Below, in pieces: positions 1 to 25,722 of a DNA stretch of 25,722 nucleotides (position 1 is its first letter; each line of letters starts with the position of its first letter). The notes under the pieces were generated by a model. That model was not told the DNA's origin. It saw only the letters and a list, made by a program, of their open reading frames with translations, and made no database searches. The translations under genes were made by a program, and so were the position numbers. This DNA is from Macrostomum lignano (Eukaryota): assembly GCA_002269645.1 (NCBI GenBank), contig NIVC01002551.1, forward strand, positions 1 to 25,722. Reading direction: 5' to 3'.

Positions 1-374
1 TAAGAGAAGGTTAGTCCGGTTAAGACAGAAAGAAGGAAAGGCGTACGCTTTTACCCCCAGAGGCAGAGCCAGACCAGAGGCAAGGCAAGGCAATGTGGAC
101 TCCGCCCCATGTGTTCGTTCTCCCTCAATGATATTCAATAGGACTCATACTCTAGGCATTCTAGGCTATGGTCTATCCATGGGTGTGTAGGCGCGCGCTT
201 GATGTCTAAACTGCGCTTGTGGTCTGTAGATTACCCTTAGCCTTGGCCCTTAGCCCTTCGTCGTTTTGCTTTTATAAACCAACATTGGAAAGTGGAATAA
301 AGAAAGTTATCAATGACAATGAGATGGCACTTATTTGATTTAACTTAGCTACCCCTAATTCCTCCTAAATTTTC

Positions 375-545
375 CAGGGACGGACCGAGGGGGGGCATAG
401 TCCCCCCCCCCTCAGCTCTGCCAAAAAATCATCAGATGTATTGGTATCATGCTGTATTGGTATCATGGTACCCTAATTGCAGCTCTGGCCTGACCAGACG
501 TGAGGCTTGCCCCCCCCCCTCGATAAAATCCTGGGTCCGCCCCTG
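375..545. mobile_element. Non-autonomous hAT-type MITE, 171 bp
   Basis: TIRs CAGGGACGGACC (375-386) / GGTCCGCCCCTG (534-545), 11/12 match. Exact 8-bp flanking duplication AAATTTTC at 367-374 and 546-553. An 8-bp TSD with CAGGG ends is typical of hAT elements. Internal direct repeat TGTATTGGTATCATG x2. Confidence 0.85.
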
Positions 546-722
546 AAATTTTCTCTATAATTAACTTAGTACACTTATATAATTTACTATTTAGAGTTCT
601 CATTCGGGTATTCAGCTATAGAATCGAAAAGTAAACATATTTTGCACTAATCCTATGTATCTTATTCTATGCAGACTGCAGAGTAGTAGAAGGCACATAG
701 CCACATGGCACATACTGGTGAT

Positions 723-1547
723 TAGGGATTGCAATCCCGGGATCCTGGGATCCCGAATCCCGGGATCCCGGACACTTTTTGGCCTGAAAGAATCCCGGGA
801 TTAGAGGCTCGGGATCCCGGATTGGAAACTTTTTTGATAAAGTGGGTGATATCCAGGAAATATCAAAATGTTCGTATTTTAAATGCATTACACAAGTAAC
901 ATTCGAGCGCGTCGTGATCGTGACGTAACTCTCGATTCTCGAATCGTGATACAATACAAATTATACAATACATACAATACATGCGAGTCTCAAACTTGTG
1001 TTGTGTTTGTGTATTTGACTACTTGAGTTACTTGTGTAACTTGTCTTTGTACGTAAAAGCATTGAAAAATGACTGGGAGTCGAGATAATTTTGCATGCAT
1101 GTATTCATATTTTATTTATATAGTAGTATTTCATAGTAGTACTATACTATACTATACTACTATACTATACTACTACTATACAATACAATATATAGTACAT
1201 GTATATAAGTATTATATCGTATATATCGTACGATATATCGTATATTGTATCGTATAAATACGATATATACGATATACTACTTACATGTATATATTATATA
1301 TTGTATAGTAGTAGTATAGTATTGTAGTATATCGTATATATCGTATATGTCGTATATAGTATAGTAGCAATATAGTAAGTTTGACCAAGTACAGAATGCA
1401 TTCTTAATTTGAAGCGGGTTTTCTGGCATTCTATCGGCAAAAATATTTAAAATGTCAATCCCGGGATTGGGTCCCGGATCCCGGGATTGAGTCATAGCTT
1501 CGTCCGGGATCCCGGGATCGTAGAACAGCCGGGATTTGCAATCCCTA
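723..1547. mobile_element. Non-autonomous hAT-type MITE, 825 bp, with GGGATCCC-rich subterminal repeats
   Basis: TIRs TAGGGATTGCAATCCCGG / CCGGGATTTGCAATCCCTA (one indel). Exact 8-bp TSD CTGGTGAT at 715-722 and 1548-1555. Many CCCGGGAT/GGGATCCC motifs near both ends; no transposase ORF. Confidence 0.88.
1110..1375. repeat. AT-rich degenerate microsatellite (TAC/TAT/TAG/ATATCGT) inside the 825-bp MITE
   Basis: Runs such as ACTATACTACTAT and ATATCGTATATATCGT; source of the Tyr/Ile-rich 1069-1257 ORF. Confidence 0.85.
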
Positions 1548-2253
1548 CTGGTGATAAGTTGCTTACTGGTTGGTGTCAGTTGCACTGTAAACTACAGTTT
1601 AAATTTCACATGTACATTGAATTTGTTGTTCCTATTCAAAGTTAGGCATGATTTCTCAATTCTAGCTAGCAAAGTTGCAAGTCGAAATTGGGGAAGACCA
1701 ATGAGACTTAAAGTACATCGGAAAAGGCATGGTGACAATAAACTTTAATTACGCTCGTAGGAAGATCAAAAGTGTTCATAATTAGGAGCTAGGAAGCTGT
1801 CTTTATCATAAGTTTAATAAGTTAATTAAAGCCCTCCATTCATTCCTTCATAGCTGCCCATTGTATTTACTGAAACGTAGTGAGCGAAGGAGAGAAACAC
1901 TAGGCTAGCTGTTTCTCCTACTAAAAATCAAACAGTAGTATGAATCGATTTTCCTTGAAAGATTTTTTGTTTTATTTAAAACTAAAAGCAGTATGCTGAA
2001 AAAAACACTGGTTTTGAAAATCAAGTGAAAATAATTAATCCTTAGACCAGACTATTCAATTGGGAACGGACAAGTCTTCCAAAAATCGAAGTTCTCGCTC
2101 TGTAGCTTCACCTGTCCAGCCATTATTGGCCCTCAGATGCAATTACTCTTGTTCGCACCTGCTCAGTTTAATGCAACCACAAGCAGAGAAAAGTGAGAAT
2201 CCAATTATCCAGCAGGTCAACACTTAATTTGTTTACACGCTGCATAAGTTAGT

Positions 2254-2475
2254 TGACGCCTGTCTTCGATTCGGCGCCTGTCTTGGATTCAGCGCCTGTC
2301 TTGGATTCGGCGCCTATCTTGGATTGGATTTGGCGCCTGAGTGGCTCTGAATCTGGCGATCGCCTTGGATTTGACGCCTGTCTTGGATTTGGCGCCTGTC
2401 TTGAATTTGGCCTATCTTATGTGGATTTGACACCTGTCTTGGATTTGGCGCCTGTCTTGGATTCGGCACCTGTCT
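2254..2475. repeat. 18-bp minisatellite (GGATTCGGCGCCTGTCTT), ~10 degenerate copies
   Basis: Translates as repeated DSAPVL; a lone related copy lies near 2672-2692. Confidence 0.85.
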
Positions 2476-2898
2476 TTAGGTCTGCGGCGTATCTCAGACC
2501 TAATTCCTCTTTTATTCCTCTGGATAAAAGTGCTTACCGCGCCCATTGGCTTTCCAGCTGCCTTAATCGTTTCCGGTGATCTTGTGTGCGTGCTTTCAGC
2601 TTGATTGGCTGCGGCAAGCAAGCTCGAAAGAGCTCGCTTCGCTCGCTCTTTCTCGCTATCTACTATCTATCGTGGATTTGGCGCCTGTCTTGCATCAGAT
2701 TGGTATTGCATGGAACCGGCGCCAGTCCTGCATTTTAACCCTTTGTTGAAGTTGGAGTATTATTTTGCACCTATACAGGTAACGAAAACATGAATATTTA
2801 TTAAGACATGTTACGGACGTAACGCATATGTGGGAGGATACGCTCGTAAAGCGTGACGGCACTCTTAAATTAAGCAATTATTCAATCGACAGGTTTGT

Positions 2899-2904
2899 TT
2901 TATT
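2899..2904 (-). terminator. Candidate polyadenylation signal AATAAA of the temptin-like gene
   Basis: TTTATT on + strand, ~130 nt downstream of the TGA at 3037-3039. Confidence 0.5.
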
Positions 2905-3036
2905 GCAATAACAGTTATTAGACAATTAGCACTGCCATCACCACTTAGGGACTGGACTAATTCCCGGACTTCCCTACATCCTTTTCCCAAATCCCGGAGT
3001 CATGAACTCGATCGCCTCAGCAAACCGCTCTGTCCA

Positions 3037-4307
3037 TCAGTTGTTGTTGATGTTCCTGCAGTGCGCGGTGTTCACCGGCTCGCAGACGCCCGGGTGACCC
3101 GAGGCCGCCTGAGGCGGCGCCGTTCCGACCCTCCACACGCAGTTGGGGTCGCCCAGCTCGGCGCCGTTGGACCGGCCGTCTTGGTCGGAATCGGCGCGGC
3201 AAAGTCCCTGGGTCCAGGCCTGGCGTGAGGCAAAGTGCACAAAATCTGGCTTTTTATTCAGCGCGAGAACCGGAGTTTAAGGCTGATTTCCAAATCTATA
3301 AGCAGAGGCTACTAATGGAAAATAAAACACAGTTAAAATTGCTTTTGTTTCTAGATATTTATCTAGAGAGAATATTGCTTGATCTGGCAAATCACTTCTT
3401 CGTTGCTAAGCTGAGTGGGCATTCTGCAATTCATTGGTTGGTTTGTTATTAAAAAACGGAGCACAAGTTCTACTGTCTCGAGGCCATCGCAGCTGAGGGG
3501 ACAAGACTGAAAGCCCTGTTTATCTTTTTGCGGAGCCTCTGAAGCCTGTCAGGAACGCCTTTCTGGTTTTCGGAGCATCGGACTCACGACTGAAAGGTCG
3601 GGGGTTCGATTCTCGACCTACTCGGAATAATTTGTATTCTTAAGCAAGACACTTAAATCTGCATTGCTTCAGTTTACCCAGCTGTAAAGTGGGTGCCAGC
3701 ATTAGCTGGGGTAATTAAGGGTCGGTGTTGCGACCCCCCCAGTCCTGGGACTGAACAGCCGTACGCAGCCTTCAGATGCGCCGCGCAATAGCTGCGGCTG
3801 AGCTGTCGGTTGCACATCTGCCCTTAATGATACCTGTCATAAAAATATCTGGGACGGCTAGAGGTGTCAATCTGGGGCTGCCAGAGGTGTCAATCTGGGG
3901 CTGCCAGAGGTGTCAATATGGGACTGCTAGAGGTGTCAATATGGGACTGCTAGAGGTGTCAATCTGGGACTGCCAGAGGTGTCAATCTGGGACTGCCATG
4001 GAGGTGTCAATATGGGACTGCCATGGAGGTGTCAATATGGGACTGCCATGGAGGTGTCAATCTGGGACCAGATTCAATAACTCACATTATTATTGAGCCC
4101 AAAATCGATTCCAAAGGGATTCCGCATGCCGGCGCCTTCCTTGCTCCTGTGGCCCACGCCCGGCCAGGTGCCTCCAGGTGTGAAGGGGTCTGGGACGCTG
4201 TTCCCGTTGGGGATCCTGGCTTGATACGTGCGCCTGGCCTGCGACTCCCCAACAAAGCAGAGGGCCACCGCGGCCACCGCTAGAAGGAGCGCCGACCTTT
4301 TCTGCAT
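3037..4307 (-). CDS. Temptin-like secreted protein, 2 coding exons, ~134 aa
   Basis: Exon 1 4307-4086: signal peptide MQKRSALLLAVAAVALCFVGESQA, then YQARIPNG..PDP..GGTWPGVGH..GAGMRNPFGIDF. Donor GTGAGT, phase 0. Exon 2 3219-3037 after a pyrimidine tract and CAG: AWTQGLCRADSDQDGRSNGAELGDPNCVW...HPGVCEP...HC. These motifs match the temptin / N-terminal domain of invertebrate DBH-like monooxygenases. Confidence 0.9.
3560..3780 (+). mobile_element. tRNA-derived SINE with CORE-like central domain (boundaries approximate)
   Basis: Pol III box B GGTTCGATTC at 3603-3612. Then GCAAGACACTTAAATCTGCATTGCTTCAGTTTACCCAGCTGTAAAGTGGG (~3644-3693), closely resembling the MIR/CORE consensus (GCAAGTCACTTAA...CTCAGTTTCCTCATCTGTAAAATGGG, recalled from memory). 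Box A is degenerate. Confidence 0.6.
3852..4070. repeat. 22-23-bp minisatellite (GAGGTGTCAATCTGGGACTGCCA), ~9-10 copies, in the temptin intron
   Basis: Direct tandem copies ending ~15 nt from the splice donor at 4085. Confidence 0.9.
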
Positions 4308-5120
4308 GCTTGAATCAGACGAGTTGCTGTTAAAGTTCACTTCAATGGGTAACTCAGTTATGGCCATTCGGTTGGAGTATATATATGACTTAAGCACGCT
4401 GTTATTAGCGAATATACGAATGCACTTTAGCCATGCCGCTCAGTCTATTCGCTAATCTCTCTCCCCAGTGATAATAAGAAAGGCTGAGCACTACTCTCTG
4501 TTTAATCATAATTTTGCACACAAACTATGACGCCATCAGGCAGCGTTCTCAAGCTCAAGCAGGAATCGCAGGTTGGACTGCGTCGTGCCGCTAATGCTTC
4601 TTAATATATTCTTATCCAGTTTAACAGGTGGCGATACGGCCGAAGCAGATAGGTGGTCACTTATTAAGACTGCGGCAGAAACTGTCATTCACTGTGCCAG
4701 AGGGTGCGAGAGGTTGAAGGACCGACCTGGTGGAACTTTTGAGGCAGAAAATCGATAAATCGATCAACCCCCCATGGGGAGGGGGGTAGAAAAGGAGCCG
4801 AGGTTGAAAGGGATACCGAAAAAATCGATAATACAATCGAAGCTTTCAGTTCAAACCCAGCTATTTTTCAACACCAATCCTTAAATTCCTAGCGTAATAA
4901 TTTAACTGCTCAGAAAAAAGCTGCTAATTAATAATAATCTGACGTGACAGTCTGTACAAAAATTTTAAACTGTGGCGCACTACTTTAGCAAGCCTCCGTT
5001 AACCGTGAGGCCACTGCTGGCTTTGTTGGGCCGTCAAGCGATGACGCGAGTAGCAAGCAATATCAGGCAGTGCACGGCACGGGAGATTAATAACGCAGAT
5101 ATATAAGCGAGCACCGTGCA

Positions 5121-5131
5121 GAACCAATCAG
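5121..5131 (+). promoter_or_regulatory. Candidate CCAAT (NF-Y) box upstream of the 4-TM gene
   Basis: GAACCAATCAG with CCAAT at 5124-5128, at the start of a GC-rich stretch ~380 nt before the ATG. Confidence 0.35.
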
Positions 5132-5502
5132 CGAACAGCAGTCACTGCAGCAGATGTGTGTTTGCAGTGACAGCAGCAGTCAGTCGACTCAGGCCCCCGG
5201 CGACAACCCCTCGACCCGCTCGCTGCTTCTCAGCTCGAAATAAGAATCCCCATCGGGACGATTCCGGCATCAAAATTGCAGCGAGCGGCAGGCAGGGGAG
5301 AAGCAGAGTCCCACTGGGGACAGCCGGTGCAGCACCACTACCGCTTTAGAAAGTCGCTCTGCGTAGAAGCAATTTTTTATCTGACGGATTTGGCTGCAGA
5401 AACAGCGGGTTTCTAGTAGCTGTTTTGTTTAATTCTTACATAGCGATCGGAGAGACAACGTCAGGCTTAAATTGATTGCTGACTCAGAGGGAACTTGCAG
5501 GC

Positions 5503-8087
5503 ATGCGACCGTCTGTCGGGACCGTCGACAAGAGCATCCTTGTCATCTGCGGCTGCGGGCTGGCCGCCTCCATCGTGGCCATCTCCCGGCTGTCCACCTG
5601 GCCTATCGTCATGGAGGAGGACCACTCCGGCGAAGGTGAGATAACGCCTTTTGGACAAACATCCTGCGCCATTGTTGCCACATTCTAGAGTCCTCTACAG
5701 CCAATTCAACACCCCATTCTGCAGCCCTCTACAGCCAATTCACCACCTCATTCTGCAGCCCTCTACAGCCAATTCACCACCCATTCTGCAGCCCTCTACA
5801 GCCAATTCACCACCCCATTCTGCAGCCCTCTACAGCCAATTCACGACCTCATTCTGCAGCCCTCTACAGCCAATTCACGACCTCATTCTGCAGCCCTCTA
5901 CAGCCAATTCACCACCTCATTCTGCAGCCCTCTACAGCCAATTCACCACCTCATTCTGCAGCCACCTAGCTCACCCACCACCTCACTCAGCAGCCACTTT
6001 GCTCACCCACCACCCACTCAGCAGCCACCTAGCTCACCCACCACCCCACTCAGCAGCCACTTTACTCACCCAGCACCCCACTCAGCAGCCACTTTACTCA
6101 CCCACCACCCCACTCAGCAGCCACTTTGCTCACCCACCACCCACTCAGCAGCCACCTAGCTCACCCACCGCCCCACTCAGCAGCCACCTAGCTCACCCAC
6201 CACCCCACTCAGCAGCAACCTAGCTCACCAACCACCCAATCCTTGAAGAAATCAAGCGCAAGGAGAAATAAATGGTTAATACAAAGCAGAGCAGCTAAAC
6301 GAGGGTTAAAGAAACTCGCTGCTGTATTTGCGAAGAGGGAGAATTTTTAATTACTGATTGAATAACGCACAAAGCGTTGAAAAGATTGGTTGCTCTTTGT
6401 TTGTGCAATTTTTTCTACGAAATTCAATCGCAAAAATGAAATTGCCCTGCTTTTCTGTTCAATTTAATTAACGTTAGACAAAAACTGGCTGGCACACAGT
6501 GAAAATCTCTTTTATTCCCAGCTGAAATCAGCGGGCACAGGCTGGGGAAGGACGCATGCATCAAAGAAGTAATTGATGAAGAGAGATGGGAAGCTGTCTC
6601 TTCGCTGCGGGATGAAAACATGCCCCGATTTTCGGCTTGATAAACGCGAGCTCAGACAGCCAAGTAAAAAGGCTCTGGCGATTTGAAGAAGGCGTTTTGA
6701 TACTGTACACATGGGATATAGAAGCCTGCCGCTGTCCCACTGCTAGACATGAATGTTACCTGTTAGACATGGATGTCATCTGTTAGATATGGATGTCACC
6801 TGTTAGATATGGATGTCACCTGTTAGATATGGATGTCACCTGTTAGATATGGATGTCACCTGTTAGATATGGATGTCACCTGTTAGATATGGATGTCACC
6901 TGTTAGATATGGATGTCACCTGTTAGATATGGATGTCACCTGTTAGACATGGATGTCACCTGTGAGACAGGGGTGTCACCTGTGAGACAGGGGAGTCACC
7001 TGTGAGACTGGGGTGTCACCTGTGAGACTGGGTGTCACCTGTGAGACTGGGGTGTCACCTGTGAGACAGGGGAGTCACCTGTGAGACTGGGGTGTCACCT
7101 GTGAGACTGGGGTGTCACCTGTGAGACAGGGAGTCACCTGTGAGACTGGGGTGTCACCTGTGAGACTGGGGTGTCACCTGTGAGACTGGGGTGTCACCTG
7201 TGAGACTGGGGTGTCACCTGTGAGACTGGGGAGTCATCTGTGAGACTTGGGTGTCATCTGTGAGACTGGGGTGTCACCTGTGAGACTGGGGTGTCACCTG
7301 TGAGACTGGGGTGTCACCTGTGAGACTGGGGTGTCACCTGTGAGACTGGGAGTCATCTGTGAGACTTGGGTGTCATCTGTGAGACTTGGGTGTCATCTGT
7401 GAGACTTGGGTGTCATCTGTGAGACTTGGGTGTCATCTGTGAGACTTGGGTGTCATCTGTGAGACTTGGGTGTCATCTGTGAGATAGGGGAGTCATCTAT
7501 GAGACTTGGGTTCATCTGTGAGACAAGCCCGATATTCATCCATTTCAGCCGATTTCACCAAAACGAAGGCGGCCTTCATCATCGGTCTGATGGCGTCCGC
7601 AGCCTCCCTGGGCATCGGCATCGTGAGAATGAGGCTGGACAGTTGCGCCGGAAGCAAAACCCTGTGAATGATGTTTGTGAGCAGTCTGCTGGCCTCCTGT
7701 GAGTCGGGGACTTGGGTTCGGGGGTTTGGGATTCTCGATAGATCTGGATTCGAGTCTCGGACCTTCCCTCCGCTCCCCACAGTCCTATGCCTGCTGGTGA
7801 CCGTGGCAGTCTGGGGCGACTTCATCAATCACGGCGAGCGCAACGCACTGCACCGCAACGTGCTGCCCTGGTCCTACTGGGTGGCCGTGGCGGCGGCTGT
7901 CCTGCAGTTCCTGGCCTTCCTGTTGTACATCATCCGATCCGACTTCAAGGACTCGCCTGGCGCCGCCGCTGCCGGAGGCGCCGCCACTGCCACACTTGCA
8001 GGCGCCGGTGGAAGCCGCCAACTGCAGAGCTTCACGGCTGACGCGCACGACGACAACGCCGAAGCCGGGGGTCGAGTTTTTGTTTAA
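5503..8087 (+). CDS. Claudin/PMP22-like four-transmembrane protein, 3 coding exons, with in-frame TGA at 7665-7667 (possible pseudogene)
   Basis: Exon 1 5503-5635 (TM1; donor GTGAGA, phase 1). Exon 2 7549-7698 (TM2 and start of TM3; donor GTGAGT, phase 1). Exon 3 7783-8087 (rest of TM3, WSYWVA, TM4, Ala/Gly tail). All phases agree. The family call rests on topology and the WSY motif; the claudin GLW/C-C motif was not found. Confidence 0.7.
5686..6235. repeat. Compound ~33-bp minisatellite in intron 1 of the 4-TM gene
   Basis: 5686-5960 unit CCTCATTCTGCAGCCCTCTACAGCCAATTCACCA; 5960-6235 unit CAGCCACCTAGCTCACCCACCACCCCACTCAG. Confidence 0.9.
6745..7525. repeat. 19-20-bp minisatellite with graded unit change
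   Basis: ATGGATGTCACCTGTTAGAT-type units change to GGGGTGTCACCTGTGAGACT, then TTGGGTGTCATCTGTGAGAC. Ends ~25 nt before the acceptor at 7548. Confidence 0.92.
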
Positions 8088-8425
8088 CTGCCTCAAGCAT
8101 TCCTACGAGCTAGAACCTTGGAGTTGTTGACGAAATTGAAGAAAGCGCCGACATGTTGTGTAAATAACTTATTCAAGTATGCAGCCAAATATAACCATGC
8201 TGTAGCTCTGTCTACGGTATAGCAAAGGAGTCAAAACAGCTTCTGAAACACCATGCGTTCGCGAAGCAATAATTTTCTGAAATTACATGTATTCCCAAAT
8301 CAGTGAAATTTGAGATCGGCACGACAATTTATATTTTGGTGCATCACTAAAATTAAAAAAGTTTAAATGAAATTCCCGTAGCAATTCAATCACAAAAATG
8401 ACTTGACTGTTATTTTTGCTTTCGA

Positions 8426-11400
8426 TCAAATTCGATTGATTCTCTTTGTTTGTTGCTCCGTCGAGTCCCTGATGACGGCCTTGGACGTCGCAGGTCTGGT
8501 TGCGGAGAACACCGCTGTGTACACTGTGTGGCTGGAGGAAAGAGGACGGGCGGCAATGTGACTTGCATGAGCTTACACTGGTTTACGGATACCATGTGCC
8601 CACTCAGCTGAATCCAAATCACATACAGGATGTGTATCTGTGCGCTCACTTCAGGCCTTGGGAGCTGACGGTCGTGAGCGTGGATCGCACAAGTCACAGG
8701 CCCATTCTCATACTACGTTATCCATAGAATTTAGCACAGCAAATGCTTTTCACGGTAACTGAAGTACTGTCTACACTGGTTGAGTCGCAAAAAAAATGAG
8801 TTTAATGAAATTCTCACTTGTTGTTTACCGGTGGCACGGACAGCACATTAAAGAGTCCCTCAAGGCTCAACCTGGCCTGACCCAGGCTATTCATGGCCTT
8901 GATTGCCGGGTCGCTGCAATGACAACGAAGTTCAACGCTGACGCATATGGTTGTGTTGGAAGCATCAGTACACTTTCAGAAAGCCATCTTACCGTCTGTC
9001 ATCACCTGGCGGTGGCGGCATCCATGGGTCATAGTTGGTTTCAACAATGAACCACCTGTGCAATCAGGAGGGATTTTTACTTCATTAGCCTTTTCGATTG
9101 CTGAGATTTCGAGTTCATGTGCAGTGTGCGAACTACTCACTTGCCAGACTTCTGGTCCAGCTGGTTTGTGCCAAGCGTTTTGTACTGCGTGCGCACCAGC
9201 ACGATGCCCTGGTCGGTCTGGTTGCCAGAGATGATGTAATACACCGGGGCGATCAGCTGAGCGGATGACAGGCGGCTCACCACACTGGCAAAGTCCGTGT
9301 CCTGCTCGAAGGCCTGGGAAAAATAAAGTGAAAAGTAAATGCATGTTAAAGTACATGGCATTCGAGACCGTCCTTCTCTACATCGCTGAGGCGTGGACTC
9401 CGACGAGGCACCTTCAAACTTGGCGAACTCCATCCACATGGAGTTTTACTGCCCACAACCAGATGCTGATGATGATGACGTACGCAGTTTGCACTGCCAG
9501 CAAGGGGAAGCGCAGTCAAACTGCTTTAAGCAAAAAATTTATGCAGTGCCATTTGCTGCATCAGGCGCTGTTTACCTGCAGCAGAAAATTGCTCCCTTGA
9601 AAACCCTGTCTCAAAAGCTGCGAGAAAACGAGATAGAAAGACAGTTATTTTGGATGGATGGAAGCACAATGTCCCGCCATGTGCTCCAGGCAGACGATGC
9701 ATCTGCAATCTGCATAAACAAAAGCGGAGACCTGCACTGCCGCATCAGATGGCTGAGAGACAATAAGCCAGCATCGGGCTGCCTAGCAGGGCTCGAGTTA
9801 CGGCCTGGTGAATTCCATTACTACCGGCGCATCCGGCTCTCGACAGCAACGATTAGGCTTTCAATAAGCTATCCATCGTCACAATCAGTAGAACTGCGAA
9901 CGTGGCTTGCAATTGCTTTATGCAGAGCATTGTGTGAGTATCCTTCCGCAACGGCTTGGGCAACCTTCCAAAGTCAGTGACTGTATGCGCATACACCTTT
10001 TCCCGTTCAATTTCAACAAATATGCAATACAATTCAGACAACTCGAAATTCATTTTCGATAATCTTTTTTTATACTTTCAATTGGACTTTCAAATTAGAC
10101 AAAGCAAACCTCGATTTAGACACCAGACATTCATTTTAGACAGCGGATATTCCATTTTTAAACAGTTTCTCAGTCAGAGCAATTTGTCTATGGTAAAAAT
10201 TTAAGTCCTAAGGCAAAGCTCACATTCAATTTCGACAACTGTAATGCAATTTAGACACACTCATCTTAAGTACAGGGATGCCCACCTGTACTGGCGGCGA
10301 ACTTTGCGTCCAAAGTTAAAGCTAAAGTGAAGTGAAAGTGAAGCTTTGCGTCCACACCAAGCTGATCGCAATCGACCACTTGTGGGACCAGGCGATTAGA
10401 AACATTTATACGCCACATCCGGGTCACTCTAGGATCGGATTTACTTTAGGCTCGATTCTCTAGAATTCCTTTACTCCATGGAAGCGCGAGGAAGCACCTG
10501 GATGAGATGCCTCGGTGTTTCTAGTCGAACGTGTTCGCCAAGTTTGCACTCTGCATCTGCAAAGGCAATAATCGCAAAACAGTACCTTATTGAAGTCAAT
10601 TTGGAGATCCGATAGGTCGTCACGTCAGGCTGATGATGAAAAAGAAATCTGTTGGATTTTTGTACCTCGAAACAGCTTAGAAAGCAGCTTATTCAGGTGT
10701 AGTAGTATAGTAGTAGCGACGCGCAGAGGCCTCAAAGACACTAGCGCACAAGCGCTCGCAAAAAACCTAGGAGGGAAAGCGCATGGCCTCGCTGGAAGTC
10801 AGGTACAGGACGCGCAGATCGTCAATAAAAGTGCCAAGGAGGGTCACGCTGCCGGCTCGTCCTCGGCAAATCCCTCCTGAGCTGGGTCGGCAACAGCGGC
10901 TGCCAGCGGGTTGTCTTCTCCCCGTCTGTGCCTCCAGGTGTAGTTGTGAAGAACTTCCTGACGGAATCGTTGATCTAGAACCTGCTTTGGTGGCCTCCGT
11001 CAGGAACTATTTCGACGTCTTCCAAATGGAACTATTTTGACCGTTCATTTGCTTTTTTATATACTAGTCTGCGCAATGAGTTGCTTTGGAATGACGACCT
11101 GCATCAAGCCAATGCGACATACGAAAATCAGCGGGGCTTACCAAGCGGGTCATCATTGTCACAGGGTAGAGCTTGCCTCCGTTCAGCAGTTCCTGCAGAG
11201 CCGACACGATGTTGTTGATGAAGTTTCCTTTGTCTGCAAAGACGCAGTGTGTGTGTTGAGACTACCCGAAAAAGCTTAGAACTACATGCCTGAGAATGTT
11301 ACAGTGGCAGCTTAGAACACTAGTGCATGGCAGCTTGAACTGCCAAGTCACCAAGTCACCAAGTCACTAAGATTGAAGATTTACAGTCAAACTCAAAAGA

Positions 11401-13321
11401 GAAAACTTAGAATACAAAGATATTTTAGAACATGGCGAGTGAAATTATAGCGCTTTTAATGTGGATGAACTACTGCGAGTAGTGCTGTGAAAATGTGGAA
11501 AACAATTTAAAAAGTCATCACTACGCGCCTCTCTCGTTGACGGTAATGGCGAACTGGTGCGGCTTCCAGCCGGTGAGGATGCCCGCATAGCCCGCAAAGG
11601 AGACGGCGGAATAAAGCAGCTGAAATGGCGGGTATTTTCTGTACGCGATATTTATTTATGATATCGGGGTTCTTGCTTGAGCAACACCAGTGGTTACCTT
11701 GCCTCTTCTATAAAAGTCGACCCTGATGGTGACCTTCTCCAGCATGTCAGTCTGGGGCATCGTGTTGCCGTAGTCCAAATTTCTTCCGTGCCAGAGGCCG
11801 CCGTTCCGGTCGTTGGCGATGATGCCGGTGCAGAAGCTGCAGCAAAAAGGGCAGATTTGATTGCTGGAAGAACTTTCTGGCTGCGGTTGCCTGACGAGTT
11901 TGCTAGCTGGTTTCTAGGAAACTAAGACTGGGTTCAAGCAATGCGTGTACAGTTGGTTTTATACTGGTATTTAATGCTTATTTCGGGTTTGCGTGTCTCC
12001 AGGAGTGACAAACTGATCCAGCATCCATTTAGAAGAGGCAAAAGCCTACGCGGTGACATCGTAGATCAGATTGAGCAGCACGATGTCTCCGAGTGACGCA
12101 TTCACCGTCTTCGAAATGCCTAAAAAGTGCATTAGTTATTGGGATCATCTAATTTGGTTGAGGCAGGGTTGAACTGCTAAACAGGGTATTTTACATTGGT
12201 GCATTCGAAGGTTCCTCTCACCTACAACTCCGCTCCATAGTCGGCCGGCAGGTGGGTGTCCAAATCTGCAGCAATTACGTCTGCCAGGTACTTCAACTCC
12301 AGAGGTACTGATCTGAAAATTTTCTGTGTTATCTTCGTGGGCGAATACACATTATAATCCTATAAATGGGCGAATTTTGTTTTAAATGCGTTTCCATAGC
12401 ACCCAACACGACCATTCCTTTGCCCCAACCCCTAATGATCTGAAAACTGAGCCTCCAATGTACACTCACTATTCACTGAAACCTCTGCCCCGAATGTACA
12501 CTCACTATTCACTGAAACCTCTGCCCCGAATGTACACTCCTATTCACTGAAACCTCTGCCCCGAATGTACACTCACTATTCACTGAAACCTCTGCCCCGA
12601 ATGTACACTCACTATTCACTGAAACCTCTGCCCCGAATGTACACTCACTATTCACTGAAACCTCTGCCCCGAATGTACACTCACTATTTACTGAAACAAA
12701 CCTCTGCCCCGAATTTACACTCACTATTCACTGACTCTGCCCCGAATGTACACTCACTATTTACTGAAACATCTGGGCCTCGAATGTACACTCACTGCTT
12801 ACTGAAGCTTCTGCCCCAATGCACACTCACAATTTACGGAAACCCTTGCCCCAATGCACTCTCACTATTTACTGAAACCCTTGCCCCAATGTACACTTTC
12901 TATTTGCTGAAACCTCTGCCCCCGATGTATAGTGAGGCCAACCCTATCCTCCGGCCGTCCCGTACATTGAGGACAGAACTCTATCTCACTTCACTGACGG
13001 TATTAAGAAACCGTTTCATCCCTCTCTACTAGAGTTTTTGTATTGCAGAACTCCACAACGGCAATGGTGTAGTAACTCACCCCAGAAACGCTTTGATCAA
13101 CTGCTGCGTGTCGGCTTTGAAGTCGGCCACCACCGCGGCCCACCTGGTGGCTGGGTCCTGGTCCAGGTCGACCCGGTAGAGCGGAGGGGCCCGGCCAGCG
13201 CCGCGGGGGACCGGCTGAGCCTGGCCAATGAGGGCCAGCGGGACAGCGAGCCCGGAGGTCCCAGCAGCCACCAGCGCCAGCAGAACCGCCGCCCCAGTTA
13301 CGGCGCGCCAGTTGTCCACAT
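8426..13321 (-). CDS. NAAA: N-acylethanolamine acid amidase / acid ceramidase family Ntn-hydrolase, 10 exons, ~387 aa after correcting two 1-nt deletions
   Basis: Exons 13321-13081, 12312-12222, 12119-12050, 11836-11698, 11619-11529, 11233-11142, 9313-9141, 9055-8993, 8913-8818, 8531-8426. Motifs: signal peptide, PLYRVDLDQDPATRW, LGDIVLLNLIYD, autocleavage nucleophile FCTGII (Cys at 11830-11832), HGRNLDY, FAGYAGILTG, NERDKG, LIAPVYYIISG, WFIVETNYD, DDRR, VNNNHTVYT. NERDKG and the overall layout resemble NAAA more than ASAH1. One base is missing in each of exons 1 and 2; intron 5 is GC-AG. Confidence 0.9.
12455..12930. repeat. 36-bp minisatellite (AATGTACACTCACTATTCACTGAAACCTCTGCCCCG) in NAAA intron 1
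   Basis: About 6 near-perfect copies that decay toward 12930; translates as MYTHYSLKPLPR repeats. Confidence 0.92.
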
Positions 13322-13775
13322 TTTTAGCTTCAAGCAACTCTGGAAATTCTGCTAAAGCAAAAGCAACTCAGCAAACTTGATCGCATAAGGTTACTTTAAG
13401 AGCTTTAGCTAACTAAATAAGGCAGATAAGCCGGGCCCCAGTTCAGTATCAAACAGAAGGACTTGCATTGCAGCGCTCAAAGCAGATCTATTTTTAGATG
13501 CTTCGCAAGCCTGCAAAAGTGCGGCTCAGTTATAACAAACTGCTAATTCGTTTTTTTGTATCTGCGGGCGAGAGTTGAAGGCGAGATACAAGAGCTGGCT
13601 AGGCTTAGAAACACAAGCCCGAGCCGCCGGTCTCCATGGTCGCGGAGCAGCTGCCCCTAGCCGCAGTGTGTGCAACGCAGGCTCGTACATTGGATAATTG
13701 GCTACACAAGACTCGAATAATAGGAGGCGCAGGGGTGAGAGACGGGCACAGCGAAGTGTGGAGGGCAGGTGAGCG

Positions 13776-13782
13776 TATAAAG
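13776..13782 (+). promoter_or_regulatory. TATA-like element upstream of the calmodulin-like gene
   Basis: TATAAAG ~85 nt before the ATG at 13864, inside the ~540-bp divergent NAAA/EF-hand spacer. Confidence 0.4.
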
Positions 13783-13863
13783 CTTAAGCTGCCACCTCAG
13801 ACAGCCCTGTCTGTTGCTGCTTTGTGTCTTCCTACTGAAATTGTTTAGAGTTATCAACCAGAG

Positions 13864-15808
13864 ATGGCAGCGGTGTCCGCGGTTCCTGAGCAGTACTACG
13901 CTGCTCTGCAAGAGGCCGGCGTGTCAGTTGAGGAGGCCAGCAAGCACTACTTGGTGTTCAAGATGTTCGACAAGGACAACTCAGACACCATGGATGCTGG
14001 AGAGTTATTTGCCTGCCTGCAGGTATGTTCAATTAATCTGCTCTTCTCGCCGTAATACTCGTAAAATCCGTTCCTGCCGGCGGGTTTGGCAGGGCTGGCC
14101 ATAGACTATCGCTGCCCAAGTTCAACACTCCGCTGTGCAGAGCCTGATCAGGAATCTGATGGCTCCTCATATTGTCAAGCGTTGCTGACCAATACTCGGC
14201 GGGAACTCTCTGAGAACTTGTCTCACCCATAGACTAAAACTTGATCTCTTCAGGGACGCCCTGCCCCAACGCCTCTCTCAGCAGACTTCCACCTCACCCC
14301 TGCCCCAACGCCTCCCTCAGCAGACTTCCACCTCACCCCCTGCCCCAACGCCTCTCTCAGCAGACTTCCACCTCACCCCTGCCCCAACGCCTCCCTCAGC
14401 AGACTTCCACCTCACCCCCTGCCCCAACGCCTCCCTCAGCAGACTTCCACCTCACCCCCTGCCCCAACGCCTCTCTCAGCAAACTTCCACCTCACCCCCT
14501 GCCCCAACGCCTCTCTCAGCAACTTCCACCTCACGCCCTCCCCCAACGCCTCCCTCAGCAGACTTCCCCTCACCCCCTGCCCCAACGCCTCTCTCAGCAA
14601 ACATCCACCTCACGCCCTCCCCCAACGCCTCCCTCAGCAGACTTCCCCTCACCCCGTGCCCCAACGCCTCCCTCAGCAGACTTCCACCTCACCCCCTGTC
14701 TCAACGCCTCCCTCAGCAGACTTCCACCTCACCCCCTGCCCCAACCCCCTCAGTAGACACCCACCTCACGCCCTCCCCTAACCCCTCGCTCAGCAGACAC
14801 CCACCTCACGCCCTGCCCCAAACAGAGCTGCCAGCTCTAATGACCAGCTTAATGAGTTTAGAATCGTTAAAAAAATCACAACTTAGTCTGTCACTCAACC
14901 CCTTATGGGATAAAAGGGAAAATTATGAATCTTCACAGACATTGGATTGCATTGACTAGGTCGGTATCCCCAATCACAGGTGATGGGCCAGGCTCCAAAG
15001 TCGAAAGAGGAGGTCGAAAAACTGCTTAAATTGTACGACAAGGACGCCAGCGGTTCCATGAACTTTGTGGAATTTTCCCAGTTGATGGGTCAGGTGTGCA
15101 AGCCGCCTCAGGCTGTCCGCGACGATTTGATGGCGAGCTTCCAGAAGCTGGATAAAGACAACAGCGGCTACATCGAGCGAGACGAACTGCACGATGCGAT
15201 CTTCGGCTCGGGGAATTCCGCCCTCACCGAGAAGGAGTTCGACAAGCTCATGCGAGAGGCGGATGCCAACGGGGATGGCAAGATCGACTACTCCGGTGAG
15301 GGCTGGGTGCAGGGTTGGGTGCAGGGTTGGGTGTAGGGTTGGGTGCAGGGTTGGGTGTAGGGTTGGGTGTAGGTTTTGGCGCAGGTTTGGGTGCAGGGTT
15401 GGGTGCAGGATCAGGGTTACCCCTTTACCCATCCAAACCTGCACTAAGTTGCCATGAGCAGACAACAGCTGTCAGTTACATGTACTTCGCACCAGTTATC
15501 AATCTTACATCTGAAAGATTTAACAGCTAACCAAACAAGCTGAGCTCCGAATTTCCTTCCCGGCCGCAACTCAAACCAAACTTCTCCGATCCGCAGAGTT
15601 TCTGAGCACTCTGATGACGGACATCACGAAGATGATTGAGACTAAAAAGCAGAAAGTCCACGACAAAGGCTCCGGTGGCGGCGATGGGGACAAGAAGAAG
15701 GGGGGCCACGGCCACAAGCAGCGAAGCCACAGCCGTGGCAGCCGCGGCAGCAGATCGCGGAGCAGCAGCCGAGGCAGTCACAGATCCCGGCACTCGAAGT
15801 CGTCTTAA
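13864..15808 (+). CDS. Calmodulin-like 4-EF-hand protein with basic Arg/Ser/His/Gly-rich C-terminal tail, 3 exons, ~228 aa
   Basis: Exon 1 13864-14022 (donor GTATGT, phase 0), exon 2 14980-15295 (donor GTGAGG, phase 1), exon 3 15597-15808. EF loops DKDNSDTMDAGE, DKDASGSMNFVE, DKDNSGYIERDE, DANGDGKIDYSE; the last Glu is formed across the splice junction. Too divergent to be calmodulin itself. Confidence 0.9.
14258..14820. repeat. C-rich ~39-40-bp minisatellite (CCCCTGCCCCAACGCCTCCCTCAGCAGACTTCCACCTCAC) in EF-hand gene intron 1
   Basis: About 14 tandem copies; source of the Pro-rich 14241-14756 ORF. Confidence 0.92.
15298..15410. repeat. 12-bp G-rich repeat (GGGTGCAGGGTT), ~9 copies, starting at the splice donor
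   Basis: Begins within the GTGAGG donor of EF-hand gene intron 2. Confidence 0.9.
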
Positions 15809-15954
15809 CTGCTTCGATAATTAAAGACTGGTTTTCAGCCACCGCCCCTCACTTCTCAGTAAATATATATTGGGGGATTAATTATATACTTTTGGTAAAC
15901 TTCTGCTGATCGTTTTAATTGTTTTCACAAACGATGTCTCTCACTGTCCTCACC

Positions 15955-16942
15955 TCACCTCACCGATATAGACTATAGACTGTACACAGGGAATGTACAT
16001 TGGCATATCAGCTCTGACCTCACCGATATAGACTATAGACTGTACACAGGGAATGTACATTGGCATAGCAGCTCTGACCTCACCGATATAGACTATAGAC
16101 TGTACACAGGGAATGTACATTGGCATAGCAGCTCTGACCTCACCGATATAGACTATAGACTGTACACAGGGAATGTACATTGGCATATCAGCTCTGACCT
16201 CACCGATATAGACTATAGACTGTACACAGGGAATGTACATTGGCATATCAGCTCTCACCTCACCGATATAGACTATAGACTGTACACAGGGAATGTACAT
16301 TGGCATAGCAGCTCTGACCTCACCGATATAGACTATAGACTGTACACAGGGAATGTACATTGGCATATCAGCTCTCACCTCACCGATATAGACTATAGAC
16401 TGTACACAGGGAATGTACATTGGCATAGCAGCTCTGAACTCACCGATATAGACTATAGACTGTACACAGGGAATGTACATTGGCATATCAGCTCTGACCT
16501 CACCGATATAGACTATAGACTGTACACAGGGAATGTACATTGGCATATCAGCTCTCACCTCACCGATATAGACTATAGACTGTACACAGGGAATGTACAT
16601 AGGCATATCAGCTCTGAACTCACCGATATAGACTATAGACTGTACACAGGGAATGTACATTGGCATAGCAGCTCTGACCTCACCGATATAGACTATAGAC
16701 TGTACACAGGGAATGTACATTGGCATATCAGCTCTGAACTCACCGATATAGACTATAGACTGTACACAGGGAATGTACATTGGCATAGCAGCTCTGACCT
16801 CACCGATATAGACTATAGACTGTACACAGGGAATGTACATTGACATATCAGCTCTGAACTCACCGATATAGACTATAGACTGTACACAGGGAATGTACAT
16901 TGGCATGGCAGCTCTGACCTCACCGATATAGACTATAGACTG
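15955..16942. repeat. Highly homogeneous 60-bp tandem array, 16 full copies plus a partial
   Basis: Unit CACCGATATAGACTATAGACTGTACACAGGGAATGTACATTGGCATATCAGCTCTGACCT repeats exactly every 60 nt from 15961 to 16920. Confidence 0.97.
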
Positions 16943-17465
16943 AATCTACAGTGTACACAGGAAGTTTCCACGGAGATTTACCTGTTTCATATTTGAAGTT
17001 CTGAGGTATATGTCACCTTTAATGTACACGTCAGATGTTAATAGTATAAAATCTTTGCAGCACAAATTTGTATTTGAATCAAAAAACCAGTGAAAGCAGA
17101 CGCTGATTTCACACGAGATGTGTCAAGAGTTGATACTCAATTATCAACTTCTGAATACATAAATCAGGTGGTTTGAAAACAGACAAAATTGAAATTGGAA
17201 AGAAGAGAATACAGAAAAACTAATTTCATAATTATCCGGTGAACAATTTTTTTGCTATTAGTAAAGCTAGCAAAGCAACTGGAGAAAACAGGGTGACGAC
17301 GGCAGCTAAATACGAGTAAATACCGACAAGCAGCCCTGCTTCTAAGAGAAAACAGAGATGTAATAACCAAATAGAAATCTGAATAAGTGATGAAATTTGT
17401 GGCACTTTTTAATTTATAGCAATGAATCCAGGCAACCGAGCCAATCAGATATCATTTTGCACCTC

Positions 17466-20400
17466 TGTCTAATACCAGCTCCCCAGTGTCTAATGGCAGC
17501 TCCCAGTGTCTAATGGCAGCTCCCCAGTGCCTAACGGCAGCTCCCCAGTGCCTAATGGCAGCTCCCTATGTCTAATGGCAGCTCCCCAGTGTCTAATGGC
17601 AGCTCCCCAGTGTCTAATGGCAGCTCCCAGTGTCTAATGGCAGCTCCCAGTGTCTAATGGCAGCTCCCAGTGTCTAATGGCAGCTCCCTGTGTCTAATGG
17701 CAGCTCCCCAGTGTCTAATGGCAGCTCCCAGTGTCTAATGGCAGCTCCCAGTGTCTAATGGCAGCTCCCAGTGTCTAATGGCAGCTCCCAAAGTCTAATG
17801 GCAGCTCCCTGTGTCTAATGGCAGCTCCCTGTGTCTAATGGCAGCTCCCTATGTCTAATGGCAGCTCCCTGTGTCTAATGGCAGCTCCCTGTGTCTAATG
17901 GCAGCTCCCTGTGTCTAATGGCAGCTCCCCAGTGTCTAATGGCAGCTCCCCAGTGTCTAATGACAGCTCTCAGTGTCTAATGGCAGCTCCCTGTGTCTAA
18001 TGGCAGCTTCCAGTGTCTAATGGCAGCTCCCTGTGTCTAATGGCAGCTCCCAGTGTCTAATGGCAGCTCCCCAGTGTCTAATGACAGCTCTCAGTGTCTA
18101 ATGGCAGCTCCCTGTGTCTAATGGCAGCTCCCCAGTGCCTAATGGCAGCTTCCAAGTGTCTAATGACAGCTTCCCTGTGTCTAATGGCAGCTCCCAGTGT
18201 CTAATACCAGCTCCCAGTGTCTAATACCAGCTCCCAGTGTCTAATGGCAGCTCCCAGTGTCTAATGGCAGCTCCCAGTGTCTAATGGCAGCTCCCAGTGT
18301 CTAATGGCAGCTCCCCAGTGTCTAATGGCAGCTCCCCAGTGTCTAATACCAGCTCCCAGTGTCTAATGGCAGCTCCCAGTGTCTAATACCAGCTCCCAGT
18401 GTCTAATACCAGCTCCCAGTGTCTAATACCAGCTCCCAGTGTCTAATGGCAGCTCCCAGTGTCTAATGGCAGCTCCCAGTGTCTAATGGCAGCTCCCAGT
18501 GTCTAATGGCAGCTCCCCAGTGTCTAATGGCAGCTCCCCAGTGTCTAATGGCAGCTCCCCAGTGTCTAATACCAGCTCCCAGTGTCTAATGGCAGCTCCC
18601 AGTGTCTAATGGCAGCTCCCAGTGTCTAATGGCAGCTCCCTGTGTCTAATGGCAGCTCCCTGTGTCTAATGGCAGCTCCCCAGTGTCTAATGACAGCTCT
18701 CAGTGTCTAATGGCAGCTCCCTGTGTCTAATGGCAGCTCCCCAGTGCCTAATGGCAGCTTCCAAGTGTCTAATGGCAGCTCCCAGTGTCTAATGGCAGCT
18801 CCCTGTGTCTAATGGCAGCTCCCAGTGTCTAATGGCAGCTCCCTGTGTCTAATGGCAGCTCCCCAGTGTCTAATGGCAGCTCCCTATGTCTAATGGCAGC
18901 TCCCTGTGTCTAATGGCAGCTCCCTGTGTCTAATGGCAGCTCCCTGTGTCTAATGGCAGCTCCCCAGTGTCTAATGGCAGCTCCCCAGTGTCTAATGACA
19001 GCTCTCAGTGTCTAATGGCAGCTCCCTGTGTCTAATGGCAGCTTCCAGTGTCTAATGGCAGCTCCCTGTGTCTAATGGCAGCTCCCAGTGTCTAATGGCA
19101 GCTCCCCAGTGTCTAATGACAGCTCTCAGTGTCTAATGGCAGCTCCCTGTGTCTAATGGCAGCTCCCCAGTGCCTAATGGCAGCTTCCAAGTGTCTAATG
19201 ACAGCTTCCCTGTGTCTAATGGCAGCTCCCAGTGTCTAATACCAGCTCCCAGTGTCTAATACCAGCTCCCAGTGTCTAATGGCAGCTCCCAGTGTCTAAT
19301 GGCAGCTCCCAGTGTCTAATGGCAGCTCCCAGTGTCTAATGGCAGCTCCCCAGTGTCTAATGGCAGCTCCCCAGTGTCTAATGGCAGCTTCCAGTGTCTA
19401 ATGGCAGCTCCCAGTGTCTAATACCAGCTCCCAGTGTCTAATACCAGCTCCCAGTGTCTAATACCAGCTCCCAGTGTCTAATGGCAGCTCCCAGTGTCTA
19501 ATGGCAGCTCCCAGTGTCTAATGGCAGCTCCCAGTGTCTAATGGCAGCTCCCCAGTGTCTAATGGCAGCTCCCCAGTGTCTAATACCAGCTCCCAGTGTC
19601 TAATGGCAGCTCCCAGTGTCTAATGGCAGCTCCCAGTGTCTAATGGCAGCTCCCTGTGTCTAATGGCAGCTCCCCAGTGTCTAATGGCAGCTCCCCAGTG
19701 TCTAATGACAGCTCTCAGTGTCTAATGGCAGCTCCCTGTGTCTAATGGCAGCTCCCCAGTGCCTAATGGCAGCTTCCAAGTGTCTAATGACAGCTTCCCT
19801 GTGTCTAATGGCAGCTCCCAGTGTCTAATACCAGCTCCCAGTGTCTAATACCAGCTCCCAGTGTCTAATGGCAGCTCCCAGTGTCTAATGGCAGCTCCCA
19901 GTGTCTAATGGCAGCTCCCAGTGCCTAATGGCAGCTCCCCAGTGTCTAATGGCAGCTCCCCAGTGCCTAATGGCAGCTTCCCAGTGCCTAATGGCAGCTC
20001 CCCAGTGTCTAATGGCAGCTCCCAGTGTCTAATACCAGCTCCCAGTGTCTAATGGCAGCTCCCCAGTGTCTAATGGCAGCTCCCCAGTGTCTAATACCAG
20101 CTCCCAGTGTCTAATGGCAGCTCCCAGTGTCTAATACCAGCTCCCAGTGTCTAATGGCAGCTCCCAGTGTCTAATGGCAGCTCCCAGTGCCTAATGGCAG
20201 ATCCCCAGTGTCTAATGGCAGCTCCCCAGTGTCTAATATCAGCTCCCCAGTGTCTAATGGCAGCTCCCAGTGCCTAATGGCAGCTCCCCAGTGTCTAATG
20301 GCAGCTCCCCAGTGTCTAATGGCAGCTCCCAGTGCCTAATGGCAGCTCCCCTGTGTCTAATGGCAGCTCCCCAGTGTCTAATGACAGCTCCCCAGTGTCT

Positions 20401-20657
20401 AATGGCAGCTCCCCAGTGTCTAATGGCAGCTCCCCAGTGTCTAATACCAGCTCCCCAGTGTCTAATGGCAGCTCCCCAGTGTCTAATGACAGCTTCCCAG
20501 TGTCTAATGGCAGCTTCCCAGTGTCTAATGGCAGCTCCCAGTGTCTAATGGCAGCTCCCAGTGTCTAATGGCAGCTCCCAGTGTCTAATGGCAGCTCCCC
20601 AGTGCCTAACGGCAGCTCCCAGTGTCTAATGGCAGCTCCCTATGTCTAATGGCAGTT
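17466..20657. repeat. 20-21-bp satellite (GTGTCTAATGGCAGCTCCC(C)A), ~3.2 kb, roughly 155 copies
   Basis: Continuous array with recurrent variants (ATACCAG, GACAGCTCTC, CTTCCAAG). Its last unit overlaps the RBCK1-like stop codon. Confidence 0.97.
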
Positions 20658-23600
20658 CATGCAGTTCGGGTGGCACTTCTTGTTGTTCACCCGGCAGCGG
20701 CAGCCGCCAGAGGTGTCACCCTGGCCGCCGGGTCCCCAGCGCGGGCCGCGGTGGCCCAGCAGATCTCGGTGCGGCACACGGAGCACATCAGCCAGTCGCA
20801 GCCTTCGCGCTTGGAGAGAAACACCTGGCATTTGGGGCACTTCTTGGCCTCTCCGGACTGCAGCATGTCCTGCACGATTCGGGAGTGACAGTGGGAAACC
20901 AGTTGCAGTTAGTCTGCTATCCTATAAACTTTACACATGGTGTCACTCAATCAGTCAGTGTCACTCAATCAGTCATGGGTGTCACTCAATCAGCCAAGGT
21001 GTCACTCAATCAGGCAAGGCTGTCACCCAATCAGCCAATAGTGTCACTCAATCAGCCAAGGTGTCACTCAATCAGCCAAGGTGTCACTCAATCAGTCAGT
21101 GTCACTCAATCAGCCAAGGGTGTCACTCAATCAGCCAAGGCTGTCACTCAATCAGCCAAGGTGTCACTCAATCAGCCAAGGCTGTCACTCAATCAGCCAA
21201 TAGTGTCACTCAATCAGCCAAGGTGTCACTCAATCAGCCAAGGTGTCACTCAATCAGTCAGTGTCACTCAATCAGCCAAGGGTGTCACTCAATCAGCCAA
21301 GGCTGTCACTCAATCAGCCAAGGTGTCACTCAATCAGCCAAGGCTGTCACTCAATCAGCCAATAGTGTCACTCAATCAGCCAAGGTGTCACTCAATCAGC
21401 CAAGGTGTCACTCAATCAGTCAGTGTCACTCAATCAGCCAAGGGTGTCACTCAATCAGCCAAGGCTGTCACTCAATCAGCCAAGGGTGTCACTCAATCAG
21501 CCAAGGGTGTCACTCAATCAGCCAAGGGTGTCACTCAATCAGCCAAGGTGTCACTCAATCAGCCAAGGGTGTCACTCAATCAGCCAATAGTGTCACTCAA
21601 TCAGCCAATAGTGTCACTCAATCAGCCAAGGTGTCACTCAATCAGCCAAGGTGTCACTCAATCAGCCAAGGTGTCACTCAATCACTCACCTCCAGTTTCT
21701 GCAGTCCCAGCTTGGCATTCTCGTCGTTCTCAGCGCGCCTGCGCAGGTCGTCCTGGTATTGCTGGCAGGTGAGGTCCTTGTGGGAGGCCCTGCAGGTGAC
21801 GCAGTTGTGCTCCTGGCACACCTCGCACTCAAACTCGTTAACATTGTCCACCAGTTCAACGAATGCCTCGCAGTTTGGCGTCACGCAGTGGAAGGCGTTG
21901 GTGATGACGGCCTCGGCCTGGCGGAGCCCCAGCCGCTGCAGCCTGGCCAGCTGCTCATCGGTGAGCAGCTCCTTGAGCTCGGCCTCGGTGACAGTCTGCT
22001 GGCACGGCTCGCACGGGCAGATGACGGGCAGCCGGTCGGAGTTGAGCGCGTGGTCCCTCAGGCAGTTCTCGCAGACCTCGTGGCCGCACTCGCGCAGCCG
22101 CAGGCCCCGGATGCCGTCGCCGTCGTCATCGTCGCCGCCAACGTCGCAGAGGCAGATCGGGCACTCGAAGCCCTGCTGCGCCGGCACGGGGATCAGCGAG
22201 CCCTGCGTCAGGTTCATGAGCTCGCGGAAGTTGCGCTCGCGCTCCCGCTCGGTCTGCAGATTGCGCAACAGGGGGGGGGGGCAATTCTGATTGATGAGGA
22301 TTCCGGCTTCCCACCGTGCGACTGCCTGCAGGTGTACTTTAGGCCCAACCCCAGTGCCGCATTAATGTAAACTAAGCCAGCGGGCTTCCAGTCTTTCCTG
22401 CCCTTCAGGCACACTTTCGGCATTTAAATAGCGGTCACTGTGTCCCTGGAAATTCACTCTTGTCACTGTGTTCCTGGAAAGTCACTTCGTCACTGTGTCT
22501 CTGGAAAGTCACTCCGTCACTGTGTCCCTGGAAAGTCACTCCGTCACTGTGTCCCTGGAAATTCACTCTTGTCACTGTGTCCCTGGAAAGTCACTCCCTC
22601 ACTGTGTTTCTGGAAAGTCACTCTTGTCACTGTGTCTCTGGAAAGTCACTTCGTCACTGTGTCTCTGGAAAGTCGCTCCGTCACTGTGTCCCTGGAAAGT
22701 CACTCCGTCACTGTGTCTCTGGAAAGTCGCTCCGAGCGTATTCCGAGAGGTCAATCAGCAAGATTCCTGGTAACGGTGCAATATTGGAAATTCACATCAT
22801 CAGTCCAACCGATAAAGGCAAATTTGAGAAGTCAGCCAGCCTGCCTGGATCCGTGCAGTCAGCCGTTCATTGTCAAACAATAAATTAATGCCTGTGAAGA
22901 ATAGCAGAGGTTTCGTATTAGGTATTTCTTGAGAGAAAAATCTCTTTGACCAAAAAATCTGTTTTATATTTCACGGATTATCAAACGTGTCTAAAATTTT
23001 TGCTAGGAAATTAGGCAGCTATTGGCCAAGTGGGGACAATATCCACTTTGGAAAGAAATAAAAACACTGGATAACCGCATGGCAAGCAAAGAAAATGATA
23101 AGAGATAATAGTAAATAAAAGATTCGAGAAATAGTGTACACGATTTACAGAAGCTGATTTCCAGAAACAGGGAATCTTAGCGCTATCAGGACACCGGTGA
23201 CAGGTGATCTCAGATATCAGGACACCTGTGAACACGTGATCGCAGATATCAGGACACCTGTGAACACGTGATCGCAGATATCAGGACACCTGTGAACAGG
23301 TGATCTCAGATATTAGGATACCGGTGAACAGGTGATCTCAGATATTAGGATACCGGTGAACAGGTGATCTCAGATATCAGGACACCTGTGAACAGGTGAG
23401 CTCAGATATTAGGACACCAGTGACAGGTGATCTCAGATATTAAGATACCGGTGAACAGGTGATCTCAGATATTAAGATACCGGTGAACAGGTGATCTCAG
23501 ATATTAAGATACGGGTGAACAGGTGATCTCAGATATCAGTACACCGGTGACAGGGAATCGGAACGCATCTTAGGGCATATTGTCACAGTGCTATCACAAT

Positions 23601-24967
23601 GCCAAATGTAAAAGAAGTTCAATAAGATTCCAATGAGGTAGTGGAACACTATGGATCAGCAGCTTCGCTAGGTTCATCCGCCTTGTTCTCTTCATCATCC
23701 GAGTCGCTGCTGCTGGAATCCGCGGCGGCGGCGGTCATCGGGTTCCTCAGAGCCCGGTGTCTCAATGTAGCTCTCTGTGGGATCGGTTGCGCTGGTCTGA
23801 CTTGGCCCCGCATTTGCCTTGCTTAACAAAACATTTCCACTTTTTAAAAGCGCATGTACAAAACAGTGCAGTTCTGCCGCTCGGCTCTCAGCTTAGTCGC
23901 GGAGCTCGATCGCTGATTGGCTGGCAATCTAGCTTTTCAGGCTTCTGATTGGCTGCTTGGGTCACTACCCTGCCCCAGGTAATCTAACCCTGCCCCAGCT
24001 ATTCTACCCCTGCACAGCTAATCTACCCCTGCCACAGCTAATCTACCCCTGCCACAGCTAATCTACCCCTGCCACAGCTAATCTACCCCTGCCACAGCTA
24101 ATCTACCCCTGCCCCAGCTAATCTACCCCTGCCCCAGCTAATCTACCGCTGCCACAGCTATTCTACCCCTGCCACAGCTAATCTACCCCTGCCACAGCTA
24201 ATCTACCCCTGCCACAGCTAATCTACCCCTGCCCCAGCTAATCTACCGCTGCCACAGCTATTCTACCCCTGCCACAGCTAATCTACCCCAGCCACAGCTA
24301 ATCTACCCCAGCCACAGCTAATCTACCCCAGCCACAGCTATTCTACCCCTGCCACAGCTAATCTACCCAGCCACAGCTAATCTACCCTGCCACAGCTAAT
24401 CTACCCCTGCCCCAGCTAATCTACCGCTGCCACAGCTATTCTACCCCTGCCACAGCTAATCTACCCCAGCCACAGCTAATCTACCCCAGCCACAGCTAAT
24501 CTACCCCTGCCACAGCTAATCTACCCCTGCCCCAGCTAATCTACCGCTGCCACAGCTATTCTACCCCAGCCACAGCTAATCTACCCCTGCCACAGCTAAT
24601 CTACCCCTGCCACAGCTATTCTACCCCTGCCCCAGCTATTCTACCCCTGCCCCAGCTAATCTACCCCTGCCACAGCTATTCTACCCTGCCACAGCTATTC
24701 TACCCCTGCCCCAGCTATTCTACCCTTGCCCCGGCCTACAATTGTTCACATGCAGCAAGAAATCAGCCCATAGAACATTAAGACAAAGCAGGGACTCGCA
24801 ACTCACGAATTTAAGAAATTCGCCGTGCAGCTTCAGCTGCCGCTGCTCCTCTTCTGCCTGCAGCTCCGCCGGCACCTCGTAGTCGGCGGCCGCGCCCCAC
24901 CGCACATCTGGCAGCCGGGCCGCACCGGCTCGTTGCGGAAGGTGCACTTGGGACAGCTCCAGCCTGG
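20646..24967 (-). CDS. RBCK1: RBCK1/HOIL-1-like RBR E3 ubiquitin ligase, 3' part (NZF, RING1, IBR, RING2); upstream exons lie beyond the window
   Basis: Exon 24967-24807: [24 protein letters not shown]. Exon 22253-21690: RING1 [23 protein letters not shown] and [22 protein letters not shown]. Exon 20869-20646: [21 protein letters not shown], then the HOIL-1-specific [33 protein letters not shown]-stop. All junctions are phase 0 once one missing base is restored in each of the first and last exons. Confidence 0.93.
20935..21688. repeat. 20-21-bp minisatellite (GTGTCACTCAATCAGCCAAG) filling the last RBCK1 intron, with a 162-bp higher-order period
   Basis: Marker variant ATCAGTCAGT at 20950, 21091, 21253 and 21415. 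Confidence 0.95.
22432..22735. repeat. 27-28-bp minisatellite (GTCACTGTGTCCCTGGAAAGTCACTCC), ~11 copies
   Basis: Tandem copies in an RBCK1 intron; source of the VTVSLESH ORFs. Confidence 0.92.
23190..23552. repeat. 32-bp minisatellite (CAGGTGATCTCAGATATTAGGATACCGGTGAA / ..GGACACCTGTGAA), ~11 copies
   Basis: Period of 32 measured between CAGGTG at 23297 and 23329. Confidence 0.92.
23913..23954 (-). promoter_or_regulatory. Pair of CCAAT (NF-Y-type) boxes 32 bp apart inside an RBCK1 intron
   Basis: CTGATTGGCT occurs twice, with ATTGG at 23916-23920 and 23948-23952. Confidence 0.4.
23965..24730. repeat. 20-bp minisatellite (CTACCCCTGCCACAGCTAAT), ~38 copies
   Basis: Tandem copies in an RBCK1 intron, ending ~75 nt from the donor at 24806. 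Confidence 0.95.
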
Positions 24968-25004
24968 CTGCGGGGGCGGAGAGGGCGGAGAAGGCGACGG
25001 TAAC

Positions 25005-25722
25005 GTGACACATTAAAGGATGCGAATTCTGAGATGATGGCACACATTAAAGGATTCTGAAATGGCGGCACACATCAAATGATTCTGAAATGGTGCACAC
25101 ATTAAAGGATTCTAAAATGGCGGCACACAACAAATGATTCTTCTAAAATGGCGGCACAGATCAAAGGATCTTAAGTGGCGGTCCACATCAAAGAATCCTG
25201 AATGGTGACATGCATCAAAGGATGCAAATCGAGATGGCGGCACAAATCAAAGGATGCAAATCGAGATGGCGGCACACATCAAAGGATGCAAATCGAGATG
25301 GCGGCACACATCAAAGGATGCAAATCGAGATGGCGGCACACATCAAAGGATGCAAATCGAGATAGCGCACACATCAAAGGATGCAAATCGAGATGGCGGC
25401 ACACATCAAAGGATGCAAATCGAGATAGCGGCACACATCAAAGGATGCAAATCGAGATGGCGGCACACATCAAAGGATGCAAATCGAGATAGCGGCACAC
25501 ATCAAAGGATGCAAATCGAGATGGCGGCACACATCAAAGGATGCAAATCGAGATGGCGGCACACATCAAAGATACAAATCGAAATGGCAGCACACATCAA
25601 AGGATGCAAATCGAGATAGCGGCACACATCAAAGGATGCAAATCGAGATGGCGGCACACATCAAAGGATGCAAATCGAGATAGCGGCACACATCAAAGGA
25701 TGCAAATCGAGATGGCGGCACA
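25005..25722. repeat. 32-bp minisatellite (GGCGGCACACATCAAAGGATGCAAATCGAGAT), runs off the window end
   Basis: Near-perfect copies from ~25200, increasingly degenerate toward the RBCK1 acceptor at 24968. Confidence 0.95.

Follow-up and report, generated by a model that had tools for sequence, protein, structure and literature searches.

A minisatellite probably born in place at the stop codon of an RBCK1/HOIL-1 gene in Macrostomum lignano

In the 25,722-nt stretch of Macrostomum lignano DNA analysed here (the window), a gene for an RBCK1/HOIL-1-type protein, read on the minus strand, runs directly into a tandem array whose unit resembles the gene's own last codons. This raises the question of whether the array was born from the gene end or came to it from elsewhere. 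Considering the gene, the array, its edges and the other arrays of the window together, we find it likely that the array is a locus-born minisatellite, seeded in place by the end of the RBCK1/HOIL-1 gene and enlarged by ordinary tandem duplication.

The host gene and the array that overlaps its stop codon

The conceptual RING1-IBR-RING2 region matched proteins from insects, fishes and a bird at 39–48% identity, and the RING1, IBR and RING2 domains were 41–74% identical to RBCK1-like orthologues. Fragmentary Macrostomum lignano protein models matched at 74–100% identity over the shared stretches, one of them (P0031) at 100% over 48 residues. Pfam detected a RanBP-type (NZF) zinc finger (PF00641, 29.2 bits against a cut-off of 27) and an IBR domain (34.5 bits against a cut-off of 24.3), and the RING1-IBR-RING2 module finished with ...C-x-x-C-H, the C-terminal CH being present. 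On its conceptual translation, the host gene is one for a true RBCK1-type protein.

Four exons of this gene were read on the minus strand, its 5′ part running past the window end at 25722. Alignment to orthologues and Pfam placed the NZF exon at 24807–24967, and orthologue alignment placed an acidic exon at 23774–23650 (its donor at 23650 is uncertain) as well as the RING1 and IBR exon at 21690–22253, the latter also identified by Pfam IBR and having the donor GAG/GTGAGT. The terminal exon, located at 20646–20869 by tblastn to the orthologues P0001 and P0002, carries RING2 behind the 3′ splice site GTGCAG/GAC and ends in ...CHPNCMNCH and the stop. The reading frame is interrupted twice, by 1 nt each time. 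One break lies in the terminal exon near 20750 (20745–20761, minus strand, from the orthologue alignment), where ...TEICWAT / (R)GPRWGPGG... is read from ACC(C)GCGGC with one C lost from a C run; the other lies in the NZF exon near 24881 (24881–24884, ...GGARPP / DYEVPAEL). Both resemble the loss of a single C in a C run and fall within conserved codons, and model P0034, from another copy, has ICWATRG in frame across the 20750 break site. No other defects were found in the four exons, which contain no premature stops, keep the Cys/His zinc ligands and have canonical splice sites, the doubtful donor at 23650 apart. The two breaks imply that either the sequence is error-prone or the copy is decaying, and we judge uncorrected long-read consensus errors to be more likely than a real pseudogene.

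Tandem Repeats Finder reported the minisatellite at 17466–20655 with a period of 20, 156.6 copies, 92% matches, 1% indels and a score of 5041. Cutting at the TTAG anchor gave 156 units, 99 of which are 20 nt and 57 of which are 21 nt long, the additional base being a fourth G within the GGG run, and the consensus in the gene sense (minus strand) is ACACTGGGAGCTGCCATTAG. The array is thereby 3190 nt of head-to-tail copies with internal variant repeats, as in a minisatellite or VNTR. A sequence-only reading had called it a satellite; the tandem array is real, and it is a minisatellite, one of at least 15 private arrays in the window rather than a special one.

The variant map and nucleotide identity revealed an ordered interior. 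The units fall into 22 variant types with higher-order blocks, and TTAG and the GAGCTG core show little or no variation over all 156 units. A string of 25 unit variants reappears at a lag of 51 units, and a block of 517 nt is present twice at 100% identity, at 18866–19382 and 17831–18347 (minus strand), with a lag of 1035 nt. Since the 20/21-nt pattern is repeated from block to block, it belongs to the sequence itself and cannot be put down to random noise. The 36 units next to the gene (19905–20645, minus strand) are the most heterogeneous part, holding 15 variant types and 8 of the array's 10 singleton variants, with 58% 21-mers.

We examined the junction on the minus strand, where the RBCK1 frame terminates with AAC TGC CAT TAG at 20657–20646 (TAG, 20648–20646). 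The identity of these 12 nt to the unit, put at 11/12 by the sequence-only reading, was confirmed. A count of the 10-mer CTGCCATTAG over the window gave 123 copies, of which 122 belong to array units and the remaining one to the gene end, compared with a chance expectation of 0.06. When the repeat period was extended back into the gene, 10 of 10 positions matched, the next three gave two matches (GA-C), and the signal then fell to background. The 10/10 match indicated that array and coding sequence overlap by 10 nt (20646–20655, minus strand; the C of Asn, then Cys, His and TAG), which form the first partial repeat, and that a spacer is absent, as had been claimed. Cys-His-stop closes 26 of the 30 orthologues listed, which argues that the coding end is ancestral and that the array was derived from it; the earlier view that the coding end predates the array is upheld on the same count. 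The coding-derived share of the unit is 10 of 20 nt, and the remaining half is former 3′UTR.

Array edges and neighbouring arrays

At the far edge, the sequence past the last TTAG reads ACA-GAGGTGC-AAAATG, compared with ACA-CTGG-GAGCTGC in the unit, giving 10/14 matches with one 4-nt deletion. This score was matched by 1.2% of shuffled flanks (P 0.012) and by none of 5000 sampled neighbouring unique positions, and the segment at 17459–17468 (minus strand), ACA followed, after the missing 4 nt, by GAGGTGC, was taken as a decayed final partial unit corresponding to ACACTGGGAGCTGC. Both array edges fade into local unique sequence, as they should in an array that grew out of its surroundings. Neither terminal inverted repeats nor a target-site duplication, transposon or foreign sequence was found at the edges. 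No further copy of the focal unit lies elsewhere in the window, where the array is single and has genes on both flanks. Searches of collections that do not include the flatworm genome gave weak negatives: the array's longest ORF had no match in the protein collection, an exact scan for the unit dimer had none in metagenome and viral contigs, and the neighbouring EF-hand protein as query had no close relative.

A 9-nt direct repeat, AAGTGCCAC, found 24 nt before the stop and again just after ATTAAA, was considered as a trace of a larger old duplication. It was rejected as chance, with an alignment score of 10 compared with a mean of 9.4 and a maximum of 12.5 for control unique blocks. It is the sole 9-mer common to the two flanks, which share nothing beyond chance.

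The window holds at least 15 arrays with private units, and tandem arrays make up 39.7% of it and 62% of 12457–25722. When the focal unit was compared with those of the other 14, 13 were unrelated to it in sequence, which fits a local birth of arrays. One neighbour, a minisatellite with 20/21-nt units at 20939–21684 (minus strand; from Tandem Repeats Finder and splice-site comparison), accounts for 91% of the last intron and begins 5 nt from the 5′ splice site, whose donor GTGAGTGA is echoed by the units TTGAGTGA..., and another, a 12-nt array at 15295–15409, begins at the donor-like GGTGAGG closing an EF-hand exon. Each of these two arrays thus begins at a 5′ splice site just as the focal array begins at the stop codon. 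The last intron measures 820 nt in total and 74 nt outside arrays; with its arrays removed the gene is compact, this intron being 74 nt and the stop-to-ATTAAA interval 58 nt, so that a duplication of 20 nt may well reach a boundary.

The one remaining comparison concerned a 23-nt array at 3847–4068, whose unit ATCTGGGACTGCCAGAGGTGTCA has CTGGGA(G)CTGCCA in common with the focal unit (p ~0.007, uncorrected, over 14 comparisons). This array and the far flank of the focal array both carry CAGAGGTG-CAA (p ~0.04), and CTGCCA also lies within the unit of an array at 23968–24730. The 3847 unit lacks TTAG, the part of the focal unit that corresponds to the stop. The likeness of the 3847–4068 array to the focal unit could mean a dispersed family, and it counts against birth at the locus.

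The units of the window's arrays share more k-mers with each other than shuffles do (p 0.002–0.02), and GGTGTCA is found in three of them. A search for one core motif behind all the arrays brought no clear candidate.

Proposed origin and rival explanations

From these data we infer a founding event, its neutrality and the end of the transcript as follows. The founding event would have been a tandem duplication of ~16–20 nt straddling the stop, comprising the last 10 coding nt and the first bases of the 3′UTR. The duplicated segment may be written CTGCCATTAGACA(CTGG)GAG, with limits at AA/CTGC in the gene and GAG/GTGC in the early 3′UTR. Its probable mechanism is replication slippage, or else unequal exchange, involving two imperfect direct repeats, GAACTGC in the gene and GAGGTGC in the UTR, which match at 5/7 positions; GAG/CTGC, found at the unit junction in every unit, would be a recombinant of the two, a pattern that is compatible with this mechanism and weak on its own. 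An ancestral empty site, having at most one unit, would read ...AACTGCCATTAGACA(CTGG)GAGGTGCAAAATG... in this model. A duplication straddling the stop would leave the C-terminus and the stop intact in its first copy, so that the protein would be unaffected and the array could expand freely. Later slippage and unequal exchange would have raised the number to 156 units, the latest step being a block duplication of ~1 kb (1035 nt), and a once compact 3′UTR of ~60 nt, from stop to ATTAAA, would have been stretched to ~3.2 kb. The array would be a neutral by-product of the genome's strong tendency to form minisatellites. The proposal of the sequence-only reading, that the gene terminus seeded about 155 copies, stands as to an origin in place, which the overlap, the fading edges, the lack of transposon hallmarks at the edges and the privacy of the unit within the window favour; it falls short in that just 10 of 20 nt are coding-derived, the terminus having supplied half of the seed.

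We weighed this origin against an arrival from outside, in which a dispersed satellite or a transposon-borne minisatellite family landed by the stop, or recombined there via CTGCCA microhomology, and the resemblance to the gene end is partly chance. The 3847–4068 array speaks for it with both of its shared motifs, as do CTGCCA in the 23968–24730 unit and the excess of k-mer sharing over shuffles, yet an exact 10-nt overlap in phase is expected by chance at ~1e-6 for a fixed junction (4^-10), the edges carry neither terminal inverted repeats nor foreign sequence, the 3847 unit lacks TTAG, and the other 13 arrays are unrelated. The protein and contig collections, for what these weak negatives are worth, contained no array-like sequence, and we consider such an arrival improbable. 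Slightly less probable still is that long-read mis-assembly, through over-expansion or a chimeric join, produced the array length, its internal order or the exon junction. The two 1-nt losses from C runs in conserved codons point to an uncorrected long-read consensus, the 517-nt block is duplicated at 100% identity at a 1035-nt lag, and PMC10733133 reports for Mlig_3_7 variants that are expanded or collapsed, with 36% of the scaffold length chimeric. The junction nevertheless sits within 10 nt common to gene and unit, with ordinary unique sequence on both flanks, and the unit variants are interspersed, structured and non-random, the 20/21-nt pattern recurring between blocks; an artefact could alter the copy number and would not invent the unit or the overlap with the stop.

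Two further readings concern what happened to the gene and the array afterwards. The RBCK1 copy may be a decaying homeologue, a pseudogene in a neopolyploid genome, whose array grew under relaxed constraint; this would modify the main explanation and is compatible with birth at the locus. The frame breaks near 20750 and 24881 and the doubtful donor at 23650 would fit decay, and the three subgenomes of M. lignano (PMC10733133) imply that redundancy exists. We regard decay as unlikely, as each break is the loss of one base in a homopolymer run, premature stops and lost Cys/His ligands are absent, the four exons align well with canonical splice sites, and database models from an older assembly hold many similar indels at varying positions. 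Least probable of all, in our estimate, is that selection keeps the array as a 3′UTR regulatory element, offering sites for an RNA-binding protein or small RNAs or acting as a long-UTR decay trigger that tunes HOIL-1 dosage. The near invariance of TTAG and the GAGCTG core in 156 units and the position of the array between the stop and the first ATTAAA are in keeping with such a role, but a young, homogenising array can be invariant without selection, and like arrays fill neighbouring introns and intergenic DNA. Moreover, folding of the array RNA revealed no more structure than in shuffles (z = -0.24), and an Rfam search of the whole window returned no match. Birth in place by tandem duplication remains the reading that we prefer.

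Predicted transcript, meaning and comparison with known systems

The array and the end of the mRNA were related by a hexamer scan, in which AATAAA, ATTAAA and 13 other poly(A) hexamer variants (15 in total) were sought in the array and none was found, in agreement with the earlier remark that the unit has no AATAAA or ATTAAA. The first ATTAAA lies 53 nt beyond the array, at 17408–17413 on the minus strand, where it overlaps TATAAA at 17418, and is a candidate poly(A) signal. Measured from the stop through this ATTAAA, the interval is 3238 nt, of which 58 nt are non-array. Since the stop would lie only 58 nt from the first ATTAAA without the array, the mRNA probably carries the entire array in its 3′UTR; if ATTAAA is used, the 3′UTR would be ~3.2 kb long and 98% repeat. 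The sequence-only reading had offered a kilobase-repeat 3′UTR or a non-canonical end as alternatives, and the position of ATTAAA favours the former over the latter.

The locus is most likely a tidy example of a known process, the birth of a minisatellite in a genome rich in tandem repeats. One half of the unit is the deeply conserved Cys-His-stop end, so the founding segment can be read off, and a tandem duplication over a stop codon would cost the protein nothing. The locus would thus offer a clean, datable example of minisatellite birth, with a predicted mRNA whose 3′UTR is 98% repeat. With three homeologous copies per gene, comparison among them would yield rates of array birth and growth. 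It is also conceivable, although we give this extension little credence, that in neopolyploid M. lignano the explosion of minisatellites in compact 3′UTRs and introns differs among the three homeologues and alters expression, whether by very long UTRs, by splicing that is slow or faulty, or by small RNAs. If so, array growth would be a route to tuning or silencing duplicated genes, and this RBCK1 copy, whose UTR would hold 3.2 kb of repeat and whose frame breaks may be real, would be a case caught in the act.

Simple and tandem repeats make up 15% of the M. lignano genome according to PMC5730564, and PMC10733133 describes three homeologous subgenomes with a divergence of ~2%, or 32–36% once long insertions count. 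The text searched in these two papers gives genome-wide fractions and, within it, describes no arrays starting at stop codons or splice donors. The window resembles the M. lignano genome at large, in that 40% of it is tandem array and protein models match it at up to 100%. Compared with transposon-derived minisatellites (PMC3389668, PMC6947457), the RBCK1 array is similar in unit size and array form; unlike them, it has edges without transposon hallmarks, one of which is a conserved coding exon.

A second comparison is with VNTRs that lie within 3′UTRs. Like the human SLC6A3 (DAT1) VNTR, the RBCK1 array lies between a stop codon and a (candidate) poly(A) signal. The SLC6A3 VNTR is a 40-bp repeat in the 3′UTR, and such arrays have ~3–11 copies and lie well inside the UTR. 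The RBCK1 array, in contrast, starts within the coding sequence, runs to 156 copies and accounts for 98% of the presumed UTR.

A third comparison is with the model of Haber and Louis (1998), in the form summarised in PMC6947457, by which minisatellites are born through slippage or unequal exchange between repeats of 5–10 bp. In accordance with this model, the RBCK1 array has a 20-nt unit, imperfect 7-nt flanking repeats (GAACTGC...GAGGTGC) and a junction, GAG/CTGC, that would be their recombinant, and both of its edges run into unique local sequence. It departs from the model in that its flanking repeats match at only 5/7 positions and that the proposed founding segment straddles a stop codon, each unit of the array holding the last three codon positions of the gene.

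Arrays at splice donors and donor-like sites

Examination of the last intron of the minus-strand RBCK1 gene revealed that 91% of its length is occupied by a 20/21-nt minisatellite (20939-21684), with 5 nt between its start and the 5′ splice site. The units of this array (TTGAGTGACACC...) echo the donor GTGAGTGA, with TT replacing GT, and therefore they are not cryptic donors. Convergent with RBCK1, the plus-strand region 14980-15409 harbors a Pfam-confirmed EF-hand exon and a 12-nt array of 9.7 copies (unit GGTGCAGGGTTG); the exon terminates with ...GDGKIDYS at a GGTGAGG donor-like site, which doubles as the opening unit of the array, in diverged form (9/12). A minus-strand ORF at 4074-4397 is closed by a GTGAGT donor-like site, and a third array, with a 23-nt period (plus strand, 3847-4068, unit ATCTGGGACTGCCAGAGGTGTCA), stops some 11 nt away from this site.

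Tandem arrays across the window

Tandem arrays made up 39.7% of the window (1-25722) and 62% of the segment 12457-25722; no fewer than 15 were present, their periods ranging from 12 to 60 nt. When units were compared within the window, 13 of the 14 other arrays had a unit unrelated to that of the focal minisatellite, the array overlapping the RBCK1 stop codon. The 23-nt unit at 3847-4068 resembled the focal unit with a p value of about 0.007 (uncorrected, 1 of 14 arrays compared) and also resembled the far flank of the focal array (p about 0.04); the likeness could reflect either a related family or chance. Sharing of 6- to 8-mers among the array units exceeded that among shuffled units (p 0.002-0.02), and the units of three arrays (3847, 6754, and 20939) contained the 7-mer GGTGTCA on the same strand, while no single core common to the array units emerged from this k-mer comparison with shuffles.

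We also considered a 9-nt direct repeat, AAGTGCCAC in gene sense, one copy of which lies within the last RBCK1 exon (20670-20678) and the other just after the ATTAAA (about 17399-17407). Its alignment score fell inside the range of control regions, and the repeat is thus probably due to chance.

Integrity and other copies of the RBCK1 locus

Within the focal array, a 517-nt block is present twice at 100% identity with a lag of 1035 nt (18866-19382 and 17831-18347), which reflects a block duplication of very recent date or, alternatively, over-expansion by the assembler. The conserved RBCK1 codons contain two 1-nt frame breaks, at about 20750 and about 24881, both in C runs, and neither the frame nor the donor of the acidic exon (donor 23650) gives a clean junction with the exon that follows. 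The breaks and the exon misfit are suggestive of indel errors in long reads or of a homeologue in decay. P0032, an M. lignano protein model from the database, includes the translation of a 32-nt intron array similar, though not identical, to that at 23184-23554. The same intron array is therefore carried by a further copy, or another assembly, of the RBCK1 locus.
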